DNA of 64,000 nucleotides from a virus: IMG/VR virus record IMGVR_UViG_3300010413_002950, positions 1-64,000 of that record; one strand, written 5' to 3'. Positions 1 to 64,000 of this stretch are shown piece by piece. The position numbers were made by a program, and so were the translations under genes. The notes beneath the pieces are model-generated. The model was not told the DNA's origin. It saw nothing but the letters and a program-made list of their open reading frames with translations, and did no database searches. How positions within the stretch are numbered: the first letter of the stretch is position 1; each line of letters starts with the position of its first letter.

Positions 1-183
1 TCAAACCCTATATTCAACATACCTTCTTAAGCATTTTTGGCACATTTTCTTACTTGGCTCAAGAACATTGCCATCTTCATCTATACACAATTGATCAAAT
101 GTTTGATCTTTATCTTGAATTTCTAAGCAAATATCCAATGATAAAATCAAATCTAATTTGTCTTTATCTACTTTCACAGTCAT
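1..183 (-). CDS. hypothetical protein with C-terminal CxxC
   Basis: 60-aa ORF tiled with neighbours; MCQKC. Confidence 0.55.
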   Translation of the reverse strand: MTVKVDKDKLDLILSLDICLEIQDKDQTFDQLCIDEDGNVLEPSKKMCQKCLRRYVEYRV

Positions 184-184
184 T

Positions 185-406
185 TCAAACCTTAATAGCC
201 AAATGTGCTAAAGATACACCGCCAGTTTTGCCAAAAACTGAAACTAAATGGCTTCCAGATGGGGTTTCCCATGCTACAGATCTAGTTTCTGTTACTCCTG
301 GCTCAAAGCTATCATCTGGAGTAAAATCTTCATTGAGAACAGGATAATAATATACTTCTTGTCCAGGCTTGTAAAGCTCATTCCACAATTTAGCTGTTAA
401 TTTCAT
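185..406 (-). CDS. hypothetical phage protein
   Basis: 73-aa ORF, ATGA-type overlap with upstream gene. Confidence 0.6.
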   Translation of the reverse strand: MKLTAKLWNELYKPGQEVYYYPVLNEDFTPDDSFEPGVTETRSVAWETPSGSHLVSVFGKTGGVSLAHLAIKV

Positions 407-636
407 AACGCTCTTACCAATTCCCTTTCATTTTCTATGGCTATCATCCAATCTCTTACTTGCTCAAAAGCCTTAGCTGCAGCTTTAGGTGGATTGCCAT
501 ATTTTAGCATTTGCCTAATTTCTTCTTCAAGATCTCTCCAAGCTAAAGCATAATCTATGGATTTAGTGGCTATTTGGAAAGAATTCTCACCTTCTGGAGA
601 ATCTAGATCAAATACTAGAATTCCTTGCCTAAACAT
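403..636 (-). CDS. hypothetical protein
   Basis: 77-aa ORF, start overlaps upstream stop. Confidence 0.6.
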   Translation of the reverse strand: MFRQGILVFDLDSPEGENSFQIATKSIDYALAWRDLEEEIRQMLKYGNPPKAAAKAFEQVRDWMIAIENERELVRAL

Positions 637-866
637 TATTCCTCAATCTTCCTGGTTGAAAACCTAGTAACTATGTATGCTATAGCCATAAAGCCATTTC
701 CGCAAGCTTCACACTCTAGATAAGCTTTAGAGCCGTCAGCTTGTAGATCTGGCTCATTGTACCAATCTACATAAGAAGCGCCACAGTAAGGGCACCTCGG
801 CTCTTCAGTGTATGATTCTAGGCTAAGCTTCTGATCCGGATTTATCATCTGGTAAATTCCAATCAT
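636..866 (-). CDS. small zinc-ribbon protein
   Basis: CPYC...CEAC pairs; start uncertain. Confidence 0.6.
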   Translation of the reverse strand: MIGIYQMINPDQKLSLESYTEEPRCPYCGASYVDWYNEPDLQADGSKAYLECEACGNGFMAIAYIVTRFSTRKIEE

Positions 867-1254
867 ATGTTATACTGTAAAGTGGATATGGATTCCTTAG
901 CTTTATTGGTCCTGGATAATATCGGCGTCCACGAATCTTATATTCTTGCGGATACATCGATTTTGACATTTTTTCTATTGTTGCCTTTTTAGCTAAATCT
1001 ACAATTTCCTGTATCCATTCATCATCAATTTTTGGTTGTGGCGAGGAAGATTTGGTTACATAGGTTCCAGCCATTATCCTATTCAATTCTGACTTTTCCT
1101 CTTTTTCCAAATTCTCATGAATTTCTTGCTCTACATCGGCTACAAGCTGCTCATGATCTGAAGATGCCCATTCCTTATCAACAATTAGCTTAATCTCGTG
1201 TCTAAGAGCCTCTTTTGACAAATACTTAATTTCATCGCTATGAGAAACAAGCAT
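823..1254 (-). CDS. hypothetical protein
   Basis: ORF 823..1323; start moved to ATG at 1254 just after the upstream TGA. Confidence 0.55.
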   Translation of the reverse strand: MLVSHSDEIKYLSKEALRHEIKLIVDKEWASSDHEQLVADVEQEIHENLEKEEKSELNRIMAGTYVTKSSSPQPKIDDEWIQEIVDLAKKATIEKMSKSMYPQEYKIRGRRYYPGPIKLRNPYPLYSITYDWNLPDDKSGSEA

Positions 1255-1255
1255 T

Positions 1256-1633
1256 TCATTCGCTATTATCATTGCCACTTTCATCAGCTTCATCCTTTCT
1301 AATGTTATTATTGAGCAATTCAACTATAGATTCAAGTAAATTAATTGTGCGATCTTCATTTTCTTCTTCTGCTTCTTCCTCATTTTCCATTTCTTCTTCT
1401 GCTTCTCTTGCTCTTCTAAATTCCTCAATTCCATATTCTCGATTCATATGCTCACTACAAAATAGATCTTCTCGCATATTGGCTATTTCTGATTTGCTAC
1501 CCGGATCTCCATAGCAACAATCCGCATACCAGAAATATTTCTTCTTGCCAGCTACTTGCTCTACTTGCTTATGCTTACGATCTAGATCCCACCAATAGCA
1601 ATTGCTACATGCTTCTCCAGATGGACCGGGCAT
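1256..1633 (-). CDS. hypothetical Cys-containing protein with acidic C-terminal tract
   Basis: CSNC..CC..CSEH motif; Glu-rich segment. Confidence 0.6.
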   Translation of the reverse strand: MPGPSGEACSNCYWWDLDRKHKQVEQVAGKKKYFWYADCCYGDPGSKSEIANMREDLFCSEHMNREYGIEEFRRAREAEEEMENEEEAEEENEDRTINLLESIVELLNNNIRKDEADESGNDNSE

Positions 1634-1634
1634 T

Positions 1635-2627
1635 TTACTTCTTGCCCCTAATGAATGGTTGCTTTATATGCAATAGCGATTTGCCATTAACAATTGCTAT
1701 GTTGGAAGAACTAAACCATTTAGATTTTTTGTCTTCAAATTGCAAATTGTAGCCATGAGTATGATCTGTTGGCTTCTCGTGATTGTAATATTGTTGCAAT
1801 ATACATAAACAGCCAGGACATGAAGCCTTTAAAGCTGAATCTCTAGCAGTTCTAATCGTGTGTGATTGCGCTCTATGGTTATGTCCATGTACAACATTCA
1901 TAGCCAAATCTGTAAGGTGCTTATGGCTAACGTACTTTCCACTTGCATAACCATGTAAAAAGCCACATTTACCAAGGACAATAATACCTGGCTTATGCAA
2001 TCCCATATGACACTTGTTATTCTCAAAATACTCTATACCTCTTTTATCAAGATGAAGTGCATTTCTAACACCAAAAGCATTAACTGCTAATTCTGCTAGA
2101 TACTTCTCATCAAAAGTAGCCACAGCCCATTTGTCAACTCTATATTCGTGGTTTCCCTGAAGATAGTAGATCTTAGCATTTGGCGCTACATTCTGAAGGC
2201 AATCAAGAAAATCGTTACCAGCTGCTATATCGTTCTCAAAATTGTAGCTATACTCACTAACATGAACCCTATGCCATCTGCTAAAAGTGCCAGAGCAATT
2301 GATCATATCGCCCAATAGCACTATCTCATCTGGATTAAGCAATTCAACATCTGATAGAAAGCTATTTCTTGCTTCAATATCCTGATCCACCCCATGTAGA
2401 TCGCCAACAGCTATCCTTGTAAGAAACTTGGTTATGTTTTTGCGCTTCTTGGATACACCAATTGGCTTATAAGAAGAAGACCATAGCTGTCCAGATTTCT
2501 CTAATGCTTTTTCAAGACTTCTAATTAGCTTTTTAGCTTTCGATAAATCTGATTTTGTTCTCTTTAGCTCGTATCCGTATTGCTCATCAAATAGCGAATC
2601 AATTATTGCTTGGTTCTTTTTATTCAT
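1635..2627 (-). CDS. calcineurin-like metallophosphoesterase
   Basis: GDLHG, LGDMIN, GNHE, HG and HGHNH motifs in canonical order. Confidence 0.9.
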   Translation of the reverse strand: MNKKNQAIIDSLFDEQYGYELKRTKSDLSKAKKLIRSLEKALEKSGQLWSSSYKPIGVSKKRKNITKFLTRIAVGDLHGVDQDIEARNSFLSDVELLNPDEIVLLGDMINCSGTFSRWHRVHVSEYSYNFENDIAAGNDFLDCLQNVAPNAKIYYLQGNHEYRVDKWAVATFDEKYLAELAVNAFGVRNALHLDKRGIEYFENNKCHMGLHKPGIIVLGKCGFLHGYASGKYVSHKHLTDLAMNVVHGHNHRAQSHTIRTARDSALKASCPGCLCILQQYYNHEKPTDHTHGYNLQFEDKKSKWFSSSNIAIVNGKSLLHIKQPFIRGKK

Positions 2628-2871
2628 GAGCCCAGCTTCTTCTCCCCAATTGCTGTACTATCTTCTCCACTTGTGGTCTTGTTATGTTGTATTTTAGCTC
2701 CTTCCTAACGAATTCAACCGTTCTTTTCATAGATACCCTTCTATGTGAACCAGCTGTAAATTCGTCATTGCGCCTTATAATTTCAGATATGGCATCAACA
2801 ATTTCTTGAGGAATTACTTCTTCTGGTTTTACTCTTTCCTCAAACAATAGATCAATTGCGTTTTTGCCCAT
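2620..2871 (-). CDS. hypothetical protein
   Basis: 83-aa ORF with AGGAG SD. Confidence 0.6.
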   Translation of the reverse strand: MGKNAIDLLFEERVKPEEVIPQEIVDAISEIIRRNDEFTAGSHRRVSMKRTVEFVRKELKYNITRPQVEKIVQQLGRRSWAHE

Positions 2872-2894
2872 TTCTACTCCTTACTGCATAAAGC

Positions 2895-3131
2895 TCAAAA
2901 TGGATATTCGTTTATGCTTGCCATTTTTTCAAAAAAGTCTTTTAGTTCTAAAATTATTTGATCTACAAATTTCTCTCTGTTTTCTGCACTCCAATCTTCT
3001 ATATATTTGACAACATATTCTCTTAGTTCTTCATCAGACAATTCTATCACATCTTCTCTATGCCCAATGGCAATTTCGAGACTTACCTTAACTGCTGCTC
3101 TATTTCCCGTTACTGACATCTTTTTCCTCAA
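2895..3131 (-). CDS. hypothetical protein
   Basis: 78-aa ORF; start may be internal Met. Confidence 0.5.
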   Translation of the reverse strand: MRKKMSVTGNRAAVKVSLEIAIGHREDVIELSDEELREYVVKYIEDWSAENREKFVDQIILELKDFFEKMASINEYPF

Positions 3132-3582
3132 ATAGGTTTACAGAATTAAGAAAGATAGATACAAGCTGTGGTGTCATATTGAAACGACCAGAATTTATTA
3201 TAATACTTTTGATAAGATCTCCATCATCATGTCTTAGAGTAGCTGCTTTCCAATCGCAAAACATCTCTATAAGATCTACCAAATTCATGCCATCAATACC
3301 ATTAGTAAAATGCTCTGGATGGTGTCTATTATGCTTATAATGATGAATAAGCGTGCTTTCTAGCTTCTTAAGCAATTGCTTATATTCATCGCTACCATAG
3401 GTTGTTGAAGCTAAACAGCTAGTGAAATTTGCAAATCCTTCACTTTCAGGATATTCCAATTTGGTTCTATCATGATAGATAGAACGATCATAAAGTTTTT
3501 TAGCAAATAGTGATAAAAATTCCCCAACTTTACAAATATGCTTAACCGTTTCTCTTATCGCTACAGTTTCTTTACTTGCCAT
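3100..3582 (-). CDS. HD-superfamily protein (DUF5662-like), copy 1
   Basis: HDRTK, HHYKHNRHHPEH, EMFCDW motifs; start set by SD spacing. Confidence 0.8.
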   Translation of the reverse strand: MASKETVAIRETVKHICKVGEFLSLFAKKLYDRSIYHDRTKLEYPESEGFANFTSCLASTTYGSDEYKQLLKKLESTLIHHYKHNRHHPEHFTNGIDGMNLVDLIEMFCDWKAATLRHDDGDLIKSIIINSGRFNMTPQLVSIFLNSVNLFEEKDVSNGK

Positions 3583-3946
3583 CTTCATACCCCTTGAGAT
3601 CTCTCTCGACAATTGTCTCTATCTCTTTTATAGCCGAAGTTGACAATTTATCAAGGCTATCTGCTATTTTGAATATGAAGAATAATTCATCTTCTGTTTT
3701 TCTTTTTATCTTTATCCATCCCAACTCTCTTATGGCTGCCCTTATAAGCTTTTCAGAATCAGCGTGTAGCATTTCAGCACATTTCTTTACATCGTCGATA
3801 CGAACTAACGTTCTATTACCATTTTCTATATCACAGATATCTATCACTGTCCGGTCAAGTAAGATAGCTACATCCTTAAGCTTCTTACCTGAAGCAATTC
3901 TTGCTTCTCTAAGTAAATGTCCAAAGGATTTCATTTCAGCTACCAA
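3572..3946 (-). CDS. XRE-family helix-turn-helix regulator
   Basis: FGHLLREARIASGKKLKDVA...ICDIENG pattern. Confidence 0.8.
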   Translation of the reverse strand: MVAEMKSFGHLLREARIASGKKLKDVAILLDRTVIDICDIENGNRTLVRIDDVKKCAEMLHADSEKLIRAAIRELGWIKIKRKTEDELFFIFKIADSLDKLSTSAIKEIETIVERDLKGYEDGK

Positions 3947-3965
3947 TTTACACCCATACTGTATT

Positions 3966-4214
3966 TCAATTCTTTCGTTCAGGAATAGGCTTTTTGAGCC
4001 AAGGAACGGAGCGTGGTTTGTGGACGTGTTCTACTATACCTACGCGCTTCGGATTCCGTAGACACCACGAATTGTCTATTTCTAGAGATCTATATGGCAT
4101 CCAGGCATATAGCGGACAGGTTACAATCTCACAATCCACCATCCCATTAGCATAATAGCCCATACACTCATGACACTTTGCTTTTATTGCATTACCTGGA
4201 GTAGCTTTCTTCAT
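3966..4214 (-). CDS. small Cys-rich phage protein
   Basis: AIKAKCHEC...C...CPLY motif; ATGA overlap with tmk stop. Confidence 0.65.
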   Translation of the reverse strand: MKKATPGNAIKAKCHECMGYYANGMVDCEIVTCPLYAWMPYRSLEIDNSWCLRNPKRVGIVEHVHKPRSVPWLKKPIPERKN

Positions 4215-4846
4215 TTTTTCTCCAAAAAAATACAAATATGCTGTAAAATTTCAACAGTAACGGATTCAACATTCTGGCTACCATCAATATGAACGATCCT
4301 CTCAGCAGGAAAATACTGTTCAATATTGGCATAGAATTTGCTTAGCTTCTTCTGAAAAACCAAATTCTCGTATACATCCTTTGGTTTTTTTCTACCCATC
4401 ATTCTTTGAGCAGCTACTTCTGGATCAATATCAAGAACAAATGTGATATCTGGCACTATCGAAAAATACCCAACCTCCTTTATCCATGGTATCCAATCAT
4501 ATGATTCAGGAAAATTTATAGATAATGACTGATAAGCTAAAGTTGAATGATAATAGCGATCGCAAATAACATGATAGCCACCAATCAAATTTGGCTCTAT
4601 TTCTGTTTCAAGGTGAACTAGTCGATCTGCAGAAAACAATAGCGTCATTGCCATCCAAGATGGTTTTTCAGTTCCATCGCCTCTAATGATTTCTCTGATC
4701 ATCCTTCCAATTCTACCATCCGTAGGCTCAAATGTCTGAAACACCTTATGATTATCTAATCGCAATTGTTTAGTAACCAATTGAGCTTGGGTTGAAGTTC
4801 CAGCTCCATCTATACCTTCTAATACTATAAATAATCCTCTTTTCAT
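4211..4846 (-). CDS. tmk: thymidylate kinase
   Basis: EGIDGAGTST P-loop, FEP, LFSADR, CDRY..S.LAYQ, PD motifs. Confidence 0.93.
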   Translation of the reverse strand: MKRGLFIVLEGIDGAGTSTQAQLVTKQLRLDNHKVFQTFEPTDGRIGRMIREIIRGDGTEKPSWMAMTLLFSADRLVHLETEIEPNLIGGYHVICDRYYHSTLAYQSLSINFPESYDWIPWIKEVGYFSIVPDITFVLDIDPEVAAQRMMGRKKPKDVYENLVFQKKLSKFYANIEQYFPAERIVHIDGSQNVESVTVEILQHICIFLEKK

Positions 4847-4848
4847 TT

Positions 4849-5247
4849 TTACTCCAGCCATGATTCAAAATTATTAATCTGATCAACCGTTGGATGCTTT
4901 TTGCCATCAAAACAAATGCAACGATCATCAATAGATACAAAGGCTACAGGCTTAGTAAACGGAAATTCGATCTTCTCAAGCTCTTTCTCTGTCATGCCAT
5001 TAGCTAATAGCCATTGCCTCATAGCTATATGCCCATCCTTGTATTTAGATCTATAGCTATAGATCTTTACTGTTAAATTCTTACTAGCCACTAGCTCTTT
5101 TAGCCAATCGATAGCTCCAGCTACAGCAGGACCAGTTACTTTGTTATGGCCTTGCCATTCATTCTTCGTATAATCATGTAATACTCCATCGAAATCAACA
5201 CACACAACCTTAATACAATCATCTTTCCAATTATAATTACCAACCAC
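4849..5247 (-). CDS. HAD-superfamily phosphatase (nucleotidase/PNK-phosphatase-like)
   Basis: DFDGVL motif I, KP...IDDR motif IV. Confidence 0.85.
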   Translation of the reverse strand: MVGNYNWKDDCIKVVCVDFDGVLHDYTKNEWQGHNKVTGPAVAGAIDWLKELVASKNLTVKIYSYRSKYKDGHIAMRQWLLANGMTEKELEKIEFPFTKPVAFVSIDDRCICFDGKKHPTVDQINNFESWLE

Positions 5248-5248
5248 A

Positions 5249-5461
5249 CTAACCTCCTAGCTTATTCAAAAAATATGAAGATATAAAAAACAAAATTATC
5301 ATTCCAACTATCAGCTTTATCATGAAGATAGCAAAATTCAACATGATACCGGGTATCAAAAAACAGAGGGCTAAAAATGTTAGTATAGCCATTATAGCTG
5401 TAGCCTTAGCTGTTAAGTTATTTCCGTAGATCTGCATTTTTCCAATTCTCCCAACATTCAT
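5249..5461 (-). CDS. small membrane protein
   Basis: long hydrophobic stretch (about 2 TM). Confidence 0.55.
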   Translation of the reverse strand: MNVGRIGKMQIYGNNLTAKATAIMAILTFLALCFLIPGIMLNFAIFMIKLIVGMIILFFISSYFLNKLGG

Positions 5462-5714
5462 CGCACACTATAGAAGATATCGGTCCCGTGCAACTTGGAT
5501 CATGATATTCAATTGGTGGACAAATCTCATACTCTTTAGCCTCATCGCATACCCATTTTAGCTTATCCATCATAATTTGCAAATTGCCAATTAGCCACCA
5601 TGCTTCATAAGCGCTTAACCGCTGTGGCTCAGGAAAGTCATGAATAGCCTGTGTCTTAAGCTTATGAATGATTTTCTCTAGCGTATTGCTAAAAGTTGGG
5701 GACGATTTTTCCAT
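5418..5714 (-). CDS. hypothetical Cys-containing protein
   Basis: 98-aa ORF, C-terminal CDEC. Confidence 0.5.
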   Translation of the reverse strand: MEKSSPTFSNTLEKIIHKLKTQAIHDFPEPQRLSAYEAWWLIGNLQIMMDKLKWVCDEAKEYEICPPIEYHDPSCTGPISSIVCDECWENWKNADLRK

Positions 5715-5934
5715 TATTGCTCCTATATCCAGATACTATTTCTCTAATAAGAATCTCATCTCTGCAAACTATAGATTCAACTTCTTCTTCTGTAATACTG
5801 CAATCTTCACAAGTATGTTGCCCCGTTATAACCACGCCACCATAACTTGCTATATAGCTAATACTTATAGGAATTTTTCGCTTATGCTTATTGCTATATA
5901 GCTCAATTGTTTTTCTCATTTCAATACCTTTCAT
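5689..5934 (-). CDS. hypothetical protein
   Basis: ORF with CEDC; TGATG coupling at 5934. Confidence 0.5.
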   Translation of the reverse strand: MKGIEMRKTIELYSNKHKRKIPISISYIASYGGVVITGQHTCEDCSITEEEVESIVCRDEILIREIVSGYRSNNGKIVPNF

Positions 5935-6026
5935 CACTCATGGTTCATTAGCCAATACATTAGATAGAATCCTGCAGATACAGTAAGGACAAAGGCTAAA
6001 TAAGCCCAAAACAAATAGCTAAACAT
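5934..6026 (-). CDS. 30-aa single-TM microprotein (not in ORF track)
   Basis: MFSYLFWAYLAFVLTVSAGFYLMYWLMNHE; GGAG SD; stop overlaps next start. Confidence 0.5.
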   Translation of the reverse strand: MFSYLFWAYLAFVLTVSAGFYLMYWLMNHE

Positions 6027-6037
6027 TTTCTCTCCAA

Positions 6038-6211
6038 TCAATATGATACTCCACCAGATTTCTCTGAAGTTGGTTTCTCTATAGGCTCATCTGTAAAATT
6101 GCTACAGCTATTATTTTTATCAAATGCCACTATTCTTATTCCTCTAAGGCCACATTTCTGATTTGTGCATTTTTCGCAAAGTGTTTTCTTGTAGTATACA
6201 TCATCGTACAT
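6038..6211 (-). CDS. 57-aa Cys-rich protein (not in ORF track)
   Basis: MYDDVYYKKTLCEKCTNQKC...C; TGATG coupling with upstream gene. Confidence 0.55.
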   Translation of the reverse strand: MYDDVYYKKTLCEKCTNQKCGLRGIRIVAFDKNNSCSNFTDEPIEKPTSEKSGGVSY

Positions 6212-6588
6212 CATTTAGCAAATCTACCATTGTCAAAAAGATAGACGGGTTTCTCTAGCTTTTGCATTTCTTCTATCATATTCTTAGTTCCCTTACTTTT
6301 GCCGTCCCAAATTGCTATTAGCACATCAGCATATTCAGCCATTTGCTGATTCCTGATTCGTCCAGCTCTATTGCCAAATAACAGCCAATCTTCATTGGTA
6401 AGATAGAATGGCTTGATCGGCACTCCATAGCTTTTAGCCCATTTCTCACCTAGCTTATCAACGCCGATAGCTCCACCGCTAACAACTTCGGTGATATCTA
6501 CCCTATAGTATTTTATAGCCCTGCCTATCAGCTTCTTTACAAGAAGATAATCATTTATAGTTCTAGATCCGGCTATTATTGTTTTCAT
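6211..6588 (-). CDS. SLOG-family (YspA/DUF2493-like) nucleotide-binding protein
   Basis: IIAGSR, VSGGAIGVD, AGRIRNQQM, WDGKSKGT..M motifs. Confidence 0.85.
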   Translation of the reverse strand: MKTIIAGSRTINDYLLVKKLIGRAIKYYRVDITEVVSGGAIGVDKLGEKWAKSYGVPIKPFYLTNEDWLLFGNRAGRIRNQQMAEYADVLIAIWDGKSKGTKNMIEEMQKLEKPVYLFDNGRFAK

Positions 6589-6953
6589 TTGCCCTCTGTA
6601 AAATGCTCAATTACTTTATCTAGCCTTTTAGTAAATTCTTCAACAGCTTTATCAGCATTTTTAGCCGTAACAAGTTTGGCTCCTTCTTGTATCATGTAAG
6701 CCTTAACTATATCGTCTCTTGTTAGGACTAGAGAACACAATACAGACATAAAAACTGCTACAATTACACAATTCTTAACTAAATTAGCGAGTTTTCTTAC
6801 ATTTGTTCTAAATTCTTCATTTACATCTTTATCGAAAGATATGCAAAATAGTATTACAGCAACAATGCCAAATATAATTGCTGAAGTAATAGCTGAGACA
6901 AACAGGTCACTTATGTTGTCAATTATTGATAACAGATATAATTCTAAATTCAT
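6585..6953 (-). CDS. two-TM membrane protein
   Basis: two hydrophobic segments; AAAGGA SD. Confidence 0.65.
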   Translation of the reverse strand: MNLELYLLSIIDNISDLFVSAITSAIIFGIVAVILFCISFDKDVNEEFRTNVRKLANLVKNCVIVAVFMSVLCSLVLTRDDIVKAYMIQEGAKLVTAKNADKAVEEFTKRLDKVIEHFTEGK

Positions 6954-6959
6954 AGCAAA

Positions 6960-6987
6960 TCCTTTCGGAGCCCCGTATCGTGGGGCT
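6960..6987 (-). promoter_or_regulatory. tandem hairpins overlapping an RBS
   Basis: AGCCCC-ACGATAC-GGGGCT followed by TCC-GAAA-GGA, which contains the SD of the 6953 gene. Confidence 0.4.
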
Positions 6988-7146
6988 GACGGTGATGAAA
7001 AAGCAGTTCGACCAATATATTGTGTTATGTCTAGTGAATATTTAGGCTATCGCTCCTTGCATATGGTAATGAAAAAAAACATAGATCTGAATCATCACGT
7101 TCAGTTCAGCTAACACATTGCACCATTGCACCATGCTAGATGAAAT

Positions 7147-8109
7147 TTATGGCAAATAACCTTTCTCAAAATCATGAAGTAAATACTCTATATCTTCAAC
7201 AATATAATTTGGAAATTTCCATTCTTCAATTTTCTTCTTAGTTAATAGCTCTTCTAGTTGTGGGATAATTAGTAGATCTCTAGCTTGCTCACTAGTTAGC
7301 GATCTCTTCAAGATGGTTTCTTCATCGAAATTATCGAAAAAGCTTTTGATTCCATTTTCTTTATCGCCACCAACTGACACAAAATCCTGGCCGTAGATAT
7401 GCAATGAACCAGAATAATCAGCGTAACTGCCAACACGCCTCTTCTTGCTATCGATGTTGTAAAGCCATTGTGCAATTTTCTTTTGCAAAAAAGTCATAGC
7501 TATTACGTTATCACACCATGCTTTATATAAATCTCTAGATCTCCAGAATGAATTCATATTGAGATACTGCTGATTTCCATCTTCAAGACACCTAAGCTGA
7601 ATTTCCCGTAAGCATGGTATATCTTCTTTAAGATAGCAATCCACATTAGGCATAGCAGTTGTAGCTACAGCTCTTCTAGAATGTGGCGTTTCAGAAATTC
7701 TCTGCATTGCCATAAACATTTGGTTAACACCCGTATTGTTTTTCGGATAGCTAAATAGCCTTTGGTGATAAGTATAGGGCCATTCTCTAGCTGTTAGATC
7801 CTTATCCATTAGCCTTTCTACGGGAACTACAAAATGATCCTTAATTCCTAGCATTTCAGCTATGTAAACACCAATCTCGCAAAATGAAACAGGTGGGAAT
7901 CTAGGCTCATTAAGTGGATCTGTTATCTCTATTAGTACCCTGGCATCCCTACTTGGAGGATCAATATAATTACCATCAGAATCTTTACGATCATACTCTG
8001 TTCTTATCTCTACGCCATTTTCCCAAACGGCTTTCATAGCTCTATAATAAGCTAATGGTATACAATCTGCAACCACATGTAATGTTGGGATTCTAGTATT
8101 ATTTTTCAT
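7147..8109 (-). CDS. thyA: thymidylate synthase-superfamily protein (divergent, archaeal-like ThyA or dUMP-modifying enzyme)
   Basis: YTYHQRL, SRRA, PCL, RSRDLYKAWCDN, SLHIY motifs; Asn at the dUMP-specificity position. Confidence 0.8.
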   Translation of the reverse strand: MKNNTRIPTLHVVADCIPLAYYRAMKAVWENGVEIRTEYDRKDSDGNYIDPPSRDARVLIEITDPLNEPRFPPVSFCEIGVYIAEMLGIKDHFVVPVERLMDKDLTAREWPYTYHQRLFSYPKNNTGVNQMFMAMQRISETPHSRRAVATTAMPNVDCYLKEDIPCLREIQLRCLEDGNQQYLNMNSFWRSRDLYKAWCDNVIAMTFLQKKIAQWLYNIDSKKRRVGSYADYSGSLHIYGQDFVSVGGDKENGIKSFFDNFDEETILKRSLTSEQARDLLIIPQLEELLTKKKIEEWKFPNYIVEDIEYLLHDFEKGYLP

Positions 8110-8311
8110 CTTTCTTCCTTTTAGCTGGAACTGTTGAAATTGAACATCTATGGATTCTTACTTCTGGCAAATTAGCTTTAGCTGGTGGCACCATGCAAGG
8201 AGTTATTATATCCTCTACTTCGTAAGCTTCATAAACATAATTTGGCAATATCCTTGGAGCATGACATAGTATTTCCCAGATATCCAATTCCTTCATGACA
8301 TATACTAGCAT
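8099..8311 (-). CDS. hypothetical protein
   Basis: 70-aa tiled ORF. Confidence 0.5.
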   Translation of the reverse strand: MLVYVMKELDIWEILCHAPRILPNYVYEAYEVEDIITPCMVPPAKANLPEVRIHRCSISTVPAKRKKDEK

Positions 8312-8314
8312 ATA

Positions 8315-8590
8315 CTACACTGGATCTTCAAGCTGTTTTTGCAACAATTTTTCACTTTCTTTTCTTCTCTTAGCTGGCTGCATACCTTTATGCAAATAGC
8401 AATACTTTCTATTAGATCCAGAAACAAGTGTTTCATTACAGCCATCAACACCACATTTAATAGTTTTAGCTTTTTGTTCTAATCGTTTCTTCTTTCTTCT
8501 GCAATCTTTACAAGTCGGAAATCTAGCTTTACTTTTCTCTATCCAAGTATTACAAACTATACAAACATGCATCTCCTTATCTTCTATCAT
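8315..8590 (-). CDS. basic double zinc-finger protein
   Basis: CIVC..CKDC and CGVDGC..CYLH. Confidence 0.6.
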   Translation of the reverse strand: MIEDKEMHVCIVCNTWIEKSKARFPTCKDCRRKKKRLEQKAKTIKCGVDGCNETLVSGSNRKYCYLHKGMQPAKRRKESEKLLQKQLEDPV

Positions 8591-8865
8591 TTCACATTCC
8601 TATAGATTTTTCTGCCCTTATATGATTTCCGCTTCTTTCTTCCTGGCATTGACCAATCTAGCATTAGCTTACCGCTACCAGCTCTTCTTTTTATATTGGC
8701 TGGAATTTTATAGCCAGATTGCATTTTCTTCTTAAAAGCGTATCTATCTTTAGCATTCAGCGATACCCAATAGCGCTTTAGCCATTTGTAAACAGCTTTC
8801 ATAGAATGATCTGGTATGAACTTATCTACGTACTTCTTAATCACTTTTGCATTTGTTGTGTTCAT
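8587..8865 (-). CDS. basic hypothetical protein
   Basis: 92-aa K/R-rich ORF, ATGA overlaps. Confidence 0.55.
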   Translation of the reverse strand: MNTTNAKVIKKYVDKFIPDHSMKAVYKWLKRYWVSLNAKDRYAFKKKMQSGYKIPANIKRRAGSGKLMLDWSMPGRKKRKSYKGRKIYRNVK

Positions 8866-9434
8866 ACTTCCCTCAATACATCTCTAATATCTCTACCATC
8901 AATCTCATAGCCCACAGCATCCCAGCCATCAGCAACTTCTCTTGCAAATAGCTCTAGCTTATCCTGAGAAGGAAACATATTAGTAATTCTATCTCTAATT
9001 TCTACTGGCTTAGCTGAATGCTCTCCCCTCAATTCTGAATAGAACTGTCTCTCATTTCTAGAACCACGTGGCGTAGGAATCTTTCCGCGTTTTGCTACAT
9101 AGCAGGTTTCGATCTGTGATAGCGTATAATATCCAGGATTCGTTCTCTGCTTATCCCACTGGAAAGCATCACGCTTATACTCAAAGCCCCAAGCTTTTAT
9201 CACATCTAGCCCATCTAACAATATAGGACCAGGTATCCAGATAAACAGCAAAGCATTCTCCTTGCTAATTTGCTGTATTGGCAAATCAGCTATTTCTTTT
9301 TTGGTCATTGTTAGATAATGCTTAATTGCTCCACCAGTATCTACACCTACATCTCCAGCAAATCCAAATTGCTTTCTCCCTCGGTAAAACCAAGGAGGAT
9401 CTGCGTAGATAATATCATATTTTTTCAAATCCAT
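8862..9434 (-). CDS. MT-A70-family N6-adenine DNA methyltransferase
   Basis: YDIIYADPPW, AWGFEY, HSAKP, LELFAR motifs. Confidence 0.92.
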   Translation of the reverse strand: MDLKKYDIIYADPPWFYRGRKQFGFAGDVGVDTGGAIKHYLTMTKKEIADLPIQQISKENALLFIWIPGPILLDGLDVIKAWGFEYKRDAFQWDKQRTNPGYYTLSQIETCYVAKRGKIPTPRGSRNERQFYSELRGEHSAKPVEIRDRITNMFPSQDKLELFAREVADGWDAVGYEIDGRDIRDVLREV

Positions 9435-9637
9435 CCGTTTGTCCTAGCTAACCAAGAAGTAACTATCAAAGTACCAGTATGCCCAATTCCAAAAACTTCA
9501 GAATCATCATCAATTTGCGACACTGGAATCCAAATTGGCTCATCAAAAATATCTGCTTCTACAAGAATTGCTTTCTGTGTTTCTTGCAACACTTCACAAT
9601 TCTCTATCTCAAATGTTTTATCGTAATCGTCTGACAT
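9425..9637 (-). CDS. small acidic phage protein
   Basis: ETQKAILV...WIPVSQI pattern. Confidence 0.65.
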   Translation of the reverse strand: MSDDYDKTFEIENCEVLQETQKAILVEADIFDEPIWIPVSQIDDDSEVFGIGHTGTLIVTSWLARTNGWI

Positions 9638-9640
9638 ATA

Positions 9641-9862
9641 CTACTCACTGGGCCAAATTTGTTTACCATCGAAATCCTTAAGGTGTACACCAAATTCATT
9701 AAATATGTCAACTATTTTAGGATTATTCAAGCTAGCTAAAGAAGCTATAACAGCTAACATAGCTGGACTTGTACCAGGTTGCCAAGATATTACGTGTTCC
9801 TTACCATCGATTTCTATATTTGCAGTACTTACCGGTATCTTTTTATAATGCTGTTTTCTCAT
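9641..9862 (-). CDS. hypothetical protein
   Basis: 73-aa ORF with GAGG SD. Confidence 0.55.
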   Translation of the reverse strand: MRKQHYKKIPVSTANIEIDGKEHVISWQPGTSPAMLAVIASLASLNNPKIVDIFNEFGVHLKDFDGKQIWPSE

Positions 9863-10193
9863 TTTTACCTCTAAAAATTCTTCTGAAAAATCGCTTTACA
9901 GATCTCCAAAATGTATCTTCAGTATAAACCATATTACTGGGATTCTCACACTCTTCAGCTGCCACAACCCACTGTCCATCTTTCTCAATAGCTATAAGCA
10001 AATAGAAGGGAATCTGATCTCCATCTTTTACAACCTTAAAGCATTTAGATATAGCTAAATATTCTATTGTTCTTTTGCAATAATCTCTTTTCACATCTAG
10101 CACTATGCAATTACCAAAATACCTGTAAAGAGCTTCTTCATGCTCATTGATCATGTCCATTGTAAGCATGAATCTACCAAGCCTTTTAACCAT
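9843..10193 (-). CDS. hypothetical phage protein
   Basis: 116-aa tiled ORF. Confidence 0.6.
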   Translation of the reverse strand: MVKRLGRFMLTMDMINEHEEALYRYFGNCIVLDVKRDYCKRTIEYLAISKCFKVVKDGDQIPFYLLIAIEKDGQWVVAAEECENPSNMVYTEDTFWRSVKRFFRRIFRGKNEKTAL

Positions 10194-10500
10194 TGGTTTC
10201 TTCTTTCTTGAATTCTTTTTTCAGCAATTCGCTATAATACTTAACAGCTTCTTCTTCAGATTGATTGTATCTACCGCAAGGAACATTCTCTGCTATTTCA
10301 TCCAATTCAGCTTCAACTAAAGCATTAACTAGAGCTACCTTGGGAGCTTTATGTGGCGATCTATAATCATGAAATTCAAACTTCATAATTCTGACAACTA
10401 AATCGTATACATCATCAAGCTTTCTAACCCTCATGATATCTTGCAATAAGTTGTCTGTGCCCTCATCAAAACCAGATTTTAAAGTATCTTCAGCTTTCAT
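10186..10500 (-). CDS. hypothetical protein
   Basis: 104-aa tiled ORF. Confidence 0.6.
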   Translation of the reverse strand: MKAEDTLKSGFDEGTDNLLQDIMRVRKLDDVYDLVVRIMKFEFHDYRSPHKAPKVALVNALVEAELDEIAENVPCGRYNQSEEEAVKYYSELLKKEFKKEETNG

Positions 10501-10652
10501 CTACTTCTCTTTCTGTTTATTTTTTTAAGCAACCATTCTCTATCCATTTTCCCATCTTTATAACCCTTAGCATACATAAAGTCGGCTAAAACAAAACCGC
10601 TTATTTGCAAAAAAAGAAGAAATAAACAAATCGCTTTAACGCTAATACACAT
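10497..10652 (-). CDS. 51-aa single-TM protein (not in ORF track)
   Basis: MCISVKAICLFLLFLQISGFVLA...; ATGA overlap with next gene. Confidence 0.5.
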   Translation of the reverse strand: MCISVKAICLFLLFLQISGFVLADFMYAKGYKDGKMDREWLLKKINRKRSR

Positions 10653-10654
10653 CT

Positions 10655-11050
10655 TCAAACCTCATACGGTACTAAGCTATGGGAAACATCTGTATAGCTT
10701 AATTTTTTAGGCTTGTAAAAGCATTCTATCACTTCAATTATTTTAGTTATTTCAAAATCCCTACATGAAAACATATTGATGATCGCATACCCTCTATGCG
10801 GCCATGTATCTATAGCTGCATGAGACGTAGATAAAACAGCTATACCAGAAATACCTTCTGGTTCATCTTTATCAGGAGCAACCAGTCTAGCCTCCAATTC
10901 TTTTCTTATATTGTATACATGCAACCCAAGAATTCGCATACCAGCTGCTCCCACAGACTCTTTAAGAAAATTAGAAGCTATAACTTCATCCTTGAGCAAT
11001 TCAAACTTCACACCATAAATCTGAATTATGACATGCTTACCGTATTCCAT
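10655..11050 (-). CDS. speD: S-adenosylmethionine decarboxylase-like pyruvoyl enzyme (divergent)
   Basis: YGKHVII, GISGIAVLSTSH, TWP..GYA..NMFSC. Confidence 0.8.
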   Translation of the reverse strand: MEYGKHVIIQIYGVKFELLKDEVIASNFLKESVGAAGMRILGLHVYNIRKELEARLVAPDKDEPEGISGIAVLSTSHAAIDTWPHRGYAIINMFSCRDFEITKIIEVIECFYKPKKLSYTDVSHSLVPYEV

Positions 11051-11754
11051 TAGCTTATTAATTCCTTAAAATCAATTATCTTCAATCCACGGTGCAGTTT
11101 TTGCTGATATAGATAAGTCTGATCAAATTGGATAATGCCATCAGCCACAGCGTAGAAGCCCCTGTACTCTTTCCATCCAGAAAGCCTTTCTCTTTCAACT
11201 TGTAAATCTATTCCCTGCAAAAATCTAATTCCTGCTTCTCTATAGGATTGAAGCAATTGGTTATTTTCATTGCCACCTGGCAAATATACTATCTCTTCAG
11301 GAACAAAGCAACCGAAGATCTCACCAACTGGAATTCTGCCTTTGCCACCACAAGTTCTACATGGGCTAATAGCTCCTATCTTATGTTCTTCTTTCCAGAA
11401 TTTGTGCCAGCTTTGCCTTCTAAGCTTTATGTATTTGCAATAATCCCATCTCACCCCATCTACAACAGCCCAACCACCAGTAGCTTTCTCGACCGTTCCT
11501 AGCCCCTTGCATTTGGCACATACTTCATACCGTCCTTTACAAAAAGAGCACTCCTGAGCCACGCTACAGGCAAAGCAATGGCTAAAATGTCCGTTATTAT
11601 GAACTAAATAGATACAGCTATCTTCCTTAGCTAATTTTGCAGCCATTCTAAAATTGATAATTCGCTTTGAAACCCCCATCTCCTTAGCTTCAGCTATAAA
11701 GCTACCTATTGTTGGATAATGAAAAGTTGAAACCCATTGCAAATACTCTTTCAT
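11050..11754 (-). CDS. hypothetical protein with DnaJ-type CxxCxGxG zinc finger
   Basis: CFAC, CSFCKG, CAKCKGLG, CRTCGGKG. Confidence 0.65.
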   Translation of the reverse strand: MKEYLQWVSTFHYPTIGSFIAEAKEMGVSKRIINFRMAAKLAKEDSCIYLVHNNGHFSHCFACSVAQECSFCKGRYEVCAKCKGLGTVEKATGGWAVVDGVRWDYCKYIKLRRQSWHKFWKEEHKIGAISPCRTCGGKGRIPVGEIFGCFVPEEIVYLPGGNENNQLLQSYREAGIRFLQGIDLQVERERLSGWKEYRGFYAVADGIIQFDQTYLYQQKLHRGLKIIDFKELIS

Positions 11755-11981
11755 CTATTTACATTCCTTATGCTAGCTATGTCTGCTACTTCTACAGATC
11801 CACATATCTTTTCACCATAGTAGACTATAGCCGGTAGATCTTCGATCCAGCCAACATCATCCATCCTGATCTTTACTTCTTGAGATTTCACGCCAGTAAT
11901 TTTGTCTATTACCCTATCGCCATTGGTTTTTCTAATTTCGCACACTTCCCCTATGAAGTGCTCTAGTGTATCAAGTAGCAT
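11751..11981 (-). CDS. hypothetical protein
   Basis: 76-aa tiled ORF. Confidence 0.55.
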   Translation of the reverse strand: MLLDTLEHFIGEVCEIRKTNGDRVIDKITGVKSQEVKIRMDDVGWIEDLPAIVYYGEKICGSVEVADIASIRNVNR

Positions 11982-11982
11982 G

Positions 11983-12294
11983 TTATTCCTCTATTAATTT
12001 CACCAAATCTTCCAATGAAACAAACCTATCAACACAAAGTGGCTTATTTTGCAATTTGTAGCCATTAGAAATATAATATGGGTTATTATGATCAGAGTAT
12101 TTGTCCCAACACAGATAGAATTTACCACATTCTATTTTGCTATAATCAGAATCATGACAATTCCACTTTAGCTTTCTTGCTATTTGTTGATTCTTTAAAT
12201 TCCACTCTTCTGGGACTCCATAAAGCTCATCTTCAATTTTGTCTATTACTTCTTGACGATCTTCTTCACAGTCAAATGCGCCATCTTTACTCAT
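11983..12294 (-). CDS. hypothetical protein
   Basis: 103-aa tiled ORF. Confidence 0.55.
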   Translation of the reverse strand: MSKDGAFDCEEDRQEVIDKIEDELYGVPEEWNLKNQQIARKLKWNCHDSDYSKIECGKFYLCWDKYSDHNNPYYISNGYKLQNKPLCVDRFVSLEDLVKLIEE

Positions 12295-12909
12295 TTACTC
12301 ATTCCTCTCTATATAGCTAGCATCCTGGCTTATTTCCATAACCTTCCTTATATCAGATATTACCAATTGTTCAAGCTCTGGCTTTCGGTTTCTTAGCAAG
12401 AATGCTGGATGGAAAGTTGGAATAGCATGATACTGCTGTAGCTTATTCTTCCATTTAAATTCAACATTTAGAATTTTTCCACGATCTTTAGCTATTCCTT
12501 CTTTTCTACCTTTTACAAGATAGCTAAGAGCTATACCGCCTAATAGTAATAAGGCTTTAGGTTTCACAATTGATATCATAGCATATAATCTACTTTTGCA
12601 AGACCAGAATTCTTCTAAAGATGGATTTCTGTTATTTGGTGGCCTGCAGCCAACAACATTAGCTATAAAGATCTTGCTACTTTTCAATCCAGCTAATTTG
12701 CGCAATTTGTTAAATAGCTTTCCAGATTGATATACAAATTGTTCACAGTTTTCATTTATACCTGCATCTGGAACATCGCTTATAACCATAACCCTAGCAT
12801 CTAGGCTACCGCGATAAAAAACAACATTTGAGCGTTCTTCACACAATTCACATTTAGTGCAATCTTTCCATTTAGCTCTTAGCTTGTTGATCTTTTGCTG
12901 TTTATTCAT
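12295..12909 (-). CDS. family-4 uracil-DNA glycosylase homologue with altered active-site motif
   Basis: CxxC Fe-S ligands, NVVGCRPPNNRNP, TFHPAFLLR. Confidence 0.85.
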   Translation of the reverse strand: MNKQQKINKLRAKWKDCTKCELCEERSNVVFYRGSLDARVMVISDVPDAGINENCEQFVYQSGKLFNKLRKLAGLKSSKIFIANVVGCRPPNNRNPSLEEFWSCKSRLYAMISIVKPKALLLLGGIALSYLVKGRKEGIAKDRGKILNVEFKWKNKLQQYHAIPTFHPAFLLRNRKPELEQLVISDIRKVMEISQDASYIERNE

Positions 12910-12912
12910 TAG

Positions 12913-13164
12913 CTAATACTCACCAGAACCAAAATCGCCTAAATATACGGGTTGGGGTTTTGGCTTATCTGGAAGTTGACGCAACGATTGATAATATCTT
13001 TTACCATCTGCAGTTTGGCAATAACAATCTAATGCATTATGGGAAAACACAAAAGCACCAAGCATATAACATTCTGATTTACACCTCTCACACCAATAAT
13101 TTTCTTCACCACTACAATTAATTGTAAAACATAAAACAACCAATATTGCTAAAATAATCTTCAT
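12913..13164 (-). CDS. secreted or lipoprotein-like Cys-rich protein
   Basis: signal-like N-terminus followed by Cys; several more Cys. Confidence 0.55.
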   Translation of the reverse strand: MKIILAILVVLCFTINCSGEENYWCERCKSECYMLGAFVFSHNALDCYCQTADGKRYYQSLRQLPDKPKPQPVYLGDFGSGEY

Positions 13165-13177
13165 TTTTCACCTTTAT

Positions 13178-13516
13178 TCATTGGTTAACCGCCTTCCACC
13201 ATTCTCTTACCATGTCGAAGAAATCTTCCAACCGCATAGCTACAAAAGCTTCAGCTCGATCATCTCGGATAATAGCTATAGGTATCTTACCTTTAGGTGC
13301 AGATTCAATAGCTTGTTTCAAAGCAGCTCTAGGATTAGGCTTTTTGCCACGCTTCAGCTCAGGCCAGAAGATAGGGCAATCTACGTCAGGAACTTCTTGC
13401 CCACTTCGATACTGAATACCTCTCTTGATTTCAGCTCCAGGCATAACTTCTCGAAAGCGATGAACCAATTCTCTTTCATAATTATGGCCCTTACGCCTTG
13501 AACCCTTGCCATTCAT
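13178..13516 (-). CDS. Holliday junction resolvase (PD-(D/E)xK, Hjc-like)
   Basis: [18 protein letters not shown] motifs. Confidence 0.8.
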
Positions 13517-13995
13517 TTCTTCAAAAGCCTTTTAGCTATTCCATTAAAACCGCGCATTAATGTGTCCATATGTTTTTCTACGGTTTCAATCCTATTGCTT
13601 AATTCTTTTACTTTATCAAACATCTGTTTAGCATCATCTTCATCAAAAATTGTCATAGTGGTAGAGCATTTGCAACCATGCTTTTCTTGCTGCGGCTGAA
13701 TATCCTTCTTCTTTTCAGACTTAATTAGGTTCACCATGTCTTCAGCTGTTACGCCTTTTAGCTCTTCAATTTCAGCTCTCTGCTTATGCACATAGCCAAG
13801 TAGCTGATCATGGTTCATTGCCGGCAATTCTTCTAATGACTTATCTGTTCTTGATTTCTCTACAGATAGAGCCTGAGTTAATTGAAATGGCTCACTTCGA
13901 TACATTGGATGAAACCAAAATTCGCCTTTTTGCTGCCAACCGCCACCAGTAAGGATATTTTCTATTTCTTCAGCTGTTTTCTTTATTACTGTCAT
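13513..13995 (-). CDS. hypothetical coiled-coil protein
   Basis: ORF 13513..14016; start moved to MTVIKK after SD. Confidence 0.55.
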
Positions 13996-14003
13996 TCTTT
14001 CAC

Positions 14004-15893
14004 CTACGCAGAACACCCAACAGTAGATGCTCCATCTTCCTTGGTTATAGTTATTACTTTATCAAAAAATGCTTCAGTTAGTCCTGCTTCATGGGTTATT
14101 ACTAAAATACTAGATCTCTCTTGCCGTAATTCAGATAGCAAATCTATTACTCTGTTTACTCCCTCTGCGTCAAGTCCATCTAGCACCTCATCCATAAGCA
14201 AAATATCCAGATCGCTATCTTCTCTGGTAGCTACCAGATCCATAAGAGCCAAATCAGAAGCTATGTCTAATTTCTTTTTCTGTCCTGAGCTTGGAGTAGC
14301 TCCAGGTATACCTTCTATCACGAGAGCTATGTTAATTTCATCTCTCAAATCCTTTTTGCTTTTTAGCTCTTTCTGTGTGGTTATATCTACTACTATATCT
14401 CCATCTGTAAGCTTTCGCAAATAATGGTTCATCTGCTGTGTCAAATAAGCCATTACAGAGTCGAGCAAAAGCGAAGGTAGTCCTTGACCTCCAAAGCCAC
14501 TTACCCAAAAATTTAGTAGATTTGACTCATGTCTAGCGGCTTTAAACGCCTGTTTGGAGTTGGCTATCAATTGTTCAAATTCCTTTTGCTTATTTTTAGC
14601 ATTTTTGAGCTGATCTATGTATGGATTTGTAGCTTTCTGTAATCTTTTTGCCTTATCCAAATAGCCCCTTGCTTTCTCCTTCAACACGGCTACTTGCTTC
14701 TCGGCTTCAGCTGCTAGACTATCAAGCTGTCGTTCTAATGAGTTTTTAGTATTTGTGTTATTTTGCAGTTCTGTTGAAACATGTCTCAATTCATTAAGCT
14801 GTTTCTCAATAGATCTAACCCTATTCTCTTGAGCTGATAGCTTCTTCGATAGCTTTTGCTTTTTAGCTATTAGCTGTTTCTTAGTGGCTTCTTGTTGTTG
14901 CTTATATTCAAGACCAGCTCCAGCATTCAAGGGCGATTTACATACAAAGCATTCATCGCCTTCTAGATTCTCTAGGATATCATCTACGGCATAGATATCA
15001 CGGTTAATAGCTTTACTATCAGCTAATAGCTCTGGATATCCTCTTGACTCTACTTCTTTCTCTTCTTCCAGATTCTTCTTCTTTTCTAGCAATTTCTTTT
15101 GTTCTTCAATTTCTTTATCTATAGATGTAATCCGATCTTCTAGTTGTTGTCTTTTATTATCATCTACGGCTACAGACTTAGATTCTTCTATAAGCCTTTT
15201 AGCTTCAGCTACAGCTTCTTCAATATCTGCTTTATTGCCTTCTAGCCAGGTATCTTTTAGCTCTTTCAATTTGTCGATTCCCAAATCGCCAATTCGCTGT
15301 GTAGCTATAGCCATATCATTTTCTAGATTCTCAAGTTGCTTTTCTTTTTCAGAATGCAATCTTCTAGCTTCTTTTTCGGCTTTACGGTAGATCTCCGTTC
15401 TAAGGATACGATGCAACATCTCTTTCCGCTGTGTATCTGTAGCTGAAAAGAAACGACTAATGTTACTGCCTTGACCATACAGAATAGAATTGCAAAAGCC
15501 ATTGAAATCAAGACCTAATAGATCTATAACCTTCTGCTGTGGCTCATCTTGCCATTCTACATCATTCTTTAGAAGGGTGAACAGTGGCTTCTTTTTCAGT
15601 CTTTCTCTCTTTACCTTCCAAGTGTTTTTGCCATCTTCTATGTGCAATTCAACATATGCACTTTTAGCCCCATATCTAATAACCTCATCATATTTGTCTT
15701 TATCAAGAGTATCATGGTAGAGGCACCAGGTAATAGCTTTAAAAATTGTAGTTTTGCCAGAGCCATTTGATATAGCTGCATCTGAATCCCTGTTCTGCCC
15801 TACTATCTGAACAAGGCCAATATCCTTTAGATTTAGATCAAGCTCCTTAATACAGCAAAAGTCTTTAGCTATCAATCTTGTAAGACTAGGCAT
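14004..15893 (-). CDS. sbcC: SbcC/Rad50/gp46-like ATPase
   Basis: NGSGKT Walker A, coiled coil with CFVC hook, SSGQ signature, MDEVLDGLD, VITH. Confidence 0.92.
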   Translation of the reverse strand: MPSLTRLIAKDFCCIKELDLNLKDIGLVQIVGQNRDSDAAISNGSGKTTIFKAITWCLYHDTLDKDKYDEVIRYGAKSAYVELHIEDGKNTWKVKRERLKKKPLFTLLKNDVEWQDEPQQKVIDLLGLDFNGFCNSILYGQGSNISRFFSATDTQRKEMLHRILRTEIYRKAEKEARRLHSEKEKQLENLENDMAIATQRIGDLGIDKLKELKDTWLEGNKADIEEAVAEAKRLIEESKSVAVDDNKRQQLEDRITSIDKEIEEQKKLLEKKKNLEEEKEVESRGYPELLADSKAINRDIYAVDDILENLEGDECFVCKSPLNAGAGLEYKQQQEATKKQLIAKKQKLSKKLSAQENRVRSIEKQLNELRHVSTELQNNTNTKNSLERQLDSLAAEAEKQVAVLKEKARGYLDKAKRLQKATNPYIDQLKNAKNKQKEFEQLIANSKQAFKAARHESNLLNFWVSGFGGQGLPSLLLDSVMAYLTQQMNHYLRKLTDGDIVVDITTQKELKSKKDLRDEINIALVIEGIPGATPSSGQKKKLDIASDLALMDLVATREDSDLDILLMDEVLDGLDAEGVNRVIDLLSELRQERSSILVITHEAGLTEAFFDKVITITKEDGASTVGCSA

Positions 15894-16956
15894 TTTTCAC
15901 ACTTTCTAATAGCTGTTTGCCAACTTTAGCTAATTGCTTTTTATCCAATTCTGTATTTGAGATATTGATGTATTCTTTCATAGCTTGCAAATAATCTATT
16001 GGCCCATTTGTTTTTAGCCTTACAGAGTGATCGCTTACAGGTATATGTTGATAGAAGAGGTGAATACCGTCTTTCTGAAATGGCTCGTAGAATTTCTTAG
16101 CTTCTTCAAGTTTTGTCTTGTAAGCAGAATGAGTACACTCCAACTTTATTCTAACATAATCGTTTTTAATTGGCTTATTGTTATGTCCATTGATCCCATC
16201 AAATTGAAAAAATTCTGGAGCCACGATTGATTTATCTTCAAATTCTACCTTGCTATCATCAAACCTACCAATAACCACTCGCCTTTCTTCTCCAGCATCT
16301 CCAAAATCTTTTTGCATTGGAGCACCTATATACATGCCATGGTTAAATTCTTGTGGGCTATGGAAGTGACCAGCTAAATAGATATGATCTCCAAATTTGC
16401 TAGGGTCAATTCCTTCATCGGCTACCCAAGAGCTATTTAGCCTACAGCCTATAACCGATTGATGAAGCAAAACTACATTTTTATTACTAGGATCAAATTG
16501 AATTTGGCTAAGAGCTTCATTAGTTTTATCTATTGGCATCCAAGGAATAGGATGAAAAGTTACATTTTTTGCAACTATTATTGAGCTATGATCATTACCA
16601 AGAACAGTAATATCAGATTTATCTTCTAATCTTGAAAAGAAATCAACAGCATAATGCTGAGCCTTAGAATTCTTAGCATCATGGTTGCCAGGCAAAATGT
16701 AAACAGTAGTTGCTTCTGCCAATTGCATAATAGCAGCTAAAGCATATTGCAAGGTGATAGCGTCCAATATGCTTTTATCAAACATATCGCCTAATATGAA
16801 TATAGCATCTACTTCTTTAGCTTCAGCTATATTGCCGATTTGCTCAATCATGTTTAGCTGATCCTTGAAGCGATCTGTTATGCCGTTTTCATCTGGCACC
16901 GCATAAGGCCATGAATTGCTTAGATGCCAGTCTGCTGTAAATAAAGCTTTATACAT
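15886..16956 (-). CDS. sbcD: SbcD/Mre11/gp47-like nuclease
   Basis: ADWH, GDMFD, GNHD, HQ, GHFH; adjacent to sbcC. Confidence 0.92.
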   Translation of the reverse strand: MYKALFTADWHLSNSWPYAVPDENGITDRFKDQLNMIEQIGNIAEAKEVDAIFILGDMFDKSILDAITLQYALAAIMQLAEATTVYILPGNHDAKNSKAQHYAVDFFSRLEDKSDITVLGNDHSSIIVAKNVTFHPIPWMPIDKTNEALSQIQFDPSNKNVVLLHQSVIGCRLNSSWVADEGIDPSKFGDHIYLAGHFHSPQEFNHGMYIGAPMQKDFGDAGEERRVVIGRFDDSKVEFEDKSIVAPEFFQFDGINGHNNKPIKNDYVRIKLECTHSAYKTKLEEAKKFYEPFQKDGIHLFYQHIPVSDHSVRLKTNGPIDYLQAMKEYINISNTELDKKQLAKVGKQLLESVKNA

Positions 16957-17669
16957 TACACAATCCTTGGCTTTTCCTTGAATATTTCAAACATTTTACA
17001 TAATTTTACATATTCTTCAACTATTTCATCACAGATTTCAGATAAATCTCTATAAGATGTGTCTATAACTATAGCATCTTTGGGACATTTCAATGGAGCT
17101 ACTTTTCTATGGCTATCGTTCCAATCTCTTTTACCAATATCTATTAGCACATCTTCATAATTAACTTCTTGTCCCATCTGCTTTAGCTCTCTGGTTCTAA
17201 CTGCAGCTCTGAATTCTATGGTAGCATCTATATAGAATTTGAGATCAGCTTCTGGGGCTATTACTGTTCCAGTATCTCTACCTTCAAGAACTACATTGCC
17301 AGCTTCAACATATCTTTTCTGAATGCCAAATAGAAATTCTCTTACTTCTGGAATTGCCGATAGATCAGAAGCTATACGTGAAACTACATTATTATCCAAT
17401 TCATGTGTTCTATCCCTATCATTTACAAAAAATTTATTACAACCATCAACAGAAACAGTTTTAATTTCTACATGTTTCAATTCGTTTATAATCTCGCATT
17501 TAGTAACTTCATCTGTATACATATGGTTACTTCTAAAGTATACCGCCAAAGCTCGATACAGCTTACCTGTTTCAAGCAATAGCATTCCAAGCCTTTCAGC
17601 TAGCATCCTGGCAAGTGTTGTCTTTCCAGCCCCAGAAGGACCATCTAATGTTATTACTATATTTTTCAT
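16956..17669 (-). CDS. cmk: cytidylate kinase
   Basis: DGPSGAGKTT, TGKLYRA, EGRDTGTVIAP, RDWNDSHRKVAPL, IDTS. Confidence 0.95.
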   Translation of the reverse strand: MKNIVITLDGPSGAGKTTLARMLAERLGMLLLETGKLYRALAVYFRSNHMYTDEVTKCEIINELKHVEIKTVSVDGCNKFFVNDRDRTHELDNNVVSRIASDLSAIPEVREFLFGIQKRYVEAGNVVLEGRDTGTVIAPEADLKFYIDATIEFRAAVRTRELKQMGQEVNYEDVLIDIGKRDWNDSHRKVAPLKCPKDAIVIDTSYRDLSEICDEIVEEYVKLCKMFEIFKEKPRIV

Positions 17670-18382
17670 GCTCTGATCCTTTCAAGCGTTGCATAATATT
17701 CTCTAAGGCAATTGCCACAGAATTTACAAGCGTGGGTATCAGCATCTCTACCACAAGTATAGACATATGGATTATGCTTGTATCTACTGTAAACTTCGTC
17801 CCAACCTTCTTGGGTTATAACCCAGTAGCTATTTAACGTTCTTTTTCTATAGCTATAATACTGCTTATGCTCTTTGGGTATGGTTTCTGTGTAGTAAGCC
17901 ATAAAAGTTAAAACTACTGTGACATCTTTAGCCGTATAATGCGCAACTGCATCATTGATAACCCTTATGTTCCAGCAATTAGCTCTAACCCTTACAAACA
18001 TTAAATTCTCTGGAATTGGATCCAGCAAATGAGCAGTACAATCAGTCATTTTGCCAGGGTTAACTGTAAGAACCACAGGATCTTTAAAATGTTTTAGGTT
18101 TTTCGATATAGATGTATTGTAAAATACATTTGCGTAATCTTCTGTGGCTTCACGAACAAGAAATGGTTCATTATTGCTATCGTTACCATCATTAACACGA
18201 ACAATCCTATTAACCGTATCTTCCAGCTCTGGCATGTTTGGTAAATTTTCTTCAAGTGGTTCAAGATATGATCTACCACTTTGAAAGAAGCAATCATCAC
18301 AACCTACAGGGCATTTTCCAGTTTGCGGAATACAGCAAATTATCCCACTGCCCTTAGTTTTTGGATTTTCTATATAACTCAT
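17666..18382 (-). CDS. short radical-SAM-like Fe-S protein (resembles phage Gp88-type)
   Basis: CPVGCDDC (CxxxCxxC) near N-terminus; C-terminal C..CxxCxxC. Confidence 0.6.
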   Translation of the reverse strand: MSYIENPKTKGSGIICCIPQTGKCPVGCDDCFFQSGRSYLEPLEENLPNMPELEDTVNRIVRVNDGNDSNNEPFLVREATEDYANVFYNTSISKNLKHFKDPVVLTVNPGKMTDCTAHLLDPIPENLMFVRVRANCWNIRVINDAVAHYTAKDVTVVLTFMAYYTETIPKEHKQYYSYRKRTLNSYWVITQEGWDEVYSRYKHNPYVYTCGRDADTHACKFCGNCLREYYATLERIRA

Positions 18383-18582
18383 TCTGAACCATACCTAAAT
18401 GAATAGAAGCATTCTTCATCTTCATCAGCTTCAATACCCAATTCTTCTAATCTGGTTCTATCCTCTGTAGATACAACACAAGGATCATAGCAAAACCTGA
18501 TAATATCATGCTCACACCACGTAGGCCATTCTAGATCACCATACTTTAGAAGTATATTCAATGCTTCAATTAAATCGCTCAT
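18379..18582 (-). CDS. small acidic phage protein
   Basis: LIEALNILLKYG...CEHD...LEELG...SFRYGS. Confidence 0.65.
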   Translation of the reverse strand: MSDLIEALNILLKYGDLEWPTWCEHDIIRFCYDPCVVSTEDRTRLEELGIEADEDEECFYSFRYGSE

Positions 18583-18701
18583 TCTTCATCCCTCATTACT
18601 TCTTCAATTCTTTCCTTAGATTTTTTTGTTTCTCTAAAAAACAGCACAACAGTAACAGCTGTCATAGTTACAGCTCCAGCTATAAAGCCTAAAATAAACA
18701 T
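18579..18701 (-). CDS. 40-aa single-TM microprotein (not in ORF track)
   Basis: MFILGFIAGAVTMTAVTVVLFF...; GAGG SD; ATGA overlap. Confidence 0.5.
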   Translation of the reverse strand: MFILGFIAGAVTMTAVTVVLFFRETKKSKERIEEVMRDEE

Positions 18702-18703
18702 AA

Positions 18704-18799
18704 CTACCTCGCAATCGGCCTAAACCAAACAACAAAAACAACTATGCAAATACCCACACCAACAAACATTCCTGTAACAAATGTAGCAAATTCAGCCAT
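18704..18799 (-). CDS. 31-aa single-TM microprotein (not in ORF track)
   Basis: MAEFATFVTGMFVGVGICIVVFVVWFRPIAR; GAGG SD. Confidence 0.5.
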   Translation of the reverse strand: MAEFATFVTGMFVGVGICIVVFVVWFRPIAR

Positions 18800-18806
18800 A
18801 GCTACC

Positions 18807-19316
18807 TCAATACTTGTAAGCGCCTTCAAACATGCACACAAATTCTATACCTGCATCTGCAAACATCTGCTTTGATTCAGCTCCAGCATGATAATCATAT
18901 TCTGCTACAACCTTAAGGATACCACATTGGATAATAGCCATAGCGCAATCTCTACAAGGAACCATAGAACAATACAGAGTGGCTCCAGCTATAGCCACAC
19001 CATTCATAGCCGCTTGCAAGATAGCATTAATTTCACTATGGATGGTTCGCCGGCAATGCTCTTTAATGCTACCATCACCCTGAACTACTTTCTTCATAAG
19101 GTGGCCCACTTCATCACAGTGAGAAAATCCTCTAGGAGCCCCTACATAACCGGTTGTAAGGATACGGTTATCTCTTGTAATGACACAGCCAGATTTGCCA
19201 CGATCACAAGTAGCTCTTTCGCCTATATCATTCATGATCTTTATAAAGTATTGATCCCAACTTGGCCTTTTTGCATATTCTTCTATTGTGTAATTTATGT
19301 CAACTTTGACATCCAT
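18807..19316 (-). CDS. dCMP deaminase (ComEB-like)
   Basis: RPSWDQYF, RATC, GYVG, HSEINA, PCRDC zinc motifs. Confidence 0.93.
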   Translation of the reverse strand: MDVKVDINYTIEEYAKRPSWDQYFIKIMNDIGERATCDRGKSGCVITRDNRILTTGYVGAPRGFSHCDEVGHLMKKVVQGDGSIKEHCRRTIHSEINAILQAAMNGVAIAGATLYCSMVPCRDCAMAIIQCGILKVVAEYDYHAGAESKQMFADAGIEFVCMFEGAYKY

Positions 19317-19318
19317 AG

Positions 19319-19507
19319 CTATACCTCAATTGGAAAAGCATGTAGTTTAGTGGCAAATCGCTCCATCGGCAAATTCACAACTACTACATCTTTTGGTCCA
19401 AATTCTAAAATTACCTGACCTGCTGTTTTGCCAGGCTTAATTTGTCTTACTAATGATGTATTGATAATTCTCTTCAAACCGTCTTCTGCTGTAACTAGTA
19501 TATGCAT
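19319..19507 (-). CDS. hypothetical protein
   Basis: 62-aa ORF coupled to recA stop. Confidence 0.55.
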   Translation of the reverse strand: MHILVTAEDGLKRIINTSLVRQIKPGKTAGQVILEFGPKDVVVVNLPMERFATKLHAFPIEV

Positions 19508-20580
19508 TATTTCTTCTTCCTTAACTTCTTCTTAATCTGCTCTTCAGCTGCTTTCTGATCAAACTTCTTATTGGTTTCAGCTACCTTGGTATCTTCCTTA
19601 GCTAATAGCTTTTGAGCTATTTCATGTAGCACTTCATGATTATCATCTAAATACCTTTTGGCTTTCTCTCTACCTTGCCCTAGCTTTTCTTCATTATAAA
19701 GATAGTAAGAACCAGCCTTCTCTACTATCTCATTTTCTACAGCTAAATCCAAAACATCTGCTGATCTGCTTATACCAGTTCCAAATAGAATATCAAATTC
19801 ACAGCTTTTGAATGGAGCAGCTACTTTGTTCTTTACAACTCTAACTCTAGTTCTATTGCCTATAGAATTGTCATCTATCTTAATAGTTCCTACCCTACGG
19901 ATATCCAAACGCACACTAGAATAGAATTTTAAAGCGTTACCACCAGATGTAGTTTCTGGATTTCCAAACATGACACCAATCTTAGTTCTGATCTGGTTGA
20001 TAAAGAAAATAGCCGTATTAGTTGTTTTGGCATTTCCATTTAGCTTTCTTAGCGCTTGACTCATTAGTCTAGCTTGAAGGCCAACGTGAGAATCGCCCAT
20101 TTCTCCATCAATTTCGGCTTTAGGAACTAATGCTGCTACTGAATCAATAACGATAAGGCTTACTTCTCCAGATCTAACTAGCGTATCAGCTATTTCTAAA
20201 GCCTGTTCGCCATAGTCTGGTTGAGAGATAAGCAATTCCTCAGTATTAACCCCTAGCTTTCTGGCATAGGTTACATCAAGAGCATGTTCTGCATCTATGA
20301 AAGCAGCTATACCGCCATTTAGTTGACACTGCTGAATTGCATGTAAAGCTAAAGTTGTTTTGCCACTAGATTCAGGACCATATACCTCTATAATTCTACC
20401 CCTTGGATAGCCACCAATTCCAAGACATAGATCTAATGAGATCGAACCAGTAGGAATTACATCTACCTGAACGATCTCATTAGAATCCAGCTTCATGATG
20501 GAGCCCTTGCCATACTGCTTTTCTATCAAAGCAATAGCTGATTGCAGATCTAGATTTTGCTTTTTCTTTTTAGCCTTCAT
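19507..20580 (-). CDS. recA: recombinase RecA (bacterial type)
   Basis: [51 protein letters not shown]. Confidence 0.98.
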
Positions 20581-21725
20581 GCTACTTTCTTTTTGCCCTT
20601 AGCTTTACCTGGTTTTCTGCCACGCTTCTTAGGCTTTTCAGCTACTTCTTCAAGCTCCTTATCAAGAGCTTCTATGCTTTCATCGATAACCTTATCAACT
20701 TCTTCCTCTGTCTCTTCAACTTCATCTTCAGAATCGCTATCTTCATCCGAATCATCATCCTCATCATCGTATTCTTCGCCATCCTCATCATCAGGATCAG
20801 CTTCTTCTTCCTCAACATCATCATCTTCATCTGTATCATCAGAGGAATTATTATCAACCGTATCATATGCCTTGATACAATCATCACGAAGATCGCACTC
20901 TTCACAATCGTCTTCAAATTCATCATAGTCAACACCAAAGCAATCTGGCTTTTCTTCAGAATCAGAATCATCATCAGCTACAGCTGATTTAAGATCTGCT
21001 TCAGACATAAGGTAATTAGCTATAATCCTAAAGAGATCACATTCTCCTCCTGGCTTCATAGCGTCTTTAACTCGCTTACGTAGCTTCTTAGGTAATCCCT
21101 GATTCGTATAAATCTCACAATCATAGTCAACCTTAAAGCCACTCTTGCCCTTTGGTGTTTTTGTAAGACAAAGCAAACAGGCATTATCTGGATCTGTGAT
21201 ATCTTTATCAAGTGCTTCAACGCCATAGCACATTTTTGACGTAAATTTATCAAAAACAGTAAAGCAAACTAATGCTACCATTGGCTCTCCATCCAAACTA
21301 CTCCATTCATCTGTCGAGCTTCTTCTATGCTTTATAGGAGTAGTACCAAATAGATATCTTGTATTTGCCTCTGAGCTTTCGCCTAAATCGCCCCTAGCTA
21401 TAGCTTCACAAACAGGACATTTGGTCTTCTTGGTTACAGTAAATGGCGTATTACGCTTTTTCAAAAATGCCTGAACCTTTGGATGAAGCAGAACCGGATT
21501 ATTAGCTACATCCAAACAGATCCTACCGCCATTAATATCAGGTATGTCATAGTGCATAGCCAATGGTACAAAGTTGAAGCCCTCGGTTTCAGGAAATGTG
21601 TCATTGTCATAATTCTGAGCGTGAAGATACAACAAGGTATCTCCCTTCTCAATTTTCCAGAAGCCTCCACCGCTATTAGAACTATCTTTTCTTTTCTGCG
21701 CAATTCGCTTATAGTTTAGTGCCAT
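20577..21725 (-). CDS. single-stranded DNA-binding protein (gp32-like)
   Basis: FWK near N-terminus, H..C..CPVC zinc ligands, long acidic tail, position next to recA. Confidence 0.65.
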
Positions 21726-22222
21726 TATACACCCTTTCTTTTCTTCAATTCTCTGAGTCTTTTCATTTTCTCAGTAGCTTTATCATTTGTTGTATATTTT
21801 GTATTCATGCCGGTACTTTCAAATTCAGATCTAAGGTTAGCACCTTTGCTACGTAGATTCTGAGATTTTTCTCTAAGAGCATGAACCATATTCTCTAGCA
21901 GCTTTACGTTTTTTTCGCAAGCAGCAATTCCATTTTTATACGCCATGAATAGATCGTCTGATTCTATTTTAGATTTTAGCTTCCATTCACTTTTAGCATG
22001 TTCTGATTTATTCTTCACAAGTTCAATTGTGTATTTAGCTCTCCATGTTCTATACTTGGAATCAGCTATTACTCTTTCTTCATAAGCCAGCCCTAGCAAT
22101 TCGCCATAGTAGGCTATTTTGGCAGAAACAGTATCCATCTCTTCAGATAGATCGGGCTGGATCTCTGTTTCTCTATCCCTATCATATTCTATTTCTTTAT
22201 TGCCTATTGTTAATTTAGTCAT
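21725..22222 (-). CDS. UvsY-like recombination mediator (putative)
   Basis: helical coiled-coil protein directly upstream of SSB and RecA. Confidence 0.5.
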   Translation of the reverse strand: MTKLTIGNKEIEYDRDRETEIQPDLSEEMDTVSAKIAYYGELLGLAYEERVIADSKYRTWRAKYTIELVKNKSEHAKSEWKLKSKIESDDLFMAYKNGIAACEKNVKLLENMVHALREKSQNLRSKGANLRSEFESTGMNTKYTTNDKATEKMKRLRELKKRKGV

Positions 22223-22374
22223 TCTTCTTCCTTCGTTATTTCATCAAACCCTCTTAATTCAATATACAAACATTCTGTACATTTTGCTGGAGTTGCGTAA
22301 CATGCTCCACTTTTAGCAAAAGGGCAAGAAAGAAATAATTGCAATATATCTGCAACCTGCTCTTCAGTATACAT
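22219..22374 (-). CDS. 51-aa hypothetical protein (not in ORF track)
   Basis: MYTEEQVAD...CYATPAKCTEC; coupled at both ends. Confidence 0.5.
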   Translation of the reverse strand: MYTEEQVADILQLFLSCPFAKSGACYATPAKCTECLYIELRGFDEITKEEE

Positions 22375-22676
22375 TATTCTTCTTCACCCCTAATAAATTT
22401 CTTAGCTTTACCTGCAGTTCCAAAAGTCATATATCTTTTAGGCTTGGTTACCATCTTTACTCGCTTATTGGAATAAACATTGCCTTGAAAGCAATTAACT
22501 TCTCTAGATGTTGTCATACGGCTTTTGAATTTGCCAAAGCCAGGAACCAGAACTGAGCTTCCATCTCTTATTCGTTCTAGAATTCTCCTAAAAACTTCAT
22601 CTACAACTTCTCTTAGATCTAATTTCTCACTACAATTTGGGCATCTAGCACCCAAGCTATTTAGTATTTTGCGCAT
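22374..22676 (-). CDS. HU/IHF-like DNA-binding protein
   Basis: VVDEVFRRILERIRDGSSVLVPGFGKF...FGTAGKAKKFI. Confidence 0.75.
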   Translation of the reverse strand: MRKILNSLGARCPNCSEKLDLREVVDEVFRRILERIRDGSSVLVPGFGKFKSRMTTSREVNCFQGNVYSNKRVKMVTKPKRYMTFGTAGKAKKFIRGEEE

Positions 22677-23217
22677 TCTGCATACCTCTCCAATCTTGCA
22701 ATTTTTTCTTCAAGAAATTTGATTCTAGCTTTATCTGTTGCCAATCATGCCAACCTTTTCCACCAACTTCAAACATATGTTCTCTACGTGCAAGGGTTAT
22801 CAGCATTTTTCTTTCTTGTAAAGCAGATCTTGATATCCCATCCCAAGGTTTTCTATGCGGTGCTTGCTTAATCATCTTGATGTAATGCCCTCTAGGATGT
22901 TTACTCAATCTCAATTCAAGTAAGCCATAACCAGGATATAGATCTTCAAGCTTAATAATTCCTTTTGGAACCAAAAAATACCTATAACTACCTACGCTAT
23001 ATCCACCCCGCTCAAAGCATTTATTCTTATTAGATAGATAGTCTGACCTAGAAGCTTTACACTCAATTACGGTACAAGTTCCCCTTACAGACCAACCAAT
23101 AACATCTGGTTGCTCAGATACGGATCCAACCACTAGCTCACAGAAAACAAGCTCTACTTTTTTCTTAAGCCAGGCAGCTCCAGCATTAACTAGATATGAA
23201 TGGGTTATGTCTATCAT
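22657..23217 (-). CDS. PD-(D/E)xK nuclease (MmcB-like)
   Basis: EQPDVIG, IECKASRSDY, YRYFLVP..I. Confidence 0.7.
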   Translation of the reverse strand: MIDITHSYLVNAGAAWLKKKVELVFCELVVGSVSEQPDVIGWSVRGTCTVIECKASRSDYLSNKNKCFERGGYSVGSYRYFLVPKGIIKLEDLYPGYGLLELRLSKHPRGHYIKMIKQAPHRKPWDGISRSALQERKMLITLARREHMFEVGGKGWHDWQQIKLESNFLKKKLQDWRGMQNAQNTK

Positions 23218-23484
23218 TCTTCTTCTTTTGGTCCTATATGCTGTTCACAGCCGCAACCACAATCCTCATTGTAAAGGCCATCATAGCCATTAGCTATTAA
23301 GTATTGTTTTTACTATGTCAAGAATTGTTATATCTGTTTTTTCAAATGACTCAATAATTTCTCTAATTGGACATTCAGAACAAATTTTTGCTTCTTTTCT
23401 TCTCTGTGTTTTACAATTTCGATACCACCAAGAATTTTCTTTTATCTTTTGCTTAATTCTAATTTCTACACCTGTTATTTTCAC
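23214..23484 (-). CDS. hypothetical Cys-rich protein apparently split by a +1 frameshift
   Basis: ORF 23290..23484 continues in the +1 frame from the A5 run (23307-23311) to TGA 23214, which overlaps the next ATG. Confidence 0.5.
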
Positions 23485-26400
23485 AGCAACTCCATAACGC
23501 CATTTTTAGCTTCAAGCAAGAATTCTTTACCATCTAGCTTTTTCAGATTTAGCTTCACAAAAGAGCCATAGCAAAGTTTATCTCTAAATTGTTCCCATGA
23601 AGAAGCAAAAGATAAAACTGAAATATTGCCATTTGCTCCAGCTAAATTGAAACGAGCCATTAGCCCATCATTCCTATCAAAAAATTCATGTAAATACGTA
23701 ACAACTCCAACTACCGTAAATCTTCCAGACTTCTTTATAGCCAATTTTTCCAAGTTGCGCAAGGCATTTGATCGCTCTTTTTTGTCTTTCCACTCATAAA
23801 TTTTAGCTGGATGCTTAACGGCTAATTGCTGCCAGATGCTTAAGTCAATTTTGTTTTCAATTCTATTGGATAATTCCTTTATATCTATAATGTAATGAGC
23901 ATTAAGCATCTGATACTTTTGGGTATAATCGCCAACTACCAAAACAGCTTTATCTTTCTCTACTGTATCTTTCCAGTGTGATAATAAATCCCATTTAAGC
24001 TTTACATTAATGTTCTTATCTAGTCCATCTAAAGCTATCTTATACCATTGCTTCCCCCAGCCCATAATAGCTTTCTTATCAGATGACATATTGCTATCGG
24101 CTGAATCTCCAACCGTTCTTTCTTCCCATGAGATTATAGATCCAACTACAGCATTAATACCATCAGCTGATAGCAATTCATCTGTAACCGTAGAAAATGG
24201 TATAGCTATATGCTTATGAAGGAAGCTTTCCCAAATGATGTAAGCGTGTTGCGGTAAAGCTAATGGGTTAACAGCTGAAGAAATTAGCAATCGCTTATTC
24301 TTATTCCACCTCAATTTGGTTTTAGAAGTTTCTAATTCTTCATTTATTGCATCCCAATCTTTCTTTTTAGCTAATTCCCATAGCTGTTGGATATTCTTTC
24401 TAGTATATCTAGGATTTGGCAATAGTGAATCTAAAGCTCCAGATTCTATAAGGCTATACATTGTTCTTACCGTTACAGCTCTACCTTTAACTTTCTTAAG
24501 GAAGTCTACAAAACTTGTATATGGCTTATCGCCCTCAACTATAGCTTTTACTGCAGCTGGCCCTAGCCCCTTGATATCTCCTAATGAAGCTCTTATAGAA
24601 TTTGCTTTTCTATCAATTGCTATATCGTACCCAGAGATATTGACATCTGGAAATGCTGTTTCTATGCCCTTCCTTTTAGCATCTCTAGCATATCTATGTA
24701 TAGCTGTTTGATCTGTTGAATTCTTCATAAGAGCCCAATAGAATTCTATTGGATAATGCTTCTTAAGATACATTGTCCAATAAGCTAATAGCCCATAGCA
24801 AATAGCATGAGATCTATTGAAGCTATACCGTCCAGCCTTAGTTATTTGCTCAAATAAAGCTTCAGCTGTTTCTTTAGGCATGTCAGGGGTATGCTTTTCG
24901 CAACCTTCAAGAAACTTATCGCCTAAAGACTTTAGCAATTCCATCTTCTTCTTACCAACGGCTTTTCTCAACACATCAGCTTCAGCTGCAGAGAAGCCAG
25001 CTATCTCAATAGCTATCTTGATAAGATGCTCCTGAAATACCATCAACCCTTCTGCGTCTTTTGTTATCTCTGTAATCTTCTCATGGTATATGTGCTTCTT
25101 AGTTAATTCTTCATTGGCCCTACGCTTCTTGAATTCTTCAGCAAAAGCTATAGCACCCGGCCTATTAATAGCCGTGATAACTGCTAAATCATCAAACCAT
25201 TTGAACTTTAGCCCTTTACAAACAGCATAAGATGAAGAAGAGTCATATTGAAAGATTCCCACAAAGTCTAATTCCGTAAAGCCATCAATTGTTTCTTGAT
25301 CGTCTAATGGTATATCTTCAAGTATTAGCTCATTGCCGTTTTCCTTAATAGCTTTAACTGCATCTGCTATTACAGTTACTGTTTTTAGGCCAAGGATATC
25401 AATCTTGAGTAACCCCACCCCTTCTACACCCTTGAGATCAAAAGCTACACACTTAATTGCTTTACCAGCTGGCCTTCTAACCTCTACAGGAACTATGTCT
25501 GTAAGTGGCTTAGGCGACACTACTATTCCTGCAGCATGAAGGCCAACGCTTTTCATTAGCCCTTCTGTCTTCTTAGCAAATTCAATTACTTCGGGATACT
25601 TTTCATTGAATTCTTTCATCCTATCGTTTTCATCAAGTGCTTTCTGAATTGCATCTTCTTCTTTAGAATCAATAGCCATAGATAAACTATTAGCTACAGA
25701 AAATGGGACATCATAGGTTCTAGCTACATCCTTGAAAGCCAACTTAGCTGCCATTGTTCCATGAGTAGAGATCTGAGCTACCTTATCTTCTCCATAGGTT
25801 TTTATGATGTAATCAAATATTTCTTCGCGTCTAGTGAAGTCGAAGTCACAATCGCAATCTGGCATATCTTGCCGGCCGGGGGAAATAAAGCGTTCAAACA
25901 TAAGATTATGTTGAATAGGATCTACATGGGTTATACCAACAAGATAATAGATTAAACTTCCGCTACTGCTGCCTCTTCCTGGACCAAATGGTATACCAGC
26001 TCTTATTGCAAAATCATATATGTCTCTTATCATTAATGTATATCTAACAAAACCAGATTTCAAAAGCACGCCCAATTCATGCTTCATTCGCTTACGGTAA
26101 ATAGCTACAGCTTCATCTTCGGCTATTCCAATCTGTCTGCTATAAGCTACAGCTCTTTTAGGTATCTGCCTATTTCTGTAGCCTTCTTTCACAAGATGAA
26201 GAAAATACTGATTCTCATTCTCAAATTCTTTAGGGATATGGACATTAGGCAATAGGCATTTTAGCGGATCAATTTCTATTTTAGCTTCACATCTATCAGC
26301 AAATTCTATGGTGTTATTCAGAGAGTCAATTATGTATTTCTTGTCTATGCCATGGCTATTAAAGCTTTCCTTCATTTCCTTTCGTGTTTTATACCAATAG

Positions 26401-27200
26401 CTATCTCCCTCAAACTTGAAGCGATCTTCATCACTAAGCTTTGATTGCGTATTCATAGCTAGCATGACTTCGTGAAACCGGATATCATCTTCGGAGCAAT
26501 AATGAGAATCTTGTGTAGCTATTAACTTATTTCCATACTTTTTATGAATTCTAACTATTTCATTATTTGTAAATATTTGCCTTTCAAACTCATGTGGCAT
26601 GATCTCAAGATATAGCCGATCGCCAAATATGCCACATAACCTGTCTAGAAGACTCTCTGTTCTAAGTATTTGCTTATTATGTATTGCATCATTAAGAATT
26701 GAGCCGATACAGCCAGAGCCTAATAGAATTCCGCTATTGTATTTCTCTAGCAAATCTAGATCGATCCGTGGCTTATAGTAATAGCCTTCATCCCAGCCTA
26801 TGCTACTTAGCCTATAGAGATTTCTTAGACCTTCATTATTCATAGCCCATGCTGTTATGTGGTATCGCTTATTTACTCCTAGCTTTTCTTCTAGCTCTTT
26901 TCTTGCTTTCTTTTGTTCTGCTTTTCCATCTATTCCAGCTATGTCTAATTTTTCTTCTTCTGTTAATCCTTTTCTACTTATATCATCACAAATGTAAAAT
27001 TCAATGCCATGTAGCGCCTTGATACCGGACTTATTGCATTCTTCTTGAAGCTTGTAGCTACCTCGCATAGTGCCATGATCGGTAATAGCTACAGCTCGAT
27101 AGCCTCTTTCAGCTGCAGCTGTAACATAAGCTTCAACCGTAGCACAACCATCAAGTTGTGAGTAGTCGCTGTGACAATGAAGATGTACTAAATCTTGCAT
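23481..27200 (-). CDS. dnaE: DNA polymerase III alpha subunit
   Basis: PHP HLHCHSDYS.LDG/TDHG, GRGSSSGS, FERF, PDCDCD, HAAG, KIDILGL, FNRSH. Confidence 0.96.
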   Translation of the reverse strand: MQDLVHLHCHSDYSQLDGCATVEAYVTAAAERGYRAVAITDHGTMRGSYKLQEECNKSGIKALHGIEFYICDDISRKGLTEEEKLDIAGIDGKAEQKKARKELEEKLGVNKRYHITAWAMNNEGLRNLYRLSSIGWDEGYYYKPRIDLDLLEKYNSGILLGSGCIGSILNDAIHNKQILRTESLLDRLCGIFGDRLYLEIMPHEFERQIFTNNEIVRIHKKYGNKLIATQDSHYCSEDDIRFHEVMLAMNTQSKLSDEDRFKFEGDSYWYKTRKEMKESFNSHGIDKKYIIDSLNNTIEFADRCEAKIEIDPLKCLLPNVHIPKEFENENQYFLHLVKEGYRNRQIPKRAVAYSRQIGIAEDEAVAIYRKRMKHELGVLLKSGFVRYTLMIRDIYDFAIRAGIPFGPGRGSSSGSLIYYLVGITHVDPIQHNLMFERFISPGRQDMPDCDCDFDFTRREEIFDYIIKTYGEDKVAQISTHGTMAAKLAFKDVARTYDVPFSVANSLSMAIDSKEEDAIQKALDENDRMKEFNEKYPEVIEFAKKTEGLMKSVGLHAAGIVVSPKPLTDIVPVEVRRPAGKAIKCVAFDLKGVEGVGLLKIDILGLKTVTVIADAVKAIKENGNELILEDIPLDDQETIDGFTELDFVGIFQYDSSSSYAVCKGLKFKWFDDLAVITAINRPGAIAFAEEFKKRRANEELTKKHIYHEKITEITKDAEGLMVFQEHLIKIAIEIAGFSAAEADVLRKAVGKKKMELLKSLGDKFLEGCEKHTPDMPKETAEALFEQITKAGRYSFNRSHAICYGLLAYWTMYLKKHYPIEFYWALMKNSTDQTAIHRYARDAKRKGIETAFPDVNISGYDIAIDRKANSIRASLGDIKGLGPAAVKAIVEGDKPYTSFVDFLKKVKGRAVTVRTMYSLIESGALDSLLPNPRYTRKNIQQLWELAKKKDWDAINEELETSKTKLRWNKNKRLLISSAVNPLALPQHAYIIWESFLHKHIAIPFSTVTDELLSADGINAVVGSIISWEERTVGDSADSNMSSDKKAIMGWGKQWYKIALDGLDKNINVKLKWDLLSHWKDTVEKDKAVLVVGDYTQKYQMLNAHYIIDIKELSNRIENKIDLSIWQQLAVKHPAKIYEWKDKKERSNALRNLEKLAIKKSGRFTVVGVVTYLHEFFDRNDGLMARFNLAGANGNISVLSFASSWEQFRDKLCYGSFVKLNLKKLDGKEFLLEAKNGVMELL

Positions 27201-27206
27201 TAGCTA

Positions 27207-27503
27207 TCAGCCGCGAGCTATAAATCTTTTTTGGCAATACAAACAATTTTCATCAGTGCATTCATCATACATGTTCAAAGCAGGAGGGCAATTATCAAGT
27301 ACAATTGCATACGCTCTTTTCAAACAGGCTATAAGCTTGGAATTTTGTGAACGCAATTGTTCAATCTCATCACACTGTTTACGGATCTTTTTTATTGCAA
27401 GTGCAGTACCTTCAGTCTTCATATGTATTACCCTTTGTGCTGCCATACATCCTTCACAGTCTGGATTTAGCTCTGCTACTCTTACTACGGGCGCATTAGT
27501 CAT
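27207..27503 (-). CDS. hypothetical Cys-rich coiled-coil protein
   Basis: 98-aa ORF, CEGC and CLYC. Confidence 0.55.
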   Translation of the reverse strand: MTNAPVVRVAELNPDCEGCMAAQRVIHMKTEGTALAIKKIRKQCDEIEQLRSQNSKLIACLKRAYAIVLDNCPPALNMYDECTDENCLYCQKRFIARG

Positions 27504-27510
27504 TTTTTAT

Positions 27511-28203
27511 CTACCTCTCAGGAATCTGCAAAATTCCCTGCTTAGCTAAAGCTGATAGCAACTCAACCAATATAGCTACTTCTTCAAAGCCACAGCGTAA
27601 AACCTTAGATCTAAATTGGCCTTCGTGAAATTTTCTGATATCTAGCTTATTGAAATCAGCTTCTTTCAAAATATCCTTTACCATTCTTCTTGATACCGGC
27701 AATTCGGCTGTTAGCTTAGCAAGATTTGTTTTGAAGTGCAATGAGATAAGGGCAAGATCCTTAACTCTATTGGTTTTACAGTACCAGCTGATATATCCAG
27801 TAGTTCTTAACTTATCTACAGAATAGATTGTTCCAGCCTTTATTACTATCAACTTCTTCTCACCAGTAGCAATCTTGTTTACCACTCTTCTTGGAAATGC
27901 CTGAGATAACAGCTTTTCAAAATGTTCGTACAAATGCCATAATTCATCAGGATAATCTACTCTAGCACCTTTCTTACCCCTTCTTCTAATTGCTGGCTTC
28001 TTCAGAAATGGTACTATCAATTCTTCAACTTCTTCAAGACTCATATCCTGAATTATATCATCTACATCAACAGAATTAGCTTTGCAGTATTTCTTTAGAG
28101 CTTTACAGCCATTTCTCCAGCCACAAGGTTTTTCTTTAGCTTGACCGTCACAGCTCGGATCACCTAGCTCATATCTACCAGCACATTCAGATAGTTTGGT
28201 CAT
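27511..28203 (-). CDS. hypothetical protein with N-terminal Cys4 motif
   Basis: 230-aa ORF. Confidence 0.6.
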   Translation of the reverse strand: MTKLSECAGRYELGDPSCDGQAKEKPCGWRNGCKALKKYCKANSVDVDDIIQDMSLEEVEELIVPFLKKPAIRRRGKKGARVDYPDELWHLYEHFEKLLSQAFPRRVVNKIATGEKKLIVIKAGTIYSVDKLRTTGYISWYCKTNRVKDLALISLHFKTNLAKLTAELPVSRRMVKDILKEADFNKLDIRKFHEGQFRSKVLRCGFEEVAILVELLSALAKQGILQIPER

Positions 28204-28513
28204 GCTTAATTCTCTTAGCTAATATACCAATATAATCACAGATATCTAAGCACTTATTAATTTCTTCTACTGGAAACCCATTTGGTAAAATCAGTAATTC
28301 TTGATCTGCAGCTACATCTTGAAGGCCAAATTTAGAATACAGTTTTACCATATTTGAAAAGTACTTTTCTACTTTTTCTGGTTCTCCGTGCTTTATCAAA
28401 ACAGAATGTTTAGCATCATAGCAAAATGCAACTTGCTCATATAAAGCTACAATCTCATTTAGATCTTCATCAAATAAGTTATACTTTCCATCTTCATATT
28501 TATAATGATACAT
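28187..28513 (-). CDS. hypothetical protein
   Basis: ORF 28187..28567; likely start MYHYKY. Confidence 0.55.
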   Translation of the reverse strand: MYHYKYEDGKYNLFDEDLNEIVALYEQVAFCYDAKHSVLIKHGEPEKVEKYFSNMVKLYSKFGLQDVAADQELLILPNGFPVEEINKCLDICDYIGILAKRIKHDQTI

Positions 28514-28536
28514 TATTCTACCCAGCAATCTCTCAT

Positions 28537-29022
28537 CTAACCATCTCCCAAAAATTCCCACAAACAATTCTCAATTAATAATCTACTATTCTCATGCAAT
28601 ATTAGCTTATCTTTATTGGCCCTATACCAGCTAACCGGCTCACTAAATCCTTGAGCCCTACCAGCTCCAGCCCAATCGCAAACCATCTCAAGACAATACT
28701 TAAATGGTATCTCCATACACTTCAATTCGCCATTATCTTTTGGCTGTATCCAATATTGCCAATGATGTTTATTGCATTTCTGATGCCAGAACCAAGCTTT
28801 AGCAAATTCTTCATTGGCAGTTGGATCATAATAGCCTGTTTTGTCTCTCACAACTTCTTTAGAGCCATAGAATCTTTCGACATATGGAAACCACTCACGA
28901 GGCAAAAACTTGCTCATATCATGAGATATTCCTTGCCAATACAGCCCATGCTTCCAGCATTCAACAAGTACATACCATTTATGCCTAAGAACATAGCTCA
29001 AATATTTTAGGTGTTTATTCAT
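28537..29022 (-). CDS. HD-superfamily protein (DUF5662-like), copy 2
   Basis: HKWYV, HDMSKF, HQKCNKHHWQYW, EMVCDW. Confidence 0.8.
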   Translation of the reverse strand: MNKHLKYLSYVLRHKWYVLVECWKHGLYWQGISHDMSKFLPREWFPYVERFYGSKEVVRDKTGYYDPTANEEFAKAWFWHQKCNKHHWQYWIQPKDNGELKCMEIPFKYCLEMVCDWAGAGRAQGFSEPVSWYRANKDKLILHENSRLLIENCLWEFLGDG

Positions 29023-29981
29023 ATTCTCACATTCCTACCAGCTTCAAAAACTACAGCATTACGGTAATAGCTATGAGCTTGAAACACATTTAGATCTCCA
29101 GGATCTGTATTCGCTGGCAATCTTGCTACTCTAAGGTCATCGCAAATTGCGACCAGCTTATTGCAAATGGCTATAGCTGAATAGGGTATTTGCAAATCAA
29201 CTTCAGAATCATTATCCATCATAACTACTATTGTCTTTAGATTGAGCTTTAATAATAGCGCTTTCTGAGGATCGTGCAATTCTTTTCCGAATAAGCCTAA
29301 AGCATTAATTCCAAATGTTGCTAATTTCAAGACATCCATTGGCCCTTCTACAAGAGCTACTTCTCCATTAGTAATCTCGCTATAGATCTGGCTCCAGCCA
29401 TATAGCATTCTTGCAAATTTAGTACCCTTGGGATGAAAATACTTTGGCTCACGATCATCTACAGCTCTAGAAGTAAATGCAAATCCATTTGGACAAGAGA
29501 AAGGGAATATTATTCTATTTCTGTAATCGCCCTTATTGCAAAAGCCTAAGTAATACCTAAGAGCTATTTCTCTTTCAATGCCACGATCTACAAGGTATTT
29601 AGGCATTTGCCATTTCTTGCCATCAAATACAGAAATAAATTCATCTGGCGGTAATATCTCAATCATTTCTTTCTCTTTAGCTCTCAGGATATTCTTGTAT
29701 CTATCCCAATCTTCATCTTGATGGTTATTTTGCCAACGGAATTTTACAACCTCTCTAAATCTTTTTAGCTTTATAGCTTTGTAGCTTTCGCCTGTAACTT
29801 CAGCTACTAGCCAAATGATATCACGATTTCTTTTATCACACTTGAAGCAAGTCCAATAACCTTCTTTCTGATGAATGTAAAGATGTTCAGCCTTACCGCA
29901 AAATGGACAATCGCAAATTAGTGATGGACCAGCTCCTCTGCCATTTAGTTCAGCTTTAGCCCATTCTAAGAAGCTATTCAC
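29019..29981 (-). CDS. dnaG: DNA primase (DnaG-like)
   Basis: CPFC..CFKC zinc finger, RIIFP, PKY, TOPRIM EGPMD and DND. Confidence 0.9.
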   Translation of the reverse strand: MNSFLEWAKAELNGRGAGPSLICDCPFCGKAEHLYIHQKEGYWTCFKCDKRNRDIIWLVAEVTGESYKAIKLKRFREVVKFRWQNNHQDEDWDRYKNILRAKEKEMIEILPPDEFISVFDGKKWQMPKYLVDRGIEREIALRYYLGFCNKGDYRNRIIFPFSCPNGFAFTSRAVDDREPKYFHPKGTKFARMLYGWSQIYSEITNGEVALVEGPMDVLKLATFGINALGLFGKELHDPQKALLLKLNLKTIVVMMDNDSEVDLQIPYSAIAICNKLVAICDDLRVARLPANTDPGDLNVFQAHSYYRNAVVFEAGRNVRI

Positions 29982-31317
29982 CTTCAGCCTCGGTTATAAT
30001 CATCCTGGAAAGATCTGCATCCAAAGGAATATAGAATTTGTCTTCTTCTTCTCTCAACTTCTCAACAAAAATCTCAAAACCGCCTTTAGCTTCTTCCTCA
30101 ACTGGCTCATCAGCCATAACATTCACACCATATCTCTTTCTCTCATTCAAAGTCAACATCACATCAACCAGTTTCTCTTTATCATAACTCTCTGAAGCTG
30201 ATCCGCCTTTAGCTACTTTGTTCTCATACTCTTTACCGGCATGAGCTGTAGTCCAGCCAATTAGCTCCTGGCTTTCTAGCAAATCCTTGACATCTGTATA
30301 AACTTCTTTTTGCGATAGCCTGAAGCTTTCAGTTCGTCTAATTGGCTGCATATGATCAACAGAATCTATTATTACCATATCAATATCGCTACCAATTTCG
30401 TCTCTTACATCATCCAAAGCATTCTTGATAACATCTATATTGCAACTTCTTAACGGTATACTAATGATCCTGAGCTTCTTGTCAAACTTCTTTCTAGCTT
30501 CAGCTATCATTTCTTCATATTTTTTCAGCTCTGTTGGATTAAATTCATAGTGCTTGAATTTTCTATAGCGAATACCTGAAAATCTAGAATCATACCTTTG
30601 AGCTACTCGCTTAACCGCCATTTCTGTAGAAAATTGTACAACCGTATAGCCACAGCTAATAGCATGATAGCCAAGCTGAATAGCAAAGGAAGTTTTGCCA
30701 CGGCCTTTAGTTCCGACTATCATGCCAAATTCGCCCTCGCACATACCTACTATTTTCTTATCAAGAGAATAGATACCTGTAGGAATTGTCTTAAAGCGAT
30801 TAGGGTAGATCTTGCGGATTCTTCGCTCTTCCTGTCTCTCTAAAGCTTCTTCTGACCATCTTGATATCTGATAGCTTCTTTCCCTTAGCTCACCTCTCAT
30901 CAAATCCTTGATAGGTTCCCAAGCCTCATCATACCTACCTTGCTGTAGCTGATCAGCTGTAGCTCTGATAGCCATTTCAAGATCTGCTGTTCGGATAAAG
31001 CGCCTTAGCTCATCTAGTGATGCTTTTGATGAAGAAGTATCAGTTTGATAAAGCTGTCTAACCACATGCAAATTAGCTTTACGGATATCTTCGTCAGCAA
31101 ACTTTCTACCAGCATATTCTATAAAGTGCTGAGCTTTAGGCCGTTCAGCAAATTCACGCCAGATTTTCTTTATTACCGTCCAGACCCAACTATGCTCTTT
31201 AACAAGAAAGTGTGTGCGATCCAAAACTTCTGCAGCTTTCCGCATATACTTCTGATCTGTTAGGCATTGAGCTAATACTTCTCGCTCAAATTCTACATTG
31301 TGCTTTATGTCATTCAC
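29974..31317 (-). CDS. dnaB: replicative DnaB-like helicase
   Basis: IPTGI..LD, GTKGRGKT, STEM, IIDSVD. Confidence 0.9.
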   Translation of the reverse strand: MNDIKHNVEFEREVLAQCLTDQKYMRKAAEVLDRTHFLVKEHSWVWTVIKKIWREFAERPKAQHFIEYAGRKFADEDIRKANLHVVRQLYQTDTSSSKASLDELRRFIRTADLEMAIRATADQLQQGRYDEAWEPIKDLMRGELRERSYQISRWSEEALERQEERRIRKIYPNRFKTIPTGIYSLDKKIVGMCEGEFGMIVGTKGRGKTSFAIQLGYHAISCGYTVVQFSTEMAVKRVAQRYDSRFSGIRYRKFKHYEFNPTELKKYEEMIAEARKKFDKKLRIISIPLRSCNIDVIKNALDDVRDEIGSDIDMVIIDSVDHMQPIRRTESFRLSQKEVYTDVKDLLESQELIGWTTAHAGKEYENKVAKGGSASESYDKEKLVDVMLTLNERKRYGVNVMADEPVEEEAKGGFEIFVEKLREEEDKFYIPLDADLSRMIITEAEGE

Positions 31318-31556
31318 TTATCGATATCTGGAAGAAGCCAACCTTCTGGCAATTGCTCTGGTTCAAAAAAATCTACATTTTCTATATTTACTATACCATG
31401 ATCAGCTTCATCTACTAACACCTTGCCAAGGAACACTCCTTTTCTGCCATCTTCAAGTGTAATTAGTATTCGCTGACACCAGCTTCCATCATATTTTTTC
31501 TCCGACACTTTGCCATCCTCCAGAGATATTGCTCTTAATTTCATCACACACCTCAA
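31314..31556 (-). CDS. hypothetical protein
   Basis: 80-aa tiled ORF. Confidence 0.5.
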   Translation of the reverse strand: MRCVMKLRAISLEDGKVSEKKYDGSWCQRILITLEDGRKGVFLGKVLVDEADHGIVNIENVDFFEPEQLPEGWLLPDIDK

Positions 31557-31986
31557 GTATTATTTGCTCATAATATTTCTTAGCTATTCTGCTAGCATAC
31601 CAATTGTCACAATTCTTGTGAATGTCTAAAAGAATTAGTAAAATTGGTTTTGTATTTAGATCATGCTTATAATGTATATAAATATTATAGCTACCACGCT
31701 CTTTGAATTTTTTTCGTATTACTTCTTTAGCTATTTTCTTATTATGCTGATCGCCACCAAACCGCTTCTTAAATTTCTTCTGAATCTTATTGAAATTCTC
31801 ATTCCCCAAAAATTCTCTCAACCTATCATCCAATTTCCAATCAACCTTATCTACAATCTTATTAACTGTAAAATTATATCGAATAGCTTTTCTGTCATCA
31901 AGCATATCATCAACTCGATACCCAATAGTTGACACTCTTCTTTCATCAATTGGATCTTTCAGATAGACAAATTTGAGATCGCACAT
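31489..31986 (-). CDS. hypothetical protein
   Basis: 165-aa ORF, GGAG SD. Confidence 0.55.
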   Translation of the reverse strand: MCDLKFVYLKDPIDERRVSTIGYRVDDMLDDRKAIRYNFTVNKIVDKVDWKLDDRLREFLGNENFNKIQKKFKKRFGGDQHNKKIAKEVIRKKFKERGSYNIYIHYKHDLNTKPILLILLDIHKNCDNWYASRIAKKYYEQIILEVCDEIKSNISGGWQSVGEKI

Positions 31987-31994
31987 AGTTACTC

Positions 31995-32078
31995 CTAAGA
32001 ATTAATCCATGCAAAAATACCAAACAAAATTATAATGCTTACATCAATAAGCATACCTATTATGTCATCATCCTTCAT
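31995..32078 (-). CDS. 27-aa single-TM microprotein (not in ORF track)
   Basis: MKDDDIIGMLIDVSIIILFGIFAWINS. Confidence 0.4.
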   Translation of the reverse strand: MKDDDIIGMLIDVSIIILFGIFAWINS

Positions 32079-32080
32079 AG

Positions 32081-32257
32081 CTATTTTGCCGATAGCTTTG
32101 TAACCGTAGATCCACCTAGAAGACCAACTATTAATGTAATCACTGGCATTCCAACATCGCTACCTATCTTGTCAGCATACATTAGAAATGTAACTGCTCC
32201 TATAACCACTAGGCTTATAACACCATTCTTAATCATTGTTGCGTATTTTTCATTCAT
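32081..32257 (-). CDS. 58-aa two-TM protein, holin-like topology (not in ORF track)
   Basis: MNEKYATMIKNGVISLVVIGAVTFLMYADKIGSDVGMPVITLIVGLLGGSTVTKLSAK; AGGAG SD. Confidence 0.6.
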   Translation of the reverse strand: MNEKYATMIKNGVISLVVIGAVTFLMYADKIGSDVGMPVITLIVGLLGGSTVTKLSAK

Positions 32258-32260
32258 TGC

Positions 32261-32431
32261 CTACTCCTTTGAAACAAATTTCACATCATAATTCTTAGAT
32301 GCAAAATAGCGAAATACATACTTTGAAGTTTTGCCAATAGCCCATTTTAGTATTGGTGCTGCTTCAGCTACATAGCCATTTCTGATTACTAACCCAGCGC
32401 AATAGTATGGCGATGTTATTTGATATAGCAT
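32261..32431 (-). CDS. 56-aa hypothetical protein (not in ORF track)
   Basis: MLYQITSPYYCAGLV...AAPILKWAIG; TAATG coupling. Confidence 0.6.
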   Translation of the reverse strand: MLYQITSPYYCAGLVIRNGYVAEAAPILKWAIGKTSKYVFRYFASKNYDVKFVSKE

Positions 32432-32682
32432 TATTTGCTTATCTCAACTAGCTTCAGCTCTCCATCAATTTCTTTTTCTTCAAGTATTGGCTTTTGAGTA
32501 GCTTTTATCATATAATTCAAATTATTCTTTAATTCTAAAAAACTTTCTCCGTATGGAGCAATCTCATCAGTCCAGCCATCTATTTGATCATTGTCATCAT
32601 ACCAAACTTCATGAATACCATACATATAGTCATCTGACCGTTCTATTTTCTTACGAATAACCCTATAGTTCCATCCCGACAT
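32431..32682 (-). CDS. conserved small phage protein
   Basis: WNYRVI...YGIHEVWYD...P.GES..EL pattern. Confidence 0.7.
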   Translation of the reverse strand: MSGWNYRVIRKKIERSDDYMYGIHEVWYDDNDQIDGWTDEIAPYGESFLELKNNLNYMIKATQKPILEEKEIDGELKLVEISK

Positions 32683-32684
32683 AG

Positions 32685-32990
32685 CTACTCCAGAAAGCAT
32701 TCATCAGCTTTTTCACAGCTACTAGCTACAGCTACACATTTAGGATGCAAGGAAATACCAGTGCCGCTAGTTTCTAGCTCAATACAGACATCGCTACAGC
32801 TAACATCATCAGCAGTTCCATATTCGTCATCTTCTCCAGCTGATCCTTCCCAACCAGGGCAATCCAGCTTCAGCATATTGCTACAAGCTAAAGCACATAG
32901 CTCAACTACATCACCTGTTGGCTCTGGAACTACCGGATCAGGGTTAAATGTACAAGCCGATAGTAAAATCAAAATACCTAAATGTTTCAT
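32685..32990 (-). CDS. Cys-rich lipoprotein
   Basis: lipobox LSAC; eight further Cys. Confidence 0.7.
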   Translation of the reverse strand: MKHLGILILLSACTFNPDPVVPEPTGDVVELCALACSNMLKLDCPGWEGSAGEDDEYGTADDVSCSDVCIELETSGTGISLHPKCVAVASSCEKADECFLE

Positions 32991-33181
32991 ACTTCAATTA
33001 CCTTTAGAAAGTCAGAATAGAGTACCCAACGAAAACTGACATTTTGATACCAATTATCTGGATAATATCCTACTTTGCTATAGATATATTCATTTTGACC
33101 GTATTTGTTTTTATCCCACACCTCAAATATTAATAATTCATTCTCAGGCGGTTCGCCAGTTTGCCATTTTAGTTTATTCAT
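32987..33181 (-). CDS. hypothetical protein
   Basis: 64-aa ORF, WQTGEPP start. Confidence 0.55.
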   Translation of the reverse strand: MNKLKWQTGEPPENELLIFEVWDKNKYGQNEYIYSKVGYYPDNWYQNVSFRWVLYSDFLKVIEV

Positions 33182-33975
33182 GCTTCAACCCTCCTTAGCT
33201 TCTTCCAGCCATAAACAATGTTGAAATCGCTTGAATATTTCCACTTAATCACATCTTCTGTAACCTCAACAAAACCGCCATCACGCCAAAATTCAGACCA
33301 TGAATTTACTTGCTTGAAAATCACAATTCCGTTGTGCTCTCGATAGCCAACTAGCGTTTGCATATGACCACCAACTAAAGGATCATTAGCTGAAGGCACA
33401 TCAACAATGCTAGGGCCATCATCCTCAAGATATGACTTAGAAACCTGGCTACCATAGATCACAGGATACTCAGCATCTATAGCGGCTTGTACAGCCTTTA
33501 CACGCTGATCGCCTACATCAAATATCTGCACGTACTTGCCATCTTTTCTGGAATGCCCTTTCATGTAAGCGTTCCAAGGAGGTTGCCTATTGATCTTAAA
33601 TCGGCTATCAGAAAACGGCCAATACTTTTCAGATGGAACTCCAAACTTTCTTAGCATTTCCAGAGCGCTTCTTGGATAAGTTCCAGAATCAGTTATTCTA
33701 CCGCCATCATATTTTCTTGGATTCCAATATGCAAATAGCCTAGAAATTGGATCATATTCTAATCCAACTACTGACTCTAAAATCATAATAGCATAAGCTA
33801 TAGCCTGAGCTACACAGGAGCTACTGCCACCCTGATTAAGGATTTTTACTATATGCTGCTCTAGACTTTTAGCTTCAGATAAGCCGTATAGCGATAGCCC
33901 TAGTTTATCTATATCGTGATCTCTAATGTCAAATTCGTTAGGTATCCAACCTAGCTTTTTCTTTCTTCTACCCAT
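33178..33975 (-). CDS. papain-like cysteine peptidase (family C1)
   Basis: NQGGSSSCVAQA, SRLFAY, GGH, VGY, NSW..W.DGG. Confidence 0.9.
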   Translation of the reverse strand: MGRRKKKLGWIPNEFDIRDHDIDKLGLSLYGLSEAKSLEQHIVKILNQGGSSSCVAQAIAYAIMILESVVGLEYDPISRLFAYWNPRKYDGGRITDSGTYPRSALEMLRKFGVPSEKYWPFSDSRFKINRQPPWNAYMKGHSRKDGKYVQIFDVGDQRVKAVQAAIDAEYPVIYGSQVSKSYLEDDGPSIVDVPSANDPLVGGHMQTLVGYREHNGIVIFKQVNSWSEFWRDGGFVEVTEDVIKWKYSSDFNIVYGWKKLRRVEA

Positions 33976-34244
33976 TATTTACTCAATCCTGTTTTCTTAG
34001 CTGCAGCTTTCTGAGCCGATAACACTTCATCCAGAAATGGCTGTAGGTTATCATGAATTGCGCACCACTGCTGTGGGCTTAAGCCTTGTAGCTCTTCTGG
34101 TTTCTCTGCAGCTACTAGCTCACACAGAATAGCAGCTGCGTCATTAGCCGTTCTACCTACATCCTTTAGCAACCCACAGCTAGCAACTATTACCAAAGTT
34201 GAAATTATTAGTAATTGTCCGATTATTAGAGTTATAGCTTTCAT
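33975..34244 (-). CDS. lipoprotein
   Basis: hydrophobic signal plus VASC lipobox. Confidence 0.7.
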   Translation of the reverse strand: MKAITLIIGQLLIISTLVIVASCGLLKDVGRTANDAAAILCELVAAEKPEELQGLSPQQWCAIHDNLQPFLDEVLSAQKAAAKKTGLSK

Positions 34245-34522
34245 TTATTTACCTCATATTTTATTGTTTTTTGAAACCAATACTCGTTCATTTTATCCAA
34301 GAAATCAGCCGTAATAGGATACCCAGATTTTGAACCTATAACAGAATCAATTCCACAAAATGGACACATAGCCGTTTGTTCAATATCAATCCACCCCATA
34401 ATCTTTGATGGAGCAAAAATTTCCCCACAGTAGAAACAGCCACATTGCTCACTGGCTAATATCTCATCTCTATGATAACTAGATCTATCATGAGCAGCTA
34501 TATGGTCTTTATTTATTTCCAT
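34241..34522 (-). CDS. conserved small zinc-binding protein
   Basis: CGCFYC...CPFCGIDSVIG...M..YWF. Confidence 0.7.
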   Translation of the reverse strand: MEINKDHIAAHDRSSYHRDEILASEQCGCFYCGEIFAPSKIMGWIDIEQTAMCPFCGIDSVIGSKSGYPITADFLDKMNEYWFQKTIKYEVNK

Positions 34523-35160
34523 CCCATATCCTCTTGCATTTTCTTTCTTAGCTGTGGCCTATAATCTCCTGGTTCCATAACAACTTTCTCAAAGCAACCA
34601 GAGATCAAGCTTGTTAGTGTTGCCCCATAGTCTTTATTTGTTATATCCTTGTTACTTGCCAATAGCGTAGGCAATAGGTTATCATTCCTATTCTTCAATA
34701 TTCTTTCTACCTGAGTTCTCATCCAAGAATCAGCTTCTTTATATTTCTCTTTTAGCAATTCATCAATACAGAGAAAATCGCTCTGTATCATCAGCTCTAG
34801 CCGATCAGCCCACTTGTTATCTGAGAAACCACGCTTCAGATCGTATTCAAGCTGTGACACAGTTGTGTAATAAGCAAAGTAGCCTCTTTCCAAAGCTTTG
34901 CATAAAATGAAAGAAGCTAGCATTGTTTTGCTAGAGCCGTTATCTCCTATCAGACACAGCCCATAGCCATTAGCTCTAGCTGCTTTTAGATTCTGACAAT
35001 ATGGTATAATATATTTTAGAAATTGTCTTTTTGATGTTTCTATATCTTCTATCTTTACATTCCAAAAGCGCATAGGAATACAAGCTTCAAACTTAGCAAG
35101 TTGGCCCTTGCCAGTCTGGTTTCTGTATTTGAATTCGTCTACGTGGCTTTCAGTGCGCAT
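34513..35160 (-). CDS. DnaC/IstB-like AAA+ helicase loader
   Basis: IPMRF, GDNGSSKT, DFLCIDEL, R....LPT..ASN. Confidence 0.85.
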   Translation of the reverse strand: MRTESHVDEFKYRNQTGKGQLAKFEACIPMRFWNVKIEDIETSKRQFLKYIIPYCQNLKAARANGYGLCLIGDNGSSKTMLASFILCKALERGYFAYYTTVSQLEYDLKRGFSDNKWADRLELMIQSDFLCIDELLKEKYKEADSWMRTQVERILKNRNDNLLPTLLASNKDITNKDYGATLTSLISGCFEKVVMEPGDYRPQLRKKMQEDMGWK

Positions 35161-35163
35161 TGG

Positions 35164-35367
35164 TTATCTCTTATATTCAATATTCTCTTCTAAGCAACGT
35201 AACCTATAACGAACTTCTTCACATATTCCAAGTAAATTTAAACCCTTATTTTCACCAATCTTTTCTCTTCGCAATTTTCTAATACCATTTGGAAATTCGT
35301 AATAATCAACATTAGCAAACCAGCCATACTTTGATTTATTGTAAGTTACTTGATACTTGGATTCCAT
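35164..35367 (-). CDS. hypothetical protein
   Basis: 67-aa ORF. Confidence 0.5.
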   Translation of the reverse strand: MESKYQVTYNKSKYGWFANVDYYEFPNGIRKLRREKIGENKGLNLLGICEEVRYRLRCLEENIEYKR

Positions 35368-35369
35368 TG

Positions 35370-35654
35370 CTATTTCTCTTCTTCAGAAATAAGAACCGGG
35401 CCAACTGGCTCAACCAACATATGCTTTTCTCCGATATGAGCAATTTCAAAAGTATAGTTATTGATAACTATCTTTTCACCAACTTGAAACACAGACCAAT
35501 GCTTTGGAACAGGAGAACCATCAGGACGAATCAAATTGCCAATATTCGTTTCGTATTGCTTTACCAATTTCTCATGTTGTTTCATGTACTCAATCAAATC
35601 TTCTTTGGTTGTGCAATTAATCAAATACTCAAATTTGTTTGTCTCTGGATTCAT
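35370..35654 (-). CDS. hypothetical protein
   Basis: 94-aa ORF, GAGG SD. Confidence 0.55.
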   Translation of the reverse strand: MNPETNKFEYLINCTTKEDLIEYMKQHEKLVKQYETNIGNLIRPDGSPVPKHWSVFQVGEKIVINNYTFEIAHIGEKHMLVEPVGPVLISEEEK

Positions 35655-35660
35655 ATTTCC

Positions 35661-37091
35661 TCAGTTATAAAAATTCTCCACAAGGTAATCAACAATCTCT
35701 TTCATGCTATCACTCATACCTAAATCGCCCGGTTGCTCTTTCTCATGTCTAGCTGCTACCTGGTAAGTCATTAGCTCACGATCTGTCATCTTCAACGCTT
35801 TATCAAAACCTCCTGATCTTAGCGCATCTCTAAAGCCCCTGTCAAGTTCTCCGATAAAAGAATGTCCATATTCTTCATTTTGCTTTTTTCCATTCTTTCT
35901 ACTTTTTCCATTAGTTTTAGAAAATGCAATATTTGCAGCTTCTATCTGCTTGTCTCCAGACAAGAATGTCATGGTAGGAAAATCCAAGTTTGTAAAATTG
36001 TTTTCAACCCAATAGCCAATATATTTTTCTGGCCTGATATTTTGCTCAAGGCAATATATTGCAAGTTTGATACACGCTGGTTGAATATGTTTTCCATCTG
36101 GCGGTAGCCCATTTCCGGTTTCTCGATATTTCTCAGCACAGTATACACGCAAAAATTCTTCATGCAAGTCAGCTTCAAGCTTTTTCTTCTTTTGCGTAAA
36201 AGCTTTTTTCTTAGAGTCAAGAATTGTAAGCATGGTATTTCTATTAGCTTCATCCGTAGCAAATAGCTCATCCTTGCTCTGGCTAAGGTCTGGAGTGGGT
36301 AGCGAATTGTTTTTCAATCTGCTTTTAGCTTTTTCCTTAGCTTCAGCCAATCGCTTTTTCTTTTTCTCAAGAGATGGGTTTCGTTTTTTTGGTTTTGAAG
36401 GAGGTTGAGAATTAGATTTAGGATCGTCCTCCTTGGAGGCATCACAACTCGTTGTGATAACGTTTTCCATATCTTTAGATATAGCTTTAAGCTTTAATTC
36501 TTTTTCTTCTTTAACTTTAATGTTAATTTTAAGGCTTGAATTCGGTTTAACTTGCTCGCAAGTTGCGCGCAAGTTGTCAGCCATATTAAAATAGCTTTTC
36601 CCAAAGCATAATAAGAAGGCTTCAATTGTTTCTAAAATCTCTATTTTTAAAGCACAATTTGGTATATCGTTCCAAGCATAAATCCACGTTCTAACTGTAT
36701 TCAAATTGTGGGGTGGATTATCGAATAAAGACATGGGAACAAATATCAATCCAACGTCCCAATCTGCTTTTGAAAGATAAGAAATCTTTAAATTTTTTGA
36801 AAAATCTTTAAAATTCTTAAAATTTAAAATCGGTTTAACTTGCGCGCAACTTGCTCGCAACTCGTCAAAGTGTTTTTCAAGAGTCGGAATATCCCACCCC
36901 AATCTTGATGCTAACCCACCCTTTGTAATATTAATTATTCCTGGTATCATGCCATTTTCAGAACAGGTTAATAGGTATAGAAATAAGGTTTGAGCATCTC
37001 CCTTAGATCTGCTTAAATTTCTAAAATTCTCGTCTGTCCAGATGGTAGGATATATCTTTTTATATCTTCTTTTAGTTTGTTTTTGCTTCAT
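35661..37091 (-). CDS. phage replication initiator (replisome organizer-like)
   Basis: IWTDENFRNLS..AQTLFLYLLT wHTH N-terminus; low-complexity linker; internal repeats; upstream of DnaC-like loader. Confidence 0.75.
   Translation of the reverse strand: MKQKQTKRRYKKIYPTIWTDENFRNLSRSKGDAQTLFLYLLTCSENGMIPGIINITKGGLASRLGWDIPTLEKHFDELRASCAQVKPILNFKNFKDFSKNLKISYLSKADWDVGLIFVPMSLFDNPPHNLNTVRTWIYAWNDIPNCALKIEILETIEAFLLCFGKSYFNMADNLRATCEQVKPNSSLKINIKVKEEKELKLKAISKDMENVITTSCDASKEDDPKSNSQPPSKPKKRNPSLEKKKKRLAEAKEKAKSRLKNNSLPTPDLSQSKDELFATDEANRNTMLTILDSKKKAFTQKKKKLEADLHEEFLRVYCAEKYRETGNGLPPDGKHIQPACIKLAIYCLEQNIRPEKYIGYWVENNFTNLDFPTMTFLSGDKQIEAANIAFSKTNGKSRKNGKKQNEEYGHSFIGELDRGFRDALRSGGFDKALKMTDRELMTYQVAARHEKEQPGDLGMSDSMKEIVDYLVENFYN
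36543..36866. repeat. iteron-like repeats / putative replication origin
   Basis: CGGTTTAACTTGC(T/G)CGCAA(G/C)TTGC(G/T)CGCAA at 36543 and 36831; AT-rich tract 36781-36830. Confidence 0.65.
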
Positions 37092-37102
37092 TTTTTCTCC
37101 AT

Positions 37103-37417
37103 TTACAAGTTAATGAACCTATTAAAGCCACTTAGTAAACACCTATACTGTAATTTTACAATACTAGGCTGATATGGCTTTTCAAATTCTATATCTATAT
37201 AGCCCTTTCTTTTAAGCTCTTTCAATACATCATATAACCCCCTATAGGTATAACCTAGATCTTCGGCTAATTTGCTCATACCTCTAGCTAATTCCTTATC
37301 AGAATAGAGGTGTAGCCGGATCCAAACAGCAAAAGCTGAAGATTTTAGCTCCTTATAGGCTACCTCTATAGTCTTGTGATTGCTTTTAGGGCTGTATTTA
37401 TATTTTACTCTAAGCAT
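37103..37417 (-). CDS. winged-helix DNA-binding protein
   Basis: LAEDLGYTYRGLYDVLKELKRKGYI. Confidence 0.75.
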   Translation of the reverse strand: MLRVKYKYSPKSNHKTIEVAYKELKSSAFAVWIRLHLYSDKELARGMSKLAEDLGYTYRGLYDVLKELKRKGYIDIEFEKPYQPSIVKLQYRCLLSGFNRFINL

Positions 37418-39752
37418 AATTATCCAGTATTTCTATATCGAATTCTTTCTCAGATCGATAAACTGATAGTCTATCTCTAGAGTGCTGAGCAAAATATTTA
37501 TGTGTCATATCTGCAAAATCAACAAACACTGCATCTTTTTTACCTTTACAAAGTGTAAGACATCGTAGCCTCTGGTACGTGGTTTTTATGTTTTTGCCAC
37601 CTTCTGCGTTGATCACACAATCAATTTCTGGGATATCTACGCCCTCAGATAAAACAGTGCCGATAAGCGCAGAGATATGGCCTTTTCTAAAGCTCTCTAT
37701 AATCTCTGCTCTTTTAGGTGCTGGGGTAGCTCCAACAATTCGCTCACAGGAAATAGACGAATTCATCATTTTAAAAAGCGTATCTACTTGCTCCAACCTA
37801 TTGGATACAATTACCACTTTTCTATTTTCAGTCTTGATTAACTTTTCCGTTATATCTGCAATTATCCTATTGCGAATTGGATTGCCCCAGATAGCAGCTT
37901 TAGGCAATTGCTGACTCCACCATTCATCAGATAGATCTGGCTCTCTAATTGGTATGATTAGAAATTTAGGCTTTACAAGATACCCGAGCTGAATTAGCTC
38001 GCTAACTGAAATATCTATAAGGATATCCCCAGCGCAAGCTCTAAGCCAAATAACCCCCAATTCTTCTTCATTAGAATTTTCCAGAAATACTGTAGCAGAA
38101 AGGCCGATTTTGTAAGGAGCTGGACAGTCAAGAAGGATATTTCTCCATGCATCTCCAGAACTAAAATGATGGCAATTATGAACCAGTATTTTATTTGCAA
38201 AATATGTATGTGTGTTTTCTACTTCTAAATTATAGACATAACCGTCTGGACACAATTGTTTAAATTTGTCAGAACTTCTTGATTTGAGAATCTCAACACT
38301 TTCCACCCTTGACCAATTAAGAAATTGTCTTTCCTTCGATCCGCAGCTTTTACCCTTAAAGTATTGTGACTTGAACCGTCTACCTCTATCGCAATTTTTA
38401 ATATTGGGTTCGCAATGTCTATCTTGTAATGACTCGGTAATCCACCCTTTACACCACATTTCGTTGGAAGAATAAATTCCATTTCCCACCCAAGTGTTGT
38501 TGCCAATAGTAGTTGGGGCAGCGTTGGCCCTCTCCCATTTCCACCTTGAATTGGCGGCTTCCATCCATTTATTCTGTGTATTGTAGAAACCTTTGCTCGT
38601 ATTTCTGGTCTTTTCATTGGATTGTTTTTTTTCATTCTTTCTGATGCATATTTCTTGTTTGTTTTTGCCATTGTTTCTGAAGAACGTTTGCTTCGATATG
38701 CTTTTGAACATTCTTTTGAACAATAGGCGTGACCATATCTTCTTAATTGATCTAATTTGCATCCACTTACAAATATTTCTTTTTTGCACCAAAAACAATT
38801 TGTTTTTATTTCTTTTTTCATATGTGGTGTATAGCACCATATCACTGGTTGTCAAATCAATAGCGTTTTTCCAACCTGTTTGTGTAAAAATTGGATGTGT
38901 TGGTGTACAGGTTAGAACTTTATTATCTGTTTTGATTATTACCAATTGTTTGCATTTATTGCGAAAGATGTTGATTACCTTTTGTTTTTCTATTTTTTTT
39001 GTGTTTTCATTATAAGATGTTACATATTCACCAACCTTAATTGATTCTATTGGCCTTTCATCAATTATTGTTCCAGCTGGAAAACATTCATCAACAAGCA
39101 TAAGATCAACATTGTTTATAACATTGTGATATTCTGGCGTATTGCGTTTTGCTAATAGCGTCTGAGCTGTAGAAACGGTTATATCAGATGGTTCCCATAC
39201 TCCATCACCCAATATACCTATTTCTATTTCTAGGGCCTTAGACAATGCTTTCTGGCTTTGGTAGAGTAGCAATTGAGAAGGTACGATGAATAGCGTTCTA
39301 ACCCCTAGCTTTGCAACAATGGCAGAAGCAACCAACGTCTTCCCCCCTCTGGGCGGGATCTTGATAATTCCCCTACCAACAGACTTGCTATACCCATACG
39401 GCTCAGTAGCTAATTCTAGAGCTTCTTGCTGATAAGGCCGTAAGCCAGTAACTTGCTTCAATTCTAGTGTACGTTTAGGATAAACTCGTAGATCCGTCAA
39501 TTGCCATTCAGCTCCATTTTTTTCTATTATGCTAATAATGTTTTCAGCTAATCCAGCTGGAGATTTGAATAGTTTTTCAGATTTGCTATAGGTAATGAGA
39601 TACTTCTTTCCATCCCATCTACCTTCTTGATAAGCTGTTGTATGCTGATAGCCACTTACATAATAGCTGGTTTTTTCTCGCATTTGCCCAAATATAGGAC
39701 CAGGAACATTTCGGATATAAACATAATTGTTGTCTAGCGTTATAGATATCAT
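37410..39752 (-). CDS. SF2 (UvsW/XPB-like) helicase containing an intein
   Basis: LRPYQ, PRGGKT, DE|intein|CHH, SAT, SEGVDIP, QR..R. Confidence 0.92.
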   Translation of the reverse strand: MISITLDNNYVYIRNVPGPIFGQMREKTSYYVSGYQHTTAYQEGRWDGKKYLITYSKSEKLFKSPAGLAENIISIIEKNGAEWQLTDLRVYPKRTLELKQVTGLRPYQQEALELATEPYGYSKSVGRGIIKIPPRGGKTLVASAIVAKLGVRTLFIVPSQLLLYQSQKALSKALEIEIGILGDGVWEPSDITVSTAQTLLAKRNTPEYHNVINNVDLMLVDECFPAGTIIDERPIESIKVGEYVTSYNENTKKIEKQKVINIFRNKCKQLVIIKTDNKVLTCTPTHPIFTQTGWKNAIDLTTSDMVLYTTYEKRNKNKLFLVQKRNICKWMQIRSIKKIWSRLLFKRMFKSISKQTFFRNNGKNKQEICIRKNEKKQSNEKTRNTSKGFYNTQNKWMEAANSRWKWERANAAPTTIGNNTWVGNGIYSSNEMWCKGWITESLQDRHCEPNIKNCDRGRRFKSQYFKGKSCGSKERQFLNWSRVESVEILKSRSSDKFKQLCPDGYVYNLEVENTHTYFANKILVHNCHHFSSGDAWRNILLDCPAPYKIGLSATVFLENSNEEELGVIWLRACAGDILIDISVSELIQLGYLVKPKFLIIPIREPDLSDEWWSQQLPKAAIWGNPIRNRIIADITEKLIKTENRKVVIVSNRLEQVDTLFKMMNSSISCERIVGATPAPKRAEIIESFRKGHISALIGTVLSEGVDIPEIDCVINAEGGKNIKTTYQRLRCLTLCKGKKDAVFVDFADMTHKYFAQHSRDRLSVYRSEKEFDIEILDNYA
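38175..39086 (-). mobile_element. class 1 intein (304 aa) in helicase motif II
   Basis: CFPAGT block A, TPTH block B, VYNLEV..HTYFAN block F, VHN|C block G; excision restores DECHH. Confidence 0.95.
38225..38821 (-). CDS. Vsr/DUF559-like (EDxHD) endonuclease nested out of frame in the intein
   Basis: CFWC..YCSKEC zinc finger, NNPMKRPEIRAKVS motif, YKIDIA..IAIEVDGSSH..D..KD.FL..GWKVLRF; alternative GTG start at 38845. Confidence 0.88.
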   Translation of the reverse strand: MKKEIKTNCFWCKKEIFVSGCKLDQLRRYGHAYCSKECSKAYRSKRSSETMAKTNKKYASERMKKNNPMKRPEIRAKVSTIHRINGWKPPIQGGNGRGPTLPQLLLATTLGWEMEFILPTKCGVKGGLPSHYKIDIANPILKIAIEVDGSSHNTLRVKAADRRKDNFLIGQGWKVLRFSNQEVLTNLNNCVQTVMSII

Positions 39753-39757
39753 GCCAT

Positions 39758-39786
39758 ATAATAAAGCAATTAATATACAATATCAA
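39758..39786 (-). promoter_or_regulatory. sigma70-like promoter for the replication operon
   Basis: TTGATA-17 bp-TATTAT, 5 nt upstream of the helicase ATG, in the module-boundary gap. Confidence 0.55.
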
Positions 39787-39809
39787 CTACTATTTCTAGT
39801 ATAATAGAT

Positions 39810-39823
39810 TTGTAAATTTACAA
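39810..39823. promoter_or_regulatory. perfect 14-bp palindrome (operator candidate)
   Basis: TTGTAAATTTACAA upstream of the promoter. Confidence 0.35.
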
Positions 39824-39833
39824 TTATATGAAA

Positions 39834-40289
39834 TTAGTTAGCGCAGTTGATTGTTGCGCAAAGCTCTTTTTTATCTCTAAGTCGATTCTTATTTATTCGT
39901 CTGATACGGTCACGGGCTAAATCTTTTTTACGTTCACACCCCTTATCCCATTTCTTACATTCTATTTCTTCTACAAGCCTTCTAGCTTCTCTAGATGCTA
40001 TATCTTCATGCTGTCTCTCTTGAACGTCTTGAACAACGATTAATACTTTGCCTATGGTTTCTGTGTTGTTATCAACGTTTTTTGAAAGAGATTCATATTT
40101 AGTATCAGATTCTTTTTGAGCTTTTGAGATCATTTCTTCAGCTTCAGCATAAGAGACTAGCCTAAAGCCAGCATAGCCACCAGTTCCACCAATTAGAATC
40201 ATAAGAAATGTGATTACTACTTTCCAATTCGTTGTTACATGATTTCCGTTTAGCTCAAATATTTTTATTGTCGGTGGAATACTTGCCAT
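39834..40289 (-). CDS. single-TM coiled-coil protein, probable lysis accessory (holin/spanin-like)
   Basis: one N-proximal TM, coiled coil, four Cys; directly after endolysin. Confidence 0.5.
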   Translation of the reverse strand: MASIPPTIKIFELNGNHVTTNWKVVITFLMILIGGTGGYAGFRLVSYAEAEEMISKAQKESDTKYESLSKNVDNNTETIGKVLIVVQDVQERQHEDIASREARRLVEEIECKKWDKGCERKKDLARDRIRRINKNRLRDKKELCATINCAN

Positions 40290-40291
40290 AG

Positions 40292-40963
40292 TTACCTCTC
40301 ATAATATTCAAAATGCATTGGATCTTTAGTTTTCCATCTTCCTCCCCAGCTAAATCCATGTTTCTCAAAAGCGTTGATAATATCTGGATGCATATTGCCA
40401 TTTGTGCCATATCTATTTTGAGACCAGTTGATATCACAAGCTATACCCCAAGAATGAAGTGATAGTGGTCTATGAATGTTGTGTGACATATGCCTTGGAG
40501 ACCATGTTCCAAATTGATAAATCTTGTTGGCTAATCCGTGTTCTTCTATTAGGTTAAGAGCATCTGTAAAAGCATTAATCAATTTCTTATGTATCCATTT
40601 CTTTCGCACTATTGGTAAATCAATTTTTACTATATTGTCTTTTGCCCAATCATTGGTAATTTTAATATTACCATTGGTTAAATCTCTATATTCTATCTTG
40701 CCAAATGTCTTAATTACATCTTGTGAGCTTTTAGGTATCGGCGTATCTATAGCTATTTTGTCATGTTCGTTTTGAATGACTATGTAGGTAATATTGTTTA
40801 TACAACCTGTTACTAAATGGTCTTCTTGGAAATGGACTATAGCTTTTTGGGTTATAGGCCCGAAATCTCCATCTACCTTTCCCCCATAATAGCCAAGTCT
40901 TTTTAGTTTTAGCTGAATTTCTTCAACTTCTTTGCCTTTATCGCCTATAGATAAAATTTTCAT
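40292..40963 (-). CDS. endolysin: peptidoglycan-binding domain plus M15 peptidase
   Basis: GDKGKEVEEIQ..VDGDFGP.T..A...FQ; SLHSWGIACDIN; WGGRW..DPMHFE. Confidence 0.92.
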   Translation of the reverse strand: MKILSIGDKGKEVEEIQLKLKRLGYYGGKVDGDFGPITQKAIVHFQEDHLVTGCINNITYIVIQNEHDKIAIDTPIPKSSQDVIKTFGKIEYRDLTNGNIKITNDWAKDNIVKIDLPIVRKKWIHKKLINAFTDALNLIEEHGLANKIYQFGTWSPRHMSHNIHRPLSLHSWGIACDINWSQNRYGTNGNMHPDIINAFEKHGFSWGGRWKTKDPMHFEYYER

Positions 40964-40967
40964 AGTC

Positions 40968-42848
40968 TTATTTTTTAGTTCTAATAGAACTCCACATGGC
41001 ACCTTCATTATAGTCTTGTGGAAATCCAACTGCAACCCATTTACTATGCTCATATGTTATACCATAAGCATGTATACGATATGAATTTGCTGCAACTGCA
41101 TTGTCTATACCGGTTATATCATGCCATGTTAATGCATTATCCGTTGAATATATTAATTTTCCCTGTGTTGAATTTATAACTGTTGCAATTAACACCCCGT
41201 TGTTGTTGCTTGCAACCCTATATATATCCATACTTGAGCCACCAATGTTTACCAATGACCAACTAATTCCATCTGACGAATATTGAATATCGCCATTGTC
41301 TCCAACGGCAACAAACACTGAACCATTCCAGCAAACACCCAAAACACGATTTGATGAAGCTGATGTTCTGCTTGTCCAAGTTATACCATCAGGACTAGTA
41401 ACAATTAATGGAGATGTTCCATTATATCCAACTGCGACAAATAACCCATTACCATAACATATATCTATAAGATCTCCCGTTATAGCTGCAGAACTACCGC
41501 GATTTGTCCATGTTGTAACAGAAGAGCTGGTAAATATTACTGCATAACCAGAAGCATCATTGGTTCCAACCGCAACAAATACTGAACCATTTGAAGCAAT
41601 ACCCACAAGAGACGGTGTTCCAGACGGTGCATTACACGTTCTTAACGTCCAAGTTCCACCAGGACCATTTGTATCTGTATAATTACAGGTTACAACTGTC
41701 ATGGCAGTTCCAGTTCTATATTGTCCAACTGCAACCCATTTACCACTATCTATATTTTTATCAAAAGTTACAGCATATAGATCATATACGCCACTTCCAG
41801 AGGCTATTTCCTGCCAGTATTTACCCTCTCTACTTATCCATAATTCTGCATCACCAGTCGGATAGTCACCAACAGCCACAAACCATTCATAATCACCTTC
41901 GGCATTATATTGAAAACCGCCACAAACAGCTTCTATAAGAGCTGCTTTGCCTGTTTCAAAAGGCCACCAATTATGTATTGCCATTACATCAAATTTTTGA
42001 TCGCTTATATATCCCTCTAATAAATCTGACAAGCTATATGATGCTAATCGCTGATCATCAACAGACGTACCGGGAATTGTTGGTGGATCGCCCACACCAG
42101 CTCCAGTAAGTGTGCCTATGTACCAGTAATCATCTAATGGCTCAAAATCAACATTGGCAACCCTAGCTACAGATGGACCAAGCATTAATACAGTATAATC
42201 TGCAGCTGTAGTGCTAACTGTAGCTTGCCCCATTACTCCAGAAGTGCTTGTGTCTATTAGGTTGTTACCACCAGAATAATAGACTGTGCAAATTTCCATA
42301 GCCAAAGCTTCAGATGTAGCACCTAAAGCTGGGGTGTTTTTCCAAACAAGACATTTTCTTCCAGCATGACTTTCAGAGCTATCTGGACATACAGAATTAA
42401 CATTAAATGTGATATATGTAGTATTATCTACAACGGATGTAGGATCAGCTGATTCACCATAAAATTCAACCCATCTATCAAATTCTGGATAACCAGTTCT
42501 TGGGTTAGTCACTATTCCTTCTGGCTTTATAGCATATTTTAGAGCAACATTATACAAGATAGTATTTGAATTTTCAAATTGGACATTAGCACAATAGGTA
42601 CTATCTGTAATAAGCAAGTGTCCAGATCCATCTGTGCCTTTTTTATCGGCAGTAAGATCAAATTCATCGTTGCCAGAAGCGCTAATTATTACTTTAGAAG
42701 TTGGATCTATTGTTGCATCTTTATTGTATACCGCTGCAATAAATTCTTGCATATTGTTATTTAGATAATCTAGAAAATAATCTTTAAATGAAGATGATCC
42801 TAATAGCCGCGTAGGTAATATGTTTATATACTTATCGTCGGTAGCCAT
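40968..42848 (-). CDS. tail fibre/receptor-binding protein with C-terminal beta-propeller repeats
   Basis: repeated FVAVG...SxDGxxW units; position after baseplate genes. Confidence 0.75.
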   Translation of the reverse strand: MATDDKYINILPTRLLGSSSFKDYFLDYLNNNMQEFIAAVYNKDATIDPTSKVIISASGNDEFDLTADKKGTDGSGHLLITDSTYCANVQFENSNTILYNVALKYAIKPEGIVTNPRTGYPEFDRWVEFYGESADPTSVVDNTTYITFNVNSVCPDSSESHAGRKCLVWKNTPALGATSEALAMEICTVYYSGGNNLIDTSTSGVMGQATVSTTAADYTVLMLGPSVARVANVDFEPLDDYWYIGTLTGAGVGDPPTIPGTSVDDQRLASYSLSDLLEGYISDQKFDVMAIHNWWPFETGKAALIEAVCGGFQYNAEGDYEWFVAVGDYPTGDAELWISREGKYWQEIASGSGVYDLYAVTFDKNIDSGKWVAVGQYRTGTAMTVVTCNYTDTNGPGGTWTLRTCNAPSGTPSLVGIASNGSVFVAVGTNDASGYAVIFTSSSVTTWTNRGSSAAITGDLIDICYGNGLFVAVGYNGTSPLIVTSPDGITWTSRTSASSNRVLGVCWNGSVFVAVGDNGDIQYSSDGISWSLVNIGGSSMDIYRVASNNNGVLIATVINSTQGKLIYSTDNALTWHDITGIDNAVAANSYRIHAYGITYEHSKWVAVGFPQDYNEGAMWSSIRTKK

Positions 42849-42860
42849 AGCAACCTCTTT

Positions 42861-43223
42861 CTAGTACTGTTTTGGCAATTTCTTTACAGACAAACTCATA
42901 TACAGTGCTGTAGGAGGTGTAGCCGATGTAAAATCAAACTTAATTTTATAATACTTGTTTGGAGTATCTAGCTCTTGCTCCCCAGTTGCTGCAGTTCCAG
43001 CTGGATTAGTATCAAAGGTAGCAGCTGTTTCCCACCAGCCAATTGGATCGCCAGCTGGATCTTCATCGTTTGTAGTCCAAACTTCAAAATCTCCAGTTAG
43101 ATTATCTAACCAATTATAGATTACACTAATGCTATTTACCGTTCTACAATCTATAACGGGGCTTTCAAGATCGCCAGTTGGATTTTTTAGTTCAAAAAGA
43201 TAGCCATTTGTTATTCCGTACAT
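42861..43223 (-). CDS. stand-alone virion anchor-domain protein (paralogue of N-terminus of 43793..45292)
   Basis: shared MYG.T.GY.F, GDFEVW, TFDTNPAGT, PNKYY.IKFD, LYMSL. Confidence 0.75.
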   Translation of the reverse strand: MYGITNGYLFELKNPTGDLESPVIDCRTVNSISVIYNWLDNLTGDFEVWTTNDEDPAGDPIGWWETAATFDTNPAGTAATGEQELDTPNKYYKIKFDFTSATPPTALYMSLSVKKLPKQY

Positions 43224-43253
43224 TTTTTGCTCCCTATTTCTAAAATTTAATTT

Positions 43254-43793
43254 TTATTTCGTAATCTCCACGACTGATACAGTTGGATTTTTGGATATCA
43301 CATTAGGCATGTCAACCCCGCCTATCGTGCCCTCTATTGACGGCTCGGCGCTCGTTACGGTTAGGTCACCTAGTACCCATGGTGTTGCTACAGACGGCAA
43401 CTTTGCCGGTACAGTGCCCACAGCAAAAGTGTATACCAGATCGGTAAACGGTTTTGGTTGGCCTGATGTCGGATCTAGTCGAGTCCCAGATAGCCGATAC
43501 GTGAGACACGCTGTTCCAAGATCCGATAGCTTTACCCCTGCATTAGTTGGATCAAGTTCTGCCAGCTTCGCGTCTTCAGAGCATACTAGATATCGGCCGT
43601 CAGCAAGCTGTTTGCAAAATGCCACCACTTGATTCGGGCCTCGCATCCATTTGGTGTTTACGCCGGGCACAAAGTCTCCGTATGCTGTGATATAACCATC
43701 TGCTTTCTCAACATCTAACGCGCCGGGTATCACAGGCACAGTCTGCCCAGCCTGATTTGATGTTTCCGGTAGTGTGAGTATCTTGTAGTTCAT
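43254..43793 (-). CDS. hypothetical protein of the GC-rich fibre cassette
   Basis: TGATG coupling to upstream fibre gene; elevated GC. Confidence 0.65.
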   Translation of the reverse strand: MNYKILTLPETSNQAGQTVPVIPGALDVEKADGYITAYGDFVPGVNTKWMRGPNQVVAFCKQLADGRYLVCSEDAKLAELDPTNAGVKLSDLGTACLTYRLSGTRLDPTSGQPKPFTDLVYTFAVGTVPAKLPSVATPWVLGDLTVTSAEPSIEGTIGGVDMPNVISKNPTVSVVEITK

Positions 43794-45292
43794 CAGTACG
43801 GCTCGCTTCCCAATCCTCCCCATTGCTGAGTATTGGATTCTGTTTGCAAATGATATACATTGCCGGCGCTAGTTGACCATGCTGTCCCTGTGGTTGTTCC
43901 ATTACCCGTTGTAAAACCAGACAGTATCACCTGGCCTGCCGATGGCTTTAATTGCACAGTAACCTTTTGTCCTCGTGATGCCGTAACAGCACCGGTGGTT
44001 ACCAGATTGGATACACCGGTTTCATCGTCAACATATATCTTACCATCACTTGCCTTAAGATACACATGGATATTAGGGCTTGCGCCAGATTCATCAAACT
44101 CGATTATTGTCCCGTCACCTCCACTCATCCCAGCTGCAATAGCGCGATTGCATATTAGATCTATTTTGATATCCCTTCGCAATGCACTTGGAACATCAGC
44201 AGATGCCCAGTATAGTTGATCGGCATTACGGGTAACAGATGATGACGATGGAGTGTGAATCGGAGATGATGGATATGTGCCAATTTCCAGCTGTGGATTC
44301 CATACATACAACCCTGATGTACCGTTCCCTTGATACGATAATGTGTTATCCGCGCTGCACATGTAAAGCCCAAAAGTCGTGGTTGCTGCCGCATTGGACG
44401 CCTTAGAGTGATAGATCCTATACCAACCATTACCTGCTGACTCTATACCATACGCCAAAGGAGTTCCTGATACAGTGCCTACAGCTCCCGTGGATGTATT
44501 AAAATTGGTTATAACATTAACTCCGAATCCTTCAGAGGTATACACAAGAGCCATCCAAATTCGTTCTTTTGGTTTTATGTATGCGCTAAAACAATACCGC
44601 GAACTACCATCTGGAGTGTATGCATGAGTTATACGGTGGTTGCCATTGTTTCCGTTTTCAATTATAGTGTCCGCCGTTACTGTCCCATCTGGAGCCATGA
44701 TACTATTTACCCCAAACGAACCAATACCCACTTGGGATTTTTGATCCGTTTGCTGTGAGTACGTCCAGTAGTTTGTTCTTGAGATCTCGATCTGAGCGAA
44801 CAATCTCCCACTAATACGCCGTGTAGCCAACACGCCACCGGCGAATGCTTCAATACTCGGCCATTTGTTATTATACCCAAGATAGCGCGGGGACGTGTTC
44901 GTGAAGCTTGCGTCGGCAAAGCGGACTATCGGCTTAGAGATAAGCGATCTATCAAATCTTGTTGCTAAACTCATATATAAATTACCAGCTGTTGCAACAG
45001 TATGATCAAACTTAATCATATAGTATTTATTTGGCGAATCTATTTCCTGCTCTGCTATACCTGGAGTACCAGCTGGATTTGTATCAAAAGTGATATTAGT
45101 TTCAAAAAAGCCAATTCCCATTCCTCCAAAATCATCATTACTTGCCCAAACTTCAAAATCCCCAGCTAAATTGCCAGTCCACTTATAAACTACGCTAATT
45201 TTGTTAGCTCTGGTAGCATCAATAATAACACTTTCACGATCTCCACTTACGTTTTTTTCGTTGAAGATATAGCCGTCTGTTTGTCCGTACAT
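43793..45292 (-). CDS. fibre/spike protein (anchor domain plus carbohydrate-binding-like beta domain)
   Basis: GNGWYR, W.PQLE.G..SSPI.T....VTRNAD motifs typical of phage fibre domains. Confidence 0.7.
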   Translation of the reverse strand: MYGQTDGYIFNEKNVSGDRESVIIDATRANKISVVYKWTGNLAGDFEVWASNDDFGGMGIGFFETNITFDTNPAGTPGIAEQEIDSPNKYYMIKFDHTVATAGNLYMSLATRFDRSLISKPIVRFADASFTNTSPRYLGYNNKWPSIEAFAGGVLATRRISGRLFAQIEISRTNYWTYSQQTDQKSQVGIGSFGVNSIMAPDGTVTADTIIENGNNGNHRITHAYTPDGSSRYCFSAYIKPKERIWMALVYTSEGFGVNVITNFNTSTGAVGTVSGTPLAYGIESAGNGWYRIYHSKASNAAATTTFGLYMCSADNTLSYQGNGTSGLYVWNPQLEIGTYPSSPIHTPSSSSVTRNADQLYWASADVPSALRRDIKIDLICNRAIAAGMSGGDGTIIEFDESGASPNIHVYLKASDGKIYVDDETGVSNLVTTGAVTASRGQKVTVQLKPSAGQVILSGFTTGNGTTTGTAWSTSAGNVYHLQTESNTQQWGGLGSEPY

Positions 45293-45301
45293 TTTTCTCT
45301 C

Positions 45302-47626
45302 CTACTCTGTAGGATAAATTTCTGATACATTACCATTTAGGTAAGTTGCTAAATTGTAATCGTATTCATGACCCAAGAATAAAGTCATCAATGGTGTAAA
45401 ATATTGCTTCCAAGATCCTACCAATGATGAAGCTCCGCCAGTAGTAGCTCCTTCAACTTCAATTGTTCCATCTATTGGATTTAAGTTGATGATTTTAGCT
45501 GAAGATTGAGGAAATGTTATAGCTGTGGTATTAGCTAATAGATCAGTGCCATTTCTTTTAACACATACATATTTATTAGTATAATCCCATAATACAGTAA
45601 TTCTTTCTGAAACTGATAAATATAGATCGTAAATAATAGAATCATCTGTAAGAATATCGTCTGTTCCCCAATGTGGAGCCCAAATAATAGAATGTTTTTT
45701 TGAAGCTATTACAGAAGAATAATTTCCAGGTAGCCAATAACATTTGCTCTCTCTTCTTTCCATAGAAGTAGAAACATTAGACATCGGAGATGTTAGAAAT
45801 GTAGCTTCATTAGCTCCATATCCTTCTTGTAAGCTAGATAGCCAAAAATATAATGCACTAGTTCCATCACTAGCAAATGTTTCAGAGGTGTCGCTACTAG
45901 CTCCAAAGTAAAACGGAACTTCTGTATCTGTGGTGTTGCAAAGTCCAGTAATAGCTATATGAAACCAGTCTTTTTGTAATCGCCTTATTGTATTTTTAGT
46001 ATTTGTGGCTATTACTACTTCATCTTCCAAATCAAATCTAGCATAAGCTGCTCCAGCTGATTCAGTACCATCAAAATGAGAAGCTGGAAGAAATAGATTT
46101 ACATATCTAGATCCATCATTTCTTACACAAATACTAAGATTATAGTATTTACCAGAAGTAACAGAATTAGCATTACGGTATAGCTGATGTAACGAATTAT
46201 CAGTACTTGGTGTAAATTTTTCAGCAGTATTTGAACCAAAGTATGTAGTAGGATCCTGAATAGCATTAGATGTTATAACATCGTTTGTTTGTGTTTTAAG
46301 ATATAGGTTGATGTTTTCGCTAAATTCTGCATAATCGGTTATTCTACTTTCTATAGCTACACAAATTCTGTTTAGTATTCTGCGTAGTGGCTTTTCATCT
46401 GTATCATAATTGCCACCCCATATTCCACCAGAACCAATTGAGAATCTGTCATTTGTACTAGCATTTTCATAATTCATGTCTATGAAATTAGCATATGGTT
46501 CAGACATATAGTTTGGATACATTGTTTCAACTTCGCTACATTCTAAGTACGAATTAATTAAATTGAATGCTGGGTATCCAGTTTCTAATGAAGTGGATTT
46601 ACTTATAGCTGTATATTCCAAATTGCCATCTATGTAGATTTTTAAAATTACAGATCCTTCAAAGTGTGACAAATCAAATCTTAGACCGTACCAAATTCCT
46701 TCATAAAAATTAAACGTAAATGACCCAATTAATCCATCAAATGAATAAACGTTTACATTTCCACTAAAATCATATGATATTGCATATCCAGATAAAAACG
46801 GATATGCGTATTTTCCATACGGACTAATTGTAGCCGTATCAGATCCACCATTACTCCAAAATCTAACCCTAAAATAGGTTACTTGGTTAATCCAATTGGT
46901 TTCTAATTCTGTAGTCCATGCAAATTCAACCGTAGAAAGAGAATCTCCAACTTTTAAAACGCTATCTTCTACTGTTAAATTATAAGTTATTGGATCTTGC
47001 CATTGAGTAAGATCTCCCTCTATTAAAAATTGATCAAGAAATTTCAAATAGGTTATTTCTATGGTTTCATTAACTGCCCTCATTAATTCTATAATTCCTT
47101 CAAGAGCAATTTTTGATTCAGGTTCAACAACTCGAAGATTAGAAACGTTTTCAGCTCCAGAAATATCAGGATCTGGTAATTCTATCAACCATGGATCTAG
47201 ACCTTGATGATCCTCTCCAAATTGTGTTTCATCTAATACCCATCGAAAATCAAACCAATTCCATATCCTATTTCTAGAATTGAATGCAAAGTAAATAATA
47301 TCATTTATAGTATCTTCTGGTCCCTTATTTTTCCAAAGATTAACAGATACGGATATTAACCTTCTAAGAGAATCGTAATCTAATTCGTTCGTTATGTAGT
47401 CAAGTTCAGGTGTCCAACCAACTATGTTTTTCAGATATTGTAATATTCTGTCTGGACATTCAGTTATTGACCAAATTGTCGGAATAGATTGAAGTATTTC
47501 TGAATTAATTTCCCATATTGTCTGTGGACCCACAAGATATCTTTCTAAAAATTGATATCCTTCTTGCTGATCTAGCTTCCTAATTTCTTCTATAAGAAAA
47601 TTGTATATTTGTGTAGGTACAGTCAT
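45302..47626 (-). CDS. baseplate wedge / tail protein I-like with appended fibre-like domain
   Basis: N-terminal LQYL..VGW...LRRLI...LWKNKG; follows baseplate J. Confidence 0.7.
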   Translation of the reverse strand: MTVPTQIYNFLIEEIRKLDQQEGYQFLERYLVGPQTIWEINSEILQSIPTIWSITECPDRILQYLKNIVGWTPELDYITNELDYDSLRRLISVSVNLWKNKGPEDTINDIIYFAFNSRNRIWNWFDFRWVLDETQFGEDHQGLDPWLIELPDPDISGAENVSNLRVVEPESKIALEGIIELMRAVNETIEITYLKFLDQFLIEGDLTQWQDPITYNLTVEDSVLKVGDSLSTVEFAWTTELETNWINQVTYFRVRFWSNGGSDTATISPYGKYAYPFLSGYAISYDFSGNVNVYSFDGLIGSFTFNFYEGIWYGLRFDLSHFEGSVILKIYIDGNLEYTAISKSTSLETGYPAFNLINSYLECSEVETMYPNYMSEPYANFIDMNYENASTNDRFSIGSGGIWGGNYDTDEKPLRRILNRICVAIESRITDYAEFSENINLYLKTQTNDVITSNAIQDPTTYFGSNTAEKFTPSTDNSLHQLYRNANSVTSGKYYNLSICVRNDGSRYVNLFLPASHFDGTESAGAAYARFDLEDEVVIATNTKNTIRRLQKDWFHIAITGLCNTTDTEVPFYFGASSDTSETFASDGTSALYFWLSSLQEGYGANEATFLTSPMSNVSTSMERRESKCYWLPGNYSSVIASKKHSIIWAPHWGTDDILTDDSIIYDLYLSVSERITVLWDYTNKYVCVKRNGTDLLANTTAITFPQSSAKIINLNPIDGTIEVEGATTGGASSLVGSWKQYFTPLMTLFLGHEYDYNLATYLNGNVSEIYPTE

Positions 47627-47627
47627 A

Positions 47628-49811
47628 TTAACCAGCGGTAATAATTATATTTCCAGCTAATGGCAATTGTCTAGTTTCTAGTATTAAATCGGATGCAACA
47701 CCATTAATAAGTAAATTTTCAACATTAACGATATTAGAATCTGTAAGATGTATTTTATGTGTCATATCTGATAAATAGATAGTATCTCCAAATTCCCACT
47801 CAAATGTTACTCCATCTTCGGTTTTAGCTTCTGGGTTTAATAATGCCGTTAGCGCATCTTCTACAGCATCAACACTGGTTGCACCATATACTGTGGCTGA
47901 TATGTTGACAGTTTTTGGCTCATAATTTGTGGCTACCACTTCCTGATTTGCCACTAGCCTTTTAGGGGCTGGAGGTAAAGCATATTTGTCACCATTGAAA
48001 TACAATTCTAGAGCTTCTAATTGCTCTGTAGATGCTGGACTACCACCCGAAGCTACAACTATTATCTCTGTTGTTTTTGGACCAAATGCCCCTTCATTAG
48101 CAAAAGCTCTAGCGAAAATTCTAGAACCTGTAATTGGATCTATATATGCTTCGGTAAGTGTTTCTATATCTCCTGGACCTAAAGCTACAGAGCTTACTCT
48201 TAAAGAAGCTGGACCAAGAATTTTAGCCAATTCAAGGCTTTCTTCACTAGCACTTTGTGATTCTTGCCAACCAAAAGATGGCCTTGGATTCCACAGTGAA
48301 GCTATATTGATAAGACCAGATTTGTCAACTGTTATAGAATTTTCACCAACTGTTCCATTTATATCCACACCATATCTATATGTTGCAGCTATTGTTTGTC
48401 CACTACCAGGAATCAATCCTCTAATTCCATCTCCAAATTTAATAACCCCTCTATCATTTTCTCCAAGCTTGAACGTATAGTGCAACGATGTAGCGGTACT
48501 TTGAAGAAAGTTATCAACCTTTTGCCACACAATACTATTAACTGTTACTGTTTCAGAATTATCTATTACTCCTTCTCTAACTGTTTGAAATTCTTGATTA
48601 GCGGTTCCATCTGAAATTCCTAAGGATGATTCCTGTTGTAATTTACCTTGAATAGCTAAAGCTTTAACATATTGATCTCCAATATCTATTCGCAATTGAT
48701 CTATAATAGGAGCTGTAGGTGTACTTACAGAAATAATTCTGTAGCGTAACCAATAATTATTTTCATTATTTACTTCGCCTTTAACCCATTCTAGTGTCAA
48801 ATTCTCTGGTAGTATATAGTCTACATCTCCAGCTGCAGCTAAATTGATAGCAGTTCCAGAAACGGATAACTCTTTCCAATTTCTACCAGCTGTATAATGC
48901 TCTGGGTTATTATCCCAATCGCTAACTTGTTGACCTAGCAAGGTAGATGTAGTGATATAGTTTTTATTACCGCTTCCATAATCAGCCCATTCAGAAACTA
49001 TATTTTCTTCTGCAGATCCAGTTTGATCTAGCTGAATTCTAACTAGTGTTCCAGATCTATCGCTAGTACCTAATAAATTATTAATCTCAAATCGCAATGT
49101 AGATCCAACTATAGCTACAGAATTTGGATGATCATCGAGAACATTACCATCATAGAATTCCCAGATACCTGTTAATCCAGATCCAACTGTATCAAAAGCC
49201 ACATTTAGCTTATTCCACAAAATGCCACTATGTCCTATATACAAACAATCCCTAGCTGCAGGACTAGCCCATGGTGTAAAGTCATCTCCAGGAGCGCTAT
49301 TAGCTTTGGCTGTATAATCTGTGTAAGTATCTAAGCTATAGTCATAGGCAAATACTTTGGTTATATCACCTTCGCTACTTGCAGCTACAGTAAGAGCTTC
49401 TAAAACCTCAAATGTAATTACTTCTCCTGTAACTTGAGATCTAGTAGCAACCTGAGCATATTGGTTAATAACTTGGGTAGCTACAGTTAATGGTTGTGTA
49501 AGCTTAAAAACAATATCAACTTTAGCTGGAGAAGCAGAAGCTAATTCATAATCTATAAGCCTAAGCATATTGCGAATAGTTTCAGCAAGTCTAGCTGTAG
49601 GTAACGTGTTCTCATTGGCTAGCATATCAGCATTAGTATTATTGAGGTGACCAACCAAAGCAAAAGCTCTAAGCAATTGAATTAATGGCTCATGTACAGA
49701 TTCATCTGTTAATTCTGGTACATTGATACGCTTAAATTGAATTAACTGCTCTAATATTTGAGGATAATAAAAGGCAGACCAATCAAAACTAGGAATTTCA
49801 ATATTTGCCAT
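47628..49811 (-). CDS. baseplate J/gp6-like wedge protein
   Basis: ENTLPTA, IKFGDGIRGLIP, YRYG, ESEE..K..GP.SLR; start at MANIEIP. Confidence 0.85.
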   Translation of the reverse strand: MANIEIPSFDWSAFYYPQILEQLIQFKRINVPELTDESVHEPLIQLLRAFALVGHLNNTNADMLANENTLPTARLAETIRNMLRLIDYELASASPAKVDIVFKLTQPLTVATQVINQYAQVATRSQVTGEVITFEVLEALTVAASSEGDITKVFAYDYSLDTYTDYTAKANSAPGDDFTPWASPAARDCLYIGHSGILWNKLNVAFDTVGSGLTGIWEFYDGNVLDDHPNSVAIVGSTLRFEINNLLGTSDRSGTLVRIQLDQTGSAEENIVSEWADYGSGNKNYITTSTLLGQQVSDWDNNPEHYTAGRNWKELSVSGTAINLAAAGDVDYILPENLTLEWVKGEVNNENNYWLRYRIISVSTPTAPIIDQLRIDIGDQYVKALAIQGKLQQESSLGISDGTANQEFQTVREGVIDNSETVTVNSIVWQKVDNFLQSTATSLHYTFKLGENDRGVIKFGDGIRGLIPGSGQTIAATYRYGVDINGTVGENSITVDKSGLINIASLWNPRPSFGWQESQSASEESLELAKILGPASLRVSSVALGPGDIETLTEAYIDPITGSRIFARAFANEGAFGPKTTEIIVVASGGSPASTEQLEALELYFNGDKYALPPAPKRLVANQEVVATNYEPKTVNISATVYGATSVDAVEDALTALLNPEAKTEDGVTFEWEFGDTIYLSDMTHKIHLTDSNIVNVENLLINGVASDLILETRQLPLAGNIIITAG

Positions 49812-49812
49812 C

Positions 49813-50193
49813 TTATGCTCCTGTTCTGAAAGCGTGCCTAAACACCGTTGGAGTATCACTTTCCAAATTGATAAACTGAAATTCTAATATAAGCTCCTGT
49901 CTTGAAACATCTCTAGACCACTTAATTGTATTACGTGCAAGCTTATATAGCAAATCATCTTCAAATTCTTTAAATATTTTATACAATCTACGGGTTATAT
50001 CTGCTCTAAGTTGATCTGTATTTGATCCAAATATCATAGACTCACCTAAAGATACATCTTGTTGATAAGCATTATCATTATAGCCAGATCCAAGAGCTGT
50101 TTTTATAATCTTAATAGCTTGCTCGTCTCCTTCTATAATTTTAGAGCCGCCAAAATTATTTACACCTACTGGAATTTTTAAGCCTTTTGCCAT
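49813..50193 (-). CDS. gp25/gpW-like baseplate protein
   Basis: size, GL.IP start, position between spike and J. Confidence 0.65.
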   Translation of the reverse strand: MAKGLKIPVGVNNFGGSKIIEGDEQAIKIIKTALGSGYNDNAYQQDVSLGESMIFGSNTDQLRADITRRLYKIFKEFEDDLLYKLARNTIKWSRDVSRQELILEFQFINLESDTPTVFRHAFRTGA

Positions 50194-50194
50194 A

Positions 50195-50635
50195 TTATGA
50201 CCAATTAATTGGGCTACCTCCACCACTAGGAGTAGCCGTTCCTGTTCTTATCCAATTGTCAATTGCTGTAGCAAATCGCTGTGCTCCTTCAGCCCACGTG
50301 TCAGGAAACATCATGGTAAATAAATTGTAAAACCCTACAGATCCAGGGGGTGGCGTACCAACATAAGCTGGTAACATTCCGATAGCTATAGCATTAGCAA
50401 AATTAGCAAAGGCCAATTCCATTTCAGCTGAAGCTTCAACCTCTAATATAAATATAGCCATTAATTCTGTTTCCAAGCTAGAAGCAGCACTATCAACAGT
50501 TGTTGAAGAAGGAATAATATTAGAGGAGTAAAGTCTCATAGCCTCCTTCCATTTATATGCTGCATCTTCAGCACAATCGCTACAATCTTCTGCTAAATCG
50601 CACAAATCTTCTCTTAGCTGTATTGGATCTAACAT
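50195..50635 (-). CDS. hypothetical baseplate-region protein
   Basis: 146-aa ORF coupled to spike gene. Confidence 0.6.
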   Translation of the reverse strand: MLDPIQLREDLCDLAEDCSDCAEDAAYKWKEAMRLYSSNIIPSSTTVDSAASSLETELMAIFILEVEASAEMELAFANFANAIAIGMLPAYVGTPPPGSVGFYNLFTMMFPDTWAEGAQRFATAIDNWIRTGTATPSGGGSPINWS

Positions 50636-51237
50636 TATTTACTAAATACCTCTGTTGATAATGTATTAGCTGGCAATGGAACAATTGGTACACCAGTTGG
50701 TCCCATAGCAGAAGAATGAGTATGAGTATCATAAGCTGTCTTAAATGAAGTACCTAAAACAACTGGCTCTACAGCGCCTTCACCCAACTGTATAATTCCA
50801 TTCTGTAGATCTATCCTAATATCACCATTTTTTAGTGATATAGAAATCTTTTCTTGTCCAGTGCTATCATCAAATATAACAATGTTTCCAGCTGGAGAAG
50901 CAAAACCACGCCTTTTCCCATAGTTCGTTTTGAATTCATCATTAATAGGCGTATCTTGATTATATTCTCTTTTGCCTTCCCAGTGGATATCAGGAGCTTG
51001 GATAAAGCCTTGACCATATGATCTATCTTTATCGTTACTACTAACTACAACAATTTCTACTTCTTCGCCGATATCAGGAACATAGAACCAACCCCAGTCA
51101 AATCTAGGATCGATCCATCTATTGTATTTAATTTCATCTGAGCCAAGTAGCCCTATGCAAGAAACCTGTATCCTTCCTCTAGTTTCTGGATCCTGGTTGT
51201 CTACTACTGTAGCAGGAAATTTCTCTTCTGTATTCAT
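50635..51237 (-). CDS. baseplate spike (gpV/gp5 OB-fold)
   Basis: VVDNQDPETRGRIQV, VPDIGEEV, C-terminal HTH metal motif. Confidence 0.88.
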   Translation of the reverse strand: MNTEEKFPATVVDNQDPETRGRIQVSCIGLLGSDEIKYNRWIDPRFDWGWFYVPDIGEEVEIVVVSSNDKDRSYGQGFIQAPDIHWEGKREYNQDTPINDEFKTNYGKRRGFASPAGNIVIFDDSTGQEKISISLKNGDIRIDLQNGIIQLGEGAVEPVVLGTSFKTAYDTHTHSSAMGPTGVPIVPLPANTLSTEVFSK

Positions 51238-52431
51238 CTATATAACTTTCCTTGCTGTGAAGTCTATGAGATATCCACTAGTTGGATTGAATACATGTCT
51301 CACTCTAGTAAAATAATAATCACCACTAAGCCCCACATCTGGAAGCTTTATCTCATGAATCTGTCTAGCAAAAACATCTGGTACACCAATTGTTGTACCC
51401 CTCCCCACAATGAAATTCTCTCTTCTTTTATTCCACCACATTTGAGCCCACAGCTTAGCCTCAATAGGTGTTTTAAATTTTATATCGCTAACTACATCTA
51501 TAGCATAATTGCCAAAAAATAGTTTTAGAACTGCACCACCAGTGGTATGAGATTCTCCAATTGTTTCACTTGCATTTCCAGTGTATCTAACATCAGGTAC
51601 TGATTCCGTATCATCAAATTCTTCAAGTACGGTTTGTGGTCCTGACTCATCTGTCCCAGGAATTCTGCCTTGAACCTGAAGCTTAGTAATTGCTCCTTGC
51701 AAGGCCATTTCTGGAACAAAATCTAATAGTGTTCCCTTATTTCCAGCATAATATTGAAATGTATGTTTGCTTACTTCTTGCTCAAGAGCTAAATTAGCTG
51801 GATCTTTAAAATGAAGTGTCCATCCACCATCGTAGTCAACCCAAAAGCTATAGCCCATGATATTAGCTAGGGCGTCAACAAATTCATAGTCGCTCATATC
51901 GGCTTTTTGAGGCGAAGAATATCTGCCTGGAGTTTCATCTATATCAAGATTTGAAAATGAATAAGCGTCTCTATTGGCTACATTCTCTACAGCTTCATGG
52001 ATTAATGTACTTTCTTCTATAATTCTATCTTTAGATCTATCTATTGGCGGTCTATGTTGCATCATAAGAAAATCAGCAGTATTAGCTACTACATTAATTG
52101 TCGGAAAGCTATCTCCAGATGGATAATTGATTTTTACATTAGTAATAATAGCTCTACCAACTTCACTCACAGAAGGCCCATAACCAAAATAGAGCCCTAG
52201 CTCATTTCCTGGTTGCCATAGCTTGGAATCACTAAGCATAAAATCAGGATTAATTAATGTTAATCTAGCCTCATCAGCTATTCCATCAGCGCTTTCGTAT
52301 TCTAATTCTTGTACAAATTTGCTTATATTGACACCTATCTCAACACCTTCAACCGTAATGTCAAAATTAGGAGCTGAAAAATCTGTTTTTTCTCCTAGTA
52401 ATGAACTAGCTATGTCTCCTAATGCTACCAT
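51238..52431 (-). CDS. baseplate hub (gpD/late control D-like)
   Basis: Q..MSDYEFV..LA, LHF, G.YYFTRVRHVF motifs. Confidence 0.8.
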   Translation of the reverse strand: MVALGDIASSLLGEKTDFSAPNFDITVEGVEIGVNISKFVQELEYESADGIADEARLTLINPDFMLSDSKLWQPGNELGLYFGYGPSVSEVGRAIITNVKINYPSGDSFPTINVVANTADFLMMQHRPPIDRSKDRIIEESTLIHEAVENVANRDAYSFSNLDIDETPGRYSSPQKADMSDYEFVDALANIMGYSFWVDYDGGWTLHFKDPANLALEQEVSKHTFQYYAGNKGTLLDFVPEMALQGAITKLQVQGRIPGTDESGPQTVLEEFDDTESVPDVRYTGNASETIGESHTTGGAVLKLFFGNYAIDVVSDIKFKTPIEAKLWAQMWWNKRRENFIVGRGTTIGVPDVFARQIHEIKLPDVGLSGDYYFTRVRHVFNPTSGYLIDFTARKVI

Positions 52432-53339
52432 TATAACCCTATAGGAACTAACACAGAAAAATAAGGCTGATTAGTTCTTTCAAAAGTTTCATTTCGTAGA
52501 TCTCGCTGTGGTGTTTCTTTAGTGCCAAAGCTATTTTTGAAAGTAGTTGACTTAGGTGTTATAACTTCTCGCTTAATAGCTCCGGCTGAAGGAAGCTTTA
52601 TGATATCGCCTTCAGCTATAACCTGCTTATCGGGATGTAACCTTCTAATTACATCTCCCAATTTAGGCTCTCCATATTCTCTATAAGCAAGTAATTCGTA
52701 ATAATCACCTTCTTGAGCCCTATGATATCGAGTCAAAGGAAATGGCTTTGGCTCTAAACTAAATTCTTCTACAGCTCTTATTGTAATTGAGCATTGTACG
52801 CCACGGATACCGCCATTTTTCTTAGGAAATCTGAAATATCTAATTTCGCCTAAGCTCATTCTGCCACGAGCTAAATTAATGTTGCCATCTCCATATTCAA
52901 ATGATACATATGGCGGTCTTCCCAAGGAATCATCTTTCTTAGTCCATTCCTTGAGCTTAGCTATCTTATCTCCAGGAGCTGTATCATCAGAGGCCACAAA
53001 GCTCTCAACAGAGAAAGTAGCTGCGGCTGCTATGCCACTAATTACATCTGTGGGTGGCCCTTCATGATTTGCGAAAAAGAAAGCTCCAAAGGTTATAGTA
53101 TCTGGTGTGCCACGCAAGTATTGTGTTATCGGATTAGTACGGTTAAGGGATGTGTGTTCTATCCATTCAGATCCAACATTTTCGGTAAGATCTATTGGGC
53201 CAAATTGTCCAGTAACTGGCTCTTCATCGGTATCTACATTCTTAATAGTCCATACGATAGGCTCATCAGCCAATAGCTTATTTATAGCTGATGCTATTGG
53301 CCCAGCTGCTACTTGACCTATTGCTCTACCTATTGCCAT
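52431..53339 (-). CDS. tail tube initiator (gpU-like) with LysM/gpX-like domain
   Basis: PITQYLRG.PDTITF; EGDYYELLAYREYG...IIKLP. Confidence 0.75.
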   Translation of the reverse strand: MAIGRAIGQVAAGPIASAINKLLADEPIVWTIKNVDTDEEPVTGQFGPIDLTENVGSEWIEHTSLNRTNPITQYLRGTPDTITFGAFFFANHEGPPTDVISGIAAAATFSVESFVASDDTAPGDKIAKLKEWTKKDDSLGRPPYVSFEYGDGNINLARGRMSLGEIRYFRFPKKNGGIRGVQCSITIRAVEEFSLEPKPFPLTRYHRAQEGDYYELLAYREYGEPKLGDVIRRLHPDKQVIAEGDIIKLPSAGAIKREVITPKSTTFKNSFGTKETPQRDLRNETFERTNQPYFSVLVPIGL

Positions 53340-53341
53340 AA

Positions 53342-55762
53342 TTACCTACTTATTGGCATTGCGCCATGATATGCTACTATTCCTGGTTGCCAAGGTTTCT
53401 CTTTTCCTCCCCTACGTTGTATCTCTCTTTCTGCCCTGCTATTGGCTTTAGCTACCTCTCTACCATCAATATTTATGCTAGTGCATTTGTCCTTGCTAAC
53501 GCTATCAGCCGCCTGCTGAGCGGCATTTCGTGTCTCTCCAGCTACTTCTGCTAGATTCTCAGAAGTTACCGTTAATTGTTTAGCAAAATCTTGCATGAAT
53601 TTAGCGTTTCCAGACTCTGATTCAGCAATGTATTTCTGGATCATTTCTTGATCCATTTGCATACCTTTCTTTTGGATTGCAGCTATTTGTGGTGCCCTTT
53701 TGGCTTTAGCTTCTTCGGGACCAAGCAAACCAGCTGCTTCTCTTTCTTCCATGGAAACAGCTTTTCTAACAATTATCGGTTTAGCTAATTCTTCTGACCA
53801 CTTTTTCCAGGATTCAGGAGCTTGAATTCCGGCAAATTCTAAACCTTTAACAACCCAGCCTACAGTACTTTTAGCTAAATTGATAATGCCGTTAAACAGA
53901 GTTTCAAAAGCTGTAGCTATATGGCCTATAATTTCTTGATAGAAATTCAAAAAGCTTTGTCCTGGTCTTTTAAGCGCTAAAACTGCTATTCCAATAGCAG
54001 CTAAAGCTCCTAATAGAACCAAAACAGGACCAGAAACTAATCCCAACATAGCTATTCCTACAGCCTTTATTGAAGCACCAAAGGCTAATAATTTTTGAAA
54101 TGCAAGAATACCAAGTAATTGACCTAATAACCATAGATCCTTAATAACTGTAATCAAATTTGCAGAGAATGCTACTTGTAAAATTGGCCCTAACCCTAAA
54201 AGAATTCTACCAAAAACAGATAACATTGGAAGCAAACCAGATACTGTCCACCATAGCCCCTTAAATAACATAGACACACCTTTAAGAGCCACTCCAAAAA
54301 TTGGCATCATTGCCCCAAAGCCCATAAAGGTAAATGCAAATTCGCTTATTTTCCTTTTAGCACCTGGACCAAAAGCTTCATCTCCAGCTACACCCCACTG
54401 GAATAGAATCTTATGAATTGCTTTGAATGAATTGGATATATTGTTCATAGCATCATCAAAACCTTGAGCTATGGCTACCATATCCCAGCCAAATTTATCT
54501 CCAGCTTCTCTAAGCTTATCAAAATCTGCTCCACTTTTTCTAATTTCTCGAATAGCCTTAACTGCATATAAGAAATTATTAAGTGATTCAGTTACAGTTT
54601 GAAAAGCTTTTTTACCAGCTCCTTGAAATGGCAAGAATATCTCAATAGCTAAACTCTCCATTGAAGACATAAACAAAGTAAAAGCACCAGCTAAATTGTC
54701 TAATCTTGTTTTAGCTGCTTCAGATGCAGCTCCCATGCTATCAACTAAAGCGTTTTTCAATGTATTGGTTGATTCAACTCCAGCATCAGCTAAAGCAGCA
54801 AAAGCTCTAGAAGCACGCTGTGGGAAGATAACAGATTCAATTTCTGCTCTTTTAGCAAGATCTGGAATTCTATCTAATGCTTTTCTATAATCTGCAACCA
54901 CTTCAATAAGCGGCCTAAAGCCTTTCCCATCGGCTCTTATAAGGCTAACGCCTAACTTCTCCATAGCCTTAGCTGCTTGTTTAGAAGGAGATACTAGAGC
55001 ATTAACTAGGTTCATCATTAACATACCACCGGTGGAACCCTTATGCATTCGATTAGCCAATTGGCCCAAAACAGCTGTAGTTTCTTCAAGTGTCATCCCC
55101 CATTTTTGAGCACTAGATGCACCATAGCTCATAGCTTCAGCCATTTCAGGAAGCGTAGTAGCCGATTTCTGTCCAGCTACGGTTAATACATCTGAAACCC
55201 TAGCCGCATCTTTCATCTCTAGCCCCATAGCTCTAGTTACGCCACCAACATATTGAGCTGCTTCTCCTAACCCAATACCAGCAACTGCAGCTGCATCCAT
55301 GGTAGGACCAATAGCTTCCATGATTTCATTGGCATTGAAGCCTAAAACACCCAATTCTTTTATAGCCTGAGCTGATTGGGTAGCAGAAAATACAGATTCA
55401 ATACCTAGCTGTCTAGTTTTATCAACTAGCATTTTATATTCTTCTTGGCTAATTCCTCTCATTACAGCTTTGATATTAGAAAGCTCTTTTTCATATTCTA
55501 CAGACTTCATTATACCAAAGCCCATAGCTGCAGTTAATGGCAACATTGCTTTAGATATTTCTGTAAGCCCCTTAGCTGTAGTTTGAGCACCCCTACCTAT
55601 ACTACTAAAGGCTTTAGACATATTAGATTCCATGCCAGATCCAGCATTTCTGGTTGATTGCTCAAGGCTAGAAATTGCACGTTTACCTCTACTCGCTCCA
55701 GCTTCCATTTGAGTTGGATTGAGTGTAAGTAGCGCTCCTAAACCCATGGATTCTAATGCCAT
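53342..55762 (-). CDS. tail tape measure protein (TP901-family core)
   Basis: S.FSATQSAQA..ELG..GF, DVL, LEET.AVLG.LA, Ala/Gly-rich helices. Confidence 0.92.
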   Translation of the reverse strand: MALESMGLGALLTLNPTQMEAGASRGKRAISSLEQSTRNAGSGMESNMSKAFSSIGRGAQTTAKGLTEISKAMLPLTAAMGFGIMKSVEYEKELSNIKAVMRGISQEEYKMLVDKTRQLGIESVFSATQSAQAIKELGVLGFNANEIMEAIGPTMDAAAVAGIGLGEAAQYVGGVTRAMGLEMKDAARVSDVLTVAGQKSATTLPEMAEAMSYGASSAQKWGMTLEETTAVLGQLANRMHKGSTGGMLMMNLVNALVSPSKQAAKAMEKLGVSLIRADGKGFRPLIEVVADYRKALDRIPDLAKRAEIESVIFPQRASRAFAALADAGVESTNTLKNALVDSMGAASEAAKTRLDNLAGAFTLFMSSMESLAIEIFLPFQGAGKKAFQTVTESLNNFLYAVKAIREIRKSGADFDKLREAGDKFGWDMVAIAQGFDDAMNNISNSFKAIHKILFQWGVAGDEAFGPGAKRKISEFAFTFMGFGAMMPIFGVALKGVSMLFKGLWWTVSGLLPMLSVFGRILLGLGPILQVAFSANLITVIKDLWLLGQLLGILAFQKLLAFGASIKAVGIAMLGLVSGPVLVLLGALAAIGIAVLALKRPGQSFLNFYQEIIGHIATAFETLFNGIINLAKSTVGWVVKGLEFAGIQAPESWKKWSEELAKPIIVRKAVSMEEREAAGLLGPEEAKAKRAPQIAAIQKKGMQMDQEMIQKYIAESESGNAKFMQDFAKQLTVTSENLAEVAGETRNAAQQAADSVSKDKCTSINIDGREVAKANSRAEREIQRRGGKEKPWQPGIVAYHGAMPISR

Positions 55763-55953
55763 TACTTTATCTCTTCAGCTTTCTTTTTTGCTTCAAAATA
55801 TTTAATCATTCTATCAATATATTCTTCCATATATTTAAATTCCATCTCCATAGCTTGATCAAGATTAACTCCGCCACGCGAATGAAATGTTATAGTAAAT
55901 AAGCTATCGTAAACCTCCTTATCCCCGATTAATGGGAAGTAACTGAGAAAAAA
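55762..55953 (-). CDS. -1 frameshift extension of tail assembly chaperone (gpGT-like)
   Basis: T TTT TTC slippery site 55947-55953; -1 frame open to TAA overlapping the tape measure ATG. Confidence 0.8.
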   Translation of the reverse strand, partial: FFLSYFPLIGDKEVYDSLFTITFHSRGGVNLDQAMEMEFKYMEEYIDRMIKYFEAKKKAEEIK

Positions 55954-56738
55954 TTATCATATGTCCAATCTATAGGCACTTTCCATTGATTATTGCAAAT
56001 TAGCCTATCACAAACTGCATCTATACTCATATCTGGCCCTAAAGAATTATCATTTACCAATTTTAGAATTGTTTCAAAGTCTCTTTTGCCTATTTCATTT
56101 AATTCTCCATCAACAAGAGCCATATCTTTACCATTGACAGATTTGATAGATCCTAACACTATAGTTGATTCCATTTTTTCTAGATTTGCTGTATCTATAT
56201 TTTTCATCGAAAACCATCTATTTTGTGTAAAGAGAATGGTTTCAGCCATTTCTCCCCTAATTTCAAATGGTTCTCTAAGCTTATATTCAAATTCAATATC
56301 TTCAATTTTATCAGCCGATCGAATAGGCAATGTGTTTAAATCTCCGCAAAATGAAGTTTTCCACCCACATCTTGGACAATTAAGGTTAACATCTATTTCT
56401 TCACCCATAGTCTCATAGCGAAGTAGTACATAAGCTTGTAAAACATCTCCATGATACATATGATAAATTGCAGCTAGCCTATCATTTTCTTCCATCTGTG
56501 TGAAATCATGTGGCCCAATTCTAGTACACATCTCTGATAGCACCACAGCCACATACTGAAAGAACGTAAGAGCCCCTTTGCCCTTTTGCCGCTGCTTACG
56601 CTTTAGCTCTTCGTTCATCTTTAGATTCCAACGTCTAAAAGCAAGATCTTTATGATAATATCCTGCTTTATCTGGAATGCCAAGAGCTAATTTTATACCA
56701 TAATCTTTTAGATCTATTGTCTTAAATTTTTCTATCAC
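55929..56738 (-). CDS. tail assembly chaperone (with zinc-ribbon motifs)
   Basis: between tube and tape measure; CPRC and CDRLIC; GTG start with GGAGG. Confidence 0.75.
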   Translation of the reverse strand: MIEKFKTIDLKDYGIKLALGIPDKAGYYHKDLAFRRWNLKMNEELKRKQRQKGKGALTFFQYVAVVLSEMCTRIGPHDFTQMEENDRLAAIYHMYHGDVLQAYVLLRYETMGEEIDVNLNCPRCGWKTSFCGDLNTLPIRSADKIEDIEFEYKLREPFEIRGEMAETILFTQNRWFSMKNIDTANLEKMESTIVLGSIKSVNGKDMALVDGELNEIGKRDFETILKLVNDNSLGPDMSIDAVCDRLICNNQWKVPIDWTYDNFFSVTSH

Positions 56739-56789
56739 AGCACACCTCCAATCGGATTATCCTTGATAGGCCCTGCTGTATGGGCGTTA

Positions 56790-57230
56790 TTATACCGGGT
56801 TAACCTCATCAGCTTCAAAAAAGTATGTAAACATTGCTGGTTCACCTTCATTTTCCATATCGCCACCAGGAACGGTCCTTCCAGAGATCCATAGATTTAC
56901 TAGCGAAAACGTTCTAGGCGTTCTATCTAGTCGATAGAAAACCATAGATCCGGCTTTTCTATGAGCTGGATCAACTGGAGCTTGACACTGTTTATACCAT
57001 GCTTCTAATGATGCAACTTCTACATCATGATGCATAAATATAGTACCAGTAAATGACACTGGCATTTTCTCTCCAGAAGTTCTTTTAGTTCTATCTGGCA
57101 TTTCTATAACATTTAATCTCTCTTCAATGTCATCAGAAGTTTTTAGTGTCAATGGCACTACTCCTGGAACTACCAATTCAAAACTATGAAGAGGTATATG
57201 ATTCTCTTTAATCTTACCTTTTAAACCCAT
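56790..57230 (-). CDS. tail tube protein (T4 gp19-like)
   Basis: 146 aa after sheath; LEAWY, RKAGS, FSLVNLW motifs. Confidence 0.8.
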   Translation of the reverse strand: MGLKGKIKENHIPLHSFELVVPGVVPLTLKTSDDIEERLNVIEMPDRTKRTSGEKMPVSFTGTIFMHHDVEVASLEAWYKQCQAPVDPAHRKAGSMVFYRLDRTPRTFSLVNLWISGRTVPGGDMENEGEPAMFTYFFEADEVNPV

Positions 57231-57271
57231 GTTTTCCTCCTAGCTAGTTCACTCTATTACAGTGTCTATCA

Positions 57272-59602
57272 CTATACAGCTGCTTCAAAAATGCCAGCTT
57301 TGCCCATGCGAATAACAAATCTTTCTACTGTGTTGACGAACCTAAGCTGAACTTCAGCTATCAGATCGCCATTCTCTTTTGTTAATGGTGTATTAAGCTC
57401 ATCATCAAGCTTAATGATAACGGCTTCATCAAATGGATATGCATCATCAAAAGCTTTATTGTTATATTCTACTTGAAAGAATCCACGCAATGAAGCCAAA
57501 GCTAATTGCTGTGTTCTAACATTGTTGAGAGCGAATATGATCCAATCATAACTCTCTTGCAGAACATGCTCATAGTAGCTCATAGCTTCACGCTGATGCT
57601 TCCATCTCCAAGTAGGATCAGTAGCAGGTAGACGATCTCCCCAGATAACAAAGTTACCTTGTTTCTTGATAATAACAGGAATTCCCTTTGGATTAAGAAG
57701 TTCCTGATCAAGAATAGCGTCTCCAGTTGGTAGCTTCAGGATAGCTGGCAACGTTGCATCGATACCAGCTTCAGCTTTATGATAACCAAAGTTGTCTACA
57801 GCAATTCTAGCTTCTCTACCATGAACCATTCCCGTAACAGGAACTAGTTTTAGCTTACCTTCTCCATTACCTTGTGGATCTGCCATGTAAGCGTAACTTG
57901 GGAAGATTGTAGCTGAATAATTACTTCTTCCAATTGTATCATTGATATAGTCAATTGCTGCATCTTCAGTAGTAATATTGCTCGGAATTTCAACTCTATA
58001 TTGATGGTTTTTAGCATCTGCATAAGCTATACCAGCTTTTTGTACTGCTGTAGAATTTACACCTGGAGTAGCCAATTTCAATAGCCCCATATTAAGTCCA
58101 AGAACTCTATTGAATGGACTAGAATCTACATCCCATAGTTGTTGATTATAGCTAGCATCTACAACATCTGCATTACCATCTCTACCGCCTTCAAGCTCTA
58201 GAGTTGCTTCAACTCGAAAGTCATCTGCAGTAGTAGCTACAGCTGTCATGTCAGATCCATCAGCTACAGTGATAATCTGATGGGTGTTATCTACAATCCG
58301 AAACTTTTTGTTTCTATCAGCAGAATTGGTTTGATCTGGAAACAGATAGCCACCGATCAAGGAATCAGCTATAAATGGCTTGTAGTTAATAATCAATGTA
58401 TCTGTAGCAACCAACGGAGTAGCTCCAGCTGTAACCGTAAACGGTGGAGCCCACCAGATATCAGGTGTAAATAGAGATCCTAGCGTAATAGATCCAAGAT
58501 CACCAAACTTATCACTAACTGCATCTCCAGCTGTAGGTGATGTCATGGTAACAGTAATCTTCTGAGCTACCATCAAATCAGAAGTAGTTCCCAATGCAAA
58601 GGTTGGATTTCCACCAGTAGGAGAGTTGATAGTAAAATCTGCTATTTCAGCTGTCAAAGTCAAAGCTGTTACTGCAGAATTCTTGCCATAGATATTAGCT
58701 GGTCGAATAGCGCTAGTAATAGATCCAACCCAAACATTAGTGGCTTCGATCTCATAATTGGCAGAATCGTTATTTATAATATCTACCCAATACCTTGAGG
58801 ATGCAGGATCCATAGAGAGGTTTGGATAGCTAGTGATCAAATCTCCATCAACATATACATCTAATGCAAATTCAGTATCTGGATTTTCTTCACCATTCCT
58901 GATTTTGATGCTAATAGCTTTACTTTCGTTTTCACGAGTAATATAAACCTGAAGATCTGTTGGTGAACCCCCAAGATCAGTAGCCATAGTTAGATCTGGC
59001 TCAACTGTGAAATCCCATTCACTGGTTCCTGAGTTCCAGACATTACCAAGGATCTTATACTGTGTGGTTCCAACTTCACCAAACTGAATGTATCCACCCT
59101 TATATTCATCAGTCTCAAAAGAGCTTTCAACAACTGTAGGCACCTCTGAAGCACCTAATGAAAGAACAGTCTCAGTTACTTGACCTACAGCACTTAAGAG
59201 AGTTGTATATCTCTTTAACTTACCGCCCCAGCGTCCGCCATTATGAGCTTTGATAGTACCTACATGTGTTAGAACAGAAGACATGCGAGCATATAGCTTC
59301 ATTTCAGCTTGTAGCTCATTGCCATCAGTAACTCGCACAAGAACCAAGCCTCCAGCTCCATTAGCATTTTTGTAATACTCATAGATTGCATCTGGGCATA
59401 GGCTATCATCCAAATAGCTTCCAACCCTACGCTGTGCCAACTTGCTAGTACCAGCAAAAATCAATTCACCAACTGGCCCTTTTTCAAGGATACCGCCATA
59501 ACCTGCCCATCCAAGAGCCCCTGGAGAAATTTGCTTTTCTCCTTCAAGTTCTTGAATCTGAGTTCCCGCTCCAAAAATAGGCCCATAAACCTTATTTGCC
59601 AT
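57272..59602 (-). CDS. contractile tail sheath protein
   Basis: KGPVGE, LVRV, GGRDG, LNPKGI, VIWGDR, W.IF..N, ERFVIR. Confidence 0.92.
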   Translation of the reverse strand: MANKVYGPIFGAGTQIQELEGEKQISPGALGWAGYGGILEKGPVGELIFAGTSKLAQRRVGSYLDDSLCPDAIYEYYKNANGAGGLVLVRVTDGNELQAEMKLYARMSSVLTHVGTIKAHNGGRWGGKLKRYTTLLSAVGQVTETVLSLGASEVPTVVESSFETDEYKGGYIQFGEVGTTQYKILGNVWNSGTSEWDFTVEPDLTMATDLGGSPTDLQVYITRENESKAISIKIRNGEENPDTEFALDVYVDGDLITSYPNLSMDPASSRYWVDIINNDSANYEIEATNVWVGSITSAIRPANIYGKNSAVTALTLTAEIADFTINSPTGGNPTFALGTTSDLMVAQKITVTMTSPTAGDAVSDKFGDLGSITLGSLFTPDIWWAPPFTVTAGATPLVATDTLIINYKPFIADSLIGGYLFPDQTNSADRNKKFRIVDNTHQIITVADGSDMTAVATTADDFRVEATLELEGGRDGNADVVDASYNQQLWDVDSSPFNRVLGLNMGLLKLATPGVNSTAVQKAGIAYADAKNHQYRVEIPSNITTEDAAIDYINDTIGRSNYSATIFPSYAYMADPQGNGEGKLKLVPVTGMVHGREARIAVDNFGYHKAEAGIDATLPAILKLPTGDAILDQELLNPKGIPVIIKKQGNFVIWGDRLPATDPTWRWKHQREAMSYYEHVLQESYDWIIFALNNVRTQQLALASLRGFFQVEYNNKAFDDAYPFDEAVIIKLDDELNTPLTKENGDLIAEVQLRFVNTVERFVIRMGKAGIFEAAV

Positions 59603-59611
59603 AATTCCTCC

Positions 59612-60853
59612 TTATTGGACTTCTACGTCTAAATCGCCTCCAATATCAAACTGAGCCACAAGATTTCCATCATAAGCATCTTTTGCCCATACACAGAAAT
59701 TAGGGATTCGGAACGTTGCGACCCAAGAATGCAAATCTTTTTCTTCCTCGGAATTTGATTGCTCGTATTCCTCTACTAACCATAGCCTATAACGTTCATC
59801 TAATCCTGTCGATACAATGATAAAATTATTCGCGAAATACCGCTTAACAGCAGATGTGAGGCGAAGGTGATCTACTTGTTTATCGGTTATACCTCGAATA
59901 GTAAAATTTAGATTCCCCTGTATGGGACCTGGCAAAACTTTAGCTGTTCCGTCTGATTTTTTACCTACATAGTCTTCTGTGTACCACTGTACTGCATCTG
60001 TAAAACTAACATCTTCTAGTATCAACGATGGAATTTTTTCTACTTCATACCAATCTCTGCTAGTAGAAATAGCCACTATTGGCTCATACTTGAACCTAAT
60101 CCACATTAGCTGACCAGCTACAACTGAAGCTGAAAGCGTTAGCTGTTTGGTAACTGGATTATAGCTACTAAATATGTCGTTATTATGATCCGGATCTGTA
60201 GTATGGTTGAATACAGAGTCAATATCAACTATGTTATAATCTGTATCAATTTCTATATCCATATCAACATAGGTTCCAGAATTTTGCTGTACCAAATTGA
60301 TTCTAGCTATCGGTCTGATATTTGTCTTCAATTTTCTGACAATAGTTCTGAGAATCATATCCTCTTCTTCAGAATCAAGAAGAGCACCATAAGCTACACG
60401 AATCTCTATCAATTCTGGAGTCACAGTTGAATCTGATGTTCTGAGATTAACTATTACCTGTAGCTTTCTTTCTGTAGCTGGAAAGGAAACTATGTTCTCA
60501 GCTATTTCATCTTCTGTATTCCAGTTGTTTGTGGTTACAGCCCATGCGGATCCATTCCAGTAATATTCGTTTGTTCCATCTCCAAGTCTAAAATATGCCG
60601 AAGTTACTTGCTCGCCATTAATCTTTTTATGTAGAATTTCTGCGTCAAAGCCTTGCCATTCTCTTACTGCGTCTGGATTAGCTATCCATGATTTTACATA
60701 AAGATCTGTAGCTGTAGGATAAACATTTGAGCCATAAGTTCCTAGCTGTGCTCTATGTGTTTTTGGATCAATTCTGGTATTTGGACCTAATTCTACCCTA
60801 GCCCTATCGGCTTCTTCAAATGTAAAATGCTTTATGTAAGTTCTTAAATCCAT
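59612..60853 (-). CDS. tail terminator/neck-region protein
   Basis: position upstream of sheath; C-terminal terminator-like pattern. Confidence 0.55.
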   Translation of the reverse strand: MDLRTYIKHFTFEEADRARVELGPNTRIDPKTHRAQLGTYGSNVYPTATDLYVKSWIANPDAVREWQGFDAEILHKKINGEQVTSAYFRLGDGTNEYYWNGSAWAVTTNNWNTEDEIAENIVSFPATERKLQVIVNLRTSDSTVTPELIEIRVAYGALLDSEEEDMILRTIVRKLKTNIRPIARINLVQQNSGTYVDMDIEIDTDYNIVDIDSVFNHTTDPDHNNDIFSSYNPVTKQLTLSASVVAGQLMWIRFKYEPIVAISTSRDWYEVEKIPSLILEDVSFTDAVQWYTEDYVGKKSDGTAKVLPGPIQGNLNFTIRGITDKQVDHLRLTSAVKRYFANNFIIVSTGLDERYRLWLVEEYEQSNSEEEKDLHSWVATFRIPNFCVWAKDAYDGNLVAQFDIGGDLDVEVQ

Positions 60854-61500
60854 TATCTTGTTTTCTTCTTACCACGCTCAGCTAATTCTTTAAACCCATC
60901 ACCAATTGACTTTAGCCAATTTGCTTCAGCTATTTTCTTAAGGCTAGGATCTTGCATTGCATATCGTATAAATGGCCTTTTAGGAATAACTATTGCTTTA
61001 GTTGAAGCTTTTAGGGGATAGAATTTTTTGGTTTTTGACATTTCCCAAATAGCTTTAGCCCTACCGCTTAATTTTGAAATAGGAATATTACCATTTGAGG
61101 CTTGCCATAAGTACCAAAACATAGCTCTCATTTTTTTAGTAACCTTAATGGTAACTCCATTATGTACGGCTTTACCCACATTGTAATTCTTGTCTGTTCT
61201 AAGAAGCCCTATAAAAGCTATATTCCAAGCTGGAACAGAATAAGTAATAGCATTAAACATATCAGCTCCAGCTGTTCCAACTATTGGCTTATTACCACCC
61301 TTAATAGCCCTTGTAAGTTCTGCGTTTCTAGGTGGTACACCTGTCTTTATCTCTTGCCTTATCTGTCTCCTAATGGCTATAGCGTTTTTTGTAGTGCCTT
61401 TTTTGATATGCTTCTGCATTCCTATCATTAGAGTTTTTGGAGAAAGTCCATTAATTAGCACTCTCCAATTTCCATCTAATTGTATTGATACACTAGCCAT
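60853..61500 (-). CDS. virion morphogenesis/tail completion protein (Mu gpG or HK97 gp10-like)
   Basis: basic, VHNG, IPKRPFI motif. Confidence 0.65.
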   Translation of the reverse strand: MASVSIQLDGNWRVLINGLSPKTLMIGMQKHIKKGTTKNAIAIRRQIRQEIKTGVPPRNAELTRAIKGGNKPIVGTAGADMFNAITYSVPAWNIAFIGLLRTDKNYNVGKAVHNGVTIKVTKKMRAMFWYLWQASNGNIPISKLSGRAKAIWEMSKTKKFYPLKASTKAIVIPKRPFIRYAMQDPSLKKIAEANWLKSIGDGFKELAERGKKKTR

Positions 61501-61891
61501 GTTTTGCTGGTTGCCGATCTGCAAAATAGCATTTTAGTAGAGTGTGACCAAAGGCTGAATAATGCCCCATTGGCTCTATGCGAGAAATATAAGAATCATG
61601 AGATATATTGCCTATTTGTATAATTCTGTCATTAACATTTATTGTAATACTAGCGCTATCCAAATCTCTCTGTCTAAAAAGCACATAGCCTCTTTCATTT
61701 TCCTGAACTCCACCAGTATGGTAAGATTGCTCCTTGCTAGAGCCATACTTCACTTGACCAGGAATTGTTACTGTAGAATTTCTAGCAGCTTGTTGAATTG
61801 GCTCTCTAGCATCTTCATCATAGATTGTTTCACTATAATTAATTTGCTCAATCTGCACATTTACCGGATGTAGCAATCTAGGATAAGGCAT
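61493..61891 (-). CDS. head closure/stopper protein
   Basis: size, YDEDAREP, position after adaptor; TAATG coupling. Confidence 0.6.
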   Translation of the reverse strand: MPYPRLLHPVNVQIEQINYSETIYDEDAREPIQQAARNSTVTIPGQVKYGSSKEQSYHTGGVQENERGYVLFRQRDLDSASITINVNDRIIQIGNISHDSYISRIEPMGHYSAFGHTLLKCYFADRQPAKHG

Positions 61892-62991
61892 TAGTAGTAT
61901 CTCCAATGGCTAGGAGTGGCTATTCCGATTGGAGCTTTATAAAGCTTTACGATATCAAGAATTTCTTGATCCTGAGTTATACCCGTAAGTCCTACTCTTC
62001 TATCTACAAAATCTGCATCTCCATATTTGATAGAATGCCCATCTGTTTTTTCTTCAATTACTACTCCAGCTATAATCGTAGGGGGTGGAGCTGGAGCTGG
62101 ATCTCCAAGAGCTATATAAACCGGATTTGTAAGCTTTTCAATTACAAGCTTTAGCAGTGCTCTCTGAATAAGCAACGGTGTTGTTCCATCTGGTTCTGTA
62201 AAACCAAATGTGCCACTAACTACATGGTTCTGATAACCTTTTTCAAAAACTATTGGGTATCTGCTATATGGAGATACGAATAAGCTTCTTCTAGTATCTG
62301 TACTTCTTCTAAGCTTAATTCTTGGATTTCTTCTATCATCAGGATAGGTGCGAGAATTATAAACTCTATATAGCGATGTATCTAAATTATCAGGAGAATT
62401 GTTAATTCTTAGATAGTCACAGGTTATAATTGGAACTCCAAGATGAATGGTATCCGTATTATCTCCATCAAAATTTATCGTTAACGCTCTAGAATTAAAC
62501 CATTGCCTACACATTCGATCTAAAGCTTGTTGCCAAGTTATAATTGCCGTTTCTATTTGGTAATCTGGAAAATCATCAGATGCAGATCCTAAAGCTGCCT
62601 TAACATCTTCAACAGTTATATAGGTATCTGTTGGTACTCCATCTACAGCTATTAGCTCAAAATCTTCAGCGCCATATTGAAATGAAGATGTAGATTGATA
62701 TTTCCATCTCCAGAATATCCTATGTGTTCCAACCCAAGCATCAGCTTCTGGCGTCCAGCCTTGGGAATTAGCATTGTCGTAAGCATAGTAAGATCCTGTA
62801 TCAAATTTACCAGGAGCTGCAGAAACATCTTCCCAACCGGACAATGGAAAGATCTGTGTGCCTGGTAGTCCATCTTCAATTCTAAAGATCTGAAATTCAA
62901 CTGAATACATATCGGTTTTTACACTATTTAGCGTAGTAAACCAATTGATGTTAGTAGTTGTATTTTCTTCTTCTCTAGCTATTCTTGGCAT
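61891..62991 (-). CDS. head-tail adaptor/connector with N-terminal extension
   Basis: YITVEDVK, LDRMCRQWF, G.FG...P.LIQRALLKL. Confidence 0.7.
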   Translation of the reverse strand: MPRIAREEENTTTNINWFTTLNSVKTDMYSVEFQIFRIEDGLPGTQIFPLSGWEDVSAAPGKFDTGSYYAYDNANSQGWTPEADAWVGTHRIFWRWKYQSTSSFQYGAEDFELIAVDGVPTDTYITVEDVKAALGSASDDFPDYQIETAIITWQQALDRMCRQWFNSRALTINFDGDNTDTIHLGVPIITCDYLRINNSPDNLDTSLYRVYNSRTYPDDRRNPRIKLRRSTDTRRSLFVSPYSRYPIVFEKGYQNHVVSGTFGFTEPDGTTPLLIQRALLKLVIEKLTNPVYIALGDPAPAPPPTIIAGVVIEEKTDGHSIKYGDADFVDRRVGLTGITQDQEILDIVKLYKAPIGIATPSHWRYY

Positions 62992-62998
62992 AATTTAC

Positions 62999-63268
62999 CT
63001 ACGGAATTGCTCCATCTGGATCAAATGGTGAACCTTCTGCGTCTTTTTCTACATAAAACCCTTGAACTACATCTCCAGCCAAAGGTGCTGTAGTCATAGT
63101 AACTTGGGTTTCGCTATTTTCCACACAGCCAAAGCGATCATCATCTTGCTCATAGCTAGTTCCATTAATAACTGGCCTAAAGCTACCAGCAAGAAATGCT
63201 TCAGGCGTAGTAAATACTGTATTTACTCCATTTACCGTTCCAGTTAATTCTACGATTACGCTTGCCAT
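62999..63268 (-). CDS. small virion structural protein
   Basis: GTVNGVNTVFT...APLAGD motif. Confidence 0.6.
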   Translation of the reverse strand: MASVIVELTGTVNGVNTVFTTPEAFLAGSFRPVINGTSYEQDDDRFGCVENSETQVTMTTAPLAGDVVQGFYVEKDAEGSPFDPDGAIP

Positions 63269-63274
63269 GATAAC

Positions 63275-63712
63275 CTACTGATAATCTTGATCAAATGTTC
63301 CTAGCCAATTCGTACCGTCAAAAATAAACTTAATTAGATCTACGGCGCTAGAACCTACAGATATTGTTGGAGCCGTTCCACCAGGCCAAAGTATTTTTGC
63401 TGGATAATTTGTAATATTGTAAGGGGTTGTAGCATCTTGAATTACCTTTAGATAAAGCTTAGCTGATCCAGCTGGATCTGTAAATGCTGGGGCTGTAACA
63501 TTTTCTGTGAGCGTAATAACTAGAAAATTGCTATCGCTAAAATCAAAAGTAGCAGCTCCAGAAACAGAGGAAACAGTTGGTATAGCCTTATGAGATACAG
63601 CTCCAGCTTTTTCTATATTAACCTGAGTGGTTGAACCCTTGCCAATTTCGACTACATCTGAATCGCCATCGATAGTGATTTTTGTGTTTTCTACACCAAT
63701 TCTACCAACCAT
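63275..63712 (-). CDS. virion fibre-associated protein
   Basis: QDAT...WPGGTAPT...VDLI.F.FDGTNW. Confidence 0.6.
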   Translation of the reverse strand: MVGRIGVENTKITIDGDSDVVEIGKGSTTQVNIEKAGAVSHKAIPTVSSVSGAATFDFSDSNFLVITLTENVTAPAFTDPAGSAKLYLKVIQDATTPYNITNYPAKILWPGGTAPTISVGSSAVDLIKFIFDGTNWLGTFDQDYQ

Positions 63713-63714
63713 GA

Positions 63715-64000
63715 TTAATTTCTCCTTATGGAGCCATGAATAAAATCGTTAAAAAAGCTTCCACTTACCAATTCAGATATTGATCTTGTTATTAATCCGT
63801 TATTTTCTGAAAAGTCTCCACCACCTGTAGACATTATCGGTGTTTCTAACGACACAAGTACCTTACCACCTTCTCTAACATTGATCCCTATTCCAATCGT
63901 TGTTTCAATTTCTATTCCTCCAGTTACACTAGATAACATCGCGTCTCCGTCGCCAATAACATTTATTGCGTTTCCAGAGCTTTTAATTACTATTTTTTTA
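63715..64000 (-). CDS. hypothetical protein, probably 5'-truncated by window edge
   Basis: frame appears open beyond 63939 to the edge. Confidence 0.45.
   Translation of the reverse strand, partial: KKIVIKSSGNAINVIGDGDAMLSSVTGGIEIETTIGIGINVREGGKVLVSLETPIMSTGGGDFSENNGLITRSISELVSGSFFNDFIHGSIRRN

Follow-up and report, generated by a model that had tools for sequence, protein, structure and literature searches.

An out-of-frame Vsr-like endonuclease gene within a phage helicase intein: a probable composite mobile element

We describe a 304-residue intein in the helicase gene of a marine-sediment phage, an intein whose middle is overlaid, on the same strand and in the +1 frame, by a gene for a zinc-finger, Vsr-like nuclease. 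The sequence analysed, referred to here as the window, is a stretch of 64,000 nucleotides corresponding to positions 1 to 64,000 of IMG/VR virus record IMGVR_UViG_3300010413_002950. We consider it highly probable that intein and nested gene together make up a composite selfish element in an essential gene, in which a contiguous class-1 intein interrupting the DE/CH box carries a complete stand-alone nuclease gene over its central region, the nuclease is translated separately, the intein splices and the whole element homes. Within this reading, splicing, cleavage specificity, and both the start and the translation of the nested ORF are predictions from the sequence.

The helicase intein and the gene nested in it

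The host gene is a minus-strand ORF encoding a 780-aa SF2 helicase precursor, which matches the Pfam families ResIII (E 5.3e-18), Helicase_C (E 7.5e-17, residues 636-728) and UvsW_N (E 1.4e-5) as well as the phrog_16 DNA helicase family (E 1.4e-70). The features of the locus, all on the minus strand, are as follows.

37410..39752, minus strand: SF2 (UvsW/ResIII-type) DNA helicase precursor gene, stop codon included (ORF listing, Pfam and phrog_16)
39087..39752, minus strand: N-extein of 222 aa, which ends at ...LMLVDE with the opening half of motif II of the helicase (translation)
38175..39086, minus strand: predicted class-1 intein, 304 aa, with Cys1, block B T61..H64, block F V284-Y285-N286 and terminal H303-N304
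37410..38174, minus strand: C-extein, 254 aa plus stop, beginning with the +1 Cys of CHH (ORF and translation, Helicase_C match)
38822..39086, minus strand: intein residues 1-88 with blocks A and B, the N-terminal splicing half, coding in one frame only (AlphaFold2 pLDDT 93-98, beta strands)
38175..38336, minus strand: intein residues 251-304 with blocks F and G, the C-terminal splicing half (pLDDT 86-98, conserved columns)
38225..38821, minus strand: nested +1-frame gene for a 198-aa zinc-finger and DUF559/Vsr-like (EDxHD-type) putative homing endonuclease, stop codon at 38225-38227 (ORF, Pfam and model)
38337..38821, minus strand: part of the overlap in which the helicase frame encodes only a basic, disordered linker (intein residues about 89-250; pLDDT 42-56, no secondary structure)
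38225..38336, minus strand: about 110 nt coding in each of the two frames for folded, conserved protein, nuclease residues about 162-198 lying over intein residues 251-287 including block F (mapped by hand)
38827..38855, minus strand: promoter-like TTGACA, 16-nt spacer and TG-n-TATACA, ending 6 nt before the nested ATG (weak, putative)

The intein runs from CFPAGT to ILVHN and is followed by CHH; its 304 residues account for 912 nt and leave an extein remainder of 476 aa. It matches the Pfam Intein_splicing family with 47.6 bits (curated cut-off 35.8, E 2e-12), and the original prediction of a class 1 intein in the DECH box, helicase motif II, is borne out by this match and by the junction sequences. 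In an alignment of 56 inteins the block A nucleophile, Cys1 of CFPAGT, is invariant, as are T61 and H64 of block B and N304 at the C-terminus, while H303 is nearly so. Thr-x-x-His is the block B motif of class-1 inteins. The AlphaFold2 model of the intein is confident over the two Hint halves (residues 1-90 and 251-304, pLDDT 86-98), whereas residues 91-250 form a structureless loop (pLDDT 42-56) despite the depth of the 56-sequence alignment. Lysine and arginine make up 23% of the residues of this helicase-frame linker against 12% in the exteins. From these features we infer a class-1 intein of the Hint fold that is predicted to splice.

The nested ORF is listed as 38225..38845, giving 206 aa from an alternative GTG; its ATG lies at 38821 and gives 198 aa. 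When 38100-39200 is translated in three frames, the helicase frame is open throughout and the third frame is riddled with stops. In the +1 frame the nested ORF is the only open stretch: stops abound across the N-terminal half of the intein, the last upstream one falls 8 codons before the ATG, and the downstream one falls inside block F. The ORF covers intein residues 89-287 and ends 16 codons before the C-terminal junction of the intein (counted by hand from the ORF coordinates), with the 3' end of the nuclease gene overlapping the C-terminal splicing half in another frame.

The nested protein matches Pfam DUF559 (E 2.7e-12, 47 bits against a cut-off of 20.6), and PF04480 is present in all homologues among the at least 120 listed for it. 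Among 36 homologues the cysteines C9, C12, C34 and C38 are invariant or nearly so, E146 is invariant, and D148, H152 and D161 occur in at least 90% of sequences. All four of these acidic and histidine residues are found in the window protein, which retains every invariant and near-invariant residue of the set. The nuclease-frame model has a pLDDT of 90.5. It resembles solved nuclease structures modestly: the top Foldseek match is 3R3P, the catalytic domain of I-Bth0305I (probability 1.00, TM 0.60 normalised by target, E 5.5e-3), with 3HRL and 1VSR next and no match at E<=0.001; the best PDB match by sequence is also 3HRL (E 0.013). The element had been predicted to encode a complete endonuclease comprising a zinc finger, a NUMOD3-like segment and a Vsr/DUF559 domain. 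The zinc finger and the DUF559 domain stand; the NUMOD3 label was dropped because no Pfam NUMOD3 match was found at E<=0.1.

Over the short 3' overlap, 38225..38336, the models of both proteins are confident, and both carry conserved residues: D161, K164, G172, W173, R177, F178 and N180 in the nuclease, and V261, V284, Y285 and N286 in the intein.

Recurrence, dual coding and the start of the nested gene

Related loci show the same layout repeatedly. In four GenBank phages, examined out of 44 phage records matched (Vibrio CP-T1, Corynebacterium phi673, Vibrio 104E43.1 and Vibrio 1.088.O), the region matched by tblastn falls within the CDS annotated as helicase, shifted by +1. All four records leave the nested gene unannotated and label the region 'helicase' or 'hypothetical protein'; genome annotation therefore misses a whole gene family. 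Nesting in the +1 frame was likewise found at all five loci of a first IMG/VR scan and at 79 of the best 80 loci, out of 405 relatives, of a second, these 80 representing about 63 clusters at roughly 90% identity. The host frame is one unbroken ORF across the match in 79/80 relatives. The junctions read DE then C on the N-terminal side and [H/S]N then C or S on the C-terminal side in 72 of the 77 host ORFs in which both were found by pattern (two of 79 host ORFs, each without one junction, were left out), and where the pattern located the true junction the nested stop lies 4-18 codons before it. By blastn against phage records, only a conserved core of 111-120 nt of the nuclease gene is matched, in 12 Vibrio phage records. 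In these surveys the +1-nested layout is the normal state of a large phage family, the majority state among hundreds of viral loci.

An open helicase frame across the nuclease gene might have arisen by chance. We held the nuclease protein fixed and either redrew its codons according to extein codon usage or permuted its own codons, with 20,000 draws under each null. In the window these nulls predict 20.2 and 15.1 helicase-frame stops, respectively, and none is observed. Chance is excluded, because not one of the 20,000 synonymous redraws was stop-free under either null where 15-20 stops are expected; the claim that both frames are open beyond chance thus holds. The same outcome, 0/20,000 under either null with 8.5-20 stops expected, was obtained at all nine loci examined, the set excluding one locus whose contig is cut (L005).

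The two frames differ in what is conserved. In 35 of 35 diverged pairs the third codon position of the nuclease frame is the most variable (0.50-0.67 against 0.26-0.51 at the other positions), and the nuclease frame is 37-57% identical compared with 16-34% for the helicase frame. These patterns of codon-position variation and frame identity show purifying selection on the nuclease frame. Over the linker the helicase frame is selected only for the absence of stops, while its residues drift and are predicted to be disordered. The earlier proposal of selection on both frames is accordingly right for the residues of the nuclease, and for the helicase linker only in so far as the frame is kept free of stops.

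Dual coding would be spurious if two compensating indels, introduced by assembly or sequencing, masked a nuclease domain that is truly in frame. Homopolymer runs such as T8 occur inside the region, and in-frame DUF559 inteins do exist in UvrD-type helicases (P0123, P0124). However, +1-frame stops bound the nested ORF at either end, so that no pair of indels yields one clean frame without leaving a 200-codon stop-free off-frame to be explained. Independent contigs of three other runs are free of insertions and deletions along the whole gene, which at the level of contigs answers the check for indels that the original prediction had called for; an independent IMG/VR contig aligns as a single block with 822 of 823 positions identical; and the same frame offset recurs in 79/80 loci. 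We regard the artefact as refuted at the level of contigs and give it practically no credence. The open frames, the selection on the nuclease and the recurrence of the offset bear out the central claim that the nuclease is a separate, complete +1 gene.

Genes of this phage do use Shine-Dalgarno (SD) sequences, yet pairing before the nested ATG is weak (-2.8 kcal/mol, against a median of -4.1 for the phage's gene starts) and lies far from the ATG, in agreement with the earlier remark that no strong SD is visible. Among cluster representatives, an ATG stands just upstream of the first CxxC in 58/61 (two of 63 being unscored, L044 without a CxxC and L050 without a start before it), and SD-like pairing of -4 kcal/mol or stronger is found at 49% of these starts compared with 24% of background positions (Mann-Whitney p 2e-4). 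Some relatives resemble one another in sequence before the ATG because the region also encodes conserved intein residues. A 5-bp-stem hairpin precedes the nested ATG in the window and is marginal (z -2.04; 9 of 200 shuffles fold as well). The promoter-like site listed above is at most a weak possibility as a promoter. A consensus promoter scan of 38000-40000 returned 6 sites where 7.5 are expected, with none at the nested start, and it misses this site because the -10 hexamer is without its final T; the genome has a single instance of the pattern TTGACA, 16-18 nt, TGn-TAnnnn, the one at the nested start, and hence no family of such promoters was found.

The nuclease could instead be made as part of the helicase and intein polypeptide through programmed +1 ribosomal frameshifting, which the original prediction had offered alongside separate translation. 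Such a route would fit the poor SD of the window, and four called proteins (P0122, P0126, P0127 and P0131) do run from the N-extein and the N-terminal intein half into the nuclease frame. Against this, only 8 codons separate the upstream +1 stop from the ATG in the window, an ATG precedes the zinc finger in nearly all representatives with SD-like sequences enriched there, and a free-standing gene at locus L029 encodes the same complete protein. Furthermore, P0126 and P0127 switch frame part-way through the overlap and a single indel in L044 shifts both genes, changes that we read as indels and not as a conserved slip site. Frameshifting is on this evidence quite improbable, and of the two routes a separate start is favoured.

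Mobility and origin of the element

The window was compared with a relative in IMG/VR (L010). The inteins are identical at 822/823 positions (99.9%), whereas the N-exteins agree at 567/664 (85.4%) and the upstream DNA at 86.7%, and mismatches in the N-extein fall from 9-13 per 50 nt to 6, 4, 3 and 2 as the junction is approached. The window stretch was found in 20 runs from 7 studies, none of them an RNA run. In one run from another study (X3), a 1064-nt contig spans the intein and its junctions with 2 differences and no gaps, while the adjoining extein contigs differ from the window at 51/822 and 58/725 positions. The same run holds a 152-nt contig with the same end points that skips 946 nt and carries 34 other letters, a net loss of 912 nt that equals the length of the intein. 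As this contig is short, has a depth of 3.3 and was matched at a likeness threshold of 85%, it could stem from a related co-resident phage and not from the same population. A near-identical intein in backbones about 15% diverged, together with the mismatch gradient, shows recent lateral movement with co-conversion, and the contigs show a presence/absence polymorphism with an empty allele in the same metagenome. When close extein relatives were sought in IMG/VR for further empty alleles, only 3 loci, at 25-27% identity, were found.

The composition of the element differs from that of its surroundings, as had been noted from the sequence. AGCT occurs 2 times in the 912 nt of the intein, compared with 7 in 765 nt of the C-extein and 9 in 666 nt of the N-extein, which places the intein in the lowest 1% of 912-nt stretches of the 90,087-bp genome; a 3.6-fold genomic excess of AGCT is missing from it. 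The recent arrival proposed on this basis is now supported by the 99.9% identical intein on backbones of about 85% identity and by the intein-less allele in the same sample.

These observations also bear on whether the nested gene might be a relic here, the intein splicing and passing vertically while the nuclease is no longer made or active. The weak initiation signals would accord with this, and a published homing cycle predicts such decay (bioRxiv 10.1101/2025.01.02.630785). However, the window nuclease has the full complement of conserved residues of its 36 homologues and a confident fold, and each of the mobility findings above, namely the near-identical intein in diverged backbones, the gradient of co-conversion and the co-resident allele without the intein, indicates very recent movement. 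We therefore judge a relic to be unlikely.

The relatives include several other forms of the nuclease. At L029 it is free-standing beside an intein-less helicase, with the same kind of start as the nested genes; in P0131 and P0122 it is fused to the N-terminal intein half; and in P0123 and P0124 it lies fully in frame inside UvrD-helicase inteins. Because free-standing, fused, in-frame and nested forms all occur, the order of the steps by which inteins gain homing domains is testable on one family. The free-standing relative makes it plausible that a free-standing nuclease invaded a mini-intein, as originally proposed. More tentatively, nested nuclease and helicase intein may be one composite element of single origin that has spread to motif II of SF2 and SNF2 helicases in phages whose hosts differ widely (Vibrio, Corynebacterium, marine sediment, jumbo phages) and that represents, as an alternative to gene fracture, a stable end-state and not a passing accident; we think this possible, though doubtful. 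Among 48 elements chosen for a DEC junction and exteins of sufficient length, distances, which are saturated, correlate between nuclease and intein with a Spearman r of 0.20, compared with 0.24-0.29 with the exteins; all values lie at 0.12-0.29 except for 0.54 between the two extein halves.

A working model and relation to known systems

According to the model we favour, that of a composite element with a separately translated nuclease, the helicase mRNA would be read straight through, the wrong-frame stretch of about 160 residues providing a stop-free, basic and disordered loop in the position occupied by the nuclease domain of canonical inteins. Association of the two Hint halves would then allow all 304 aa to be spliced out to give a 476-aa helicase; the stop-free host frame in an essential helicase gene supports such splicing indirectly. 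The nuclease would be made separately by internal initiation at ATG 38821, probably at a low level, and would cut helicase alleles that lack the intein, in motif II or close to it, for which the co-conversion gradient and the empty allele are indirect support. During co-infection, repair templated by a genome that carries the intein would copy the intein, the nested gene and some flanking extein. The basic loop itself might have been co-opted, for example for DNA tethering or the timing of splicing. The locus is a clean natural case of two proteins encoded by one stretch of DNA in two frames, with about 110 nt conserved and folded in both. It illustrates a selfish nuclease gene that rides inside a predicted self-splicing intein without being part of it, and cutting and splicing would therefore be carried out by separate products.

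Out-of-frame nucleases within inteins are already in print as a kind (Gosselin et al., 2025; Phillips et al., 2026; Gorbalenya, 1998, as cited there). The novelty implied by the original prediction is not upheld, since the layout is both reported as a kind and the normal state of a large phage family. The value of the window is that of a well-documented member and variant of a published layout and not the discovery of a principle. What it adds is evidence at the population level: inteins almost identical in backbones that have diverged, a gradient of co-conversion and an empty allele that is co-resident. This makes the locus well suited to tests of whether an out-of-frame nuclease drives homing. 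No printed account of a Vsr-like nuclease in the sense-strand +1 frame of a helicase intein came to light in our search; the supplementary tables of Gosselin et al., which might list one, lay outside it.

Among the closest relatives in kind are the actinobacteriophage inteins of Gosselin, Arsenault and Gogarten (bioRxiv 10.1101/2025.01.02.630785), whose homing endonuclease lies in another frame or on the other strand and for which free-standing nucleases invading an intein and continued lateral spread were inferred. As in those cases, the window has a contiguous intein whose host frame stays open while a nuclease gene of free-standing type, out of frame with it, covers the region between the splicing blocks; this layout is the mark of a non-canonical intein. 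The Vsr-like nucleases described in that preprint are on the antisense strand, whereas the Vsr-like/DUF559 gene of the window is on the sense strand at +1; the sense-strand case described there is an endonuclease VII-like gene in frame 3. The hosts named are DNA polymerase, minor capsid, terminase and thymidylate synthase, in contrast to motif II of an SF2 helicase.

Phillips, DeSimone and Gogarten (bioRxiv 10.64898/2026.09.14.751524) describe a cyanobacterial dnaX intein with an out-of-frame LAGLIDADG endonuclease and credit Gorbalenya (1998). It shares with the window sense-strand overlapping frames, a nuclease frame under purifying selection, a host frame whose residues are relaxed, and intein-bearing and intein-less alleles in one population. 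It differs in its LAGLIDADG nuclease, dnaX host gene, +2 frame and cellular host, and its authors call the layout a rarity, whereas that of the window is the majority state of hundreds of viral loci. A hidden out-of-frame HNH endonuclease has also been found in a phage methylase (Arsenault et al., 2025; PMC11855218). There too, the nuclease gene is out of frame in an open host ORF with no clear ribosome-binding site; that case involves an HNH-type nuclease and no intein, the window a Vsr-like nuclease in an intein.

The founding EDxHD homing endonuclease, I-Bth0305I (Taylor et al., 2011; PMC3239194; structure 3R3P), resides in a group I intron of a phage recA gene, whereas the window nuclease is nested in an intein. 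It is the best structural match of the nested C-terminal domain, at 19% identity in the structural alignment and an E value above 0.001, and the conserved acidic and histidine residues lie in the same kind of core.

Finally, fractured genes carry split inteins whose two halves flank a free-standing endonuclease gene of the Vsr-like or GIY-YIG type (Dassa et al., 2009; PMC2677866). They share with the window a Vsr-like nuclease on the same strand between intein halves in phage replication genes. In both, the nuclease gene runs at its 3' end into the C-terminal intein half, which is read in another frame; the overlap measures 6-69 bp in the fractured genes described there and about 110 nt in the window. 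The host of a fractured gene consists of two separate ORFs, the nuclease gene is preceded by a stop and by non-coding DNA of 27-51 nt, and splicing is in trans (PMC2677866); in the window, by contrast, a single 780-aa helicase ORF continues without a break across the entire nuclease gene.

Two genes in one helicase intein

The stretch analysed here is the first 64 kb of one 90,087-bp contig and is present in runs from marine-sediment and related metagenomes. Our analysis identifies within it a genuine composite of an intein and a nuclease that is dual-coding, under selection and recently mobile.

Features of the dual-coding element
37410..39752, minus strand: helicase precursor ORF, 780 aa (from the ORF listing)
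38175..39086, minus strand: intein, 304 aa (from junction residues in the translation)
38225..38845, minus strand, the same strand as the helicase: nested ORF in the +1 frame relative to the helicase, 206 aa when started at a GTG

The 780-aa ORF has Pfam matches to ResIII, Helicase_C, UvsW_N and Intein_splicing (the last scoring 47.6 bits, cut-off 35.8) and is related to phrog_16 'DNA helicase' of PHROGs (E 1.4e-70). Because its protein reads ...LMLVDE / CFPAGT ... ILVHN / CHHFSS... at the junctions, the 304-aa intein lies within helicase motif II; the extein remaining without it is 476 aa long. The nested ORF, for which an ATG at 38821 offers an alternative start giving 198 aa, matches DUF559 (Pfam, E 2.7e-12), and the N-terminal module of its protein has four cysteines. 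It overlaps intein residues 89-287, starting 24 residues past the block B histidine and ending within block F. The nuclease frame is shut by stops directly upstream and downstream of this ORF, and the third frame of the intein region has stops throughout.

The original prediction, made from the sequence alone, was that the intein carries its endonuclease as an out-of-frame nested gene, and this is confirmed by the ORFs, the Pfam matches and redraws of the nuclease codons. The core of the reading given with it, a separate nuclease gene inside the intein, is likewise supported. For the redraws the nuclease protein was kept fixed, synonymous codons were redrawn and stops in the helicase frame were counted. 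The mean expectation was 20.2 stops with extein codon usage, or 15.1 with the ORF's own codons permuted, against 0 in the real sequence; none of 20,000 redraws was stop-free, in agreement with the claim that both frames are open beyond chance, and the result was repeated in 8 further loci. Since synonymous redraws were never stop-free, the need for an open helicase frame constrains codon choice in the nuclease gene. Sequencing error as the cause of the frame offset is excluded: contigs from three other runs contain no inserted or missing letters inside the gene, so that the predicted lack of compensating indels holds at contig level, and the intein of an independent IMG/VR contig (L005, also labelled L010) is identical at 822/823 positions in a single alignment block.

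Selection on the two frames and the probable route to the nuclease

Among nine loci, the third position of the nuclease codon was the most variable in 35 of 35 diverged pairs, with variation of 0.50-0.67 at this position versus 0.26-0.51 at positions 1 and 2. The same DNA is 37-57% identical in the nuclease frame versus 16-34% in the helicase frame, about a twofold difference. The fold predicted for the nuclease frame has a mean pLDDT of 90.5, and its best match among solved structures is 3R3P, the catalytic domain of I-Bth0305I (E 5.5e-3, prob 1.00), followed by 3HRL and then E. coli Vsr, none of them at E<=0.001. In the intein model, built with 56 aligned relatives, residues 1-90 and 251-304 are beta-rich and confident (pLDDT 86-98); residues 91-250 form a loop without secondary structure (pLDDT 42-56) that is basic, with 23% K+R versus 12% in the exteins. 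Within 38225-38336 (approximately 110 nt, mapped by hand), conserved residues are encoded both in the nuclease C-terminus and in the C-terminal splicing half of the intein. Taken together, the position-wise variation, the frame identities and the models argue that the helicase frame of the overlap is selected only for openness, save over 38225-38336.

Two routes to the nuclease had been proposed, separate translation or a frameshift, together with the observation, which stands, that no strong Shine-Dalgarno (SD) sequence precedes the nested start. Pairing there is weak (-2.8), in a phage whose genes do use SD (52% at -4 or stronger versus 11% of background positions). Across the family, 58 of 61 cluster representatives have an ATG a short way before the first CxxC, SD-like pairing of <= -4 kcal/mol occurs at 49% of these starts versus 24% of background positions (p 2e-4), and several relatives have textbook SD sites. 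The conserved ATG and the SD enrichment favour separate internal initiation, which would be the probable route and is the least certain step of our reading. A frameshift, the other half of the proposal, is disfavoured by a stop in the nuclease frame 8 codons before the ATG, and also by a free-standing relative that codes for the same complete protein.

It should be noted that a promoter-like site is present on the minus strand at 38827-38855 (TTGACA, 16 nt, TG-n-TATACA), with a perfect -35 hexamer and a TG-extended, imperfect -10 hexamer; its end is 6 nt upstream of the nested ATG. Its bases also encode conserved intein residues; a consensus promoter scan made no call there, and no second site of this type was found in the genome.

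Recent mobility and an empty allele

The particular value of this window lies in population-level evidence for recent homing. In comparison with L010, the intein is 99.9% identical, versus 85.4% for the N-extein and 86.7% for the upstream DNA, bearing out the predicted recent arrival. At a distance from the intein, the two differ by 9-13 mismatches per 50 nt; the number falls to 6, 4, 3 and 2 per 50 nt over the final 200 nt to the junction, the last mismatch lying 51 nt from it, which is a co-conversion gradient. The paucity of AGCT from which recent arrival had been argued was likewise confirmed by count: the intein contains 2 AGCT in 912 nt, in the lowest 1% of windows, and is without the genome's 3.6-fold excess of this tetranucleotide (1056 seen versus 295 expected from base composition). 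It is among the few AGCT-poor stretches of the genome. Genome-wide, TCGA, ACGT and CGCG stand at 0.24-0.34 of expectation and TTAA at 0.51.

Metagenome run X3, from a different study, contains both alleles. Compared with the window, its extein contigs show 51 differences in 822 places and 58 in 725, and only 2 occur in a 1064-nt contig spanning the intein together with its two junctions. Another contig, whose end points (38092, 39155) are identical to those of the 1064-nt contig, lacks 946 nt of the window and has 34 other letters in their place, a net loss of 912 nt, exactly the length of the intein. Hand translation of this empty allele gives DELHH, versus DE/CHH in the window exteins. The empty contig, which is short, of low depth and recovered at an 85% likeness threshold, may come from a closely related co-resident phage.

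A phage family and its published counterparts

A tblastn search of 50,697 phage records with the nested protein gave matches in 44. In all four of these that were examined (Vibrio CP-T1, Corynebacterium phi673, Vibrio 104E43.1 and Vibrio 1.088.O), the match lies inside an annotated helicase or hypothetical CDS at an offset of +1. The GenBank loci L001-L004 (L001 being Vibrio phage CP-T1 gp10 and L002 Corynebacterium phage phi673 gp43) all lack annotation of the nested gene and give the intein-bearing helicase as one plain CDS. A profile-derived scan of IMG/VR found 405 stretches encoding a relative, and frames were analysed in the best 80 (~63 clusters at roughly 90% identity). Among these, the helicase frame, relative to which the nuclease is +1, is stop-free over the whole match in 79; every locus has stops in the remaining sense frame and in each of the three antisense frames. 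A pattern search located both junctions for 77 of 79 host ORFs, and 72 of these 77 have DE/C N-terminal and [H/S]N/C or S C-terminal junctions; six atypical hosts were checked, all SF2 or SNF2 helicases. The nested layout is the norm in a large phage family, most of which is unannotated.

Two IMG/VR loci depart from this layout. In L029 (3355-5623) the nuclease gene is free-standing, and 27 stops interrupt the would-be host frame. The gene encodes 214 aa, has a good SD and overlaps by ~30 nt the start of a gene for an intein-less DEAH-type helicase, as would be expected of a free-standing homing nuclease located next to the gene it targets. In L044 the arrangement is the usual one, with a single indel that shifts both genes.

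Relatives in other ARRANGEMENTS were sought among longer proteins, with 10 matches. Precomputed Pfam lists give UvrD-type helicase and Intein_splicing domains in six, with DUF559 also listed in five of these (P0123-P0125, P0128, P0129) and absent from the listing of P0130. The two checked directly, the metagenomic proteins P0123 and P0124, are UvrD-type (SF1) helicases with the intein at motif II; their DUF559 nuclease core lacks the N-terminal zinc-finger portion and lies in frame within the Intein_splicing envelope. The literature consulted contains no mention of an in-frame Vsr-like intein nuclease. In the other four (P0122, P0126, P0127, P0131), the N-extein is followed by the N-terminal half of the intein and then by the nuclease frame, and we take these to be frameshifted or fractured forms. 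In P0131 and P0122, as in L044:2808-5068, these parts are in frame with the nuclease and the ORF stops there. The L044 fusion is explained by its one indel; P0131, representing 7 member sequences, may be a genuinely fractured gene in which the N-terminal half of the intein is joined to the nuclease.

Several larger ORFs were also observed. The 1212-aa helicase ORF of L008/L026:1242-4877 apparently has two inteins, a putative first inserted just past the P-loop GSGK (spotted by eye in the translation) and a second of the +1-nested Vsr-like type at motif II. The same nested intein occurs in giant SNF2-related ORFs cut at the locus start, L061:2-7351 (at least 2450 aa, additionally with an Eco57I-type methylase domain) and L089:2-5164 (at least 1721 aa), with HN/CYK or HN/CFK junctions. 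A 5678-nt contig of metagenome run X5 matches the nested gene only in two short conserved pieces (38274-38309 and 38585-38650), between which length is equal and sequence diverged; it is probably another family member, from a different phage in the same sediment.

An intein with an out-of-frame nuclease is already in print as a kind. In actinophages, inteins of DNA polymerase, minor capsid, terminase and thymidylate synthase are described with LAGLIDADG and Vsr-like nucleases on the antisense strand and with endonuclease VII-like nucleases in frame 3; the authors state that, apart from these, Vsr-like nucleases had been seen solely in association with split inteins (Gosselin, Arsenault & Gogarten, bioRxiv 10.1101/2025.01.02.630785). 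A dnaX intein with an out-of-frame LAGLIDADG is described with credit to Gorbalenya 1998 (Phillips et al., bioRxiv 10.64898/2026.09.14.751524). The same nuclease family as ours is found between split-intein halves, overlapping the C-terminal half by 6-69 bp (Dassa et al. 2009, PMC2677866), and a hidden out-of-frame HNH nuclease is reported without an intein (Arsenault et al. 2025, PMC11855218). In a search of abstracts and main-text passages, no report was found of a helicase intein in which a Vsr-like/DUF559 nuclease is nested on the sense strand. The element of this window differs from the printed cases in nuclease family, in its combination of strand and frame, and in host gene.
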